Assembly (NCBI GenBank): GCA_963708295.1
Contig: CAVPSJ010000004.1
Location: forward strand, 608,001-672,000
DNA: 64,000 nucleotides
DNA from: an uncultured delta proteobacterium
GTDB taxonomy: Bacteria; Desulfobacterota; BSN033; UBA1163
Direction: 5' to 3'
Shown: piece by piece, positions 1 through 64,000 of the stretch
Numbering within the stretch: the first letter of the stretch is position 1
Layout of the letters: each line of letters starts with the position of its first letter
Made by a program: the position numbers and the translations under genes
Notes under the pieces: model-generated
Database searches by the model: none
Seen by the model: only the letters and a program-made list of their open reading frames with translations
Told to the model about the DNA's origin: nothing

Positions 1-93
1 GATCTCCTTTTCAGCAGCCCATAGAGGGAAGCAAACCATGATCGATAAGATCAATACAGAGAAAATAACGAAAAATCTATTATGTGTCTTCAT
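1..93 (-). CDS. 5' part of a secreted protein running off the window edge (MKTHNRFFVIFSVLILSIMVCFPLWAAEKEI...), possibly a substrate-binding protein
   Basis: Manual translation from ATG at 93 with AAGGAGGG RBS; classical signal peptide. Confidence 0.6.
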   Translation of the reverse strand, partial: MKTHNRFFVIFSVLILSIMVCFPLWAAEKEI

Positions 94-448
94 ACAGCCC
101 TCCTTATGACAAAAAAATGGGATTCCCCCGAATTTTAAGGAAAATGTTTGTTTATCTTCACCTCCTTCTCTCTGAACTCGCCCTATTTCCCAATAGGCCG
201 CCATTCTACCCATTCGCATCACGGATGTCAATAATTCAATTTGTCTCGGCCCAACTCCGGTTTTTCCTTGCCCGCGACCAGGGCAAATCCCCTCTGAAGG
301 TTCATAAGGCCCGCAACCCGCCCCTCTGTGCCGACAACGATTCTCTCCGTAGAACAAAGAACTGGGGGTGGGCAAGCTCAATTTGGAGCTCTCAATTTGG
401 AGTTGCCTTTATGCCCCATTCTTTATAAGATGAGTACGGGCGAAGGAT

Positions 449-1636
449 GTGATGATGAACTTACGTCGATTCATCAGAAAGAAAGAATTGGTCGATTTAA
501 CCATCCGACTCGTTCAGACTCCCACGGAAAATCCGCCTGGAAACGAGAAGGGGGCTGCGCAGCTTCTGAAACCTTTCCTCTTAAGGATGGGTTTCAAAAT
601 CAAAATCGTCCTTTCTCCCAAAGGGCGTTGGAACCTCTTGGCGGAGAAAAGATGGGGGAAAGGTGGGAGAACTCTTATCTTCAACGGCCACCTCGACGTT
701 GTCCCTGCCGGGAAAGCCTCTCAATGGAGGTATCCCCCGTTTCAAGGGAAACTTGTCAGGGGAAAGATCTATGGCCGCGGGTCGTCCGATATGAAAAGTG
801 GGATTGCCTCTTTCATTCATGCCCTCTCAACGATTGAACGTTCAAGGATCCCTCTTCATCAAGGCGCTGTCATTCTCCACCTGGTCTCTGATGAAGAATC
901 CCATGGCCATCAGGGCACGGGATTCCTAACCCAACGGATAGGGATCCGGGGCGATGCCGCTCTCGTCGGAGAGCCCACGAGCCTCCAGCCTGTGATCGCT
1001 CAGAAAGGGGCTCTTTGGATCAGGATTCTTACTCTGGGCAAATCCGCTCACGGTTCAAAGCCCCATCTGGGCGTGAATGCCATTGAAAAAATGACGGAGC
1101 TCGTAAGGCAATTAAATTCCATTCCATTGGGGAAAGAACATCCTTTGCTTGGAAAACCGACGCTCAGCATCGGAACGATTCAAGGCGGAACGAAGATCAA
1201 TATCGTCCCCGATCGATGCGAGATTGAAGTGGATCGACGAATGGTGCCCGGTGAAAAGAAAGAGGAGGTGTTCGGAGAGGTAAAAGAAATCTTAGATTCA
1301 CTCCAATCCGAGGATCCTCTCTTTCGATACCGCATGGAGGAGATTGACTTTGCTGAACCCTCTGAGGTCGACCCTGACGAGGAGATCGTCAAAACAGGTG
1401 TGGAGGCCATTCAAAAGGTCACAGGGGAAAAGCCCCTGTTGAGAGGGTTCTCCGGGTTCACGGATTCCCGTTTTTATGTCAATCAGCGTGACATTCCGAC
1501 GCTCATCTTTGGGCCGGGAGGGGTCGATCAATCCCATACGACGGATGAGTCCGTGGAGGTGGATGCCCTGGTCCATGCGGCCCACATCTATGCCATGATC
1601 CTGATGGATTATCTATCGAGAAAAGATGAACCTTGA
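449..1636 (+). CDS. M20 family metallopeptidase/deacylase (ArgE/DapE-like)
   Basis: FNGHLDVVP, GRGSSDMKSG, SDEE, GEPT, G-K-SAHGS and C-terminal HTTDE motifs. Confidence 0.9.
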   Translation: MMMNLRRFIRKKELVDLTIRLVQTPTENPPGNEKGAAQLLKPFLLRMGFKIKIVLSPKGRWNLLAEKRWGKGGRTLIFNGHLDVVPAGKASQWRYPPFQGKLVRGKIYGRGSSDMKSGIASFIHALSTIERSRIPLHQGAVILHLVSDEESHGHQGTGFLTQRIGIRGDAALVGEPTSLQPVIAQKGALWIRILTLGKSAHGSKPHLGVNAIEKMTELVRQLNSIPLGKEHPLLGKPTLSIGTIQGGTKINIVPDRCEIEVDRRMVPGEKKEEVFGEVKEILDSLQSEDPLFRYRMEEIDFAEPSEVDPDEEIVKTGVEAIQKVTGEKPLLRGFSGFTDSRFYVNQRDIPTLIFGPGGVDQSHTTDESVEVDALVHAAHIYAMILMDYLSRKDEP

Positions 1637-1647
1637 TCTCGAAAAGG

Positions 1648-3027
1648 TCATGAAGGAATAGAACCGGCGACCCGGGTTCTTGATGTCTCTCCTACCTTCT
1701 TCAACACCTCCTCGAATATCGTGAGCGCGGTGTCCGCCTCTTTCTTCGTGATGATCAGCGGGGGGCTGAACCGAATCACGTTCTCTCCCGCTCCCAAGAT
1801 GAGGAGCCCCCTTTCAAAACAGGCTCGAATGATTCTGCTCCTCTCTTCGATTGCCTTCTCTTTGGTCTGCCGGTCTCGAACCAGTTCAATCCCGATCATT
1901 AAACCCTTACCTCTCACATCGCCGATCAGATGAAAGCGTTTCTGGAGTTCTCTTAGTTTTCCGAGGAGATAGGTCCCCATGGTTGCGGCGTTTTCAATGA
2001 GTCCCTCCTCAAGAAGGTCAATGGTGGCCAGGGCCGCTCGGCAACTGATGGGGTTTCCGCCAAAGGTGCTGGCATGAGAACCGGGGACCCAATCCATGAC
2101 CTCGCTCTGTGAGACAGTCGCTCCCAGGGGCATCCCGGAGGCAATTCCCTTTGCCAACGCGATGATGTCCGGGATGATTCCCCAGTGTTCAATCGCCATC
2201 ATCTTTCCTGTCCTTCCCATGCCACTCTGAACCTCATCATCCACAAAGAGGATTCCAAACTCCTTTGCCAGTTCGTAGAGTTTTTGATGAAATTCCGGCG
2301 GGGGGACGACATATCCCCCTTCGCCCTGAATGGGTTCAACAAAAATCGCCGCCACTTCCTCAGGGGGGATACTCCTTTTAAAGAGATCTTCACGAATCCA
2401 ATCGACACAGGCAGCGCTGCACCCCGGGTATTGTCCGTGATGATAAGGACAGCGGTAACAATAGGCGTAAGGCACATGGGTTACCCCGGGGAGAAGCGGG
2501 GAGAACCCCTTTTCATGAATCGCTTTGCTGGCGGTTAAAGAAAGGGCACCCATCGTCCGCCCGTGAAAAGCGCCCAGGAAAGCCAGAATTTGAGGCCGTC
2601 TGGTATGGTAGTGTGCCAGCTTGAGAGCGGCTTCGATGGCTTCAGCGCCTGAATTACCGAAGAAGACCCTTTTTTCTCTTGAACCCGGAGTGATCTCGGA
2701 GAGCTTCGCAGCGAGGTTTGATTGGAGGCCATAATAGAAATCGCTGCCGGACATATGGATGAGGTCTTTTGCCTGGAGACGAATTGCCTTCACGACCCTC
2801 GGATGGCAATGCCCTGTATTGCAGACAGCAATTCCGGAAGTGAAATCGAGGAATCGATTCCCATCTTCATCCTCCACCCACATTCCCCTCGCCTTTTTGA
2901 CGACGAGTGGATAGACACGGGTGTAGGACTGAGAGACAAATCTCTGATCCTTCCCAAGGACCTTCCTGGCTTCAGGTCCCGGCAGTTTAGTCCTGATCGA
3001 AGGAGATGAGAATCTTTTCTTTTCCAT
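1648..3027 (-). CDS. Class III PLP aminotransferase (4-aminobutyrate/acetylornithine aminotransferase-like)
   Basis: NSGAEAIEAA, FHGRT, EPIQGEGG, DEVQSGMGRTG, AKGIASG, STFGGNP. Confidence 0.9.
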   Translation of the reverse strand: MEKKRFSSPSIRTKLPGPEARKVLGKDQRFVSQSYTRVYPLVVKKARGMWVEDEDGNRFLDFTSGIAVCNTGHCHPRVVKAIRLQAKDLIHMSGSDFYYGLQSNLAAKLSEITPGSREKRVFFGNSGAEAIEAALKLAHYHTRRPQILAFLGAFHGRTMGALSLTASKAIHEKGFSPLLPGVTHVPYAYCYRCPYHHGQYPGCSAACVDWIREDLFKRSIPPEEVAAIFVEPIQGEGGYVVPPPEFHQKLYELAKEFGILFVDDEVQSGMGRTGKMMAIEHWGIIPDIIALAKGIASGMPLGATVSQSEVMDWVPGSHASTFGGNPISCRAALATIDLLEEGLIENAATMGTYLLGKLRELQKRFHLIGDVRGKGLMIGIELVRDRQTKEKAIEERSRIIRACFERGLLILGAGENVIRFSPPLIITKKEADTALTIFEEVLKKVGETSRTRVAGSIPS

Positions 3028-3113
3028 GGGATTCCCCCTGACTCTTTATGTCTCCCCCCGCCCTCTCTCGTGCCGAGACTCTGTCAAAATCGGGAAAGGT
3101 GCTAGAAACCCTA

Positions 3114-3284
3114 AGAACCGGGACAGACAGGCGGGTGAGAAAACTTTAGAGCGCAACCTTTAAACCATGAGACTCACGGGCCTCAACCCCATGGAGAAAT
3201 AACTTTCTTGCCTCAACGATCATGGCCTATCCCTTAAACGTGCGCATTCTAAAATTTTGGAACCCGCTTGTTTGTCCCGGTTCT
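3114..3284. other. 171-nt imperfect long hairpin (candidate structured ncRNA or MITE)
   Basis: AGAACCGGGACAGACAGGCGGGT pairs with ACCCGCTTGTTTGTCCCGGTTCT (two G-U pairs on + strand); further inner stems TTTAGA-GCGCA/TGCGC-TCTAAA and CCATGA/TCATGG. Confidence 0.5.
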
Positions 3285-3338
3285 CCCCCGCTCGTGGCCG
3301 ATGATGGTACAGTCTCTCCCGGGGGAGGGCGAAAAGGA

Positions 3339-4235
3339 TTATTTGGATTTGATTTCCACTTTTGCCATCTTTTCGAAAAAGGTGGCCAATGCCGAATGGT
3401 CCTCTTCCCCTCTTCCCTCGGTCATCAGAGAGAGAAAGACCTGCTGAATGAAACTGGAAAGCGGCAGCGGAACACCTAAGTCCTTTGCCGTGGAAAGAGC
3501 GTTCTGAAGGTCTTTATGGTGAAGTCTGATCTTGAAGCCCGGCTTAAAATTTCTTCCGAACATCATCGGCGCCTTCGTCTCTAAGACCGAGCTGCCCGCC
3601 AACCCCCCCCGGATGGCCTGGTGGATCACCTGAGGATCAAGACCCGCCTTTGCTCCGAGGGTAAAGGCCTCACCAACGGCGGCGATATTCGCGGCAACGA
3701 TGATCTGGTTCACCAGCTTAACGAACCCGCCTGCGCCGATCCCTCCGACTCGGACAATGTTCTTTCCTACGGCATTAAAAATGTCAACGCAATCTTTGAA
3801 AACCTTCTCCTCTCCTCCCACCATGATCGCCAGGGTCCCCTGGGTCGCACCGGTTTCACCTCCGCTGACCGGCGCATCCAGCATTTCCACGTTCTTCTTT
3901 CTTAATTCCTTCTCAATCTCCTGACTCACGAGGGGGTTGATGGAACTCATGTCGATGACAATCGCCCCTGGTTTGATTCCCTCCATGACCCCGTTCTTCC
4001 CCAGGATAACCTCTTTTACATCGGGGGAATCAGGCAGCATGGTGATGATCACGTCTGCCTTCCCTGCGGCTTCTTTAGAGGAAGATGCGGCCAGAGCCCC
4101 TGCTTTGACCACGTCGTCAACAGCATTTTTATTCAGGTCATAGGCGACGATAGAGAACCCGGCCTTCAAAAGATTCTTGGCCATGGGCTTCCCCATAATT
4201 CCTAATCCAATGAATCCTATTTTCTTCTTCATCAT
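3339..4235 (-). CDS. garR: 2-hydroxy-3-oxopropionate reductase (tartronate semialdehyde reductase; beta-hydroxyacid dehydrogenase family)
   Basis: IGFIGLGIMGKPMAKNL, LDAPVSGG, KLVNQ, FKPGFKIRLHHKDL. Confidence 0.8.
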   Translation of the reverse strand: MMKKKIGFIGLGIMGKPMAKNLLKAGFSIVAYDLNKNAVDDVVKAGALAASSSKEAAGKADVIITMLPDSPDVKEVILGKNGVMEGIKPGAIVIDMSSINPLVSQEIEKELRKKNVEMLDAPVSGGETGATQGTLAIMVGGEEKVFKDCVDIFNAVGKNIVRVGGIGAGGFVKLVNQIIVAANIAAVGEAFTLGAKAGLDPQVIHQAIRGGLAGSSVLETKAPMMFGRNFKPGFKIRLHHKDLQNALSTAKDLGVPLPLSSFIQQVFLSLMTEGRGEEDHSALATFFEKMAKVEIKSK

Positions 4236-4453
4236 CTTCCTCCTTAATGAATTTGATCACCCATGAATCATTCATTCTTTCTTAAGTTATTCTACTCTAT
4301 TTCTTGCTCCTGCGAAAGCTGGGAGACAATTCTTTCTTGGAATACTTGTATCTTGGTTTCCGTTTCCGCCGGGAAAGAGGCGGAAACGGCAGAGTGGATA
4401 CAAAGGATGGGGGAGATTGAAAATTCTATCTTCTGTCTATGGAGTATCTTGTC

Positions 4454-5092
4454 TCAGTTTGACAAGAGGTAAGCCAAATTGTCTAGGATCGTGGTGAAAA
4501 AGACATCCTTCACCATAAAGCCCTCGGGAACGGTGACCTGCGCCGGCGCAAAGTTAAGGATTCCTTTCACCTCCGCCTCCACCAGCATGTTAGCAACGCT
4601 TTGAGCCTCCGAGGGAGGAGTTGCGATGATTCCGATCTCGATCTTCCTTTCCTTCGCTACATCCCTGATACGGTTAATATGAAAGACCTCCACTGGCTTG
4701 CCCAATTTTTCAGAGACCCTTCCAATCACTTTCGGAGGATCGATATCAAAGGCCGCGACGATTTTATAATTCTGCTTCAGAAAATCCTTATAAGAGAGAA
4801 GGGCCGAGCCCAAATTCCCTACGCCAACAAGCCCCATCCGCCATTCTTTGTTCGATCCCAATATCTTCTTGATATTATTTAACAAATCTTTCACATAGTA
4901 ACCCACGCCTCGAATTCCAAATTCACCGAAATAGGCCAGGTCCTTTCTAACTTGAGCGGCATTGACCATGCACTGATTGGCCAGTTGGGCAGAGGAGACA
5001 ACCTTTTCTCCCTTTTCCTCCATCTCTTCTAAGCGCCTTGAATACCTCGATAACCTCCTGATGGTCGCCTCGGGTATTTTCTTATATTTCAA
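4454..5092 (-). CDS. rex: Redox-sensing transcriptional repressor Rex
   Basis: IPEATIRRLSRY, QVRKDLAYFGEFGIRGVGY, VGVGNLGSAL, GILNFAP; start moved to TTG at 5092 behind an AGGGGT RBS. Confidence 0.93.
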   Translation of the reverse strand: MKYKKIPEATIRRLSRYSRRLEEMEEKGEKVVSSAQLANQCMVNAAQVRKDLAYFGEFGIRGVGYYVKDLLNNIKKILGSNKEWRMGLVGVGNLGSALLSYKDFLKQNYKIVAAFDIDPPKVIGRVSEKLGKPVEVFHINRIRDVAKERKIEIGIIATPPSEAQSVANMLVEAEVKGILNFAPAQVTVPEGFMVKDVFFTTILDNLAYLLSN

Positions 5093-5094
5093 TT

Positions 5095-5112
5095 TTGTGA
5101 CCCCTTTCACAA
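5095..5112. promoter_or_regulatory. Rex operator overlapping the rex RBS (autoregulation)
   Basis: TTGTGACCCCTTTCACAA is one mismatch from consensus TTGTGAA-N4-TTCACAA. Confidence 0.85.
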
Positions 5113-5263
5113 GTTTTCCCAAAAAAATATTAAATTCCTACATTTTTGTCAAGTATATCTTCATTCTTGCCGTCCCCGGTTTTTTCTTTCATGGGCAAGG
5201 AGGTCTTATGGGGGACTTCCCAGGTCGGATCAAGAAATGGGAGGAGAACATGCGGATCTTCTG

Positions 5264-7435
5264 TTACTTTATACTTATAATTCCCCCTTTCGCTATTTCT
5301 CCCTTTCTCCTGGCTATCTGTTTGATGGTCTCGTCCAGTCTGCGATTGGCGACTTCAAGTAATTCTTCAGTGTACTCCAAATTATGAACTCCCTTACCGT
5401 TCTTTGCCGAATAGTAATTGAATTCTGCCTCTCCATACAGTTTTCGAAAAACAAACGTATGGCCTCCGCTGAGATCTATCCGATCGATCTCATCCTTGAC
5501 TCTCGCCAATTTAGGTTCCAATTTTTTCAACAAGTCTTCAGACGTCGTCTTCCATCGGACCGCCATCTCACCGTAACTCTGGTCATGACACTCGATGCAA
5601 CGTTTCTTGATGGCCTCAAAGGTGTCCTTCTTCTTCGCCACGATGCCCCGATGACAATCAACGCATTCGACCACACCCAGCTTATTACTCGGTCTCTCCT
5701 TGACGCCAATCCCCCCTTTTCCTTGAACGAGCTTTTTGACTGCGGCATGACAATCATCACATTTCACTTTCTTAATCCCTTTCCCATGATGGCATTCCGC
5801 GCAATTTTTCATGATCGTTTTACCGTGATTTTCCCGTGGAGAATGGCAATCTGAGCACTTCTGCCCGTTACCCGCAATGTGGGTTTGATGGGAGAATTTG
5901 GTGTCATTAAACGAAACGGTACGCTTCTCGATTCCGACATGGCACAGCGTGGTACAGGTCATGCGGGTTTTAGACTCCTGGGGGGTATAGTCTTTATCGA
6001 TAATCGCCAGAACCCGCTCCGTTCTATTGTTCGCTGCATTGAGAAGTTTAAAAGCGTATTCAACATTGTGAACGCCCTGCCCCAAGAGGACAAAGCTGTA
6101 ATTGTGACGGGCTTCATTGAGGAGGTTTTGGGCCTTTTTGAACAGGGTTCCTCCCCCGCTGGTCTTTTCAAACTCAGATAATACTTTCTGGACATTGGAA
6201 ATTCTCTGATTCGTCTCATTTTCCGCCTTGGAAAGAAGCGATTTCCACTGTTTCAACGTATCATCAAATCCCTCCCCGTGGCAGTCGACGCAGGCTTCAC
6301 CGATCACCCGTTCCGCAAATCGAGTGGTGTGGAGTGCGGCCTGACTTTCTTCAGCTCTTCGATGGCAGGCGATACAGTCGACATTGGCCGTAAACATGAG
6401 ACTGGGAGAGTCCGGAACGCCGATCCCTCCCCTCCCCCGGTAAAAATCTCTGGGTCCCAAATGCATTTCCTTGCTGTGGCACCTATCACAATTGGATGGA
6501 GCGTGGGCAAGGGTAGGGATCTCGCCAATTTCATGCCGTAGGGGCGTGTGGCAACTGGAGCATTCGATCTTGTGGTCAGTCACATGTTTCTTATGCATGA
6601 GCTCAGATGTAAATTTCGTACTCAGAAGGACCGGTTCATTGTGACATTCCATGCACTTTCCCTCAGGGACATGGCCGTCTCCCTGTACAACGCTGAGATG
6701 GCACTTCTCGCAAGCGACCCCTCTGGCAATATATTTCTTGTGATTGAAGCTCCAACCCTTGACCCGGATATCCCCTTTCGGCTCCACGTGGCAGGAGGTA
6801 CATCCTCCGACGGCGCATGAAAGGCATTCATCCTCTCCCTTGGGACCGGCCTTGTAATAGTGGCAGATGAAGCAATTGATTTCATGAACCGTCAGGTGTT
6901 TCCCTTGAACGAGCTGAGCATGACAGCTGGCACAGCGGAGTTTCATTCCCCTTCTCAGCTCACCCAAATGTTTTCCGTGTGAGAAGGCCACGTTTTTGTA
7001 AATCATATTTCCCTTCAGATCATCAACCTGATGGCAGCCCTTCTGCAGACAGCTTGCATCGCTGATTTGGGCGTGAGGCGTACTCGGCCTTTTTCCCGAA
7101 AGGAAATAGGCCAGGGATACCTGGCCGTCGACCCACTTCCCCTTCATATGATTCAAAAACCCAGGCTCATAGTGGCATTTCGTGCAAGCGACTTGCTTGT
7201 GGCTGGAAGTCCTCCATGACTCCATATAGGCACTCATTTGATGACAAACTCCACAGAAGGTGGAGGACTCGGTAAATCTGAGAAGACCTCCCACGACGAT
7301 CAGAAAAACAACGATGCAAAATACCAGAAAGATCTTGATTGCCTTGAAGTGGGCTCGAGTGCCCCTCCTCGCCTCGTTGAAAAAATCGATCCAAAAGATC
7401 TTGACCAAATCGTAAAGATTCTTTATAGTTCCCAT
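5264..7435 (-). CDS. Membrane-anchored multiheme cytochrome c with NapC/NirT-like N-terminus (16 CxxCH plus CX4CH and CX3CH)
   Basis: Hand-counted heme motifs; N-terminal TM helix then TESSTFCGVCHQM; ATG at 7435 with GGAGG RBS. Confidence 0.88.
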   Translation of the reverse strand: MGTIKNLYDLVKIFWIDFFNEARRGTRAHFKAIKIFLVFCIVVFLIVVGGLLRFTESSTFCGVCHQMSAYMESWRTSSHKQVACTKCHYEPGFLNHMKGKWVDGQVSLAYFLSGKRPSTPHAQISDASCLQKGCHQVDDLKGNMIYKNVAFSHGKHLGELRRGMKLRCASCHAQLVQGKHLTVHEINCFICHYYKAGPKGEDECLSCAVGGCTSCHVEPKGDIRVKGWSFNHKKYIARGVACEKCHLSVVQGDGHVPEGKCMECHNEPVLLSTKFTSELMHKKHVTDHKIECSSCHTPLRHEIGEIPTLAHAPSNCDRCHSKEMHLGPRDFYRGRGGIGVPDSPSLMFTANVDCIACHRRAEESQAALHTTRFAERVIGEACVDCHGEGFDDTLKQWKSLLSKAENETNQRISNVQKVLSEFEKTSGGGTLFKKAQNLLNEARHNYSFVLLGQGVHNVEYAFKLLNAANNRTERVLAIIDKDYTPQESKTRMTCTTLCHVGIEKRTVSFNDTKFSHQTHIAGNGQKCSDCHSPRENHGKTIMKNCAECHHGKGIKKVKCDDCHAAVKKLVQGKGGIGVKERPSNKLGVVECVDCHRGIVAKKKDTFEAIKKRCIECHDQSYGEMAVRWKTTSEDLLKKLEPKLARVKDEIDRIDLSGGHTFVFRKLYGEAEFNYYSAKNGKGVHNLEYTEELLEVANRRLDETIKQIARRKGEIAKGGIISIK

Positions 7436-7615
7436 CGTAAGGCCTCCACCCAAAGCTCAATTTTACAACCTTTTAAAATTATTGCAAGGGTACCCCCCCT
7501 CTTCAAACTCTGTGATCGAGGAGAAGGAGGGGACCGAGAGAAGCGGGTCAGATTGCCCGGACGGATCTCACTCATCTGACCTCCGTCATCTTCTCGGAAA
7601 ATAGGAAACGGCTGA

Positions 7616-8263
7616 ATGCATCGATTGCGTACAGTGAACCGAAAATGGATCTTCCTCTCAATCGCCTCTTTATGTTTCCTTCTCTGGCTTGGAAAGCTCG
7701 ACTCCCTTCTGGCTCAAGTCGGAGAAAATCCCATGGACCGGAGAGAGGAGAAAATAAGGGATTTTCGAGAAAAGAGAGATCGGTTTTTCAGGGAAGACCC
7801 TCATTCCCCTTTGAGGGAGATTGACCGAAAAAAATTCAAAGGCCTTTCTTACTACCCGATCGATCTCAAATATGCCATGGTCGGGGCAATTGAAAGATAT
7901 CCTACCGAACCCAAACCCAGGTACGTCACGCTTGCCACGAATAAGGTGACGGGAAGAAAATATGTAGAATATGGCCGCTTTGTGTTTAAGTGGGAGGGGA
8001 AAGCATCCTCCCTCCAGATCTTTCGGCCTTTGGGGGGCGGGGAACTTTTTCTTCCTTTTAAAGATAAGACTTCGGAGACAGAGACCTATCCCGGAGGGCG
8101 CTATCTCTCGATCGAACCCATACCTGGAGGGAACGTACTGATCGATTTCAATCGGGCCTATAATCCGTTCTGCCAGTTCAATGAGAAATATATCTGCCCT
8201 TATGCCCCCGAGGAGAATTGGCTCGGCATCGACATTCGGGCAGGAGAGAAGAGATTTCGATGA
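7616..8263 (+). CDS. DUF1684 family protein
   Basis: LFLPFKDKTS, ETYPGGRYL, IDFNRAYNPFC...CP..P.EN.L...IRAGEK. Confidence 0.85.
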   Translation: MHRLRTVNRKWIFLSIASLCFLLWLGKLDSLLAQVGENPMDRREEKIRDFREKRDRFFREDPHSPLREIDRKKFKGLSYYPIDLKYAMVGAIERYPTEPKPRYVTLATNKVTGRKYVEYGRFVFKWEGKASSLQIFRPLGGGELFLPFKDKTSETETYPGGRYLSIEPIPGGNVLIDFNRAYNPFCQFNEKYICPYAPEENWLGIDIRAGEKRFR

Positions 8264-8288
8264 CGACGGCTGCACAAAGGAGATGAAT

Positions 8289-9881
8289 ATGATTCCATTG
8301 AAATTCGCAAGGGCCTTGATGCTTGGCGTTGCCAGTTTGATTTTTATTCTGTCTGTGCCTTCTCTCTCTTTCTCATCTCCGAGGGCTCAGTTAAGCATCC
8401 TCTATACGAATGATGTGATGGGTGAGGTCGAGCCCTGTGGGTGATTCCGAAACCCTCTTGGCGGTGTCGCCAAGAAAGCGACTCTGATCTCCCAGATCAA
8501 AATGACAGGAAGAAAAATACTCCTCCTCGACACCGGGAATCTTTTTTTTCGAAAACCTCCTCCAACGGAAACCAAGCGCAGGGAGGCCCTTCTCCGTGTC
8601 GATCTCCTCGTCCACTCCTACAACGAAATGGGATACGATGTGGTCAATGTGGGGGAGAAAGATCTGATGATGGGGGTGAAGTTTCTCACCGAAGTGAGGC
8701 CGAAGGCGAAGTTTTCTCTTGTTTCTACCAATCTTGTGGACAAAAAAACTGGAAAGTGTATCTTTAAACCTTATGTCATCAAAGAGGTCGTCGGCCTGAA
8801 GGTTGCAATATTCGGCTTGCTGGACGATCAATTCAATCCAACCCTCCAGGAGAACGACCCGGCGTTAACCATCATCGACCCCCTCCCCGCGCTCAGGGCG
8901 GCGATGAAGGGCCTGAGAGAATATTGCGACCTCATGATCGTCCTCTCTCAATTGGGCGAATCGAAAGACAAAAAGTTAGCCAGACAAAATCGCGATATCG
9001 ATTTGATTCTAGGAGGAGGAGGGGAATCGAAAAAAGTGGTGATGGAAAGAGAGAATGGGACCGCCATTTACCGATTGGAGCCGAGGGGAGGATATTTGGG
9101 CCGGGTGGATTACTCCTTCAGCGATACGAAGAGACCCATTCAATTTACGATTTCCAGTGAACGGGAAGAGCTCGAGAAGAGATTGGAAAGGCTGATCTCT
9201 CATTCCATGCAAATGAAGATGGAGATGTCAAAATCAGGGAAGCAGGACAATATCAAGGTAAAGGAGCTGAGGTTCCTGGAATCGAAGCAGAAGGAACTGG
9301 AGAAAACCCTGATTGCCTTTGAAGATAAAAATTCTTACAGGCACATTGCGATCCCTGTGCAACCGGCCGTCACCGATGATCCAAGAATCACTAAAGAACT
9401 GGAAACTTATCGGACGGAATCGGCAAAACTCTATAAGCCAAAAGTGGTCGTCGAAGTTGGAAAGGATTTGCCGGAGAAAGAAATGATCGCCCGAATTCCC
9501 AAGACAAGCCCTTTTGCCGGAGCGATCTCGTGTAAGAGATGCCATGCGGTAAATTATAGAAATTGGTCAAAGACCAAACATGCCCAGGCTTCCCAGACGA
9601 TTGCCGCCTCCCCCAAATATGCCCAGGAGGAGTGCCTCATGTGTCACTCCACGGGCTATGGGAAGATCGGAGAGTATGCCGTCGTTTCAGACATCCCATT
9701 CTACCTTCAGGGGGTCCAGTGTGAGGCCTGTCATGGAGAAGGGAAGGGGCATCCGCAAGGGGGAAGGGTGGAGAGGAAAGTGACCCTGGGAGTCTGCCGA
9801 AACTGCCACACCAAAGATCAAAGCCCCACCTTTAATTATATCGCTTATCTTGAAAAGATCGGCTGCAGGGTCTCCGACTGA
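8289..9881 (+). CDS. Secreted UshA/5'-nucleotidase-like selenoprotein (CGU motif, UGA at 8442-8444) fused to a C-terminal tetraheme c554-like cytochrome, about 530 aa
   Basis: ORFs 8181-8444 and 8502-9881 share a frame; readthrough gives EPCG-U-FRNPLGGVAKKATLI; signal peptide; AAGGAG RBS; CKRCH, CLMCH, CEACH, CRNCH. Confidence 0.85.
8456..8475 (+). promoter_or_regulatory. Bacterial SECIS-like hairpin
   Basis: TCTTGGCG-GTGT-CGCCAAGA, 8-bp stem, G-led loop beginning 20 nt after the UGA. Confidence 0.8.
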
Positions 9882-9940
9882 AGTTCGGAGTTCGGAGTCT
9901 TGAAATTTAATGCTCCGAACTACGAACTCTTACTCCGAAC

Positions 9941-11911
9941 TTAAACCAGGAACTCCCATGCAATCAGGAAGACGCAGAAAAGCCCGACGGCCAGCATTGC
10001 AAATCCCACCGTCGTTGAGAAGAGGTCTGTTCCCACACTGGGGTACTTATCCCGATAGGTCTCCAACGTCTTCTCCGCCAGCAGGCGATCATACTGTTCC
10101 TGCCTTTCCTCCACCAGTTCGTATTTCGGGAACCTTCCTGTAAAGATCACGGTATCGATCGGGAATTTCGAAGGTCGAAAATGGGTGTTGAAGAAATGGA
10201 CGGTGAAGATGAAGCCGGAAGCCAAAAGCGCCTCATCCGAGTGGACGATCGTGGCAATGTTGAGAATCCATCCGGGTAAAAAGATCGTGAAGAATTCTGG
10301 AAACCAGAGCATCAATCCCGAGAATCCGATAGCAAACATCCCCCAGAAGACGGCCAGAAAATCGAATTTCTCCCAATAGGTCCATCGGTCAAACCGGGGT
10401 TTCGGCCCTTTGTTAAAGAACCAGCGGATCATTCCGATGATGTCCTGAATGTCTTTCCAGCGAGGGCAGAGTGAATCCGGGCCGAAAAGCCTCTGCAATG
10501 GGTTGGGGTTTCCACGGATCTTCTTGAAGAAGAGGAAATAAAAGATGTAAGCGATGGTCGTTCCAAAGTAAGCAAAAGTGATGGCAGCACAGATGCGATG
10601 AATCAAGCCGGCCATCCGAGCCCCTCCTAGAAAATGCATCAGACCGCTGGCCCAGGGGGCATGAGCGAATTTCAGCGGGAGCCCGGTCAGGACAAGGCCA
10701 AGGAAAGTCACCATCATCGTGAAATGGAGGACGATTTCAAAAAAGCTAAATCGGCGATAGATATGACCTGCCTCATCCGGTCTCACATGGAGCGAAAAGA
10801 AGACTCCCTTGGCCCTCAACTCCCGCTTTTCCCAGAAGTCTTTCCGCCACCAGAGAAAAGTGTGAAACCAGAACACTCCAAAGACAGAAACAAGGAGGCT
10901 TGTCATCAGGACAAAGGTTCCGTAGAGCACCGGCTCTCTTTCCGGATCTTTATGGGTCGCATGGGCAATCCATTGCACGAAGTTGGCATTGGCCCCTGTG
11001 TGGCATTTGCCGCAGGTCTCCACGCGCCGCTTCTCCGAGATGAGGGATTTCGGGTTATTCGGAGGCAGAATGTTGTGAAACCCGTGGCAGTCAGCACAAC
11101 CTGCCACCAATCTGGGGTAGCCCAGATGCTCCACTTTTCCATGATAGCTTTCGTAATAGGTCTGGGTAGCGATGAGGAAAACCTTGTTTCTCTTCATCAT
11201 CTCTTTGTCCGCGTGACACTTCTGGCAGACTTCCGTATGGAATTCCTTCCGGAATTCCACCGCTTTGGGTTCATCCCCCTTTAACAAAGGAATCTTATGG
11301 AGGCCGTGGCAATCGCTGCAGGCGGCTGAATCCGGATTTCCGTCGACGACAGCTTGTCCGTGAACGCTTTGAGAATAGCCATCATCCGAGTGGCAGGTCG
11401 TACATGTCTGGATCACTCGAACTTTGTCCCCCTTCCACGGGGTCAATTCATGGATGTCTTTATGGCAGTCTTTGCATTGAATGTCGTTGATGAAATGGGC
11501 GCTTGCATAATGTTCCACCCCTTCTCTTTTATGACATCGATGACAACTCACAGGTTCAGTATGGATTCTTCCCCCTTTCGCCTTCCCATGGGCTTTGACA
11601 TCCGTGATATCATAGTGGCAGCTGTTACAGGAGTTGGCCCCATGAACGGACTGGGCAAATTTCCTCTCGCTGATTTTACTGTGACAGCCCAAACATTCAG
11701 AATTGTCAATGCACTCGTAGCAATACTCCCGGCCCTTCGCGACAAACTTCTCCGCTTTCTTAGGCGGCTCAGAGGGTTTGGTCACCCCTGGGGGCTTAAC
11801 ACTCTCTTTATCGGGAGCAGGCGATGCCGCCCACGACACCCCGAAGCTCCAAAGGAACGAGGCAGAGAGAACGAGACAAACAAGGATTGATTTATTAACT
11901 TTGGATTCCAT
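9941..11911 (-). CDS. Nonaheme cytochrome c fused to a b-type cytochrome membrane domain (CbcL-like quinol:cytochrome c oxidoreductase)
   Basis: 9 CxxCH; C-terminal TM domain with LHFTMM, IHRICA, YWEKFDFLAVFWG, IVHSDEALLA..FIFTVHFFNTH. Confidence 0.85.
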   Translation of the reverse strand: MESKVNKSILVCLVLSASFLWSFGVSWAASPAPDKESVKPPGVTKPSEPPKKAEKFVAKGREYCYECIDNSECLGCHSKISERKFAQSVHGANSCNSCHYDITDVKAHGKAKGGRIHTEPVSCHRCHKREGVEHYASAHFINDIQCKDCHKDIHELTPWKGDKVRVIQTCTTCHSDDGYSQSVHGQAVVDGNPDSAACSDCHGLHKIPLLKGDEPKAVEFRKEFHTEVCQKCHADKEMMKRNKVFLIATQTYYESYHGKVEHLGYPRLVAGCADCHGFHNILPPNNPKSLISEKRRVETCGKCHTGANANFVQWIAHATHKDPEREPVLYGTFVLMTSLLVSVFGVFWFHTFLWWRKDFWEKRELRAKGVFFSLHVRPDEAGHIYRRFSFFEIVLHFTMMVTFLGLVLTGLPLKFAHAPWASGLMHFLGGARMAGLIHRICAAITFAYFGTTIAYIFYFLFFKKIRGNPNPLQRLFGPDSLCPRWKDIQDIIGMIRWFFNKGPKPRFDRWTYWEKFDFLAVFWGMFAIGFSGLMLWFPEFFTIFLPGWILNIATIVHSDEALLASGFIFTVHFFNTHFRPSKFPIDTVIFTGRFPKYELVEERQEQYDRLLAEKTLETYRDKYPSVGTDLFSTTVGFAMLAVGLFCVFLIAWEFLV

Positions 11912-12024
11912 TAGCCCCCCAGAAACAGAAAGCCGAATCACCCGGCCCTTCAAGTAAGTACGAGGGTTATTCCGGCGAGACTCAAAGAAAATTCAATTTT
12001 TTTTGGATTCTAAACGAGGGTAAA

Positions 12025-12044
12025 TTGTGATTTTTCTAACACAA
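12025..12044. promoter_or_regulatory. Possible degenerate Rex operator upstream of the CbcL-like gene
   Basis: TTGTGATTTTTCTAACACAA: one strong half-site and one weak half-site. Confidence 0.35.
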
Positions 12045-12076
12045 TGAAAAATCTAAGTCAATAACATTCTGATTTT

Positions 12077-12318
12077 GGTAGTGGGTCAGTTTGGGTCGCG
12101 AATGCCCATACGGAGCCGAGGGGGGTCTGGTCCCCCGGAGCGGTTCAGGGGCGCTTCCTTCTTTGTTGAAAGACTTCTCACATCCTAAGTCATGAGATCG
12201 TCAGTGGAATGCACGAAGGACCATCCCCCGGACCTATGAATACAACCGCCCTTCTGAAACGCGTGGAGGAATAGGCCACCCTAGGCTCCTTTCTGCGGGC
12301 GGAAACTGACCCACTACC
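12077..12318. mobile_element. 242-bp MITE with 16-bp perfect terminal inverted repeats and 8-bp target site duplication
   Basis: GGTAGTGGGTCAGTTT (12077-12092) / AAACTGACCCACTACC (12303-12318); CTGATTTT at 12069-12076 and 12319-12326. Confidence 0.9.
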
Positions 12319-12362
12319 CTGATTTTACTCTAGCGATGGATGAGGTTTGAATGGCTGTCACG

Positions 12363-13190
12363 TTACTTGACTCTTGGATTAAAACCAACCAGGGTTAACC
12401 AGTTTTTCTCTTGTAACCTCTCAACGATTTCAACAGGTTTTGGGATCAGCCGTCTCTCCATTTCTTCCGCATCTTTTTCAAAGATTCCTGAAAGAATGAA
12501 CCACCGTTTCTCGAAGAAGGCCCTTTTCTCGAGCAGGGACTCGATCACCTGAAGATGAATGTTCGCACAAACTAAATCTGCTTCTTCTTCTATAAAATCC
12601 TCCGCTTTTCCGAATCTCACTTCAATCCGTCGAGATTCTTCGTTGGACACCACATTTCGCAAGGCTGTCTCTGCGGCCAGTTCGTTGCAGTCAACGGCAA
12701 GCACCTTTTCGGCTCCCCATTTCGCAGCGGCCAGCGCAAGGATCCCCGAGCCTGTTCCCAGGTCGAGAACTCTTCTCGGCCTCTCCTTTTGATAAATTCC
12801 CCAAAGGGCTTTAAGGCAGGTTCGGGTCGTTGGATGATAACCCGTACCAAAGACGACGTTAGGATCTAAATGAACCAGGACCTCCCCTTCCTCGACCTTC
12901 GCATCTTCCCAGGGGGGAGAGATGATCAGATTGCCCGCCTTAAAAGGTTTCAATTCTTCACCGGCCTGCCAGGCCTTATAGTCCAGTACATTTCTGGAGA
13001 TAAGTGGGACTCCCCTCTTTTCCCTAAATAAATCCACTTCTTCATCGTGAGGCTGAGAAAAAAAGAGGAAGGAGGTCTCTCCTTCGTTCCAGCAGCCGAG
13101 GAAATCTTCCTTAAAAAACTTTTTTGAATCTGAGATCGCCCCGGAGATCTCGTAAATATAAAGGTTTTGGTAGGGAATCATCTTCTTCAT
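12363..13190 (-). CDS. prmA: PrmA-like SAM-dependent methyltransferase (ribosomal protein L11 methyltransferase family)
   Basis: ISPPWE, LDPNVVFGTGYHPTT, VLDLGTGSGILA, LVCANI, ILSGI. Confidence 0.7.
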   Translation of the reverse strand: MKKMIPYQNLYIYEISGAISDSKKFFKEDFLGCWNEGETSFLFFSQPHDEEVDLFREKRGVPLISRNVLDYKAWQAGEELKPFKAGNLIISPPWEDAKVEEGEVLVHLDPNVVFGTGYHPTTRTCLKALWGIYQKERPRRVLDLGTGSGILALAAAKWGAEKVLAVDCNELAAETALRNVVSNEESRRIEVRFGKAEDFIEEEADLVCANIHLQVIESLLEKRAFFEKRWFILSGIFEKDAEEMERRLIPKPVEIVERLQEKNWLTLVGFNPRVK

Positions 13191-13363
13191 TTATACCATA
13201 GGTCTTTCTCGCTTGACAATTTTGGAAGAAATATTAATTTATATTTTGAGTTTGTGGCAGATTTTGTTAAAGTCTTGTTAGCTTGTTAGATTCGGACACG
13301 GACCGTGCTTGCGCGCCGAAGCGCTATAACGAACTGGCACGGACACGAGACAGGGTTTCAATT

Positions 13364-13708
13364 ATGCCAACCTACGCGTACAGAGCGATTAATTCAGAAA
13401 AAAGCTGCCCTTATTGCAGGCCGGGTTTTGAGGTCATCCAGAGGATGACCGAGTCGGCCCTCACCGTCTGCCCCCGATGTAAGAATCCCATCTCCCGGGT
13501 CCTTTTCGCCCCCACCGTCGTCATCAAAGGACATCCACTCGCAGAGACGGATCGGAAGATCAAGGATTATGAAAAAGAGGGAAAATGGAGCCATGCCGCT
13601 GAGTTAGCGGATAAGGAAGCGGAGAAAACGAAGCGAGAGGATTTAAAGACCCGTGCCTTGGAGGATTACAAGAAAGCGGGTTATAATTTTGATAAATACG
13701 ATACCTAA
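13364..13708 (+). CDS. FmdB-family zinc-ribbon protein
   Basis: MPTYAY...CPYC...FEVIQRM...CPRC. Confidence 0.75.
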   Translation: MPTYAYRAINSEKSCPYCRPGFEVIQRMTESALTVCPRCKNPISRVLFAPTVVIKGHPLAETDRKIKDYEKEGKWSHAAELADKEAEKTKREDLKTRALEDYKKAGYNFDKYDT

Positions 13709-13804
13709 ACCGCAACCCGAGCGTAATGCGAAGCTCCTCGCCTGTCCCGTCTTGTCGGGGTGGGCGGGGAGTTTCACATTTGGCATGGAAGGTTTAAAAC
13801 AAGA

Positions 13805-15811
13805 ATGATCACACTCAATCACGTTCAGAAACAGTTTGGAGGCAAGGTCCTTTTCAGGGACTGCTCGCTTCAGATTGGGGTGAGGGACCGGGTTGGCCTG
13901 ATCGGTCCGAATGGCGCCGGGAAGACATCTCTTTTCAGAATGATCCTGGGAGAGGAATCCATTGACGAAGGAGACATCCTCATCGCCAAAGGGGTAAAGA
14001 TAGGCTATCTCCCCCAGGAGGTTATTTCCTTCAAGGGCAACACGGTTCTGGATGAGGTTTTGAAAAGCCTGACCAGCATTACATCCCTCCAAGATAAGAT
14101 GAAGATTTTGGAAGAGGAACTTTCATCCATGGAGGATCCGAAGGAACAGGAGAGGCTGGCAAAGGAATATGGAAAACTTCAGGAGCGGTATACGCTCCTC
14201 GGGGGATACGGCCTGGAGGCTGAGGCAAAACGTATCCTTCAGGGATTGGGGTTTAAAGAAAGGGACTTCGATAGGCTCACCGACGAGCTCAGCGGCGGCT
14301 GGCGGATGCGAATTGCCCTGGCAAAAATCCTTCTTCAATCCCCCGACCTTCTTCTTCTCGACGAGCCGACCAACCACCTGGATCTGATCTCCCTGATCTG
14401 GCTGGAGGAATTCTTGATCAATTATCCGGGCGCCATGGTCATCGTCTCGCACGATCGAGTCTTCCTCAATCACCTGATCGGCTGGATTGCGGAGATTGAG
14501 GCTCAAAGGATCGACCTCTATTACGGTGACTATGACCACTATTTGGAGGAAAAGGAAGCCCGAAAGCAAATCCTCGAGGCGACTTATAAGACTCAGCAGA
14601 GAAAAATCGAGCAGACCGAAAGATTTATCGAGCGATTCCGGGCCAAAAACACCAAATCAAGCCAGGTACAAAGTCGAATCAAGATGCTGGAAAAAATCGA
14701 TCGGGTTGAACTTCCGGAGACAAAGAAGGACATTCGATTTCACTTCCCTGCCCCCAAACGGAGCGGCCACAAGGTTGCGGAGGTCAAAAATCTTTACAAA
14801 AGCTATGGCGGGACGGCGGTTTATCAAGGGATCAGTCTCCATCTCTACCGGGGAGAAAAAGTGGCTTTGGTGGGCCCCAACGGGGCGGGAAAGTCTACCC
14901 TTCTTAAGATTCTCGCCGGAGTCCTCGATTTTGAAAAAGGGGAGGTCATTTTTGGAAAGGATGTGACCCGTGCTTACTTTGCCCAGCACCAGTTTGATCT
15001 CCTTTGTCCGGAAAACACGGTTTTGGGAGAGCTCCTTTCCGTTGCCACCGATGAGAGCCAGACAGAGCTGCGAACCATCCTGGGGACTTTTCTTTTTAGC
15101 GGAGATGACATCGAGAAGAGAGTCTCCGTGTTGAGCGGTGGAGAGAAGAGCCGCCTGGTTTTGGCAAAGATGCTTCTCCGGCCCGCCAATTTTCTTCTTC
15201 TCGACGAGCCGACCAGTCATCTCGACATTTCCTCTCGAAATGTATTGGAGATGGCCCTGCAGCAGTTTCAGGGGACGATCTGCCTCATCACTCACGACCG
15301 TCACCTGATCAATCAGATTGCTAATAAAGTAGTCGAAATCGATCAAGGGATCCCCCATCTCTATCCGGGAAACTACGATTATTATCTCTACAAGAAACAG
15401 CAGATTGAAAAGGGGGAAGTCCAGAAAGAAACGGGGGCGGTTGTCGGAACGACGCTCGTGCCCACTCATCCATTGCCTCTGCAAAAAAAGAAACCCTCGT
15501 ACAAAGCGAAGGAAGAGAGGCGAAAAAGGGCTCAGGAAATGGATCAATTCAAAAGGCAGCTTTCCAGTCTCGAAAAGCGAGTGCAGGAAGTGGAAAAATC
15601 CCTACAGGAGGCCACCCAGAAACTGGATCATCTGAATCAAAAACTTTCTGACCCCAATCTGTACTTGAATCAGCAAGAGACTTACGAGACCGTTCAGACT
15701 CATCAGCAAGTCAAAGAACAGGTGAGAGAGCTTACCCAGCTCTGGGAATTCCTCGCCCTGGAGCTCGAAGAGCTCAAAATGACAAGCCTCGTGTCAAGCG
15801 CCGAAGACTAA
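13805..15811 (+). CDS. ABC-F family ATP-binding protein
   Basis: Two ABC domains (GPNGAGKT/LSGGW/LLLDEPTNHLD; GPNGAGKS/LSGGE/DEPTSHLD), no TM segments, C-terminal coiled coil. Confidence 0.92.
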   Translation: MITLNHVQKQFGGKVLFRDCSLQIGVRDRVGLIGPNGAGKTSLFRMILGEESIDEGDILIAKGVKIGYLPQEVISFKGNTVLDEVLKSLTSITSLQDKMKILEEELSSMEDPKEQERLAKEYGKLQERYTLLGGYGLEAEAKRILQGLGFKERDFDRLTDELSGGWRMRIALAKILLQSPDLLLLDEPTNHLDLISLIWLEEFLINYPGAMVIVSHDRVFLNHLIGWIAEIEAQRIDLYYGDYDHYLEEKEARKQILEATYKTQQRKIEQTERFIERFRAKNTKSSQVQSRIKMLEKIDRVELPETKKDIRFHFPAPKRSGHKVAEVKNLYKSYGGTAVYQGISLHLYRGEKVALVGPNGAGKSTLLKILAGVLDFEKGEVIFGKDVTRAYFAQHQFDLLCPENTVLGELLSVATDESQTELRTILGTFLFSGDDIEKRVSVLSGGEKSRLVLAKMLLRPANFLLLDEPTSHLDISSRNVLEMALQQFQGTICLITHDRHLINQIANKVVEIDQGIPHLYPGNYDYYLYKKQQIEKGEVQKETGAVVGTTLVPTHPLPLQKKKPSYKAKEERRKRAQEMDQFKRQLSSLEKRVQEVEKSLQEATQKLDHLNQKLSDPNLYLNQQETYETVQTHQQVKEQVRELTQLWEFLALELEELKMTSLVSSAED

Positions 15812-15980
15812 CTTCCTGACAATCCCGCCCAGCCACGACCCGCCATCAAAATCCCGGAAATGTCATTTCTCTAAGAACACGGGAAAAGCCTACAGCCTCT
15901 GCAGGAAAAACCTTACACTGTTAAGAGTGTTAATTTTCCCTTTCTTAAATGATTTCAATTCATTAGGTTTAGAAAAACCG

Positions 15981-15998
15981 TTGGTATAAAAAGTGCAT
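15981..15998 (+). promoter_or_regulatory. Sigma54 (-24/-12) promoter for the downstream cytochrome c
   Basis: TTGGTATAAAAAGTGCAT, GG-N10-GC. Confidence 0.65.
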
Positions 15999-16065
15999 TT
16001 AGCTCTCCTCCTAAGAGAAATGATGCGCGCGTCATAACGTAGTCAATCGAAGGAGGAGGCATGTT

Positions 16066-17241
16066 ATGAAAAGAGACATCATCAAAAAAGGGATGTTTAT
16101 TATTCTTCTCCTCTTATCAGGCTCATTGGCCATCGCCGACACCTTTCCTGAAGATCCATCAAGAGGGAAGCAGCTTTTTGTAAAAAAAGGGTGTGTGAAA
16201 TGTCATGACGTGGAAGGGCGGGGAAGCAAAATCGGCCCTGATCTCGTTACGAAAGACATGGGCGGCACGCCCTTGGATCTGGCTGCAAGACTATGGAACC
16301 ATACGCCTTCCATGGTCTTGGGCATGGCGGGGACAAGCATGGTCAAACCTGCCTTGACGGGGCAGGAATTTAACGACCTTTCGGTTTACCTCTACCTCCT
16401 CAGATTCTCCGACGGGCCGGGGAATCCGGTGCGGGGAAGATCCATATTTACCGAAAAAGGTTGTCATTTGTGCCATCCTTTTGCAGGTAAAGGGAAACAG
16501 GATCAAATCGGATTCGACGAATTCCCGCGGAATATTTCTCCAATCTTCCTAAGCAAGGGGATCTGGAACCACAGTTTAGACATGATCGCCCGCATGGCTC
16601 AAATCGGAATGAAGTGGCCTAAGTTTAGAGAAACAGAGATGATCGACCTCTTAGCATACATTAAGGCCAAGGCAAAAGGAGCCGACGATCCATCTTTCTT
16701 TAAACCCGGCAACCCGAAAGAGGGAAAACAGCTCTTCAATGCAAAGGGGTGTGATAAATGCCATACCATCCGAGGCGAGGGGGGAGAGGGAGGAGTGGAC
16801 CTCGGCAGAGAGGCTCAAACTTTCCGCACCTCATTCACCGAGATCGCGTCGAGTATGTGGAATAAGGGGCCTGCGATTTTGGCCAAGATGGCTCAGGCGC
16901 AGTCGGGCATTCCCAAGCTGACCTCGAAAGAGACGGCAGACCTTTTCTCTTTTCTTTACTTCATCCCTTTCACCGACGAGCCGGGGAATATCACGAACGG
17001 AAAAATATTATTTTCGGAAATGAAATGTGCACAATGTCATGGGCAAGACCGGATGCGCCGCAAACTGTTATACATCGACCAGTCCAAATATCAGGCCACG
17101 TCCAAAACCAACCTCGTCGCCAGTATCTGGAATCACCGGCTGGTCATCATGAACGCCGCCAACGAAGAACAACTTCCATGGCCGCTCATGGACAATAGAG
17201 AGATGGCAGACCTCGTCGAATTTATTCTCGCTCCCCAATGA
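16066..17241 (+). CDS. Periplasmic c-type cytochrome with four widely spaced CxxCH (tandem class I-like domains)
   Basis: Signal peptide; repeated G..LF..KGC..CH units (CVKCH, CHLCH, CDKCH, CAQCH) with WNH/WNK motifs. Confidence 0.8.
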   Translation: MKRDIIKKGMFIILLLLSGSLAIADTFPEDPSRGKQLFVKKGCVKCHDVEGRGSKIGPDLVTKDMGGTPLDLAARLWNHTPSMVLGMAGTSMVKPALTGQEFNDLSVYLYLLRFSDGPGNPVRGRSIFTEKGCHLCHPFAGKGKQDQIGFDEFPRNISPIFLSKGIWNHSLDMIARMAQIGMKWPKFRETEMIDLLAYIKAKAKGADDPSFFKPGNPKEGKQLFNAKGCDKCHTIRGEGGEGGVDLGREAQTFRTSFTEIASSMWNKGPAILAKMAQAQSGIPKLTSKETADLFSFLYFIPFTDEPGNITNGKILFSEMKCAQCHGQDRMRRKLLYIDQSKYQATSKTNLVASIWNHRLVIMNAANEEQLPWPLMDNREMADLVEFILAPQ

Positions 17242-17274
17242 GGACCGGAATAGGATACCGATACAACGGTAACA

Positions 17275-19002
17275 TCATTTTCTGATCAGAAGTCCTTTCG
17301 CGAATCGGGGGTCGACCTTTTCGCCCGGAGGGACTTTTCCATACTGCACTTGAAATAGGTCAAGACAGAAATCCTGAAAAGCGAGAAGATGTTGCCGCTT
17401 CAGCTCCTCGCCTTCGACCGAACGAAGCCAGTCTCGCAATCCGTTTTTGACCTCCACCTGGATCACCCCCTTTCCCTGGGTATCTCTATCAAAAACCCGA
17501 GAGAGAAAATCTTTCACCTGGGCCTGTCCGATCGCTTCAAATTGAAACCTTCCTTTGAGAATTTGGTTCGCCAGAGAGGTGAGAAAGATCGTAGACAGGG
17601 TCATCTCCCGCCAATCATCGGGATAGCAACCGCTCAAATCCATTTCCTTCAAATAAAGAGGAGAAACTTTCAATTCATCTCCCAGAAAAGTGATCACGGT
17701 CTTGATCCATTCCAAAAAATCATCCGCTTCCTTTAAATCCTGCGGATTCTTGAAATCCTCATAAACCCAATTTCGATAGAGGGTGGGCCTTCTTCTCAAA
17801 ATCCCCTCAAATTTTTCGAAGTGAGGAGGATCCAACAATACCAGATTCTCCTGTTCATTCGAAAACCATGGCCCCTTTAAAAGGGCCTCTGCCTTTCTTC
17901 TCAGGAGCAGGGTGGTGCTCACCCCGTATTGAAATAGCTTTTGCACGGGAAGCGATGGAAGGATCTCGAGGGCCCTGATTTCGTCATCCTTGCTCAAGTA
18001 TTGAAGGCCAAGATTGAGAGCGTGATAGACCTTTTTTACCACCCTCTCCATGGCGGCAATATTGGAAAGGTCTATTGCCTCTGCCACGATGGCCTTATTA
18101 CACAGAGCGGCTATTTCTTGCTTGAGTCTATGTTGCTGTTGAGAACCGTCGATTTTAGAAAGGATGGAGGAAAAAAAAGGGCCTTCCTCTTGATGGGCGA
18201 GATAGAAGATTGATGAGCTGCCTTTCGCCTTCTCTTCCTGAGCCGCGGGCTCAAGAGGCCTTCCTCCTGAAATGGGAGAATCCGGGTTGATAAAATGGTA
18301 GATTTCTAAAGACTCTTCAAAATCGGGGAATCCATAGTCGCTCAGGCGGCTGTTTCGCAAGCGGTATCCTGTCTCTTCAAGCTCTGATTCGAATTCCACA
18401 ATGAGAGAATCCATCAATCTCTGATAACTGTTTTTGTCCGCCCGGTAAAGAATTTGCAGAAAGGGTTCGAAAACCTCTCGGGTCCTTTGCCCTCTGAAAT
18501 GAACGAAGTGGTACTGATCTAAAGTAAAGAGAGCGATTCTGTCCATCTCTTCGACGTGTTCTCCGTCGATCGCGGTGGCATGAATGAACTTTTTCAGAAG
18601 AAGGGCAATGAACTCAATATCGGTAGATTGAATGAATTGGGTGACTTTCTTTTCGCCCGATTCAAGGAGAATCTCCATCCAGTGAAGGACCTTCTCCGGG
18701 TCTAATTGATCCCTTTTCCAGAAATCGAGGTCGAGAAGAAATTGGAATTGTTCGGAAGTGGTGAGTGAGATCAAATCGAGACAATCCTTCTCTCCCGCTT
18801 CCTTTACGGTTAGGAAGACTTCTAATTCGGGGAGTTCTTGAACCAGCTGTTCCGGATGTTCGGAAAGGAATAAATACTGAATTCGGTCTTTGCCATGAGC
18901 CTGCAGGACCATGTCGAGCTGTTTTTCTACGGAGAGAGAATTGAAGACCCTTTGGGCTTCCTTGGTGTCCTCGGGTAAAGTCGCAGGCAGGTCGCTAGTC
19001 AT
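17275..19002 (-). CDS. Conserved hypothetical protein (DUF6178-like)
   Basis: LLDLDFWKRD, RNSRLSDYGFPDFEE, LNLGLQYL; 575-aa ORF. Confidence 0.6.
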   Translation of the reverse strand: MTSDLPATLPEDTKEAQRVFNSLSVEKQLDMVLQAHGKDRIQYLFLSEHPEQLVQELPELEVFLTVKEAGEKDCLDLISLTTSEQFQFLLDLDFWKRDQLDPEKVLHWMEILLESGEKKVTQFIQSTDIEFIALLLKKFIHATAIDGEHVEEMDRIALFTLDQYHFVHFRGQRTREVFEPFLQILYRADKNSYQRLMDSLIVEFESELEETGYRLRNSRLSDYGFPDFEESLEIYHFINPDSPISGGRPLEPAAQEEKAKGSSSIFYLAHQEEGPFFSSILSKIDGSQQQHRLKQEIAALCNKAIVAEAIDLSNIAAMERVVKKVYHALNLGLQYLSKDDEIRALEILPSLPVQKLFQYGVSTTLLLRRKAEALLKGPWFSNEQENLVLLDPPHFEKFEGILRRRPTLYRNWVYEDFKNPQDLKEADDFLEWIKTVITFLGDELKVSPLYLKEMDLSGCYPDDWREMTLSTIFLTSLANQILKGRFQFEAIGQAQVKDFLSRVFDRDTQGKGVIQVEVKNGLRDWLRSVEGEELKRQHLLAFQDFCLDLFQVQYGKVPPGEKVDPRFAKGLLIRK

Positions 19003-19074
19003 CGCGGAATCCCCCTCCCTTTCCCTGTGCCCGCAAGCAGGCGCAGGGAAACGGGAGTGAGTGACGGGTCTTCG

Positions 19075-20691
<1,617 letters not shown>

Positions 20692-20761
20692 CTAACTCCT
20701 CCTTTCCAGACATTCATTCATTATCCGATATTCATTATCCCCCTATATTCATTATCCATCA

Positions 20762-21055
20762 TTATCCAATGATGGCGAGGATATCCTCCTCTTTCATCAT
20801 GAGATATTCTTCCCCATCCATCTTGATCTCAGTTCCTCCATATTTTGTAAAGAGGACCCGGTCACCTTTCTTGATTTCAAGGGGCGCCTTGGTTCCATCC
20901 TTCTTGATCCTCCCTGCTCCGACGGCGATCACCTTTCCTTCAATTGGTTTTTCCTTCGCCGTATCAGGGATAATGATTCCTCCTTTTGTTTTCTCTTCCT
21001 CCTCCAATCTCTGAACGATAATTCTGTCATGAAGCGGCCTCACCTTCATAAGCAC
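20762..21055 (-). CDS. groS: Co-chaperonin GroES
   Basis: [30 protein letters not shown]. Confidence 0.98.
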
Positions 21056-21180
21056 AAACCTCCCTTCTCTAAGGTGCTGAATAGATAATCATCGCACCTT
21101 CAATTGTCAAGTTTTGCATCTCTAATCAGGGAGTTATTAAGTTTTCCCAATTTGTCCGCTGCGGGCAGACGAAATCCTTT

Positions 21181-21208
21181 GTAGGGAACGCATATATGCG
21201 TTCCCTAC
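21181..21208. repeat. GTAG-type REP palindrome
   Basis: GTAGGGAACGCATATATGCGTTCCCTAC, perfect palindrome. Confidence 0.7.
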
Positions 21209-21376
21209 TTTGTCAGACCATCAAATTTGTGAGATGGCTGGGTGGCGTCGCGACGAATAAGGAGCGACTCATTGCCACGTCCCCGAAGGGGGCCGGATAG
21301 CGCCGCAGATGCGCGTTTCTCAACAGCCTGCGCAAATGCTCTTGACTTTTTATATAGAATGGCCTTATGAAAAGCC

Positions 21377-22417
21377 ATGGAGTTTCAATGCCCTTACATC
21401 GCAACGGGAATTGGATCCTTTCCCCATCCGAACGAGAGGGAAGTCTCCCGTCTCATTTTTCAAAGCTTTCCCGAAATCCCATTCTGGCCCCAGTTGCCGA
21501 AGCGGTCTTTCCTGGAAGGGATGGTCGTTCAATACTCTCAGGGATTCCCTTCACTAAGATGGAACGAAAAGGAACAAAGGGTTTGGGTGGATACCTCTCA
21601 TGGATTCGACAAAGAAATCGAAAGATTCTACCAGCATCTCGAGGGGAGCGACCTCAATCCTTTTGAAATCACAGAAGATTTTGCAATAGGACTTCGGATC
21701 CTGGAGGACCTCGCCTCAAAGGACCACCGAAAAGAAATAAAGTATATCAAGGGCCAGGTTACGGGGCCTATCACTTTTGGTCTCGCTCTAGCCGATCTTG
21801 AAGGAAAATCCATATTTTACGACCCTACCTTGAGGGATGTCCTTATCAAACACCTCGCCTTGAAGGCCCGATGGATGGAAAAGAGGTACAACGACCTTTT
21901 CCCTGGAATCCCAACCATCATCTTTTTCGACGAGCCTTCTCTCTCTTCATTCGGCTCTGCCTTTTCAGGCCTAAATCGGGAGGACGTCGTTCACTCCTTA
22001 AACGGATGCTTTGAGGCTGTGAAGGGGTTAAGTGGCGTCCACTGCTGTGGAAATACGGACTGGAGCGTGCTTCTCTCGACGAACCTCAGTATTCTCAGCT
22101 TTGATGCCTACGGCTATCTGGAAACCCTTTCCCTTTACCCAAAGGAACTAAAGGCATTCTTGGAACGAGGAGGGATCCTGGCTTGGGGCATCGTCCCGAC
22201 GAGTGAAGCGATTCTGAAGGAGGATCCAAAAAGTTTGGTCAAACGGTTCAAAGAAGGAGTGGAGACTCTCCATAAGAAAGCGATTGATCCCGTCCTTCTT
22301 CAGAGGGCAATGATCACCCCAAGCTGCGGAACTGCGTCACTTCCTGTTCCCCTGGCTGAAAGAGTTTGTGAGCTAACCGCGGAAGTGTCGAAAAGGTTGA
22401 GGGACTTTTTGCGGTAG
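21377..22417 (+). CDS. Methionine synthase-like protein (MetE catalytic-domain/UROD superfamily)
   Basis: TGIGSFPH, PFWPQLP, KGQVTGPIT, FFDEP, GVHCCG, LAWGIVPT, ITPSCG. Confidence 0.75.
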   Translation: MEFQCPYIATGIGSFPHPNEREVSRLIFQSFPEIPFWPQLPKRSFLEGMVVQYSQGFPSLRWNEKEQRVWVDTSHGFDKEIERFYQHLEGSDLNPFEITEDFAIGLRILEDLASKDHRKEIKYIKGQVTGPITFGLALADLEGKSIFYDPTLRDVLIKHLALKARWMEKRYNDLFPGIPTIIFFDEPSLSSFGSAFSGLNREDVVHSLNGCFEAVKGLSGVHCCGNTDWSVLLSTNLSILSFDAYGYLETLSLYPKELKAFLERGGILAWGIVPTSEAILKEDPKSLVKRFKEGVETLHKKAIDPVLLQRAMITPSCGTASLPVPLAERVCELTAEVSKRLRDFLR

Positions 22418-22430
22418 ATTTATTTATAGA

Positions 22431-22660
22431 CAGGCTGTTGAAAAACGCCCATCTGCGGCGTTCCCCCTGCCTATTGGTTGACAGGCAGGTCCTTCGTCGT
22501 TGCAACGTACATCCAAGTACGTCTCTGGCCGACTCACCGACTCGTCGGCGTGGCAAGAAGTCACTCCTTACTCGTCGTGACGCCACTCTCAGGATTTCGG
22601 GCGCCTTGCATCCGGGCATTTTTGATCAGCCTGAGAAAAATTGAGTCTTTCAACAGGCTC
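22431..22660. mobile_element. MITE-like repeat family A (copy 1; others 52800-52950, 55227-55351, partial 21213-21331)
   Basis: Inverted ends GGCTGTTGAAAAA...TTTTTGATCAGCC and shared core CGCCCATCTGCGGCG...CTTCGTCGTTG...CGTAC..CCAAGTACG. Confidence 0.75.
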
Positions 22661-22699
22661 TAAAGATTCGATGCTAATCATCTGATCCAAGTTTCTCTT

Positions 22700-23071
22700 T
22701 TATGCGATATTATCGATTTTTCCTTTCACAAAGCTGTGAATCTGCGAAAAGATCTCAAACGCCGCCTTGTCACCCGGTTCAATAATCTCAGCACCGATGA
22801 CATAATTTCCCATTGGCTCTTCCTGAATACAATATTTAATCTTTCCTTTGAAAGGAATTTCTTTTGTAAAGGATTCAGCCGTCGAGACCAGGCAATCGAC
22901 GGTTGAATCGAAAGGCAGCTCGTATCGACTTCTTATCCTGATTCCATAGGGGCTGAAATTAAAGAGTTCGGCGTCTACAAAGCTGCCAGAAACTCCCCTG
23001 ACTTTGAATGTAATATGCTTCCTGTATGAGTCAGGAAAAACAAGCCTTTCTCCCTTGCGTCTCTCTTTCAT
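22700..23071 (-). CDS. PilZ-domain protein
   Basis: ERRKGER (RxxxR) and NFSPYG (D/NxSxxG) motifs. Confidence 0.7.
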   Translation of the reverse strand: MKERRKGERLVFPDSYRKHITFKVRGVSGSFVDAELFNFSPYGIRIRSRYELPFDSTVDCLVSTAESFTKEIPFKGKIKYCIQEEPMGNYVIGAEIIEPGDKAAFEIFSQIHSFVKGKIDNIA

Positions 23072-23430
23072 TTACCAGCCTTCTCTCATTGCACGACATC
23101 TCACAGGTTTGCCAGATCCTTTCAATAAGCTCGACGAGAAAAGCCCTCAGGCTCCTCCACAAGAAACAATTTTATACCGTTTGGAGGCATGCTCGGGTCC
23201 GCGGCGATGCGGACGGTTCCTCCCTCTCGTTTTGCCTGCCCCCTGAAGGGTGAGTTGTACCGTAGGCAGGCCTGCCACAGCTTCAGCGCAGGCGGGCCTG
23301 CCCACCGGAGCTTCAGTGTAGGTGGGAGTTTCGAACTTTAACCCCTGAGCCTTGAGCATTCTCTAAATTTCGGAATCCGCGCTCCCTGCCTACCGGCAGG
23401 CGGGTGCAATCCGCATTTGGATAAGCCAGC

Positions 23431-23529
23431 TTACTTGTTCTTCTTCTCCTTCTTCAGCTTTCTTTTCTCTTTGAGACTCAACTGCGGCGCCTTCTTGCCT
23501 TCCTTCAGCCCTTTGCTTTTCTCTTTCAT
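23431..23529 (-). CDS. 32-aa lysine-rich small protein MKEKSKGLKEGKKAPQLSLKEKRKLKKEKKNK
   Basis: Manual translation; GGAGGAGG RBS just upstream of the ATG. Confidence 0.7.
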   Translation of the reverse strand: MKEKSKGLKEGKKAPQLSLKEKRKLKKEKKNK

Positions 23530-23583
23530 AGTATCCTCCTCCGTTGGACCTTTCTTTATCTCACAACGTCCGCTCGCTCGAAT

Positions 23584-23725
23584 TTAGCTCAACATTTTTA
23601 TGAAATCTGGGGCAGGAATGATCCAATCCAACAATCCCCGACAGCTCTCCTTTGAAAAGCAATGCGGATATCAGGACATTCGTATCCAACACCACCCGTA
23701 CTATCTTTTTCGGCTTCTTGCCCAC
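23584..23725 (-). pseudogene. PIN-domain toxin remnant with large internal deletion
   Basis: N-terminus VRVVLDTNVLISALLFKG joined out of frame to C-terminus IIPAPDFIKMLS*; overlaps the antitoxin stop. Confidence 0.7.
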
Positions 23726-23940
23726 TGGATTGCCTCGCCCACCTCTTTTTCAGTCAGGCCGAGCTTTTTCATTTTTTCCCTAACACGGTCAAGGGAGGAT
23801 GGAACAGGAGTCATCTTCACCGGCGTCAAACGGATCGTATTATCCCTGATGGTGACATCAAAATACTCGGCATCGGGGAAGACTTTCACAATCTCCTTGG
23901 GTAAGGTAATCTGGTTTTTGGACGTCTTCTTGGCAAGCAT
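23701..23940 (-). CDS. AbrB/MazE-family antitoxin
   Basis: TSKNQITLPKEI; inverted repeat TCCTTAC-N9-GTAAGGA at 23944-23966. Confidence 0.8.
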   Translation of the reverse strand: MLAKKTSKNQITLPKEIVKVFPDAEYFDVTIRDNTIRLTPVKMTPVPSSLDRVREKMKKLGLTEKEVGEAIQWARSRKR

Positions 23941-24247
23941 GATTCCTTACTTCCTTGTTGTAAGGATACATTACTATCTCTATCCTTGTCAAGGACTCCC
24001 CGGCTTCACTCCTCCAGTGGAGTCACTTTGCTACCCAGGCGAGATACACGTATTCATATAGCTTTGTCTCAATCCTGACATGAGCGACATAAAAGAGTTC
24101 ACAGGAGCCATTGCCTGTGTCGGTCCTGGACAAGCTGGTATTCCAGGCGACCCCCTGGCCTTTTTGGGGTCCCTTTTAAATTGACCAGGAACCCTTTTAG
24201 AAGGATCCGGTCTTTTTTCTTGATGGTTTTGATCGCACGGCGGGGAC

Positions 24248-24287
24248 TTGACAATATTATGAATCTCTGATATTCTGTAAATCAGAG
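24248..24287 (+). promoter_or_regulatory. Sigma70 promoter with overlapping operator for the AbrB-PIN pair
   Basis: TTGACA-17-TATTCT with extended TG; inverted repeat CTCTGAT-N9-ATCAGAG. Confidence 0.7.
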
Positions 24288-24297
24288 GTGATCGAGG

Positions 24298-24594
24298 ATG
24301 GAAACAGAGACGACGAAAATCGGCAAGCGCGGGACGATCGTCATTCCGGCTGGTCTCCGCCGTAAGTACGGGTTCGAAGAAGGGTCCCTCGTGGTCGCAG
24401 AAGCTCAGGAGCAGGGCATCCTCTTACGACCGGCAGTGATGCTGCCACTCGAAAGGTATACTCCTCAACGAAAGGCCGAATTTCTCCTGAATAATGCGGT
24501 CACGCGTGAAGACTATGCCTGGGCCCTTAAAGAGGTTAAGAAGTTAGGAATTGATCCAAAAACCATTCCTCATGACAAGCCAAAGAGTCGATGA
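24298..24594 (+). CDS. AbrB/MazE-family antitoxin
   Basis: KIGKRGTIVIPAGLRRKYGF; ATGA overlap with the PIN gene. Confidence 0.85.
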   Translation: METETTKIGKRGTIVIPAGLRRKYGFEEGSLVVAEAQEQGILLRPAVMLPLERYTPQRKAEFLLNNAVTREDYAWALKEVKKLGIDPKTIPHDKPKSR

Positions 24595-25016
24595 CCGTTG
24601 ACCGGATCTTTCTCGATGCGAACATCTTATTCTCAGTCGCCTATGGAAGCCCGGGTCTGAGCCTTTTGTGGCAATCTGTCCGACAAAAAAGATGCATGCT
24701 CTTTGCCTCCAATTTTGTGGTTGAGGAAGCAAAGCGCAACCTCTCTGATCCCGAACAGAAGAAAAGGCTGGAGGAATATCTATCCGAGGTGCGGATCGTA
24801 CCCGAAGCCGATCCCACGCTCCCCTGCCCTATTGAATTGCCGGAGAAAGATCGACCCGTGCTAATGGCTGCCGTATTAAATAAAGCGGATTATCTGCTGA
24901 CAGGCGACTCGACCCATTTTGGAAAATATTTCGGACAAACGGTCAACGGCGTAAAGATCTGCCGCCCTCGAGACTACCTTTCTAAACCCCTTCGTAAGAA
25001 GAAATTTGTGTCCTGA
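24591..25016 (+). CDS. PIN-domain toxin (VapC-like)
   Basis: IFLDANILFS, EKDRPVLMAA, LLTGD..HF. Confidence 0.85.
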   Translation: MTVDRIFLDANILFSVAYGSPGLSLLWQSVRQKRCMLFASNFVVEEAKRNLSDPEQKKRLEEYLSEVRIVPEADPTLPCPIELPEKDRPVLMAAVLNKADYLLTGDSTHFGKYFGQTVNGVKICRPRDYLSKPLRKKKFVS

Positions 25017-25197
25017 TTTTTTGAATAATTAGTTTGTATCTATTTGTTCTTCAAAGCGAATAAAAGAGTGAGTCGGCCTCAATTACATTTTCTCTTTCCT
25101 AGATTTTCAAAATCGTGTACATTACAATTTAAAGTATGCACAGTGAGACAAGAAATTCTTCCTGGGAGGTCGCCCGTGACTGATATCCTGCTGATTC

Positions 25198-26718
25198 ATG
25201 GCTGTCGTCCTGCTGATCGCCGCTGTGGTTCTCCTACTCATGCTCTTAAGGAAGGCATCACAAGTCGATGTGCTTGCTTCCCGGCTTGATGCCTTCGAAA
25301 AGGCACAGGAACGTACCGAGCGTGCGGTCAGAGAGGAAGTGGCCCAGAGCAGAGACGAACTGGGCAAGGCAGCGAGAGAGCAGCGGCAAGAACTCACCGA
25401 AGCCTTCAAGATCTTCGGCGATTCCGTGGTACAACGAATGATGGATGTTGCCGGCATGCAGAAGGGGCAACTCGATGCCTTCTCCAGTCAGCTTGCCTCT
25501 TTTGCAAAGGCGAGCGGTGAGCGGCTGGATGGGGTCCGCGCCGAGTCTGCCACCGGAGCCAAACAGTTAAGGGAAGAGGTGATCGCAGCACTCAAGGGGA
25601 TCACGGAAGCCACCACCAGGACCATGGGCGAGTTGGCCAATGTCCAAAAGGCACAGCTTGAAGCCATGTCATCTGCGATTGGGAAGCTTTCGGATTCAAA
25701 TGAGAAGAAGCTGGAGGCGGTCAGGGTCACGGTGGAAGGCAAACTCCAAAGCATGCAGATCGACAACGCCAAACAGCTTGACCAAATGCGGCAGACCGTG
25801 GACGAGAAACTCCAGGGGACGCTGGAAAAGCGTCTGGGTGAATCCTTCAAACAAGTCAGCGAACGTCTGGAGCAGGTGCACAAGGGGCTTGGGGAGATGC
25901 AGACGCTTGCCACGGGCGTCGGTGACCTTAAGAAGGTACTCACGAACGTCAAGACGCGTGGGACGTGGGGTGAAGTGCAGCTTGGGGCGCTGTTGGAGCA
26001 GGTGCTCAATCCCGATCAGTTCGCCACCAACGTGGCCACGAAGGATGGCGGCGAGCGGGTCGAGTTTGCGATCAAGTTGCCGGGGCAAGGTGCGGACAAG
26101 GATGAGACCGTCTGGCTCCCGATTGATGCCAAGTTCCCTGTCGAAGACTATCAACGTCTGATCGAGGCTCAAGAGAGGGCCGATGTCGAAGGGGTGGAGG
26201 CGGCAGGAAAGCAGCTTGAGAACCGTGTCAAGGCCTGTGCAGGGGACATCTGCGGGAAGTATTTAAACCCGCCCAAGACCACGGACTTCGGCATCTTGTT
26301 CTTGCCCATAGAGGGCCTCTTTGCCGAAGTCATCCGCAGGACGGGTTTGACCGAGGTCATCCAACGGGAGTGCCGTGTGGTTATCGCCGGCCCGACGACA
26401 CTGTGGTCGATTTTGAGCAGCCTTCAGATGGGCTTCCGTACGCTGGCCATCCAGAAGCGTTCCAGCGAGGTCTGGAACCTCCTTGCGGCGGTCAAGACCG
26501 AATGGACGAAGTATGGCGATGTTCTGGACGCAGTGCAGAAGAAGCTGCATCAGGCATCGGACACAATCGAGAAGGCCAAGGCGAGGTCAAGAGCCGTCGG
26601 GAGGAAACTCAAGGACGTGCAAGAGCTTCCAGTCGGTGAGGCTACCGGCTTGCTGCCTCCCAATGTGATGGAAGATGATGCAGAGACTGCTGAGGACGAT
26701 AGTGTCGGAGGCGATTGA
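25198..26718 (+). CDS. rmuC: DNA recombination protein RmuC
   Basis: N-terminal TM and coiled coil, KTRGTWGEVQL, LPIDAKFP, GPTTL. Confidence 0.9.
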   Translation: MAVVLLIAAVVLLLMLLRKASQVDVLASRLDAFEKAQERTERAVREEVAQSRDELGKAAREQRQELTEAFKIFGDSVVQRMMDVAGMQKGQLDAFSSQLASFAKASGERLDGVRAESATGAKQLREEVIAALKGITEATTRTMGELANVQKAQLEAMSSAIGKLSDSNEKKLEAVRVTVEGKLQSMQIDNAKQLDQMRQTVDEKLQGTLEKRLGESFKQVSERLEQVHKGLGEMQTLATGVGDLKKVLTNVKTRGTWGEVQLGALLEQVLNPDQFATNVATKDGGERVEFAIKLPGQGADKDETVWLPIDAKFPVEDYQRLIEAQERADVEGVEAAGKQLENRVKACAGDICGKYLNPPKTTDFGILFLPIEGLFAEVIRRTGLTEVIQRECRVVIAGPTTLWSILSSLQMGFRTLAIQKRSSEVWNLLAAVKTEWTKYGDVLDAVQKKLHQASDTIEKAKARSRAVGRKLKDVQELPVGEATGLLPPNVMEDDAETAEDDSVGGD

Positions 26719-26839
26719 TATTCTAATACTTTTCAAAGATGACCACCGGCTCCGCAACCCTTTCTCCACCCCTGCCTGAGGCAGCGGAGGCGGCTAAAAC
26801 CTATCGTTCAAACCAACCCGCGCGATATGGGTCTGCAGG

Positions 26840-27076
26840 TTACCTCACTGCCTCGTCCATAGACCCGAGCCTCTCCATGAATTCTATCATTCGGGGTTGC
26901 TTTAAAAGAATCGCAATTCGTCTATTTAACTCTGCATTCTCCGGATCGCCTGCCTCCCCTTTCGATTTCGCTCCCGTCTCAGACTTCTCATTGACGCACC
27001 AGGCGCGATCTCCCGGGATGGGTCCTTCAGCAAGATCCAAATCCTTCTCATACAGGACAGACTTCCTATCCATCAT
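26840..27076 (-). CDS. Small hypothetical protein
   Basis: 78-aa ORF with AAGGAG RBS; no recognised motif. Confidence 0.45.
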   Translation of the reverse strand: MMDRKSVLYEKDLDLAEGPIPGDRAWCVNEKSETGAKSKGEAGDPENAELNRRIAILLKQPRMIEFMERLGSMDEAVR

Positions 27077-27316
27077 GTTCTCCTTTTTGTCGGCACCCTT
27101 CGAACTTTCTATTTTTTGGCTTTCTATTTTTTGTCGAATTTGTTTGAGGCGCAGACCCGTAGCTGTACGCGTTAGCCTGAGGTGTCAATTCAAAGTCTCT
27201 CTCAGATTAAGTTTTGCTTGGGAAAAGTTGAGTGGAAACGACCGGAGACCTTAAACCTATCCCAGGTCGTTTCCTTCGCAACCTTCGAAAACATTCTTTT
27301 GAAGAACAAAAAGATC

Positions 27317-27406
27317 TTACCGTTTCTTCGCTTTCGCTCTAACGGTCTTCCGCCCTTTCTTTGTAGCTTTAGCCTTCTTTACCGGTTTCTTTGCACTCTT
27401 TTTCAT
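27317..27406 (-). CDS. 29-aa Lys/Ala-rich histone-H1-like peptide MKKSAKKPVKKAKATKKGRKTVRAKAKKR
   Basis: Manual translation; GAGGAGG RBS; upstream sigma54 promoter; downstream hairpin GGAAACGACC...GGTCGTTTCC. Confidence 0.7.
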   Translation of the reverse strand: MKKSAKKPVKKAKATKKGRKTVRAKAKKR

Positions 27407-27457
27407 CCTGTTTCCTCCTCAACGGAAATTCTACTTTTTTCTTCAGTGATGCGGAAA

Positions 27458-27474
27458 AGCAAACATTATGCCAA
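27458..27474 (-). promoter_or_regulatory. Sigma54 (-24/-12) promoter
   Basis: TTGGCATAATGTTTGCT on the minus strand, near consensus TGGCAC-N5-TTGC. Confidence 0.75.
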
Positions 27475-27949
27475 ATTATTGTCCGCTCACTTGAGCTCGA
27501 GGGAGCCATGTCCGGCCTGGATCCGGCTTTTTAAAAACTCGTGCAATGTTAGGAAGTTGTAGGATTTTGGCTGGTGAATTGACGAAGAAAGTGCTTCTAA
27601 GACCTATTGTACGGTCTCATTAGAGTCTCAGGTACACTGGCTTAATTCTATCCAGCCTGCCGGGTTGTGTATCCTTTGGAGAAACGCGCAGGGGAAAAGT
27701 GACTGGCGTATCCTCTCCTCTGCATGAACATTCGGCTTGTCGTTTCCATAAAAAGAGAGGGGCTGCTGAATGTTGCGACTCCGGTTGCTTTCTCTGAATC
27801 TATAATGGGTTCGATACGGAGATTGACAGGGGGGCGAACCTACGATAGCCTTAACTGAGGAGGCTTGGCTGCTTGTCGCCCCGAAACAGGTTCCCCGAGG
27901 ATTGCATAGGAGCGGTTCAATCTTGCCACTCCGGAAGGAGAGGTATCTC

Positions 27950-28968
27950 ATGAGAAGAAATCTTCTGGTCATCTTCACAATCTTTTTCGCCCTGATGGGC
28001 CCGGCATACGGAGAGCAATCTGCGGAAGACATCCTGAAAGCGATTGTCAGGATAAAATCGGTTGTTCCCGAAAGCGCGTTCACCGCCCGCACGCTCGGGA
28101 CCGAACGGGAAGGAAATGGTGTGGTCATCGATTCGAAGGGGCATATCCTGACGATCGGCTATCTCATCGTCGAAGCCGAGACTTTGGAGGTCACGACCGG
28201 AGAAGGAAAAACGATCAGCGCCTCTTTTGTCGGCTACGACCATGACACGGGTTTTGGTCTCCTGAAGGCAAACAAGCCTCTTGGCATAACGCCGATGAAA
28301 CTGGGGAAGTCCTCAGAGGTAAAACAGGAGATCCCATTCTGATGGCGGGCCATGGTGGAACGGAATCCGTTCAGGCGGGCCGGGTCATCGCCCGCAAAGA
28401 ATTCGCAGGCTACTGGGAGTATCTTCTTGAGGACGCGATCTATACGGCGCCCGCTCATACAGGCTTTGGAGGGGCGGCGCTGATCGCCCCGGACGGAAAG
28501 CTCGTGGGAATCGGATCTCTCCTCACTCAGGTCGTCATTCCGGGATTCGGCTCTATTGCCTGTAACATTTCGGTCCCCATCGACCTTCTCCATCCGATTC
28601 TGGCAGACCTGATCGCCAAGGGACGAACGAGTGCAGCTCCCCGGCCCTGGCTGGGTCTCAATGTCGAAGAGGCCCACGGTCGCGTCTTCGTCGTCCGTGT
28701 CACCGCAGGGGGTCCTGCGGAGAAAGCCGAGTTGGAGGCGGGAGATATGGTTCTGACCGTGAAAGGAGAGGAGGTGAAAGGCCTCGCTGACTTTTACCGC
28801 AAGGTATGGGCCCTTGGCCATGCAGGAGTCGAGGTCCCCCTCGGTATTCTGAGAGGAACCAGGATCCGTGATATCCCCGTGAAGTCTATCGATCGCAATC
28901 AGCTGCTACGGCAGAAGCTTACGAAGAACTTATGGGATGCCCCGGGCGTTCTCCCTAACGCCCCGTAA
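27950..28968 (+). CDS. S1C (HtrA-like) protease-fold protein with PDZ domain; one frameshift near 28330
   Basis: GNGVVID..GHILTIGY, GGAALI..DGKLVGIGS, PWLGL, GPAEKAEL; the two ORFs join if one base is added (VKQGDPILMAG). Confidence 0.75.
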
Positions 28969-29018
28969 CAAGTTAGGTCCGACTGGGATCAAGATCAATT
29001 TCAATCATAACGCGAACG

Positions 29019-29729
29019 CTATTCTGGGGTCCAGAAGGGACCCGCCTTGCCCAACTTTTTTAACGATAAGAACAGTTCGGATGCGTATTCCTTCACTCGG
29101 GAGAGATAGTCCGGCTCTAGACGATTCCTGAGCAGGGGTCCGCTGAAGACTTGCGCCCAGTTGGATAACGGCATGATGGACTCAGCTGAGACGGAATCAT
29201 AAAGCGACCAATTTTTCACATGTTCTTCCGACCGGAAGAGGTTCATGCGGCTTCAAGCCAAACCCCAGGATACTTCTCCCGTCAAAATCTTGGCGAACGG
29301 GATATTCATGTGTCCCACGGTCGTCGTTGGATTGACTTCCAGGATATCCTCGTCCCGCATGCGGACGAGGATGGGTTGCCCACAATCCAGGCAACGGGTG
29401 TCGATACGGATCTCAGTACCAGGGAAAAGCCAGCGCACGGCCAGCACTTCGAGTCCTCACTGGCCGTACCACTTTTGGTCCCCCTTTATAGTCACAAGAT
29501 AATGGGTCGGTACATTAGAAAACGGCGCCCAGGACTCGACGTAATCTGTGTCTTTAACAAACCAGCAGGCTATGGAGGAGTCGGCTGCCTTATGCTGTAG
29601 CTGCCTGGCCTCTTCGGGTCGCAACCCGAGAGTTGCTGCAAGTTCGGTATAGTGCGGTGCCCGCCCAGTCTTCACAAAATGCTCCACAACAGCAGTGTAA
29701 GCTCGTTGCACCAATGTGGTTTCTTCCAT
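29019..29729 (-). CDS. MerB-like (alkylmercury/organometal lyase) protein with two selenocysteines (U91, U159), 236 aa
   Basis: Three ORF fragments in one frame separated only by TGA at 29457-29459 (WYGQ-U-GLE) and 29253-29255 (GLA-U-SRMNLF); APFSNVPT, CLDCGQPI, FRSEEHV..W motifs; AAGGAGG RBS. Confidence 0.85.
29224..29239 (-). promoter_or_regulatory. SECIS-like hairpin after the second UGA
   Basis: TCTTCC-GGTC-GGAAGA, loop starts 20 nt after the UGA; lower CATG/CATG stem. Confidence 0.75.
29424..29450 (-). promoter_or_regulatory. SECIS-like hairpin after the first UGA
   Basis: GAAGT-GCTGGC-CGTGC-GCTGGC-TTTTC, stem with G-U pairs, loop G 19 nt after the UGA. Confidence 0.55.
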
Positions 29730-29754
29730 ATCATTTCCTCCTTTCTGGTGTTCA

Positions 29755-29943
29755 CCTATCGCCACTCCTATTTGCAATATACACCCTATAGAGACTCTTT
29801 GGAAGTGAAAGTTTTCAGGAAGGAGAATTTGGCCACCTCCTCTCAAGGGGTTGCCTTAAGCCACGTTCCGCAATTTGGATACGGTAACTTTTTTATAGAT
29901 GGCCTAAATCCCTTTTAGGATTCTTATAATTTTATGGATGTCC
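29755..29943 (-). repeat. Duplicated intergenic element carrying a sigma70-like promoter (copy 1; copy 2 at 32424-32675)
   Basis: Shared blocks CAATATACACCCTATA.AGACTCTTTGGAAGTGAA and AGGATTCTTATAATTTTATGGA.GTCC; minus strand TTCCAA-17-TATATT in both copies. Confidence 0.8.
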
Positions 29944-29968
29944 CCCTTTGAAAGGTTTCTCCACTTCT

Positions 29969-30392
29969 TCAGGAAATATGTTCTAAGAATTCTACAGGAG
30001 TGACCATCCGGCAGGAAATTCCATTTTCTTTAAGGTCCTCCTGAGAAATGCTTAGAAGATCTTTGTCCCCGGTAATCAAAAAATCCGCTTTCGCCTCCTT
30101 GCAGAGTGAAAGATAATGGTCATCCTTCGCATCCCTTGATAAAACCACCTGGGTCGATACAGAAATACGCATCGATAGACTTAACAATTGTTGGATTCTT
30201 CTCCTGTACAAATAGAATTTGTTCTTTTGTAAGTTTTTTCGAAAGTGCTGAAATAACTTCTTGAAGCTCTCTTTCGATGGGTTGGGAGAGATAGAATTCA
30301 TGGTCCTCCAGGGCTCGAACGACTGCTTCGAGAGGCTTTCCCCCGAAAGCAGCTGAAATGATCACGTTGGCGTCAACGACAATCTTAGCCAT
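29969..30392 (-). CDS. PIN-domain toxin; one frameshift near 30200
   Basis: KIVVDANVIISAAFGG in one frame, SRDAKDDHYL...ITGDKDLL in another. Confidence 0.75.
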
Positions 30393-30618
30393 AGATCTTC
30401 TTTCTGGCTCGGTCGAGTGCCTTCAGTGCCTCTTTCTTTGAAACCCCTGCTTCGCTTAGAACCCTTCCAATTTCCAAAAGGATGATCTCCGGGCTGTTCT
30501 TCTCGACAGGGGTAAGACGGGCAATGGGTCTTTTCCGCTTCATCACCACGATCTCATTCCCTTCGTTCAAATACTTCACGACACCCTCTTTGAATTCCCT
30601 GACACCCACGAATTTCAT
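30385..30618 (-). CDS. Phd/YefM-family antitoxin
   Basis: MKFVGVREFK...EIVVMKRKRPIARLTP; GGAGGTG RBS. Confidence 0.8.
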   Translation of the reverse strand: MKFVGVREFKEGVVKYLNEGNEIVVMKRKRPIARLTPVEKNSPEIILLEIGRVLSEAGVSKKEALKALDRARKKIYG

Positions 30619-30848
30619 CTCACTCACCTCCGGAAATAATGTTACCACAAATGTGGGAATAATACAAAGGGTCTCCGAAGGGATCAACCCCACGACTCAA
30701 GGACTGAATAATCAGCCGACGTTTCTCCCATCCCCCGACTTTGTTGTGTTTCCAAACTCAAGGATAAAGATTTGGCCCCATTTCGCTTACGCCCCCCTGT
30801 TCTATTCCATGGAAGTAAAAATAGATCAGTGGGGCAATTCTTCAATCG

Positions 30849-31544
30849 TTACTTGTCAATCAGCTCATTAAAATAATGTGGCACTTTGGCTTCAAAAGTC
30901 ATCTGCTCGCCGCTGGTGGGGTGTTTGAAGGAAATCGATTTGGAATGCAGCGCTAAACGCCTGTACCCATCCTTGGTTTTACCATATTTACGATCGCCTA
31001 CGATCGGATGCCCCTTATCAGCCATATGTACACGTATCTGATTCTTCCTGCCGGTCAAAAGATTAATCTCCAGCAGACTGAACTGCTTGGTCTCTTTAAG
31101 CACCTTATAAGCAGTATGTGCCAGTTTTCCTTTTGTGACATCCTTGGTGGAATAGACGACATAAGCCTTGTTCTCAGACAGGTATGAGGTAATCATTCCC
31201 TCTTTTTGGGCCAAGTGACCATAAACCACCGCAACATATTTCTTTTCCGTGCCTTTCCACTGAGCCTGCAAATGGAGCTTAGCTTCTTCGCTTTTTGCAA
31301 ATATCAGTACGCCGGATGCCCCCTGGTCCAGCCTATGAACAATGAAAATTCGGTTTCGAGACTTTAGACACCCTTTGCGCACATAATCGGTTAGAATGTA
31401 GTACGCTGTTTTCACCTTGTTAGTCTCCGTCCCCACTGTCAATAGCCCCGCAGGCTTATCTACCACCAGGATATCTCTATCTTCGTAGAGTATTTCTAAC
31501 CCTCTTGGCAGATATTTGCCGGGCGAATGTTTTTTCTTTAGCAT
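30849..31544 (-). CDS. RluA-family RNA pseudouridine synthase
   Basis: VVDKPAGL, VHRLD..ASG, TGRKNQIRVHM, PIVGDRKYG, LALH. Confidence 0.9.
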   Translation of the reverse strand: MLKKKHSPGKYLPRGLEILYEDRDILVVDKPAGLLTVGTETNKVKTAYYILTDYVRKGCLKSRNRIFIVHRLDQGASGVLIFAKSEEAKLHLQAQWKGTEKKYVAVVYGHLAQKEGMITSYLSENKAYVVYSTKDVTKGKLAHTAYKVLKETKQFSLLEINLLTGRKNQIRVHMADKGHPIVGDRKYGKTKDGYRRLALHSKSISFKHPTSGEQMTFEAKVPHYFNELIDK

Positions 31545-31872
31545 ACGGAGTACTCTTCTATCTTGTGCAGGTTTACTTGTGCAGTTTATAGCTTATTGCC
31601 ACATTGCTATGAGTCACTGAGAGTAGCCCGGCGTGGTAGTAGCTGATGAATATTGACCGGCGTTGTGAATGGAATAGGGGGGTTCTTCAATCGTTACATT
31701 TTCCAAGAACCCGTTTGAATAAACCCTGAGCATTTCGATCATCGCTCAGCCGATCCCTCAATTTCTTTCACTACTGGCTCACCGATCTGTCACCCACATT
31801 CAGCATATTCTTAAATGGCTAATCAACGATAAGGAATTAACCCATTGCCCCACCCTACACGCTGTTTTCCGG

Positions 31873-32181
31873 TTAACGCATCCTTTTAAAAACGGAGTAG
31901 GCCTCCATAAAAGTCGGAAATCCGGCGGTCTGTATTAAGAGAAGAAGTGCATGCTTAATCTCATCATTGGAAAGCCCAGATTCCTTTCCCTTCAGGATAT
32001 GAGTCTCAAGAGACAAGGCATGACCGCTTGCCCCGGAAACGGCAATCTTAATCAGCCACCGGATTTTCTCGGGCAGAGGGCCGGATTGCTCATGAATCGT
32101 TTTCCCTAGTCCTTCGTGACCTTCGTACACGGCGGGAAACTCTTTTTTGAATTCTTTCAGCGCCCTGTGAATTTCTTTCAT
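31873..32181 (-). CDS. Carboxymuconolactone decarboxylase (CMD/AhpD-like) family protein, no CxxC
   Basis: GPLPEKIRWLIKIAVS, GLSNDEIKHALL...AGFP. Confidence 0.75.
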   Translation of the reverse strand: MKEIHRALKEFKKEFPAVYEGHEGLGKTIHEQSGPLPEKIRWLIKIAVSGASGHALSLETHILKGKESGLSNDEIKHALLLLIQTAGFPTFMEAYSVFKRMR

Positions 32182-32423
32182 CTTAGCTCTCCTTTCCTCA
32201 CTGAAACGCTAAGAGATCGGCTTAACGTTTCAAAAGTTATTTTTACTCTTCAATCGGAAATCAAATGTCTTAGCTTTCAGTGCTTACCAGTCAACCTTGA
32301 TCTATGCACTCCACGCCATGCCTGTCCGCCACAGCAGGCGCTATACGCGCGTCTGAAGAGAGCCGACTTTTTTACGGATGATACTGCGATTGCAAACTCA
32401 AGGATAAGGATTTGACCCCATTC

Positions 32424-32675
32424 CCTATCGCCACTCTCTATTCGCAATATACACCCTATATAGACTCTTTGGAAGTGAATGTTTTCAGGAAGGAGTATTT
32501 GGCCGGGAGTTTGGTCGGAAGACAAACCGCACTTGCTTAATTTGCTTAAGTATGTCCCCTGGGTCCCACCTCTTGTCAAGAGGTTGCCCTAAGCTGCATT
32601 CTGCAATTGGAATACGCTATTTTTTTATAGATGGCGTAAATCCCTTTGAGGATTCTTATAATTTTATGGACGTCC
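32424..32675 (-). repeat. Second copy of the promoter-bearing intergenic element, with about 60 extra internal bases
   Basis: Alignment by eye to 29755-29943. Confidence 0.8.
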
Positions 32676-32777
32676 GACTCTGATTTTATGGTATGGCTTG
32701 TCAAAGATAGGCAATTGGCCCCGGTGACCCAGTTTTCTAATTAAAGAAACTTATAATTTTATGGTCATTCCCTGACC

Positions 32778-33638
32778 TCATCCCTGTGGTTCTCTCTTTT
32801 TGAAAAGTTTCCTGAAAAATTTGGGTAGAAACCAGACGCCCGGAATGATCAGGACCAACCAGGGGATGACCGCAACGATAAAAGTAAGAATCGCTGCGAT
32901 GCTTTCTGCGAATACACGACCCATCTGATGCCATGCGGACGCGATCGGTGCAAAGGCCCCCGTTTCTGCAATGGAGGGTTCGGGTCGAAAATCAATGGAA
33001 ACAGCAATTTTTTCGGTTTCGTTGGCAAGCGCTTTCCGGCTCGCCACCAGGGTATCCAATTCTGACTGCGCCTTGGACAGTTCCCTCTCCACCTCCACGA
33101 CATCCTTCAGGCTGCCGGTTCGACTCGTCATTATAGACCTCAGCCGGTTCCGTAGTTCGGTCGTATTTTTGATCTTGGCTTCGACATCAATGACCGTGGT
33201 CGTTTTGTCTTCACTCCCCGTATTTTGGGATACGACCTTGCCAACCTTATGGATATGCTCCACGAGAGGTTTTAGATTTTCCGGAAGAACGCGTAAAACA
33301 AGGTTGCCGGAAGGGGCTGAGTACGGAGTCTTTTTATTAATAGTAGACTCCATAATATCGCAATGGATACTCTCGCAGAACCCGATCATCGATTCCCAGG
33401 CCTTTTCTAACCCCGCCTCTGAAGTCTCCACGGTAAAATGATATCTCACTGCAATATAGCGTTTTGATTGGCCCTCCTGGAGGGGCTTGGATTTGTTGAA
33501 AGCCATTTCAGCTGGGGCAAGCGCTGCGCGAGGTTCGGAAGCCCTTTTGGCCTTTTCCTCGAACGCCATCTTTTTTTCCCCACAACCCGCTATCATCAAT
33601 AGCCCGATCATGCCAAGGAGTAGGATTTTTCTGATCAC
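32778..33638 (-). CDS. DUF4349-family lipoprotein
   Basis: Lipobox IAGC, LVLRVLPE, EDKT..VIDVEAKI, coiled coil, C-terminal TM; GTG start with AGGAGA RBS. Confidence 0.75.
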   Translation of the reverse strand: MIRKILLLGMIGLLMIAGCGEKKMAFEEKAKRASEPRAALAPAEMAFNKSKPLQEGQSKRYIAVRYHFTVETSEAGLEKAWESMIGFCESIHCDIMESTINKKTPYSAPSGNLVLRVLPENLKPLVEHIHKVGKVVSQNTGSEDKTTTVIDVEAKIKNTTELRNRLRSIMTSRTGSLKDVVEVERELSKAQSELDTLVASRKALANETEKIAVSIDFRPEPSIAETGAFAPIASAWHQMGRVFAESIAAILTFIVAVIPWLVLIIPGVWFLPKFFRKLFKKREPQG

Positions 33639-33892
33639 GGAGGCATTCTCCTTTCTGTAGATATTCTTGACGAGTTTCTTCGTCAATAATATAGACAACC
33701 GGAGTACAAGAAAGTTCCGCGCATGAGGTGGGGTCGCGGACGAGGGGGTGTATTCAGTTTGTCTTGGAGCAAACGAAAGCAAACTCAAGGATATGACCCC
33801 AATTTAGTGGGTATTTCTTTCATCGCTCAGCCGATCCCTCAATCTACTTCGCTCCTGGCTCACCGATCTGTCATCCCCTCGGAAAAGCTCTC

Positions 33893-35419
33893 CTATCTCC
33901 GACTTTTTAGGATGCCTAGTGTAGAGTGTAGACCTGACACCTGTGTCTTTTCCCTAGCCACTCTCCCGTCATTCCTTGGCAAAAGACACTCAGATGGAGA
34001 GAGAATCGTTACGCGGGTTGTGGCACGCGTAAGCGCTACATACCAATCCTTCCGGGTCATGTTGTCAGCGTGAATGATTACTGCGTGATCGAACTCAAGC
34101 CCCTTCACGAGAAGTGTGCTGCCGATGCTACGCTTCCCGATTTTGCGACCAGCATGACGGATACGATTCTGCGCCTCCCAAATGGCATCCGTGAGCGTGT
34201 CGCACCGCCGTGCGCACTTCATCTGTAACGCTGAGCGCATCGCAAAGAACATTTGTCCGCGATAAAGGCGGGTGGTTTTCCTGCAATGAAAGCCCAGGAT
34301 CAATTTGAGCACAGGTTCATCCGTAGTGCTCTCGGCAACGGCAACGCCCGTTTCAATCAACTGCCCAAACTTGGTAGCTCCACGCTTCTTGCCGACCTGA
34401 TGGGATTTCACGGAATCAAGAAAATCCTTCTTCTCGGTTCCAGTCATGCAAGCGCCGATGAAATCAAGAGTGTTTTCAAGGCGCTTGAATCCTGTGGCAG
34501 GCTCGATCTTCTGCGCAAACCCGTAGAGATGTCCGCAATCGAGAGGTTCAATATTTGAAAAACCCACCGTCGCGAGCTTCTGGGCGAGCCCAACGCGTCT
34601 ATTTATGTTGGCCGGATCATCGATAACGACCAATCGCCCGTCGCCCGCCTTCCCCATCACACTCTTGCATGTACCTACGATCTTGGCTAGCCTGAAACCG
34701 GGGTCATCTGGAAGGTGTTCCCAGTTCACACATTTCGGACGACTTGTCAGATCTATTGCCCCTCCTTGCTCAAGTGTGCGGCGGACATCAGCAAGCCAGT
34801 CCGCTAGTTCGACATTTTTTGCATTATACCATCGCCAGGGAGTGGTCAGTTCCCCTACCTTCTTGAACACAGGAAATACGTCAGAGTCCCAATCAACGGG
34901 ATTCTGACCTTTGAAGTCGAAGATAGCCTGAAGTGGATCGCCGAAAACGCACACGGGGAGAAAGGCAGCGATAGCCTCGACGACTTGGTGCTGCAGGCCC
35001 GTGCAGTCTTGGTATTCGTCGACAAACACTCCCGAATAGGATGACGCCAATACTCCTTTGACGGCGCCACCTTGGATGAGTTTGATAGTCGCCTCGTATA
35101 CACAGTTCCACTCTATGCCGGTTCTGGGGTTATAGCAAGAGAGACCGGATTGTTTTGGGTATGAAGCCGAATACCAAAGACACCAGCATGCGATTGTATC
35201 GATGCGAAATTTGCCATTCGGGACCCCGTGCTTCTTAAGGCGCAAGCGAAGGGCATCGACACCTGCATGGGTGTGAGTCAATATTAGTCGACGGCCTTCA
35301 GCGACCCAGGTCGCGAGCGCGATCTGCTCAGTTTTCCCACAGCCCGCCGCTGCAATTATACTTCCGCGCTCCAAACTAGCAGCAAGTCGAGCGATTTCTG
35401 TATCTTGATCGTTACTCAT
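33893..35419 (-). CDS. gajB: UvrD-like helicase, Gabija GajB-like
   Basis: AAAGCGKT, LTHT, VDEYQD, FGDPLQAIFDF, KGLEFD, YVALTRA; overlaps the upstream OLD nuclease. Confidence 0.75.
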   Translation of the reverse strand: MSNDQDTEIARLAASLERGSIIAAAGCGKTEQIALATWVAEGRRLILTHTHAGVDALRLRLKKHGVPNGKFRIDTIACWCLWYSASYPKQSGLSCYNPRTGIEWNCVYEATIKLIQGGAVKGVLASSYSGVFVDEYQDCTGLQHQVVEAIAAFLPVCVFGDPLQAIFDFKGQNPVDWDSDVFPVFKKVGELTTPWRWYNAKNVELADWLADVRRTLEQGGAIDLTSRPKCVNWEHLPDDPGFRLAKIVGTCKSVMGKAGDGRLVVIDDPANINRRVGLAQKLATVGFSNIEPLDCGHLYGFAQKIEPATGFKRLENTLDFIGACMTGTEKKDFLDSVKSHQVGKKRGATKFGQLIETGVAVAESTTDEPVLKLILGFHCRKTTRLYRGQMFFAMRSALQMKCARRCDTLTDAIWEAQNRIRHAGRKIGKRSIGSTLLVKGLEFDHAVIIHADNMTRKDWYVALTRATTRVTILSPSECLLPRNDGRVAREKTQVSGLHSTLGILKSRR

Positions 35420-37147
35420 CTACCCATTGCCTCAATTTGGAGATTATCTTCGCTAATGGAGTTTTGGGAATTTGACCGAGGCGTGGCGCAATAATCTCAG
35501 CTAACCGTTCACCTCTCGTGATATCCTTGAACCATGGATTGTTTTTATTCTTCGCTGCTATTCCGATGGCGTGGCGAAAGTCCGCATTGTCACACGACCT
35601 TTGAAGCGTGAGGCCCGTGATTTTAGATAATCCTTTTCTCTCACAAGCGTTATTGATGTTATCCTTAACACTATCCGTCCCTACGGATTTCTCGGCAAAT
35701 TTTATGACTTCAATGACTGTTTCCCACGGTATATCCAATAATATTCGTTCCTCTGTCGAACAGGCATCCGGCCATTCGAGGACTATTCCACCTTTCTTCT
35801 TCACACTTTCAACCAGATTGGGGGGCGCCACCTCATCTGTGTCGAGAAGCATTAAAACCTTGTAGCCAAGGTCAAGGAGAAGCTCTGAAATGACGGGAGC
35901 ATCGGAATTGCCGCCCCCATCGATGGCTATCACGCCTCGAAGTGCGAACGAATCCTTGCCCCTCAGTGCCCACCAAGCGTCTAAGCCACGGAACAAACCT
36001 TGTTCTGTTCGTCCCTCCCCGACCAGGATTCTTCGCGCAAGAAATGCATCAGGTGAACTCCGCAAGTAACGCTGGGCAGTTTCGAGGTGTTTCGCAGTCG
36101 CCGCTATGGAGCGGATCTCTGTCACGCCAGCTTCCGCACGGACAGCGAATATGTCAGAGATTGTCAATTCACGGATGACGACCGGGGAATGGGTGGTCAT
36201 GAATATTTGAGACGCAAGGTCTTTCTCTTTACCTGTTGTTGGGGACTGGAGATACTTGAGTAATCGTGCAATTCGGTGCGGCTCAAGCCCATGCTCGATT
36301 TCATCGATAAGCGCAATGTGCGAGCCGCCGGCGTCATGCTGAAGCGCAGAGACAATCAATCTGGATGAACCCGTTCCGAGTCGCCTCAACGGCAACTTGC
36401 CGTCGTGAAGTGCAATCCCACCGGCCGTAATATTGACGCCCTGAACATCAAGCTCTGCTGCATACTTGTCACGTACGGGTACAGAAAAGTGCTTTCCAAG
36501 CTCCTCTGCTCGGGAAACACTCTCTTTAAAGACACTGTCGTTATCCTGCCGAAAAGCCTCGCGGGCCGCCCTGCTAGCCTGCGCCAGTTGAAGGCTTATG
36601 CTGTCTGTGGTCTCACTTATTCGTGTGAGAATCGACTGACGGCCCCAACCGAGATGCCGCTCCGCGTACGCTCCAAGACGGGTAGTCGCCAACTGCTTGG
36701 CATCCTTGTAGCGAAGCGTTGGCGGATCGCCCTCTTCTTCACCAATTCGGTCGTTGAAGATGGACCAACGCGCTTCAAGCGACTTGTCGATCGTGACGCG
36801 GATGGAAAGCGCATCCTCAAGACCTTCACCAGGTTCGTCATCGACCTTTGATGCCTGCTCGTTCCATCCCCGGAGATACATACCATAGCGATCATCCGAT
36901 CTAAATTCAGAGGACAGGCTGGCCAGGGTGATCGTAATCTCTATTGACTTGTCAACGTCAAGATTGAAGAAATCCGAGTCATCCGAAAAAACGTAGGATC
37001 TGGGGTTCAGGGCAAGCTCGATGGCATCAAGTATTGTCGTTTTAGTAGAATCTCCCGGACCGATGAGGCAGTTCACTCCCCCCTGGGTGCCCAATTCAAC
37101 TCCCTAATGCCCCTAAAATTTCGAATTTCGACAAAGACAATTCGCAT
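35412..37147 (-). CDS. gajA: OLD-family ATPase-TOPRIM nuclease, Gabija GajA-like; frameshift in a G-run near 37080
   Basis: MRIVFVEIRNFRGI, GPGDSTKTT, LIDEIEHGLEPH, MTTHSP, TOPRIM LVGEGRTE and LDTD. Confidence 0.75.
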
Positions 37148-37223
37148 GGGACACACCTCCTCGGGTCCCGGCATTTTTTCAAACCTGTAGGACCCCTGTC
37201 TCGAAGCCGGTACACCGTGCTCA

Positions 37224-38978
37224 TCATGACGCTATCGCCTCACAAAGCGTGGCTTCGAGGAGTTGGCGTCGGGTGGTCGCGGCTTCGGTGAGCTGGACTT
37301 CCAGTTCGTCGCACAGCGCCATCAGTTCGTCCACCTTCGCCACGATCCGTTGTTGTTCGGCGAGGGGTGGGAAGGGAATTCTAAATCTACGCAGCATTTT
37401 CGAGCCCAAGATCAGGGACGCCGATCCTTTGTGCAACTCGTCATAGGCTATTGAGACCAAGAGTGGAGTCAAGAAATCGTTGCAGGTAGTGTTTATCGAC
37501 AAGCTCATGCTTGGCGGATTCAGAAAGACGAGTAAGAAATCAAGAATCTCGAGTCGACTTCACTATTGCGCGCATTACCTAACGGGCTCCGATTTGACAA
37601 TGACAATGTCACCAGATCGCTTTACCCGAACCTTGGCGAATAGTCCTTTATAGTCTCTTCAGCAACATATTAGGCGTTACAAAGTCAATGGTTCCGTGGT
37701 CGCATATGTCTTCGCCGAAAGAATGGCATATCCATCAGTCGACCGTTTGGGGCATATTGTGACAACATCGGCACGTTCACACAGAAAATCGCCGATAAGC
37801 CCATCGCCAGGTTGACGGAATGGGAAATACGCCGGGGCAATTCAGCTGATCGAGCGGTGACTGGCCCTTTCTGCGAGTCGCACCAAACTTGCGATTTTCT
37901 GGATGAACTAGCTTTCAATCGGCTTAAGAGTTCCGCACGCTGGCTCATCCTCGTTGCGTTGCGGGACGAGTTTGCCGCGGACGGCGAGGTTGAGGATGGT
38001 CTGGCGGAGTTGGTGGATGTGTTCGGGGCGGGTGGTGAGGCGCGGGAGGTGGTTGAAGTAGAAACGGGCGCTCTCCTCGAAAGTGGGATGGGCCCCTGGT
38101 TCCGAGCTGTCCCCACCATTATTCAGTCCGTGCAGGGTCGCCGCCACCAGCCGGTCGCGCCGCCTTTCGCGCTTGGCCTGCGCCGCCTCCAGTTCGTCGC
38201 ACAGCGCCATCAGTTCGTCCACCTTCGCCACGATCCGGTGTTGTTCGGCGAGGGGTGGAAGGGGAACGGGAAGTTGCGTAGCATCTGCTCTGAGGACACG
38301 TTATCTAGACCAGCCTGCTCTCGCCATTGTCATCTTCGTCGATAAATCAGCAGACTCGATGAACAGGTGAAGAATTAGCGTCAAATGCAGTATGAAGTCG
38401 GCAACGATCGAATGATGCGATGCGAGACGAGTTTACTGCGAAGATCGCTCGTTACACAGCGCGGATCTTCCGATAGATCCCTGCGATGTACAATAGGACG
38501 TCGCCGCTCTTGAAGCAGCGTACATGCCTGACCAGTCTGCACGTCCGCCATCGTGCAACGTGATAAAGCCTGCAGTCCACATCAGACCTGTCTCGATGCT
38601 CACTGGATAACGATGATCCGCCTGAATCGATACTGCTTGGCCATACGACGTTGGATTGCTTCCCATGCGTCATGAGATTGATCACGCCATCCGAGCCGAA
38701 CGCACCCATGCCCAGTTACTCGGAATGTCGAAAGGCACATCTCGTGCTCTCGAATGGCTGGTAATGGCTTCTGCTTCCGGATTTCACCGGCTTTGATAAG
38801 CCGTTCCTTCTCTGCCTCAATCCGCTTCAGCAGCTCCGACGCCGGCTCATCCGTCCGGGTCCTGCTCCACGAGTTTCCCTCGCACGGCCAGATCCAGAAT
38901 GAACCGCCGCAGGCGCGGCACGGCGTCGGGGGCTTCGCTGATCTGCTCGAAGTGCTTGAGCAGCCAATCAGGGTTCAT
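37224..38978 (-). pseudogene. hsdS: Type I R-M specificity subunit, multiply frameshifted as assembled
   Basis: MNPDWLLKHFEQI...ILDLAVRGKLV; repeated PLAEQ.RIVAKVDELMALCDELE (DNA repeat 37301-37349 / 38189-38237); both TRD regions lack a continuous frame. Confidence 0.8.
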
Positions 38979-38980
38979 CG

Positions 38981-39145
38981 TCATCGTCCCCCCGATTCGC
39001 TTTGCAGCGCTGCCTCGGCCCACTCCATCAGCCGTTTCTTCAAATCCTCTTTGGAAGGCAGATAGAGCTGGTATTGGGAGGCATAGATGTTTGCGTCTTT
39101 CGGCAAGGTCAGTTCCACCATGGCGTCATGCTTCTTCTTCGGAAA
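38981..39145 (-). pseudogene. C-terminal remnant of a YhcG/DUF1016 PD-(D/E)xK nuclease-like gene
   Basis: VELTLPKDANIYASQYQLYLPSKEDLK; N-terminal part absent, replaced by REP/RAYT DNA. Confidence 0.7.
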
Positions 39146-39174
39146 GAATTTCCGAGAAGCCTTCTCGGAAATTC

Positions 39175-39328
39175 GAGACGTTTCGCCGAACGGTCCCGAT
39201 CGATCAATTACGGACAATTACGGACCGCTCGGCGAGCGGTCTGCCGTCCCTACCAATGCGTCAATCATCGGACGGCTCGGCGACGTCCCTACTATCAATT
39301 CCGGACGTTTCGGCGAAACGTCCCTACC
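39175..39328. repeat. Cluster of four REP-like palindromes at the 3' end of the RAYT
   Basis: e.g. GGACGTTTCGGCGAAACGTCCCTACC (39303-39328), GGACGGCTCGGCGACGTCCCTAC (39270-39292). Confidence 0.8.
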
Positions 39329-39873
39329 AAACCAAACGTAGGGCCATTCTTCTGCTGAGGTTACGAGGCCTGCGCGAACCGGGTTTTGCACAATGTAATT
39401 CCATTTTTCGGCAAGCGATGCTTCGTTGCGGATACGGTGGTCGAAGAAATCGCGCTGCCAATGGATGCTAACATGTCGGGCGGTGTAGCGTTTCCAGTCG
39501 CTGATGATCCGTTGCATGGACCTGATCTTCAGGGAAGACAGATTAATCCATGAACGTGGTCCGGCATGAAAAGCATGAGCCGCGGCCACCATTGGCCTTT
39601 TTCAATGCGCACGACCAGGCTTTCCACCAGGCCTTCCGCGACCGCAGGGATTGCCAACTGATTTTCACCTCGTGGAACAGTATTGATCGTAATGAAAAAC
39701 GTAGCCCCGTCGGAGACCCAGTCCGGAACGTCATGAGAAAGGATTTTGCGTCTGGGTAGGGCGGTTTCGCCGAAACCGCCGTTTGATTCAGGTCGGACGT
39801 TCTCGCCGAGAGCGCCGTTTTCATTCGATTGCGGACGGCTCGGCGAGCCGTCCCTACCAAGATCGTCTTTCAT
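39218..39873 (-). mobile_element. REP-associated tyrosine transposase (RAYT, Y1 HUH family); frameshift near 39535
   Basis: TFFITINT, MPDHVH (HUH), WQRDFFDHRIR, YIVQNPVRAGL, EEWPY. Confidence 0.85.
39755..39858. repeat. Cluster of three REP-like palindromes at the RAYT 5' end
   Basis: GGTAGGGCGGTTTCGCCGAAACCGCC (39755-39780), GGACGGCTCGGCGAGCCGTCCCTACC (39833-39858). Confidence 0.8.
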
Positions 39874-41311
39874 CGCAGCAGCGCCTCCTCCAGAATGGCC
39901 TTCAGCCGGTCGCGGAGTTTGGCCGTTTCCGCTTCGCTCTCCTCCAGCTTGGCCAGCAGTTCGGCGGGGTCGCCGTGGTCTTCCTCGACGGTATGTGGGT
40001 TCTTGAAATCGAGGTTGTAGTTGCGGGCCTTGATCTCGTCGATCGTGACCTTCCAGGCGACTTCGTTTCCCTCGCGCTTCTCCCACCAGTCGATGCAGGG
40101 CTTCAGGTGCTCGAAGCGGATCGGCTTGGTCATCGAGTAGGCCTTCTGGCCCTCGGGGACGCGGTGCTCGTAGTACCAGATTTCCTTGGTCTGCGTGCCC
40201 TTCTCGAAGAAAAGCAGATTGGTGCCGATGGAGGCGTAGGGTTTGAAGACGCTGTTGGGCAGGCGGACGATGGTGTGGAGGTTGCACTCCTCCAGCAGGT
40301 GCTCCTTCAGCCGCGTCTTGACCCCTTCGCCAAACAGGGTGCCGTCGGGCAGAACCACGGCGGCGCGGCCGCCGGATTTGAGCAGGCGCACGATGAGGGC
40401 GAGGAAGAGGTCGGCGGTCTCCCGGGTCTGGAAGTGTTTTGGGAAGTTGGTCTCGATGCCGTCTTCCTCGCGGCCGCCGAAGGGCGGATTGGTGAGGACG
40501 ATGTCCACCCGGTCGGACTGGCCGTAGCTGATGTAGGGACGGGCCAGGGTGTTGTCGTGGCGGACGAAGGAGGGATCGTCGATGCCGTGGAGCAGCATAT
40601 TGGTGACACAGAGCATGTGCGGGAAGCTGCTTCTTCTCGGTGGCGCGCAGGCCCTGCTGCATCTTCTGTTCGTCGGCCGGGGTCTTCACGTAGCGCTCGC
40701 GCATGTGGCGGATGGCGCAGGTGAGGAAGCCGCCGGTGCCGCAGGCGGGGTCGAAGAGGATCTCGCCGGGCTTGGGGTCGATGCGGTCGGCCATGAAGGC
40801 GGTGACGGCGCGGGGAGTGTAGTACTCGCCGGCGTTGCCGGCGCTCTGGAGGTCGTTCAGGATCTGCTCGTAGATGTCGCCGAAGTGCTGGCGCTCGGCA
40901 AGGTTGTTGAAGTCGATGGCGTTGATCTTGTTGATCACCTGGCGCATGAGCTGGCCGGACTTCATGTAGTTGTAGGCGTCCTCGAAGACATCGCGCACCA
41001 CGCGGCGCCGGCCGTCCTGTGCCGGTGCCGGGCAGTTCTTTGAGCGCGGGGAAAAGCTCATCGTTGATGAAGGCCATCAGCGCGTCGCCGGTCATGCCTT
41101 CGGGGTTGGCGGCCCAGGCGCGCCATTGGAGCTTTTCGGGAATGGGCGAGCGGTAGCCCTTCTGCATCAGTTCCAGTTCCTGATCCTGGTCGTCGATGAT
41201 CTTGAGAAAGAACATCCAGCAGAGCTGGGAGATGCGCTGGGCATCGCCATCGACGCCGACATCCTGGCGCATGATGTCTTGAATGGATTTGACGGTGGTT
41301 CGTACATTCAT
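39870..41311 (-). CDS. hsdM: Type I R-M N6-adenine methyltransferase; frameshifts near 41020 and 40620
   Basis: GVDGDAQRISQ, GEYYTPR, DPACGTGGFL, TNPPFGG spread over three frames. Confidence 0.9.
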
Positions 41312-41318
41312 GAATGAA

Positions 41319-43791
41319 TCAGGCTGCCTTTCCGTAGAGAGCGGACTGGAGTTCGTGGACGGCTTGCTCAAAGCCGTTTCGTCCGCCGAATTTCTTGAGA
41401 AGTTCAATCGGAGTACCCATGGCGTCAAACGGGGCGACCTTCAGGATGCGCGGATCGTCAAGGTCAGTGACGCCTTCGTCCTGGTATTTCTGGAGCAGGG
41501 CTTCGAGCACGGCGCGGGCTTGCTCGCCGTACTTGGTGAAGACATCGCGCTTGCGGACATTCTCCGCCCGCTCACGCCGGGTGAGCGGCGGCTGGTCGAA
41601 GGCCACGTGGCAGATGAGGTCGAAGGGGTCGAGGTCCTTGCCCACTTCCTCGGCCAGCGGATCGAGCAGCAGGCCTTCATTCTCCAGTTCTTCGATGATG
41701 GCCTGCTTGCGCTCGGCTCCGTTCCAGCGTCTGAGGAACTCATCGAGGCTGGCGAAGCGCTTGCGGAGCGTCTTCTTCGAGTAGTCGCGCAGGCTCTCGG
41801 TGACCAGCTTGCCGTTTTCGTCGAGGTATTCGATACGCTCGGCCAGGATGCTGACCGGTTTGCCGCGAATGTAGTATTTCGCCGGCGGCTCCGCGACCCC
41901 CGGCGGGATGTTGATATCGGGCGGCTCGGAATCGACAATCACCTCTTCATCTTCGCCGGGTTTCGGGGGAATGGGCTCTTCCCCGTCGTCAGTCGGCGGC
42001 ACATCGTCCGGGGGTGCAACCGGATCATCCTCGCCCGGTTCGTAGATCTGCACCGGCTCGCCGTCGAAATCGGGGTCAGCGAAGTGGTTGGTGGCCTTGC
42101 GGAAGTCGATCAGGGTGAAGTAGTACTTCTTGGTGTCCTCGTGGACGCGTGTGCCGCGGCCCACGATCTGCTTGAACTCGGTCATCGATCCCACTTCGCG
42201 GTCGAGGACGATGAGGCGGCAGGTCTGGGCGTCGACACCGGTGGAGAGCAGGCGCGAGGTGGTGACGATGACCGGATACTTCGCTTCCGGGTCGATGAAG
42301 TTGCCGATCTGGGCGCAGCCTTCGGCGTCATCGCCGGTGATACGCATGACGTAGCGCTCGTTCTGCTGGACCAGGTCCGGGTTTTCGTTGATGAGGGCCT
42401 GCCGCATCCGCGCGGCGTGTTCGGTATCCACACAGAAGACGATGGTTTTCTGGAAGCGGTCGCCGCTTTCTTTGAGGAACTCGGTCACCTTCCGGGCGAC
42501 ACGCTTGGTGCGCTCGTCGATGACCAGATTACGGTCGAAGTCCTTCTGGTTGTAGATGCGGTCTTCGATCTCGTAGCCGTACTTGTCGGTTTCGCCCTGC
42601 TCAGGGCGGTAGCCCTCGACATCGACATCGAGGTGGACCTTGACCACCTTGTAGGGCGCGAGGAAGCCGTCGCGGATGCCTTCCTTCAGCGAGTAGCTGT
42701 ACACGGGTTTGCCGAAGTAGTGGATATTGGAGACGTATTCCGTCTCCTTCGGCGTGGCGGTGAGGCCGATCTGGGTGGCGGCGGAGAAGTAGTCGAGGAT
42801 CTCCCGCCAGGCGGAATCCTCTGCCGCGCTGCCCCGGTGACATTCGTCGATGACGATGAGGTCGAAAAAGTCGCGGGAGAGCTCCCGGTAGAGCTTCTGG
42901 CGTTCCTCGGGGCCGGTGATGGCCTGGTAGAGTGCAAGGTAAATCTCGTAGGAGGTGTCGATGCGCCGATGCTTCTTGTCTATCGCTGTCGGGAGTTGCA
43001 CTTCGGTGCCATCGTCGCGCTCGATGGTCTTCGAGCAGGTGCTGAGCTTCGCCATGGCGGCGCCGAAGGGGCGGAAGTCGTTCACCATCGTCTGGTCGAC
43101 GAGGACATTGCGGTCGGCAAGGAAGAGAATGCGCTTTCTTGCGACCTGCCTTCCACAGGCGCCAGATGATCTGGAAAGCGGTGTAGGTCTTGCCGGTGCC
43201 GGTGGCCATGACGAGGAGGATCCGGTCCTGCCCCTTGGCAATGGCTTCGATGGCCTTGTTGATGGCGATGCGCTGATAGTAACGCGGCTCCTTGCCACTG
43301 CTGTCCTCGAAGTAGTTCTGGAGGAAGACTTCCTCTTGCTCCGGGGCCAGGCCTTTCCATGCACGGTATTTCGACCAAAGGTCTTCGGGTGTCGGGAAGG
43401 CGTCGAGGGACAGCTCGGTTTCGGTCTGACCGCTCTGGCCGGTGCGGTCGTGGAAAAGGAACGCGTCACCGTTTGATGAGAAGACGAAGGGAATGTCGAG
43501 GGTCGCGGCATACTCGAGAGCCTGCTGCATGCCGTCGCCGACGGCGTAGTTGTTGTCTTTGGCCTCGATGAGGGCGATGGGGATGTTCGGCTTGTAGTAG
43601 AGAATGTAGTCGGCGCGCTTGGCCTTGCCGCGGGTGACCAGCCTGCCGCGGACGATGATCCGGCCTTTGGTGAACGAGACCTCCTCGCGAATTTGCGACA
43701 GGACATCCCAGCCCGCCTGCTTGACAGCGGGCGTGATGAACTTGGTGCAGATGTCGCGTTCGCTGAGGTTTTTCTTGTTCTCTAAGATCAT
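41319..43791 (-). CDS. hsdR: Type I R-M restriction subunit (EcoAI/EcoEI-like); frameshift near 43140
   Basis: [59 protein letters not shown]. Confidence 0.9.
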
Positions 43792-44352
43792 TGAGATCCT
43801 GTTGTGTAAAATCTGGGAGACGCTGCTCAATTCATTCGCTTCTTTTTGCGTTTCGGAAACTTCATCCACCCTCACCTTTCATACGTAAACAGAACGCATT
43901 GATAAACAGCGTGTAAGTGTTAGTGACCATGGTAAGTCATTTGAGACCAGACCAGAAGACAAAAAGCCTATTCGTTTTGGGAATAGGCTTTAATTTGGAC
44001 CAATCATTTTGGATACCCCACCCGGGTTTGCTCTATCAGAAAGACAACATACTGACAGTTTGGACTATTTTTAGATCTAACTGGGCGGGAAGTCAACAAA
44101 TAATTTCAAATGTCAGATTGCAGATTTCAAATTGGAAAAAACTAATTAAGGAATAGAGGATTTGCGGAGTGCCGATAGGAACAGCATGAGAAAAGAAGAG
44201 ACACAGACATCTCGATTGCGGAATGTGAATTTCCGATTACAGAAGAAAAAAGCAACCAGGGTCAGATCGCAACATACAATAGATCTTCTCTTTTATTCGA
44301 CTCAGGATTCCTCTTGCAGAATTGTTCCTTTCGCGACAGATTAAGAAAATGC

Positions 44353-44384
44353 TTGACATTTCAAAAGCATTTGTACATTATATG
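44353..44384 (+). promoter_or_regulatory. Sigma70-like promoter pointing at the small RNA and the DUF3800 3' end
   Basis: TTGACA at 44353-44358 followed by AT-rich TGTACATTATATG. Confidence 0.5.
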
Positions 44385-44390
44385 ATTAAT

Positions 44391-44445
44391 CCGATCATTC
44401 GGAGGTGGATGGCTTAGCCATCGAGGCCCGCAAGGGCCTTTTTTA
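44391..44445 (+). ncRNA. Candidate DUF3800-associated small structured RNA, convergent with the DUF3800 gene
   Basis: Hairpins CCGA-TCAT-TCGG, GATGGC-TTA-GCCATC, and AGGCCC-GCAA-GGGCCT followed by a T-run. Confidence 0.55.
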
Positions 44446-44453
44446 TTGCCCTC

Positions 44454-45233
44454 TTAGACAAATTTCTTTCCGAAACAACGTCCTCCTTGTTGATCGTATT
44501 TGGCTTGAAGGATCTTAATCACCTCCGTTCCAAAAGGAGATAGTTTTCCCAGGAATAAACCCTGCTCTCCTAGAATTTCATTTCGACTGGGATGTGCAAT
44601 CAGATCGGCAAGCTGCAACCCGGCAATATTATTGGCTTTTGTTTTTACCTTAAGTTGGCGGCTGGTCAACGATTTCCGAAATTCATCCGGAGCAACATAG
44701 TCCGTTCCATTTTGCCATAACCGTTCAAAAGAATCTTTCAACCTCCTATCTTCCTTGCCACCACGAGATTCCGCCATAGCATCACCCTGCGCATGGTTCC
44801 GATTCAAAAAAAAGACAAACCGCTCAAGCAACACCGCAAGACAGTAATGATAAGGATCATAACGCCATACCGTATACGTTTCTTTATGCTTCTTCTTGTC
44901 GAGACAGACTGAAATCACAGTATATTCCCAATGATTCATCAAACGCAGGAGGTCATGATTAAACGCTGCTCTCGTGCTTGGGTCCTTCAAACCTTCAAAA
45001 GGAGATTGAGCATTGACCATTTCTTTCCGGTGAAAAATGATCGGTTCATCCGGATGCGCTCGAAAGTATTTTTGCTTAACCTCCTCCATTTCGGGATGCA
45101 CGACTGCGGCAACATAACCAAGTTCGAGAATAACACCAGTAAGGCTCAAGAACTGATGGTTTGGATTTTCTGAGCTTTCAAGGTCCGGATTTCCGACTTC
45201 GTCAATATAAATGCGATATTTCATTCCATTCAA
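44454..45233 (-). CDS. DUF3800 domain protein (predicted RNase H-like fold)
   Basis: IYIDEVG, FLSLTGVI, AESRGGKED, GLQLADLIAHP. Confidence 0.8.
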   Translation of the reverse strand: MNGMKYRIYIDEVGNPDLESSENPNHQFLSLTGVILELGYVAAVVHPEMEEVKQKYFRAHPDEPIIFHRKEMVNAQSPFEGLKDPSTRAAFNHDLLRLMNHWEYTVISVCLDKKKHKETYTVWRYDPYHYCLAVLLERFVFFLNRNHAQGDAMAESRGGKEDRRLKDSFERLWQNGTDYVAPDEFRKSLTSRQLKVKTKANNIAGLQLADLIAHPSRNEILGEQGLFLGKLSPFGTEVIKILQAKYDQQGGRCFGKKFV

Positions 45234-45613
45234 TCTACCTGACTTGACCCTCTAGACCAAATAAAGGGTACGCCTTGGCTGCTTCACCAAGTCGTCTTTA
45301 TTGGGATAGACTTTATCAGACAGGCTTGGAATTGTTAACCTAAAAAGAGTGCAAACATACGCTTAACGCAAGTTTTCGGACGTTAATCGTAGTTGATCAT
45401 CTTTGGGGGACAATTTTGGTCATTTATTAGACCTAATCGGGGAGGAAGTCAATGATTAATTTCAAATTTCAAATTGAAAAAAAGTAACGGAGTGCGCCTG
45501 CCTACGCCAAAACTACGGAGGTCAAGAGGCTTGAGCAGGCAGGGATTGCGGAATGGAAAAGGCCAATTCAAAGATATATTGAAATTGTGATATATAGAGA
45601 AGAGGAGGAAAGA

Positions 45614-46806
45614 ATGGCTGGAGCGGAATCAATTCGCGAATCGGGCTTCTGCTGTTGCCACAGCGCAACGTTTCGGTTGCTCTGGATGCACATCGAGGGT
45701 TCATTATGGTATTAATGGCGATTGATCACGCGAGCTACTTTATCGCCCGCGTCCATTCGGCGGAATTCTGGGGAATCGCGTTGCCGGTCTATCCGAATGC
45801 ACTCTGGTTTTGGACACGCTGGATCACGCATCTCTGCGCACCGGGTTTCTTTTTCCTGATGGGTATTGGAATGATACTTTTTGCAGACGCCCGCCGCCAG
45901 GCAGGATGGGAGGAAGGTCGAATCACCCGGTTTTTTGTCATCCGTGGGCTTCTACTGATCTTCCTGCAATTGTTCGTGGAGGATCCTGCCTGGATACTGG
46001 GCGACCTGTCGGCGGGCGCCGGTGTTATGGTCATCCGAGGCGGGGTGCCCGGAGGAGGCACTGAGGGTATGATTTATCTCGGGGTACTATTTGCACTCGG
46101 CGGGGTTATGGTTTTTTGGGGCTTCATGCGGAGAGTGTCATTTTGGTTCATCGGTTTGATTAGCCTCGTTGCCGTATTGGTCACGCAGTTAGTGATGCCT
46201 GGCCCGGATCACGCAGCTACTCTCTATCCACCCTTGTTAAGGTTATTGATTATCCCAGGACATACCAACATCTGGCAGATATTCTATCCCGTGGTGCCCT
46301 GGCTGGGAGTGACTGGACTGGGACTGCTCTTTGGCGAACTTTTGAAAAGGGATACACACCGGGCTGGACGAGTAGCCGGCTGGACAGGTTTGGGGTTCTT
46401 GGTCCTTTTTGTGATTGTCCGGATCACCGGGGGATTTGGCAATCTCAATGAAGTGCCGCCAGGATGGATGGGTTTTTTAAACGTGATCAAGTATCCGCCC
46501 AGTCTGGCTTTTTTGACGATGACGCTGGGAATCAATCTCTTGTTAATGGGTCTGTGGGGGTGGGCCGACCTACGTCTTAAAAGCCGATATCATCCCTTGC
46601 TGGTATTTGGCCGGGTGGCGCTATTTTTTTATCTGCTGCATCTTTGGGTTTACAGTCTGCTCGGACTGTTCTTTAAGGCGGGTAGTGGTTTGGTGACGAT
46701 GTATGGCTGCTGGTTGTTGGGACTGGTGATCTTATACCCATTCTGTTACGGGTATAATCGTTTCAAAGGCCACAAATCGCTGACCTCCCTCTGGCGGTTC
46801 TTCTAA
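45614..46806 (+). CDS. DUF1624 / HGSNAT-like membrane acyltransferase; probable frameshift between the RBS-associated ATG (45614) and 45655
   Basis: LDAHRG..MVLMAIDH, TRWITHLCAPGFFFLMG, KYPPSL, FFYLLH. Confidence 0.8.
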
Positions 46807-46956
46807 TTCGCTTCAGTTCTCTTGACCTTTCTTCGAAACAGGCGTTTGCGAAGCGGAGAAACGGAGATGGGGAGACATAAGATCAGATGGGGAGATCGGG
46901 AGATGAGGCGATGGGGAGAAATCTCAAAATGCGGAATGTGGAGTGCAGGGGAGGAA

Positions 46957-47418
46957 CTATGACGTGTGAGGTTTCAAGAATTTGTCGAGGATGAGGATAT
47001 CGATTTCTTTCACCCGTTCAAAAATCTTATCGTTGGTCAAGAAAGCAGTGGCTCCGTGCAGAATGGCCGTGGCAAGCTGGATCGCATCCGGTGTTTTGAT
47101 CCGGTCCGCTGATCGCACGTCAGAAGCTTTTCGCGCTACGTCCAATCCCATCTCGTAGAAGGTTAGGTTGGGAAAGGTGGTCAGATAGTATTCGTAATCC
47201 AGGGCAACCTGCGGAAGACCCTCTGCTTTAGGCTTAGCCAGGATCTCCATCAGTGTCAGATAGGATGTGACTCCCTTATTGATTCCATTTTCCAAACCAT
47301 TGAAGATCATTTCTGTAAGAGGAGAATAGCGAGGGTGATCCTCAAGGTGGTAGATAAACACCGAGGTGTCTAACCCGATGACCGGGTGACTTTTGAGGAA
47401 ATCCTTCAGCGCTTTCAT
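46957..47418 (-). CDS. VapC-family PIN toxin
   Basis: IGLDTSVFIYHL, KTPDAIQLATA, FLTND. Confidence 0.88.
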   Translation of the reverse strand: MKALKDFLKSHPVIGLDTSVFIYHLEDHPRYSPLTEMIFNGLENGINKGVTSYLTLMEILAKPKAEGLPQVALDYEYYLTTFPNLTFYEMGLDVARKASDVRSADRIKTPDAIQLATAILHGATAFLTNDKIFERVKEIDILILDKFLKPHTS

Positions 47419-47657
47419 TTTTCTTCCCAGGCCTTCCTCTCTTTTCTGATATACTCCGTAGCATCCATTCCTTCCCAGACATCCTTATGTAACCCACGCA
47501 GATGCTTCGCATAGCTTTTCGGTTTCGGCTTCAGAACAAGGCTATCTTTCTCCACGTCAAGGATCAAACGATCCCCCGGACCGATGGCCAACTTCTTACG
47601 GGCTGCCTTCGGAATGACGATCTGGTTCTTACTGCTGAGGATGACCACTGCCTTCAT
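47415..47657 (-). CDS. AbrB/MazE-family antitoxin
   Basis: LSSKNQIVIPKAARKKL; operator-like TTTACTTT-N7-AAAGTAAA at 47684-47706. Confidence 0.88.
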   Translation of the reverse strand: MKAVVILSSKNQIVIPKAARKKLAIGPGDRLILDVEKDSLVLKPKPKSYAKHLRGLHKDVWEGMDATEYIRKERKAWEEK

Positions 47658-48048
47658 AGAATTCTCCCTTTTCAGAATATCTATTTACTTTTTATCACAA
47701 AGTAAAACAAAAATCAATATAGTTTTACTTTTTCTTAGAAATGGATACATTTCTCGATGTAAACAAGGTGCTGGTTGGGCGCTGGCATTCTACCCATTCC
47801 TTGACAAGGGAAAAAGGATGACTAATTTTTAATTGAGGGAATAGAGTGTCCTCTCTAAGGGGGGGTATATCCATTCCCTTTTTTTGGAGAGTCTTGCTCG
47901 GCCTAAATTTTTGATCTATGTGGAACGGAACAGAAACAACAGACATGGTCAGGAGCTTTCATGGGTATTCGCGAAACGTTCAAGATGCTGTTTGCGTAGG
48001 TGTAAGAGATGCTGAGGTGAGAGAAGAAAGAAGGGCATCGTTAACAGG

Positions 48049-49080
48049 ATGAGTGAGGGTCGTCCCATGCATAGAAGGGGTACAAAAGCTAAAATCGCTT
48101 TCGTTGCATTCCTGGTAGGCGGTATTACGTTTGCTCATTACTTTACTGAATGGAATGTGCACCATTATCATATTTTTTATCAGGGCCTCTATTTTCTTCC
48201 TGTGATCCTTGCAGGATTTTGGTTTGGCCTGCGAGGTGCCCTGGCCGCATCTCTAATCATCACGATACTTTATCTCCCCTTCACGGTGATTCACTGGAAT
48301 GGCTTCTCGGCCGATGATTTCAATAGTGTCATGGAAATGGTATTGTACAACGTCGTTGCTTTGATTCTGGGAACGCTGAGAGACCGAGAGGCCGCCGTGC
48401 AGAGGCGCCTTCGGGAGTCCGAGGGGTTGGCTTCCATGGGGAAAATGGTTTCTTGTTTGGCCCATGACCTGAAAACCCCGCTGATTGCTATCGGTGGCTT
48501 TGCCCGCCTTGTACAAAAAAGCGTCGAGAAGAAGGATTTCTCTTTTGAGGGAAAATTAGACATCATTGTTAAAGAAACGATCCGGTTGAGAAGAATGATA
48601 GAGGAAATGCTGGATTTTTCTCGGCCGCTGGAATTGCGCCTAACTCAAGGAAACGTGGAAAACATCGTGAACCAGTCCTTAGCCATCCTCTCAGATTTGC
48701 CCAATGCAAAAAAGGTGAAATTTCAGAATATGGGCCGACAGGATCTTCCTTTGATAGTTCTTGATTCCGATAGAATGAAGCAGGCCCTCATCAATTTGCT
48801 AACGAACGCACTGGAGGCATCCCCTGAAGATGGAACGGTTGCGATTGATTGCTACCAAGAGAAAAGAAAGCTTATTATCGATATAAAAGACCAGGGTAGC
48901 GGAATCCCGATGAGTAAAAGAGAAGAGATTTTTTGTCCTTTTTTTACTACCAAGGAAGGAGGAACGGGATTGGGACTCCCTATCGCGAAAAAGATTATCG
49001 AAGCTCACCAAGGATATCTGGAAGCCATCGAAAATTCCGGTAAGGGGGCTATTTTTAGAGTGACCCTCCCTTTTTTGTGA
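48049..49080 (+). CDS. Membrane sensor histidine kinase
   Basis: N-terminal TM helices, LAHDLKTPL, NLLTNA, DQGSG, FFTTKEGGTGLGL. Confidence 0.9.
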   Translation: MSEGRPMHRRGTKAKIAFVAFLVGGITFAHYFTEWNVHHYHIFYQGLYFLPVILAGFWFGLRGALAASLIITILYLPFTVIHWNGFSADDFNSVMEMVLYNVVALILGTLRDREAAVQRRLRESEGLASMGKMVSCLAHDLKTPLIAIGGFARLVQKSVEKKDFSFEGKLDIIVKETIRLRRMIEEMLDFSRPLELRLTQGNVENIVNQSLAILSDLPNAKKVKFQNMGRQDLPLIVLDSDRMKQALINLLTNALEASPEDGTVAIDCYQEKRKLIIDIKDQGSGIPMSKREEIFCPFFTTKEGGTGLGLPIAKKIIEAHQGYLEAIENSGKGAIFRVTLPFL

Positions 49081-49330
49081 TATCAAAACGACAAGTTACT
49101 ATTTCAACCTGAATCGGACGTGAATTTCCGTTCGCGCCCATACGGGTGATAGGGCGACGAAAAAAATAAACCAGGGAAGCGGAGACGTTTCAAATTGCGG
49201 AATTCGGAGTGCGGATTGCGGAATGGAAAAACTTAATTCAAAGATAAGAAGATAAGCAGAGGGATATGATATAATGATTTTGGAAGGTGTGCTGCAAAGG
49301 GAATCTTGTTTCTAGGAAGGAGGTGATTTT

Positions 49331-49627
49331 ATGCCAATTTATCTGATGCTCACCACTCTAACCGATGAAGGGCGGAAGACAATAAAAGAGAAACCGAGTA
49401 GGATCAAACAAGTTAACAAGGAAGTAGAGAAGATGGGGGTTAAGATTCTTAGCCAGTACGCTCTCTTGGGCGCTTATGATTTCGTGAACATCCTGGAGGC
49501 TCCTGATAACCAGACGATAGCCAGAGTGGCATTAGAATTGGGGTCCAGGGGAGCTTTGAATACGACAACACTTGCGGCCCTATCCATTGATGAATTTATC
49601 AATGCAATGAAAAAGAAAAAAAGATGA
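49331..49627 (+). CDS. GYD-domain protein
   Basis: YLMLTTLTDEG, YALLGAYDFVNILEAPD. Confidence 0.85.
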   Translation: MPIYLMLTTLTDEGRKTIKEKPSRIKQVNKEVEKMGVKILSQYALLGAYDFVNILEAPDNQTIARVALELGSRGALNTTTLAALSIDEFINAMKKKKR

Positions 49628-49742
49628 AGAATCGTTCGATGGTCTCTTCATCTGATTTCGGCACACCTTGCACGGTATGCCGGAGAGCATGGCAACCCCT
49701 TGCTCTGTAAGGCATAAGATCGATACCGGCGCCCTCCTTACT

Positions 49743-49773
49743 GACTTGAGGTGCCAAAATGGCACCTCAAGTC
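49743..49773. terminator. Perfect 14-bp inverted repeat between convergent genes
   Basis: GACTTGAGGTGCCA-AAA-TGGCACCTCAAGTC; no long T-run. Confidence 0.4.
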
Positions 49774-49931
49774 TTCGAATTGCGCCTGCCTACCGGAAGC
49801 AGGGAGTGCGGATTCCGGAATGAAGCGGGCGAAAAACTCGCAAGGGCGCATGGCTGTGCCCGAGCTGAGCAAGCTGTTTGACGGACGGAGTACAGCCCAT
49901 CACCTTAATACGGGTCAGGACATTTCCGATT

Positions 49932-50123
49932 TTACGGGCTCTTTTTCGACAACGGAATTCCTCCATCGCCTATGTTTTCTTTTGGAATCTCGAGGAGGAT
50001 GATATGAACCCGATCCGCCGAAACCTCAAGTGCCTCGACAATGGCATCCGTCACTTTCTTAATTAATCGCTCTTTCTTCTCCGGCGGCCTTCCTGCGATC
50101 ATGCTGATGTGAACAATGGGCAT
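49932..50123 (-). CDS. 4-oxalocrotonate tautomerase family protein
   Basis: N-terminal catalytic Pro (MPIV), GR..EKK..LI..VT, GDGG. Confidence 0.9.
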   Translation of the reverse strand: MPIVHISMIAGRPPEKKERLIKKVTDAIVEALEVSADRVHIILLEIPKENIGDGGIPLSKKSP

Positions 50124-50214
50124 CTTCTTCTCCTCCTTTAGGAAATGTGTCCGTGACCGTGGTCCGTGTCCGCAAATTCATCATGGGTTCACCCTCGTCC
50201 AATATAAAACCCTT

Positions 50215-50439
50215 TCACCGCCGAGGCGCGGAGGACGCAGAGGATACATTTTTTATTTGGCCGAAAGATACCGCCAAACAAAAAGCCTTCTTTCATATCA
50301 AAACATACAGGTTCCTGGTCCCAAAACTTTGAAATACGGTCTGTATTATTCCCGACGGGTGGGAGTTTATGATCCAATCGCCTTCTCCCGATTGGATCAT
50401 AAGAACGTCTTCTCCGCGTCCTCTGCGCCTCTGCGGTGA
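50215..50439. repeat. MITE-like repeat family B (CGCAGAG-type ends; copies 51639-51796, 54430-54657)
   Basis: Ends TCACCGC..AG.CGC.GAG..CGCAGAG / CTCTGCG.CTCTGCGGTGA; shared inner hairpin GATCC.ATCG...TCTCCCGA.TGGATC. Confidence 0.7.
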
Positions 50440-50454
50440 GAATCCTATCTTCGT

Positions 50455-51474
50455 TTATTGGATAATCCTGTCTGCCTTCTTCAATAACTCCGGAGGGATA
50501 ATCGCGCCTTGTGCCCGGGCGGCTTTCTCGTTAATCAGAAGGACCAGTTTTTCACCGGAATCCCAGGGGATATCTCCCGGTTTTTCCCCTTTTAGGATCC
50601 GAACCGCTTTCTTCCCCGCAGAATGACCGATTTGAAAATAATCCCATCCATAAGCAGCGATGGCCCCCGCGGTGACACACTTGAGATCACCCCCGAAGAG
50701 CGGGATTTTCTTTTGATTACAGACCTTCACAATGACCTCGAACGAAGACAGGGCGACATGGTCATACGTGATGTAAATGGTCTGAACTTTTCCGACGAGA
50801 AATTGAGCAGCGGGGAAGACCTCATCATCTTGAGAGATACTCACTTCGATCAGCTCCACGCCTAACTTCCTGGCAGCCGGCCGCATCTCTTTGATGTAAA
50901 TGAGGGATCTGGGATCTCCTGCGTTATAAATCGTCCCCCATTTTTTTGCCTTGGGAATGAATTTGGTGTACATCTCGAACTGCAGAGTCACAGGCCATCG
51001 ATCGCTCACGCCCGTGACATTGGTTCCGGTTCTTGTCCCCAGGGGTTTTTTTCTGGGGATGAGTCCGGCATAGACGGGTTCCGTTACGGAGGAGAAGACA
51101 ATAGGAACATCTTTAATAATTTTCATCACCGCCCGTGAAGAGGGGGTGCCGATGCTGTGGATCAGATCTACATCTGAATTCATGAACTTCTCGGCGATCG
51201 TTTGAGTACGATTGACGTCTCCCTGTGCGTTATGCCGATCATAGGAAACATGCGTGCCCTCTTTGAACCCCGCCTCGGCCAGGGCCTTCTCGAACCCTTT
51301 GGCATCCGCATCGAAGTCCGGGTAGGAAGCGGTCTGGGTCACGCCGATTCTAGGGATGATCTTTTTAGTTATTTTCCCCTGGGCAAAGGAAAAGGTTGGG
51401 GAGACAACGAGTAACAGGATTAAAATAGAGCGCAGGTTTTTCGACATCATGAAATTGTTTTTCCAATGCCTCAA
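50455..51474 (-). CDS. ABC transporter substrate-binding protein (ABC_sub_bind type), stand-alone
   Basis: NAQGD, IGTPS, PIVFSSVT.P, NVTGVSD, ILKGEKPGDIP, LLINEKAA. Confidence 0.85.
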   Translation of the reverse strand: MRHWKNNFMMSKNLRSILILLLVVSPTFSFAQGKITKKIIPRIGVTQTASYPDFDADAKGFEKALAEAGFKEGTHVSYDRHNAQGDVNRTQTIAEKFMNSDVDLIHSIGTPSSRAVMKIIKDVPIVFSSVTEPVYAGLIPRKKPLGTRTGTNVTGVSDRWPVTLQFEMYTKFIPKAKKWGTIYNAGDPRSLIYIKEMRPAARKLGVELIEVSISQDDEVFPAAQFLVGKVQTIYITYDHVALSSFEVIVKVCNQKKIPLFGGDLKCVTAGAIAAYGWDYFQIGHSAGKKAVRILKGEKPGDIPWDSGEKLVLLINEKAARAQGAIIPPELLKKADRIIQ

Positions 51475-51891
51475 AGATGACGCTCAACGCATAACGCTAT
51501 CTATCGGGGATTTCTCTTCGCAACCGAGGTTAGCAAAAAAATACCACCTTTTCAGCCACCTGTCAATTTGCCCCTTCATTCCGGCAAATTGATTTCATTG
51601 GACCTTTGGATTAGATTCGGCGTTTCCTAAAATCAGGTTCACCGCTGAGCCGCAGAGAGCGCAGAGTGAGATTCTGTTCCGATCCAGTCGGGAGACGGCG
51701 ATTGGATCAGAAACCTCATTCCTACGGGACGGCAAAAGGCCCAAGAAACTCTGATGACTCTGCATTCCCTCCGCGTCCTCTGCGCCTCCGCAGTGAGAAT
51801 CCTATTTTGGACAAGCATGATCCAGCAAGTCTTCGTGAATTAGTTGGCCTGTCTCTTGAAGAGTATTCCGAATTGCGATAAGTTAACCGAC

Positions 51892-52755
51892 ATGAATCGT
51901 CTTTATTTATTTCTCCTCGCCGGAATCATAGCGGTCTCAACCGCTTCGATTTTTATCAAGCTCTGTGATGCGCCGGTGTTGATCATTGCGACCTACAGGA
52001 TGGTGCTCGCCTCCCTGGTGTTGATGCCTTTTGCTTGTCATCAAGAAACGTGGAGGGGATGGGGGAGAACCGAATGGAAATGGTCTCTTCTCTCCGGGCT
52101 CTTCCTGAGCCTCCACTTTGCCTTCTGGATGGCCTCTTTGAAGTATACTTCGGTAGCCAGCTCCGTAGTCCTGGTAACTACCCATCCCGTCTTTGTCGGC
52201 ATAGGAGCGTGGCTCTTCCTGAAGGAAAGACCCGGGCTGAATTTAATCTTCGGAATCGCTCTCTCCGTTTTGGGGAGCGGATTGATCAGTTACGGGGATA
52301 TGAGCCCTTCGAAAGAGGCTTTGATGGGGGATGGGTTAGCCCTTCTGGGAGCCATCGCTGCATCAGGATACCTGCTTGTGGGAAGAAAAATGAGAAAGGA
52401 TCGGAATCTGATCTCCTACATCTTCCCGGTTTATTCAACGGCCGGATTGATCCTGATTCTCTTCGCCCTTATTTTCCAAAATCCTTTTTTCGGATATTCA
52501 TCGTCTACCTATCTCTATCTCTTTCTCCTCGCCCTCGTCCCTCAATTGATCGGTCACACGACGTTCAATTGGGCCTTGAAATATCTTCCGGCCACCGTGG
52601 TCGCCATTTCCGTTTTAGGTGAGCCCATGGGTTCTACCCTTTTGGCCTACTTTATTCTGGGGGAAGGGCTAACGGTCTGGAAGATCCTCGGGGGGATTTC
52701 AATCTTCGCCGGAATTCTGATGGCGCTTCGGAAAAAGGCTTTAAATTACAAGTAA
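51892..52755 (+). CDS. EamA/DMT family transporter
   Basis: About ten TM segments, SLKYTSVASS, GHTTFNWAL, LGEP. Confidence 0.88.
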   Translation: MNRLYLFLLAGIIAVSTASIFIKLCDAPVLIIATYRMVLASLVLMPFACHQETWRGWGRTEWKWSLLSGLFLSLHFAFWMASLKYTSVASSVVLVTTHPVFVGIGAWLFLKERPGLNLIFGIALSVLGSGLISYGDMSPSKEALMGDGLALLGAIAASGYLLVGRKMRKDRNLISYIFPVYSTAGLILILFALIFQNPFFGYSSSTYLYLFLLALVPQLIGHTTFNWALKYLPATVVAISVLGEPMGSTLLAYFILGEGLTVWKILGGISIFAGILMALRKKALNYK

Positions 52756-52799
52756 ATTTGATAAAATGGTACAATTGTAGAATAGGGTGACTTTAGAAA

Positions 52800-52950
52800 A
52801 GGCTGCTGAAAAAGTCATCTTTCCCAGGTTGCTCAAAAAGGGCCAGATGCAAGGCCCCAGAAATCCTGAGGAGTGAGGCGTACTTGGCTGTACGCTGCAA
52901 CGACGAAGGATGAGGGAAACGCAGCAGATGGCCATTTTTCAGCAACCTGT
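52800..52950. mobile_element. MITE-like repeat family A copy (inverted orientation)
   Basis: AGGTTGCTCAAAAA...TTTTTCAGCAACCT; reverse complement matches 55227-55351. Confidence 0.75.
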
Positions 52951-52993
52951 TATCGGGTAGCGATCAGTTCTTAGGAAGGGAACGGGTCCCGCA

Positions 52994-54379
52994 ATGAAGA
53001 TAACCGTACTTAACGGAAGCCCCAAGGGGGACTCCAGCGTCACCCTGCAGTATGTCCATTTCATGCAGAAGAAGTTTCCTCAACATGAACTGAAGATCGT
53101 CAACATCGCGGCCCAGATTAAAAGGATCGAAAAAGACGAAAAGACATTCCAAGAGGTGATGGACGAAGTAAGGTCTTCAGAAGGCGTGCTCTGGGCTTTC
53201 CCCCTCTATTACCTTCTCGTTTCCTCCCAATATAAGCGGTTTATCGAGCTCCTCTGGGAGAGAGAGGCAGTGGATGCTCTCAAAAACAAGTATACCGCGG
53301 TGTTGTCCACCTCTATTCATTTCTTCGACCACACGGCTCATAATTACATGAATGCAATTTGCGATGATCTTGATATGAAATATTTGGGCTTTTTCTCAGC
53401 CGCTATGTATGATCTCCTGAGTCGAAAGGGGAGAGAAAAATGGACCCTTTTTTGCTCCGAATTCTTCGATGGGATTCAAAAGCGCATCCCCACCTCGAAG
53501 AGATTTCCACCCGTCCTTTATCGGCCCTTCGATTATGTCCAAGGTCCTGTGGAGCAGCCGATCAGCACCCAAGGGAAAAAGGTGTTGATCCTATCCGATC
53601 TGAAAGACCCTCATACCAATTTAGGCAAGATGATCGAGCGATTTAGAAATTCATTCATGGGTGAGGTGCAGGTGACCAATCTCCATCATATCGATATAAA
53701 AGGAGGCTGCCTGGGTTGCCTTCAATGCGGTTATGATTATCAATGTTCCTACGGGAATCAAGATGAATATGTTCCATTCTATAAAGATCAGGTGAAAAAT
53801 GCCGATATCCTTATTTTCGCAGGAACGATCCAGGACAGGTATTTGTCCTCCAGATGGAAAATGTTCTTCGACAGAAGTTTCTTTAATACCCATACGCCGT
53901 CCTTAACGGGGAAGCAAGTCGGATTCATCCTTTCCGGGCCATTGAGACAAATTCCCAACCTCAGACAGATCTTGGAAGCTTATACAGAATGGCAGCAGGC
54001 GAATCTTGTCGATATGATTACAGACGAAGAAGAGGACTCGAAGATATTGGACGGACGGCTCCAGTATTTAGCCGAGCGGAGCATTCGCCTTGCTGAGAAG
54101 AACTATATCAAACCGAAGACTTTTCTCAGTGTCGCCGGAATGAAGATCCTCAGGGACGATATTTGGGGAAAACTCCGGTTTCCTTTTCAGGCAGATCATC
54201 AGTTCTATAAAGAACACCATCTCTATGACTTTCCTCAGCGAGATTACAAGGCCCGTCTCATCAACTCTCTCTTAATCCTTCTCACGAAAATACCCTCGAT
54301 GAGAAAAGAAATCTATCGTAAGAGAATAAAGGAGGAAATGTTAAAACCCTTCCAAAGGGTTTTGGAAAAGGAAGAATAA
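52994..54379 (+). CDS. Tandem flavodoxin-like NAD(P)H-dependent FMN reductase / iron-sulfur flavoprotein
   Basis: LNGSPKG, FPLY, GCLGCLQC...C motif in the second domain. Confidence 0.75.
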   Translation: MKITVLNGSPKGDSSVTLQYVHFMQKKFPQHELKIVNIAAQIKRIEKDEKTFQEVMDEVRSSEGVLWAFPLYYLLVSSQYKRFIELLWEREAVDALKNKYTAVLSTSIHFFDHTAHNYMNAICDDLDMKYLGFFSAAMYDLLSRKGREKWTLFCSEFFDGIQKRIPTSKRFPPVLYRPFDYVQGPVEQPISTQGKKVLILSDLKDPHTNLGKMIERFRNSFMGEVQVTNLHHIDIKGGCLGCLQCGYDYQCSYGNQDEYVPFYKDQVKNADILIFAGTIQDRYLSSRWKMFFDRSFFNTHTPSLTGKQVGFILSGPLRQIPNLRQILEAYTEWQQANLVDMITDEEEDSKILDGRLQYLAERSIRLAEKNYIKPKTFLSVAGMKILRDDIWGKLRFPFQADHQFYKEHHLYDFPQRDYKARLINSLLILLTKIPSMRKEIYRKRIKEEMLKPFQRVLEKEE

Positions 54380-54740
54380 AAATACGGGAAAAATAGCAAA
54401 AGAACTCACTCTTGTCCAAAATAGATTCTCAACGCAGAGCCGCAAAGGACGCAGAGAAACCGATTTTTTATTTGGCGCTGAGAGGCTGCCAAATAAAAAG
54501 CCTTCTGTTACTCTGGGATAAGGTTCTTCGTAGCTTGTATAGCCTCCAAAGAGTCCCGGTTTAATGGTCGAAGTGAAGAAGTTTCTGATCCGATCGTCGT
54601 CTCCCGATGGGATCAGAAGAAAAATATTCCTCAGCGGTCTCTGCGGCTCTGCGGTAAACCTGGTTTTGAAAAAAGCGAATACCAGGCAAAAAGCTCAATG
54701 AAATCAGCTTGCATTTCACCATCAAGGAAGGGAAAAAGCC

Positions 54741-55220
54741 ATGAAATTCGTCGTCCATGAACATCATGCAACACGGCTCCATTACGATTTCCGTCTGGAG
54801 ATCGCCGGAGTCCTCAAATCATGGGCCATTCCGAAAGGCCCTTCCATGAATCCGGCGGATAAGAGGCTTGCTGTCATGGTGGACGATCACCCGCTGGAAT
54901 ACGGCGAGTTTGAAGGAATCATTCCTCAAGGACAATACGGCGCCGGGCCCGTCCTCATCTGGGACTCGGGTGAATTTCAACCGGAGGGAGATTCCGAATC
55001 CGCCCTGAAGAAAGGAAAGCTAAGTTTCACTTTGAAGGGAAAGAAACTGAAGGGCGGCTTCTCTCTCATCCTCATGAAAGGGAGAGGGAGTGGTAAGGAT
55101 TGGCTTCTCATCAAGGGTCAGGACTCCTTCGCCCAAAAGGACTGGGAGATCAAACAAGAACTGACTCTGGGAAAGAAGAAGAAACTCATTGAAAAAGCGC
55201 CACCGTGTGAAACGAGCTAA
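54741..55220 (+). CDS. Stand-alone LigD 3'-phosphoesterase domain protein
   Basis: FVVHEHHATRLHYDFRLE, LKSWAIPKGPS, DHPLEYG.FEG.IP. Confidence 0.9.
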   Translation: MKFVVHEHHATRLHYDFRLEIAGVLKSWAIPKGPSMNPADKRLAVMVDDHPLEYGEFEGIIPQGQYGAGPVLIWDSGEFQPEGDSESALKKGKLSFTLKGKKLKGGFSLILMKGRGSGKDWLLIKGQDSFAQKDWEIKQELTLGKKKKLIEKAPPCETS

Positions 55221-55226
55221 TTCTAC

Positions 55227-55351
55227 CGGGTTGCTGAAAAACGCCCATCTGCGGCGTTTCCTTCATCCTTCGTCGTTGAGGCGTACCTCCAAGTACGCCT
55301 CACTTCTCAGGATTTCAGGGGCCTTCCATCTGGGCATTTTTGAGCAACCCG
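55227..55351. mobile_element. MITE-like repeat family A copy
   Basis: CGGGTTGCTGAAAAA...TTTTTGAGCAACCCG terminal inverted repeats. Confidence 0.75.
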
Positions 55352-55444
55352 GGAAATAGAATGTTTCCAGTTAACTCCTAGATTGCAGATTGAAAGATCT
55401 GGAAACAAATTTGTTTTAGTCATTCGGAATTCGAGATTTCATCC

Positions 55445-56407
55445 TCAGCATTGAAACAAAGGCAATTGCCATTCGGTTCGGTTGCCGGTAGCCATCCTTG
55501 CCCTTCCCGAACTGCAGAGGTCTCCTTTCAGATCCGGGTTCTTACACTGACAGATCGAGGCCGTGATCCCGAACCTTTCTCCAATTTCCTTCATCCTCCC
55601 ATACCCCTTCTCCCGTATGGCTATTGGAAGGAGTTTTGTCCTGGTAGAAGAACCAATCGCTTTCCACTCCCGGGCCTGGAAACAGGACTCTATGATTTTC
55701 CGATGAAGGGGGGAAAGCTCTTCCATCAATTGCCTCTCGATGGCAGGCCGAAGATGGAGGTAGCTAAGGGTCACGCGTTTCACTCCTGCCCCCTGTAGCC
55801 GCCTGAAAAGGGCCGTGGCCTCGATTTCCGTATCCGTAACGAAAGGGATGATGGGATCGACCCTTACCTCCGGAAGAATTCCGATCTCCTTCAACCTTTC
55901 AACATTCCCCAGCCTCTTCTCCGGAGATGGAGTCCCGGGCTCATAGACTTTCCGATATCGCTCCGAGAGAGAAACCAGGCCAATCTGAGTGAAGATTTTT
56001 TCAGGAGAAATTTTCAGGAGATCGAAGAACCGGTGCGGAATGAGCCCTTTCGTTAAGAAGGAGATTCCGATCCCGCGATCGACGAGGGTTCGAATCACCT
56101 CATAAGTAACGTCAAGAATATCGGGATGATGTTGAAAGCAGTCCGATGAGGTGTTCAGGATCACCCATCGGGGAATCGCCTTTTTCCTCAGCAACTCCTC
56201 TTTTAAAAGGCTGGGCAAATTGACATAAAGCTGAACCTCTCCCTTTCGGGGCGCCTGGCTGTATCCTCTGGCATAACAGTAAGTGCACTCAAAGATACAA
56301 CCGTTGGTGATATTGAGGGTGGGAATTCCTTCGAGACAACCGAATTGAGCCGGCGTCAGTACTTTGCCCTTTCTCAGCTTCGGAATAAGTCTTTGATTAT
56401 CCAACAC
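55445..56407 (-). CDS. Radical SAM protein, spore photoproduct lyase (SplB)-like
   Basis: GCIFECTYCYA, SSDCFQ, LTKG, EPGTPSPEKRL, DPIIP. Confidence 0.8.
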   Translation of the reverse strand: MLDNQRLIPKLRKGKVLTPAQFGCLEGIPTLNITNGCIFECTYCYARGYSQAPRKGEVQLYVNLPSLLKEELLRKKAIPRWVILNTSSDCFQHHPDILDVTYEVIRTLVDRGIGISFLTKGLIPHRFFDLLKISPEKIFTQIGLVSLSERYRKVYEPGTPSPEKRLGNVERLKEIGILPEVRVDPIIPFVTDTEIEATALFRRLQGAGVKRVTLSYLHLRPAIERQLMEELSPLHRKIIESCFQAREWKAIGSSTRTKLLPIAIREKGYGRMKEIGERFGITASICQCKNPDLKGDLCSSGRARMATGNRTEWQLPLFQC

Positions 56408-56484
56408 AACCCATTTCGCGCTAATCGTTCGAAGTTGCCAAAGGGGAGGGTGAGAACTCCGATCTCTAAACTCTGAACTCCGAA

Positions 56485-59400
56485 CTAGGTTTTATGCCGC
56501 CACTTCTTTACTCTATCCCGGGCTCCCTCTATGTAAACGTAAATCACAGGAGTGAGATAAAGAGTGATGAGCTGGGAAAAGACAAGGCCACCCACCACAG
56601 CGAGTCCAAGGGGACGCCGTGATTCTGCACCGGTGCCAAATCCGATCGCAATGGGCAGCGTGCCCATGATGGCTGCCATCGTCGTCATCATGATGGGACG
56701 GAACCGGATCAGACATCCTTCAAAGATGGCATCATACGGGTTTTTCCCATGGTTTCTCTGTGCCTCGAGGGCAAAGTCAATCATCATGATGGCATTCTTT
56801 TTAACGATTCCGATCAGCATGATGATTCCTACCATCGAATACAGGTTTAAATCCATGTTGGGGATCTTCAGCGCTTTGAAAATCAGCAGTGTCACTAAGG
56901 CCCCGAACCCGGCAGAAGGAAGACCCGAAAGAATGGTAAGAGGATGGACGAAACTCTCATAGAGAATCCCGAGCACGATGTAAATGACTAAGATCGCCAT
57001 CACCAATAGGAGGCCCATTCCTTTCATGGAGGCCTGAAAGGCTTGGGCCGTTCCCTGGAAGCTCGTGCTGATCGAAGCAGGCATCGTAGCCTTTGCTGCC
57101 TTTTGAACAGCGGCGACGGCATCCCCGAGAGAAACACCCGGCTGAATATTGAAAGAAAGGGTTACCGAGGGAAGCTGACCCAGGTGGTTTATAGAAAGAG
57201 GCCCAAGGCTACGGGTCAGATTCGCCACCGCATTGAGAGGGACCAATTGGCCTGTGGAAGATCGAATGTAAAGCATGGAGAGAGCAGACGGATCTAACTG
57301 ATATCGAGGTTCCAGTTCGATGATGACCTGGTACTGGTTAATAGGAGTGTAAATGGTAGAGATCTGCCTTGCTCCATAGGCGCTGTACAGAGCATCTTCG
57401 ATCTGATTAGCGGTCACGCGAAGAGCCGAGGCCTTATCCCGATCAATGTCGATATTCACCTGAGGGTTCTTGATTTGCAGATCGCTGTTCACATCTTGCA
57501 GCCCTGGTATTCCTCGCATCTTCGCTTCGAGTTGAGGAGCATGTTTAGAAAGTTCCTTGATCTCAGGACTTTGCAGGGTAAATTGGTACTGACCCTTGGT
57601 CAGCTGTCCTCCAATCCGAATGGGAGGAGGGTTTTGAAGGAAAGCCTGGATGCCTGGAATCTTTGCCAGCTTTGGACGTAACTCCTGAATCACCTCATCC
57701 GCGGTCAATTTCCGTTCAGACCGCGGCTTCAACGTAACAAAGATGCGGCCCAGGTTCCCCGTTGCGGATGGGCCTCCTGCTCCCGCCGTGGAAGAAAAGG
57801 AATCGACATTCGGGTCCTGCCGGACAACCTCCATCACAGCAAGCTGATGTTGTTTCATCGATTCGAAAGAGATCCCCTGTGCCGCTTCGGTGAAGCCGAA
57901 GATCTGACCAATGTCTTCACTCGGGAGAAATCCGTAGGAGAAAGTCATGAAAAGAAAGCCCGTGGCAACGAGAATCAGGATGGAGAACACCATCGTCGCC
58001 AGGCGGTGGTTCAAGACAAATTTAAGGCTCGACCGATAGACTTGAAGCATCCCCTCGAAGAAGCGCTCTGAGGTTCTATAGAGACGACTTTGCTTCGTTT
58101 CCCCCTGGTGCCTCAGAAAACGACTGCAGAGCATGGGGGTCAGGCTCAAGGAAACGAAACCGGAAACCAATATCGCCACGCCTATCGTCACGGCAAATTC
58201 ATGAAGCAATCTGCCCACGATCCCGCCCATGAAAAGGACGGGGATAAAGACGGCAACGAGGGAAAGGGTCATCGACAGGATCGTAAAGCCGATCTCTCTC
58301 GATCCATTGAACGCAGCTTGGAGAGGCTTTTCTCCCGTCTCCATGTGCCGGACGATATTTTCCAACATCACGATGGCGTCATCAACCACGAATCCTACGG
58401 AAAGCGTCAAAGCCATCAGGGAGAGATTATCCAGGCTGTATCCCAGGACGTACATGGCCGCGAATGTACCGATGACCGACATGGGAAGGGCCAGGCTTGG
58501 AATGATGGTAGCCGACAAGTTCCGCAGAAAGAGAAAAATCACCAGGACGACCAGGCACATCGTTAGAAGCAAAGTGAACTTAACATCATTGACCGAATCA
58601 CGAATCGAAAGAGACCGGTCATACTGAACGTCCAGATTGATTGAACCAGGCATCTGAGAACGAAACGTGGGCAGCAGCTCCCGGATTGAATCCACCACCT
58701 GAACGGTGTTTGTTCCGGGTTGACGGTAAATGGCCAAACCGATGTTGCGAACATTATTGTACCAGCCTGCGATCTTGTCATTTTCGACGCTGTCGATCAC
58801 TCTTCCCAGGTCGCCGAGCCGCACAGGAGCACCATTCCGGTAGGCCACGATCAGGGGACGGTAAGCCTCTGCATTATTCAGTTTTCCGCTGGCCTCTATG
58901 GTGAAAGCCTGGTGGGCTCCGTACAATATCCCGGTTGGAAGGTTCACATTTCCAGTTACGATCGCATTCGCTGCTTCGTTGATCCCGATAGAGCGTGTAG
59001 CAAGAGCCTTTGGGTCCAGTTGGACGCGAACAGCATATTTCTGAGCCCCAAAGACCTGAACCTGGGCCACGCCGCTCACCATGGAGATTCGTTGAGCCAC
59101 ATAGGTATCCGCATATTCGTGAACAGCTGGGAGAGGAAGGGTGGATGAGCTGAAGGACAGGAAGAGGACGGGGAAGTCCGCCGGGTTGACCTTCTGATAG
59201 GACGGAGGGTTGGGCATATCCGGCGGGAGCTGGCGTGCCGCCTTTCCGATCATCGCCTGGACGTCCTGAGCCGCCGCATCGATATTTCGGCTCAGGTTGA
59301 ATTGCAGCGTGATTCGCGTGTTCCCCTGGGTGTTGGTTGAATTCATCGAGTCCAGCCCCGCAATGGTTGAGAATTGCCGCTCGAGTGGAATCGCCACGGC

Positions 59401-59583
59401 AGAAGCCATTGTTTCCGGACTTGCTCCGGGGAGTTCGGCGATCACGAGAATGGTAGGGAAGTCAACCGTAGGGAGGTCACTGACCGGCAAGAGACGATAT
59501 CCCAGGATACCGAAGAGGAGAATTCCTATCATGACCAGGGTTGTCATGACAGGACGCCGGATAAAAAGTTCTGGGATGTTCAT
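56485..59583 (-). CDS. RND efflux transporter permease (MdtB/MdtC-like)
   Basis: FIRRPVMT, GFVVDDAIVMLENI, GIVKKNAIMMIDFA, RFRPIMMTT. Confidence 0.93.
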   Translation of the reverse strand: MNIPELFIRRPVMTTLVMIGILLFGILGYRLLPVSDLPTVDFPTILVIAELPGASPETMASAVAIPLERQFSTIAGLDSMNSTNTQGNTRITLQFNLSRNIDAAAQDVQAMIGKAARQLPPDMPNPPSYQKVNPADFPVLFLSFSSSTLPLPAVHEYADTYVAQRISMVSGVAQVQVFGAQKYAVRVQLDPKALATRSIGINEAANAIVTGNVNLPTGILYGAHQAFTIEASGKLNNAEAYRPLIVAYRNGAPVRLGDLGRVIDSVENDKIAGWYNNVRNIGLAIYRQPGTNTVQVVDSIRELLPTFRSQMPGSINLDVQYDRSLSIRDSVNDVKFTLLLTMCLVVLVIFLFLRNLSATIIPSLALPMSVIGTFAAMYVLGYSLDNLSLMALTLSVGFVVDDAIVMLENIVRHMETGEKPLQAAFNGSREIGFTILSMTLSLVAVFIPVLFMGGIVGRLLHEFAVTIGVAILVSGFVSLSLTPMLCSRFLRHQGETKQSRLYRTSERFFEGMLQVYRSSLKFVLNHRLATMVFSILILVATGFLFMTFSYGFLPSEDIGQIFGFTEAAQGISFESMKQHQLAVMEVVRQDPNVDSFSSTAGAGGPSATGNLGRIFVTLKPRSERKLTADEVIQELRPKLAKIPGIQAFLQNPPPIRIGGQLTKGQYQFTLQSPEIKELSKHAPQLEAKMRGIPGLQDVNSDLQIKNPQVNIDIDRDKASALRVTANQIEDALYSAYGARQISTIYTPINQYQVIIELEPRYQLDPSALSMLYIRSSTGQLVPLNAVANLTRSLGPLSINHLGQLPSVTLSFNIQPGVSLGDAVAAVQKAAKATMPASISTSFQGTAQAFQASMKGMGLLLVMAILVIYIVLGILYESFVHPLTILSGLPSAGFGALVTLLIFKALKIPNMDLNLYSMVGIIMLIGIVKKNAIMMIDFALEAQRNHGKNPYDAIFEGCLIRFRPIMMTTMAAIMGTLPIAIGFGTGAESRRPLGLAVVGGLVFSQLITLYLTPVIYVYIEGARDRVKKWRHKT

Positions 59584-60719
59584 GGTGTTTTTTTCTGGCT
59601 GGCGTTGGCTGAATCAGGCGTTTTGACTTCAACTCTAGCTCCGGGGTAGAGCCGGACCTGTCCATCGGTCACCACCCTTTCATCCGCCTGAAGTCCCTTT
59701 TGAATAACGGTCTCACCATTGATTGTTCTTCCGGCTACCACCTGGCGGGATTCTACCGTCAAGTCAGGCTTGACGACAAAGACATACTGCCCGTCCTGTC
59801 CGGTCTGGATGGCTTGGGAGGGCACCACGACCACATTCGGTTCTTCTGTGAGGGTGAGAACCAAGTTGACGAATTGTCCTGGCCAGAGTTTTCTCTCACG
59901 ATTGTCAAAAGTTCCTTTGAGCCGTATCATTCCGGTGGAGGTATCCACCGCGTTATCAATAAAGGTAACGGTCCCCTTCTCCGGACGTTCATCACTCTGG
60001 GGAGAAGAGGCTTCGACCTGGAGCTTATTGGAAGCCATTCGTTTTCGGATCTCCGGAAGGAATTGCTCGGGCACAGAGAAGGAAACGTCGATAGGAACGA
60101 TCTGATTGATGACCAGAAGGGTGATATCATCCGCTTTGATAATGTTGCCTTGCTTGACGGAGAGGCTCCCTGTGCGGCCTTCTATGGGTGAGCGAATCGA
60201 GCAGTATTCCAATTGGATCTTCGCATTCTCAACGGCAGCCCGATCCGCAACGACCGTGGCCTCGAGTGCCTCCGCATCCGAATGAATCTTGTCATACTGC
60301 TGCGTCGAGACCACTTTTCTCTGGATTAAGGATTCATACCGCCGTGCATCCTCTGTCGCGTTCCTGGCCCTGGCCTGGTCCCTCTGAAGATTGGCTTCGG
60401 CCTCCTTCAAAGCCGCCTCGTGCGGACGAGGATCAATTGTAAGAAGGAGGTCTCCTTTCTTCACGTCCTGACCCTCTGTAAAATGAACGCGGACTAATTC
60501 TCCGCCGACCTTCGATTTGACCATCACCGAAGAAAAGGCCTGAACATTCCCGATGGCACGAAGCTCCACGGGAACTGTTTTCTTTGTCGCGAGGCCAACG
60601 ACCACAGGTGGGGGCGGAACAGGATTTTTGGCTTTTCCGTTAGAACAGGCTGAAGCAAGAAGGGTGAGAAGCAGCAACCCTGGAATGATCCATGGAATTT
60701 TTGTCCTTTTTCTTCTCAC
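59580..60719 (-). CDS. RND membrane fusion protein (MdtA-like lipoprotein)
   Basis: Lipobox ASAC, EGQDVKKGDLL, IRSPIEGRTG, LWPGQFV. Confidence 0.9.
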   Translation of the reverse strand: MRRKRTKIPWIIPGLLLLTLLASACSNGKAKNPVPPPPVVVGLATKKTVPVELRAIGNVQAFSSVMVKSKVGGELVRVHFTEGQDVKKGDLLLTIDPRPHEAALKEAEANLQRDQARARNATEDARRYESLIQRKVVSTQQYDKIHSDAEALEATVVADRAAVENAKIQLEYCSIRSPIEGRTGSLSVKQGNIIKADDITLLVINQIVPIDVSFSVPEQFLPEIRKRMASNKLQVEASSPQSDERPEKGTVTFIDNAVDTSTGMIRLKGTFDNRERKLWPGQFVNLVLTLTEEPNVVVVPSQAIQTGQDGQYVFVVKPDLTVESRQVVAGRTINGETVIQKGLQADERVVTDGQVRLYPGARVEVKTPDSANASQKKTP

Positions 60720-60868
60720 AACAACAATATTTAAGACTTTATTCCACGTTTGTCAATCGTCCAACACTCCAGAAGGATTAGACAAAATTAAGATTGACAT
60801 TCAATCTTCTTTCAGCGATATTGTGTTGAGTTAAGGCAGACAACCTGTTAGAGGAACCCGGAATAGGA

Positions 60869-62281
60869 ATGAAAGAGGGAGCGCCGAAAAAAATACTGGT
60901 GATTGATGATGAGAAGGATACGGTGGAAATGATCACTGTGCTCCTCAAATTGGAGGGTTTTCAAGTCCTCCCCGCCTTTTCCGGGGATGAGGCGACGAGA
61001 ATTTTGGAGGCGGAGAGTCAGAAGGTTTCGGAATCTGAAACACCCGTCGATCTGATTCTCCTCGATATTTTGCTGGGCGACGCGGATGGGAGGGAGATCT
61101 GCCTCAAGATCAAAGAGGATGAAAGATTGAAATTCATCCCGGTCATCATTCTTACCGTTCGATCAAGCCTTCAGGATAAGATCCACAGCCTCAACCTGGG
61201 AGCGGATGACTACATCACCAAGCCATTTATTAACGAAGAATTGCTGGCGAAGGTGAACGTGATGCTTCGAATCAAGGATCTTCATGATGAACTGAAGAGG
61301 GAGAAGGATAAGAATGTTCTCCTCACACAGGCGTTGGAGAAGCGATATAGTTTCGGAAACATCCTCGGGAAAAACGCCCGGATGCAAGAGGTCTTCGAGT
61401 TGATCTCGGACATTGCCGACACGGATTCCACCGTGCTCATCCAGGGGGAGAGCGGAACGGGAAAAGAATTGATCGCCAGGGCGATTCATTTCAACAGTCA
61501 CCGGAAGAACAAACCTTTCATCATCGCGAATTGCTCGGCCTATTCTCAGAACCTTCTGGAGAGCGAGCTCTTCGGCCACGAGAAAGGGTCTTTCACAGGG
61601 GCCATCCGGCGAAAGGTCGGACGGTTCGAACTGGCCGATGGGGGAACGATCTTCCTCGATGAGATCGGAGAGGTCTCTCCTCCGACCCAGATCCTGCTGC
61701 TTCGGGTCTTGCAAGATCACCGCTTCGAGAGGGTCGGGGGGGAAGAGACCCTCGAGGTGGACACCAGGGTGATTGCTGCGACGAATAAGAATCTGACTGA
61801 GGAGATGAAGAAGGGGACCTTCAGGGAAGACCTTTATTACCGGCTTAATGTCATTCCCATTTTCGTTCCTCCCCTTCGTGAGAGAAAAGATGATATCCCC
61901 CTTCTGGCTTCTTATTTTCTGCAAAAATTCAGCCGCGAGAGGGGAAAAGAAGTCACCGGTTTTTCTCCTGAAGTAATAGAGATTCTCCTCGCTCACTCCT
62001 GGCCTGGAAATGTCCGTGAATTAGAGAATGTCATTGATCATGCGATCATCATTTCGAAACAGGACAAGGTGCTGCCGAGAGACCTTCCGCAATTCTTGTC
62101 TCAGAGACCTTTGCCCGCACAAGAATTCACAACCCTCGAGGATTATGAAAGGGATCTCATTTTGAGAACTTTGCAGGAAACCAATTGGAATAAGTATAAG
62201 GCTTCAAAAAAATTAAATATTAATCGATCCACCCTTTATGGAAAGATCAAACGATATGGGTTGGAAAAAAGACAGAATTAA
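60869..62281 (+). CDS. Sigma54-dependent response regulator (receiver, AAA+, Fis HTH)
   Basis: LLDI receiver, [38 protein letters not shown]. Confidence 0.93.
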
Positions 62282-62472
62282 TACAAAAACTGTACAGAAA
62301 ATAGACATATTCGTAACTTATTAAAATAATAAGTATTTTTCAATAGAAAAAATCCAAACACTCCAATCTACCGTTTAAATTTATACAATTTTCCCTCCAA
62401 AATCCAATTCCATCCAATCCTTCAATTTCTTAAATGTGGCTAACTGGTTGATTTCATAAATTAATTTTTACT

Positions 62473-62489
62473 TTGGTACAAAAATTGCT
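62473..62489 (+). promoter_or_regulatory. Sigma54 (-24/-12) promoter
   Basis: TTGGTACAAAAATTGCT, GG-N10-GC, after an AT-rich spacer downstream of the activator gene. Confidence 0.75.
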
Positions 62490-62524
62490 CATTCCATAGC
62501 CCATATGAATAAGGGAGGACTGTG

Positions 62525-62668
62525 ATGAAGTGTCATCGATGTGGTGGAACAATGGTTTTTGAAAAATTCTACGGCATTTGCGAAGAATTTTTCGGCTGGA
62601 GGTGCATTTTTTGCGGCGAGATCGTTGATAAAGTGATCATGGAGAATCGGATCGAACAGAAACGGTAG
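62525..62668 (+). CDS. 47-aa zinc-finger-like small protein MKCHRCGGTMVFEKFYGICEEFFGWRCIFCGEIVDKVIMENRIEQKR
   Basis: Manual translation; two CxxC motifs; GGGAGGA RBS. Confidence 0.8.
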   Translation: MKCHRCGGTMVFEKFYGICEEFFGWRCIFCGEIVDKVIMENRIEQKR

Positions 62669-62720
62669 TATTCCCTTCCAAAAGGCTGACTGAGTGAACT
62701 CATCTTGGAAGGGGATCTTT

Positions 62721-63086
62721 ATGGCAAGTAAGATTTGTATTGTCGATCACGATCTAGCCAGTCGAGGTTACTTAAGAGAATGTTTGGAGAGAGAAGGTCA
62801 TCAGGTTATCACATTAGATAGCGGCTATCAGATCAAACCTTACCTTTCTAAAGAATATCTCAATATCCTCATCCTCAACATTGAAAGCCCCGGGGTTAAA
62901 GAAAAGGGGCTGCTGTTCGAGATCCAGAAGTCCTGCCGGCCGAGAATCCTGCTGATTGTTTCGGAAAGGCAGGACCCCTTCCTCAAAGAGGCCATCGATG
63001 CGGGCGTGTATGGTTTTATTCATAGACCTTTTAACCTCAAAGAGGTCTGCACGATGGTCGACCATCTGACCCGATCATGTAACTGA
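62721..63086 (+). CDS. Atypical single-domain receiver protein
   Basis: ICIVDHD, ILILNIESP (Asn at the phospho-Asp site), FIHRPF (Arg for the conserved Lys). Confidence 0.7.
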   Translation: MASKICIVDHDLASRGYLRECLEREGHQVITLDSGYQIKPYLSKEYLNILILNIESPGVKEKGLLFEIQKSCRPRILLIVSERQDPFLKEAIDAGVYGFIHRPFNLKEVCTMVDHLTRSCN

Positions 63087-63403
63087 TAAAATTCCAAACC
63101 CGAAGCACGCCCAAGGACCAATTGGTTAAATCCTAAACTCGAAACCCTAAACTCTAAACAAACCCAAATGTCCCTGCCTGCCGGCAGGCACAAAACTCAA
63201 AACCGTATAACTTAGAAAATAGTCGATTCAATTGTTGAGAAATCAAAATTACCTTTTGAGTTTTATATTTTGGATTTATTTGGGATTTAGAGTTCAGTGT
63301 TTAGAGTTTTATACCATTTTGGATTTTTTGTGGCCCGAATCTCCCCGGCTGTGATAGAATGGAGTGTCGCTGGAATCCGTAAAGAGTAAGGAGCTATTCG
63401 TTC

Positions 63404-64000
63404 ATGGACGATTTATGGAAGGGTGTGCCGGAATTTCCCCGGTTTAATGAATTAACCCTCGAAGACAAACCTCTCCTCGATCAACTCTTCGGCCGCTTCC
63501 CTCCTGTGATCTCAGAGTTTACCTTTACCAACCTTTTCATCTGGCGACATGTCTATCGGACCAAAGTCAGTCGTTTCGGGAATCTCCTCTGCCTCCTGTC
63601 CGAGCGGGGACAGGATTCGTTTTTCTTTCCTCCGGTTGGAGAAGGAAATGTAATAGAATGTTTTCAGAGTCTACTGCAATACCTTGGCGGAAAAGGTCTA
63701 CCTCTTAAAATCGCCCGTGTCCCGGAAGCCCTGGTGACTCAGATCGATTGGAAGGCATCGGGAATGAAGGCCGAGCTGGATCGAAGCCAATGCGATTACA
63801 TCTATCTGGTTCAAGAGATGGTTGATTTGAAAGGCAGAAAATATCACCGGAAGAGGAATCATATCAAACAATTTCAGGAAAAATATTCCTTCCAGTATAT
63901 TCCCCTCACTCCGGAGTGGGTTCCGCAGTGCCTCCAGCTGCAAACCGAGTGGTGTGATCTCAGGGATTGCGAGGCGAATCCAGGATTGCACAATGAATCC
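63404..64000 (+). CDS. DUF2156 (phosphatidylglycerol lysyltransferase-like GNAT) protein, truncated by the window end
   Basis: Manual translation: ISEFTFTNLFIWR, FFPPVG, DYIY...LKGRKYHRKRNHIKQF. Confidence 0.8.
   Translation, partial: MDDLWKGVPEFPRFNELTLEDKPLLDQLFGRFPPVISEFTFTNLFIWRHVYRTKVSRFGNLLCLLSERGQDSFFFPPVGEGNVIECFQSLLQYLGGKGLPLKIARVPEALVTQIDWKASGMKAELDRSQCDYIYLVQEMVDLKGRKYHRKRNHIKQFQEKYSFQYIPLTPEWVPQCLQLQTEWCDLRDCEANPGLHNES

Follow-up and report, generated by a model that had tools for sequence, protein, structure and literature searches.

A MerB-fold protein with two predicted selenocysteines at the catalytic cysteine positions, encoded apart from any mer operon

We analyzed a 64,000-nucleotide stretch of DNA from an uncultured delta proteobacterium (here called the window) and found on its minus strand an intact gene, neither decayed nor mis-sequenced, that is predicted from profile alignment and structural modeling to encode a MerB-fold protein. 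Two in-frame TGA codons occupy the positions of two catalytic cysteines of MerB, and from comparison with related genes we consider it almost certain that this is a real selenoprotein with two selenocysteines (Sec). The explanation that we favor, at a probability of about 0.5, is that the protein would cleave organomercurials in the manner of MerB.

The gene is a single frame of 236 codons (positions 29019 to 29729 of the window, minus strand), with an ATG at 29727-29729, a TAG at 29019-29021, and a ribosome-binding site, GGAGG, read from the sequence at 29737-29741, 7 nt 5' of the ATG. Under the default genetic code (table 11), the region yields three ORFs (29457-29846, 29253-29447, and 29019-29246). 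Translation confirmed the proposal of the initial annotation that these are one minus-strand frame, whose only in-frame stops are the TGA codons 91 (29457-29459) and 159 (29253-29255).

For profile searches of the 236-residue protein, Cys was substituted for Sec. The Pfam MerB profile (PF03243) matched residues 70 to 189 with 65.3 bits (E value of 6.6e-18), above its cutoff of 27. Scores against the NCBIfam MerB equivalogs were far below cutoff (27.8 versus 193 for NF009710 and 21.6 versus 200 for NF033555), and the SaoL profile (NF040728) gave 40.8 bits versus a cutoff of 140. HMMER alignment to solved MerB chains placed U91 at Cys96, E94 at Asp99, C113 at Cys117, and U159 at Cys159, in agreement with the earlier proposal that the two TGAs fall at MerB Cys96 and Cys159 and that Glu replaces Asp99. 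The codon for Glu94 lies at 29448-29450 (minus strand), and the residue is Glu in all 80 related loci and all 99 family genes compared. Cys113 and Cys116 form a CLDC motif (29382-29393, minus strand) in which both cysteines are invariant in 30/30 aligned members; Cys116 has no counterpart in MerB. An AlphaFold model built with a 30-sequence family alignment had a mean pLDDT of 92.4 and a pTM of 0.87, and Foldseek returned 11 matches in the PDB at an E value of ≤0.001, all of them MerB or MerB2 (best E value, 7e-10; TM scores, 0.41 to 0.67). By this homology, U91, E94, and U159 would lie close together in space.

We scanned one genome per species and found 356 relatives, the best 80 of which were taken for locus counts. 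Among these 80 loci, 76 had TGA at both sites, three had TGC at the first site and TGA at the second (L042, L088, and L105), and one (L094) had TGA at the first site on a contig that terminates before the second; four alignment gaps at the TGA sites were resolved. The DNA of the 80 related loci had TGG or CGA at neither site, a result in favor of the selenocysteine claim, and loci that keep both TGAs extend down to 52% identity. The record titles of the 80 name Syntrophobacter, Syntrophales, Desulfobulbaceae, Geobacteraceae, Nitrospirota, Anaerolineales/Chloroflexota, Dehalococcoidia, Acidimicrobiia and other Actinomycetota, Acidobacteria, Gammaproteobacteria, Myxococcota, and others. One relative, L041, which is 82% identical, belongs to an isolate-type RefSeq record, Desulforhabdus sp. 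TSK. In a larger gene set, codon 91 was TGA in 96/99 genes and TGC in the other 3/99, and codon 159 was TGA in 98/98 genes that reach it. We exclude chance as the source of the two TGAs on this comparison, because TGA is conserved at codons 91 and 159 across the family genes.

A six-frame search of 40 kin genomes found a MerB-like gene in 15 of them, with 19 near-full-length matches at 42 to 47% identity, 18 of which have two in-frame TGAs and one of which has three. All 18 translated kin copies, which omit L023 (split over two frames) and one match without a locus, have U in both QKWFGQ-U-GFESLAV and YA-U-STMNLFRSEEH. Both these copies and the family alignment showed strong conservation of the protein sequence across and past both TGAs. 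The protein libraries also contain more distant full-length relatives, in which Cys occupies both sites, and in a 16-sequence alignment of such Cys/Cys relatives, Cys159 was invariant and Cys91 was present in at least 90%. The two TGAs are kept across a large family that spans phyla and is distinct from both canonical MerB and SaoL. Contigs from four other public runs also cover the gene, and among the differences listed, none falls on either TGA. A further 146 differences between the public-run contigs and the window gene lie beyond those listed.

That standard gene callers would fragment such a gene was evident in the protein databases. A word-indexed protein search returned many proteins of 156 to 159 residues ending just before codon 159. 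An exhaustive profile search of protein representatives gave 1,167 matches at an E value of ≤0.001, 363 at ≤1e-10, and 33 at ≤1e-30; among the 150 matches listed, roughly three dozen stop at profile position 90 and at least 19 start at position 162. Some database proteins have Trp at both sites, and all of these are gene calls on short contigs. They are best explained as TGA translated with a Trp code, because none of the DNA examined has TGG.

Each internal UGA is followed by its own predicted hairpin, with the spacing seen after another UGA in the window, as the initial annotation had noted and the alignments of relatives bore out. We aligned 66 nt from each TGA in 96 sequences for site 1 and 97 for site 2, without gaps. 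The site 1 hairpin (29429-29445, minus strand; stem GCUGGC/GCUGGC with two G-U pairs and loop CGUGC in the window copy) starts 11 nt after the UGA and has a 6-bp stem (columns 15 to 20 and 26 to 31) and a 5-nt loop, NGUNN, in which the second and third letters are invariantly G and U. The columns that vary (21, 24, and 25) lie within the loop. Pairing is kept in 570/570 cells (100%), and the sole frequent change, G to A at column 18 in 14 sequences, turns a G-U pair into an A-U pair. The site 2 hairpin (29217-29249, minus strand) has a lower stem, CGCAUG/CAUGUG in the window copy, and an upper stem, UCUUCC/GGAAGA with the loop GGUC (29224-29239, minus strand). In the family it reads CUCUUCC-GGUC-GGAAGAG (columns 16 to 33, starting 12 nt after the UGA) and pairs in 95% of cells, the loss being almost wholly in the outermost pair, which is open in the window copy too. 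The loop G is 18 to 19 nt past the A of the UGA at both sites. By eye, the UGA at 8442-8444 has the same loop-G spacing, with an 8-bp stem and the loop GUGU; that UGA sits in a C-G-U motif of a Cytochrome_C554-domain protein. SECIS elements of the Escherichia coli type are stem-loops that begin about 11 nt beyond the UGA and carry G/U at the apex, and the apical loop of the fdhF element of E. coli likewise reads GGUC.

Neither stem showed a two-sided compensatory change in the 96 and 97 sequences; the stems are nearly invariant, and invariant pairs are uninformative either way in a covariation test. Support for the candidate elements comes instead from the freezing of synonymous sites across relatives. 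At site 2, Leu164 is CTC in 95/96 genes, Phe165 is TTC in 98/98, Arg166 is CGG in 95/95, Ser167 is TCG in 96/96, and Glu168 is GAA in 93/96. Across 99 genes, the mean synonymous entropy was 0.63 for the 10 hairpin codons versus 1.44 for 62 other conserved codons (one-sided Mann-Whitney P = 7e-4, a value that overstates the difference since the sequences are related). Single-sequence folding energies, which are weak evidence, were nonsignificant at site 1 (z score, 0.0) and marginal at site 2 (z score, -1.9). An Rfam scan of 28950-29800 at an E value of ≤10 found no family that matches the hairpins and returned two chance matches, to microRNA and snoRNA models. We also considered an alternative hairpin with UGA-91 in its loop (GGCCAG/CUGGCC) and dropped it since, by eye, several relatives break the stem.

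The genome (4.95 Mb in 20 contigs; 91% complete) carries the selenocysteine machinery that the two-Sec reading calls for: selA, selB, a tRNA-Sec gene near selA, and two selD genes, both of which hold an in-frame TGA. ARAGORN found no tRNA genes in the 64-kb window. Elsewhere in this genome TGA is an ordinary stop; it ends 468 of 1,109 stop-to-stop frames of at least 400 codons and is the commonest terminator of long frames. Both UGAs would be decoded as selenocysteine by SelB and tRNA-Sec. Logan contigs from wetland, peat, and sediment runs extend over the gene and leave its flanks uncovered, with the highest depth on the hairpin stretches; stretches that lack coverage carry no information. 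Contigs from RNA libraries, which can contain DNA, span both TGAs and are a weak hint of expression.

Sec-containing MerB-like proteins had been said to exist already, and this is correct in that SaoL (NF040728) is one; SaoL, however, carries a single Sec, within a CU dipeptide, and is a member of another family. As described by Haft and Gwadz (bioRxiv 10.1101/2022.07.06.499078), SaoL retains Cys99 and Asp102 and is the marker of a nine-gene SAO locus in strict anaerobes. The two proteins share the MerB fold (PF03243), Sec at the MerB Cys159 position, database entries truncated at the UGA and, on the preprint's description of SaoL, a substrate that is putative. Unlike SaoL, the window protein has two Sec residues in the motifs Q-U and A-U, with Glu for Asp; the residue before the second Sec is Ala in the window copy and varies in the family. 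It also differs in lacking a conserved neighborhood, and nothing SAO-like adjoins the gene here or in the 80 loci. A six-frame search of the genome found no SaoL-grade match (best, 34.7 bits versus the cutoff of 140). Two prokaryotic selenoprotein catalogues (PMC9312934 and PMC13188914) place under MerB/alkylmercury lyase, in their main texts, SaoL alone, with one Sec in CU. Our full-text literature search, which covered main texts, turned up SaoL alone and no description of a two-Sec MerB-like family. The two-Sec MerB-like protein is mis-annotated throughout the databases, and the variant is new in these searches of the printed literature.

Canonical MerB (EC 4.99.1.2; PDB 3F0P, 3F2F, and 1S6L; MerB2, 5C17) resembles the window protein in fold (TM score up to 0.67), in the positions of the catalytic triad, and in the equivalent of Cys117. 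Surveys of MerB demand Cys96, Asp99, Cys159, and Cys117, and the MerB Cys117, the counterpart of Cys113, is reported as buried (Christakis et al. 2021, PMC8261052). The window protein has Sec/Glu/Sec where MerB has Cys/Asp/Cys, which is chemically analogous but departs from that signature. It further differs in the extra Cys116, in about 45 additional C-terminal residues that finish with GKxGPFW, and in the absence of a mer operon. MerB and the window protein probably have in common a metal site of two chalcogenates and a carboxylate. The Cys/Cys members of the same MerB-like clade (e.g., P0109 to P0111), which carry the C-terminal extension, share the length, a GLxGxFW tail, a frequent CxxC, and Cys at the Sec positions. 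These genes have no UGA; the nearer members keep the Glu, and in many distant members (21 to 27% identity) the first Cys is followed by Asp.

Neither mer genes nor any conserved neighbor accompany the gene. It is flanked by a PIN-domain ORF, a small upstream ORF, and genes for an RluA-type pseudouridine synthase, a CMD-family protein, and RmuC; a neighboring trypsin-like/PDZ protease gene is split into two frames at 28339-28342, and a Gabija pair (GajA, 628 bits; GajB, 514 bits) lies a few kilobases off. None of the examined neighbors is related to mercury. The earlier observation that merA and merT are missing from the window extends to the whole 91%-complete genome, in which we found no MerT and no MerA over the cutoff (best, 323 bits versus 454). 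No neighbor was conserved across the 80 loci, the largest cluster holding 10 of 405 flanking ORFs from 9 loci; that cluster consists of generic receiver domains, and the next ones include DHDPS, SnoaL, RibD_C, ACT, SDR, and catalase-peroxidase. The neighborhoods give no hint of function.

The window copy appears to occupy a variable island and differs from the copy that is usual in the genus. The only DNA similarity between positions 24 to 35 kb of the window and the 80 loci spans 28950-29766, which takes in the gene plus a few dozen bases on its flanks, with a top identity of 94.5% to a metagenome-assembled genome (MAG) labeled Syntrophobacter sp. and 93.7% to a contig labeled Nitrospirota. 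The genes around the window copy recur, scattered and at 76 to 96% identity, in 14 genomes of its genus; there, the gene region itself matches only in the frozen hairpin stretch (38 nt) or in short stretches at 67 to 76%. The kin genomes' own copies are merely 42 to 47% identical to the window copy in protein sequence and show no synteny with it inside 1.5-kb flanks. The window-type copy was probably acquired laterally or has been retained only here. Mis-binned short MAG contigs could inflate the cross-phylum spread, but Nitrospirota-labeled contigs of 49 kb and 117 kb also carry copies at 83 to 84% identity. Directly upstream of the gene is an intergenic repeat (29768-29951, unstranded; second copy at 32438-32683) that may not belong to it and of which short pieces are multicopy in genus genomes. 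We rejected this repeat as the mark of a mobile cassette, as it has only two or three copies in the genome and no inverted repeats.

The genome also has hgcA and hgcB, which the initial annotation had proposed to look for. By motif, we located a single HgcA-like frame, on the same contig as the window and about 590 kb distant. Its read-through has a C-U motif at the start, and the next gene encodes HgcB, with two ferredoxin motifs and a CC end. The C-U motif of HgcA has been described by Haft and Gwadz (bioRxiv 10.1101/2022.07.06.499078). Among the 40 kin genomes, 11 have both hgcA and the MerB-like gene, 4 have the MerB-like gene alone, 12 have hgcA alone, and 13 have neither, so that hgcA is present in 11 of the 15 with the MerB-like gene. 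This co-occurrence is not significant (odds ratio, 3.0; Fisher P = 0.19), and the kin are not independent of one another. One kin genome has the MerB-like gene and hgcA 11 kb apart on the same contig.

A second MerB-like gene, on contig C16 of the same genome, also has two TGAs. Its motifs are LYAA-U-AADAF, in which the Asp is retained, and INAF-U-NESLFFWSEEH, followed by UUCUUCU-GGUC-AGAAGAA; a one-base break in a T-run separates the N-terminal helices from the core. Fused architectures were found among the related loci. In 12 of the 80, the GKxxP tail runs on into a class III adenylate/guanylate cyclase domain, for a total length of about 393 residues, and in 9 it continues into an AAA ATPase (about 516 to 526 residues in total). 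The Pfam domains were verified in two cyclase and two AAA loci, and the remainder were assigned by shared motifs. The cyclase-fused loci keep both TGAs, except for one with TGC at the first site.

In the mechanism that we propose, Sec91, Glu94, and Sec159 would replace Cys96, Asp99, and Cys159 of MerB and form a site of two selenolates and a carboxylate. Such a site may capture a soft metal center, most likely CH3Hg+ or Hg(II). The two chalcogenates would bind the metal, and the acid residue would protonate the carbon ligand to give methane, as in MerB, after which the metal would stay held by the two seleniums. Without MerA, the metal would come off slowly and would depend for this on thiols or on the conserved CLDC pair, and therefore the protein may act as a low-turnover demethylase or a trap. 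The invariance of the acid residue at the proton-donor position (99/99 family genes) argues for catalysis, and selones are reported to cleave Hg-C bonds faster than thiones (PMC11639659). Many carriers are labeled as members of mostly aerobic groups (Acidimicrobiia and Gammaproteobacteria), and we count this against the lyase explanation. A complex of Hg with two selenolates is expected to be very stable; turnover is hard to picture because of this stability and because no MerA or MerT was found. We put the odds that carbon-metal lyase chemistry on organomercurials takes place in vivo somewhat below even.

The fusions bear directly on a second explanation, in which the two-selenolate domain does not turn a substrate over but is a module that binds or senses a soft metal or metalloid with high affinity. 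A stand-alone copy would buffer the metal, chaperone it, or sequester it, and a fused copy would switch the attached cyclase or ATPase. The 21/80 fusions, 12 to a cyclase and 9 to an AAA ATPase, fit a sensor or binding module better than an enzyme, and given these fusions, a binding or sensing role appears about as likely as a lyase. The genome offers no MerA or other product acceptor that we could find, the gene has no conserved operon partner, and generic receiver domains are its largest neighbor cluster. Also, MerB itself grips Hg(II) tightly after catalysis, as its Hg-bound solved structures show. However, the invariant carboxylate is not obviously needed for binding by two selenolates, even if the Asp in MerB also contacts the metal, and the expense of two Sec residues suggests a demanding chemistry. 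Moreover, a domain with enzyme activity could be a reaction-based sensor, so that the two readings overlap. Overall, we regard a pure binder or sensor as a serious possibility, if a less probable one than organomercurial cleavage.

A third explanation changes the target: the protein would be a lyase or transferase for another carbon-metal(loid) or seleno substrate, such as an organotin, organolead, or organoarsenic compound, unrelated to mercury. The noncanonical site, with Glu for Asp and Sec for both Cys, would suit such a role, as would the weak association with hgcA and the frequency of the family in lineages and habitats without an obvious mercury link. Haft and Gwadz (10.1101/2022.07.06.499078) argue likewise for SaoL that Sec at the metal site may alter the substrate. 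Set against this, no neighboring gene indicates an alternative substrate. To our knowledge, the sole characterized chemistry of the MerB fold is Hg-C protonolysis, and we consider a substrate unrelated to mercury improbable.

The remaining explanation, that two nonsense mutations have killed the gene, that the TGAs are sequencing errors, or that another code reads TGA as Trp or Gly, is very improbable: it draws on the three table 11 ORFs, the database proteins with Trp at both sites, and an assembly that seems indel-bearing elsewhere (the T-run of the paralog and the protease split at 28339-28342), but it is opposed by TGA/TGA in 76/80 loci from many phyla with TGC as the sole alternative and TGG in 0/80, by protein conservation across and beyond the TGAs with conserved hairpins at both sites, by the full Sec machinery in a genome where TGA is the commonest terminator of long frames, and by the contigs of four public runs with no listed difference on either TGA.

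Returning to the MerB-like reading, its broadest form is that the family is a mer-independent, selenium-based system for cleaving or sensing methylmercury, carried by mercury-methylating anaerobes among others. We think this unlikely as it stands, but it would matter if true. Degradation counts as much as formation in setting the net amount of methylmercury in wetlands and sediments, and Barkay and Gu (PMC10114901) describe the anaerobic mer-independent routes as experimentally unresolved. A widespread two-selenolate MerB-fold protein is an obvious candidate that merB surveys and gene callers, as they stand, do not see. A gene would then be at hand for part of the mer-independent demethylation of anoxic wetlands and sediments, and merB surveys demanding Cys96, Asp99, and Cys159 would have missed such genes. 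The statement by Christakis et al. (PMC8261052) that no MerB-only genome encodes HgcAB would need revisiting if two-Sec proteins count as MerB. For annotation, hundreds of species hold this gene stored merely as fragments of 90, 67, and 77 residues. For selenium biology, the family offers a two-Sec protein with two separate predicted SECIS elements, and its Cys/Sec, Cys/Cys, and fused forms are comparison sets; the fused forms would, if the broad reading is true, be the first Sec-based metal sensors driving cyclic-nucleotide signaling.

The two-TGA MerB-like module also occurs in fused forms. Among the best 80 of 356 relatives of the window's MerB-like gene, it lies N-terminal to a class III nucleotide cyclase at 12 loci (L088, L090, L092, L093, L095-L098, L101-L103 and L107; one of them has TGC at the first site) and N-terminal to an AAA ATPase at 9 (L067, L068, L071, L083, L084, L091, L099, L100 and L106), with the partner domain assigned by Pfam at two loci of each kind and by shared motifs at the others. 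Carriers of these fusions include metagenome-assembled genomes labeled Actinomycetota and Chloroflexota, among others.

Outside the window, on the minus strand of contig C16 (L002, 1435-2204), the same genome has another MerB-like gene whose frame also contains two TGAs. This gene retains an Asp three residues past the first Sec and has a hairpin with a GGUC loop downstream of the second Sec, and its reading frame is disrupted by a one-base shift inside a T-run, so that either the gene is a pseudogene or the assembly is wrong at this point.

Other Sec genes are present in this genome. Within the window, a plus-strand gene at 8283-9944 with an in-frame TGA at 8442-8444 encodes a secreted protein with an EPCG-U motif followed by a multiheme Cytochrome_C554 part at the C terminus. 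An 8-bp stem with a GUGU loop begins 11 nt downstream of this UGA, and the protein probably belongs to a Sec-containing cytochrome or UshA-like family that is already catalogued. Outside the window, two selD genes with one in-frame TGA each (C17:66608-67531 and C4:371872-372792) both encode a Sec-containing selenophosphate synthetase.

The window also holds a plus-strand trypsin-like protease (Trypsin_2) with its PDZ part (27902-28968) in two frames that share an ATGA overlap at 28339-28342, which is either a frameshift or a genuine split. Two copies of an intergenic element of ∼180 nt (29768-29951 and 32438-32683; 90 to 94% identity) each sit upstream of a minus-strand gene, and 60- to 115-nt pieces of this element occur many times in same-genus genomes. 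PADLOC identified a minus-strand Gabija pair at 33896-37094 (GajA, 628 bits; GajB, 514 bits). Beyond this pair, long ORFs at ∼37 to 44 kb resemble a type I restriction-modification system, a candidate assignment.

In a related genome (G012), contig C175 carries hgcA (10709-11788) and a two-TGA MerB-like gene (23196-23882) separated by 11 kb.

A motif search led to a minus-strand hgcA-hgcB pair on the window's own contig, C4, outside the window at ∼16010-17520 (L108, 1512-3020). This hgcA has a C-U (TGA) motif at the N terminus and the cap-helix motif NVWCASGK, and hgcB, directly after it, has two 4Fe-4S motifs and a C-terminal CC. Because hgcA and hgcB are both encoded on C4, the organism is a putative mercury methylator.
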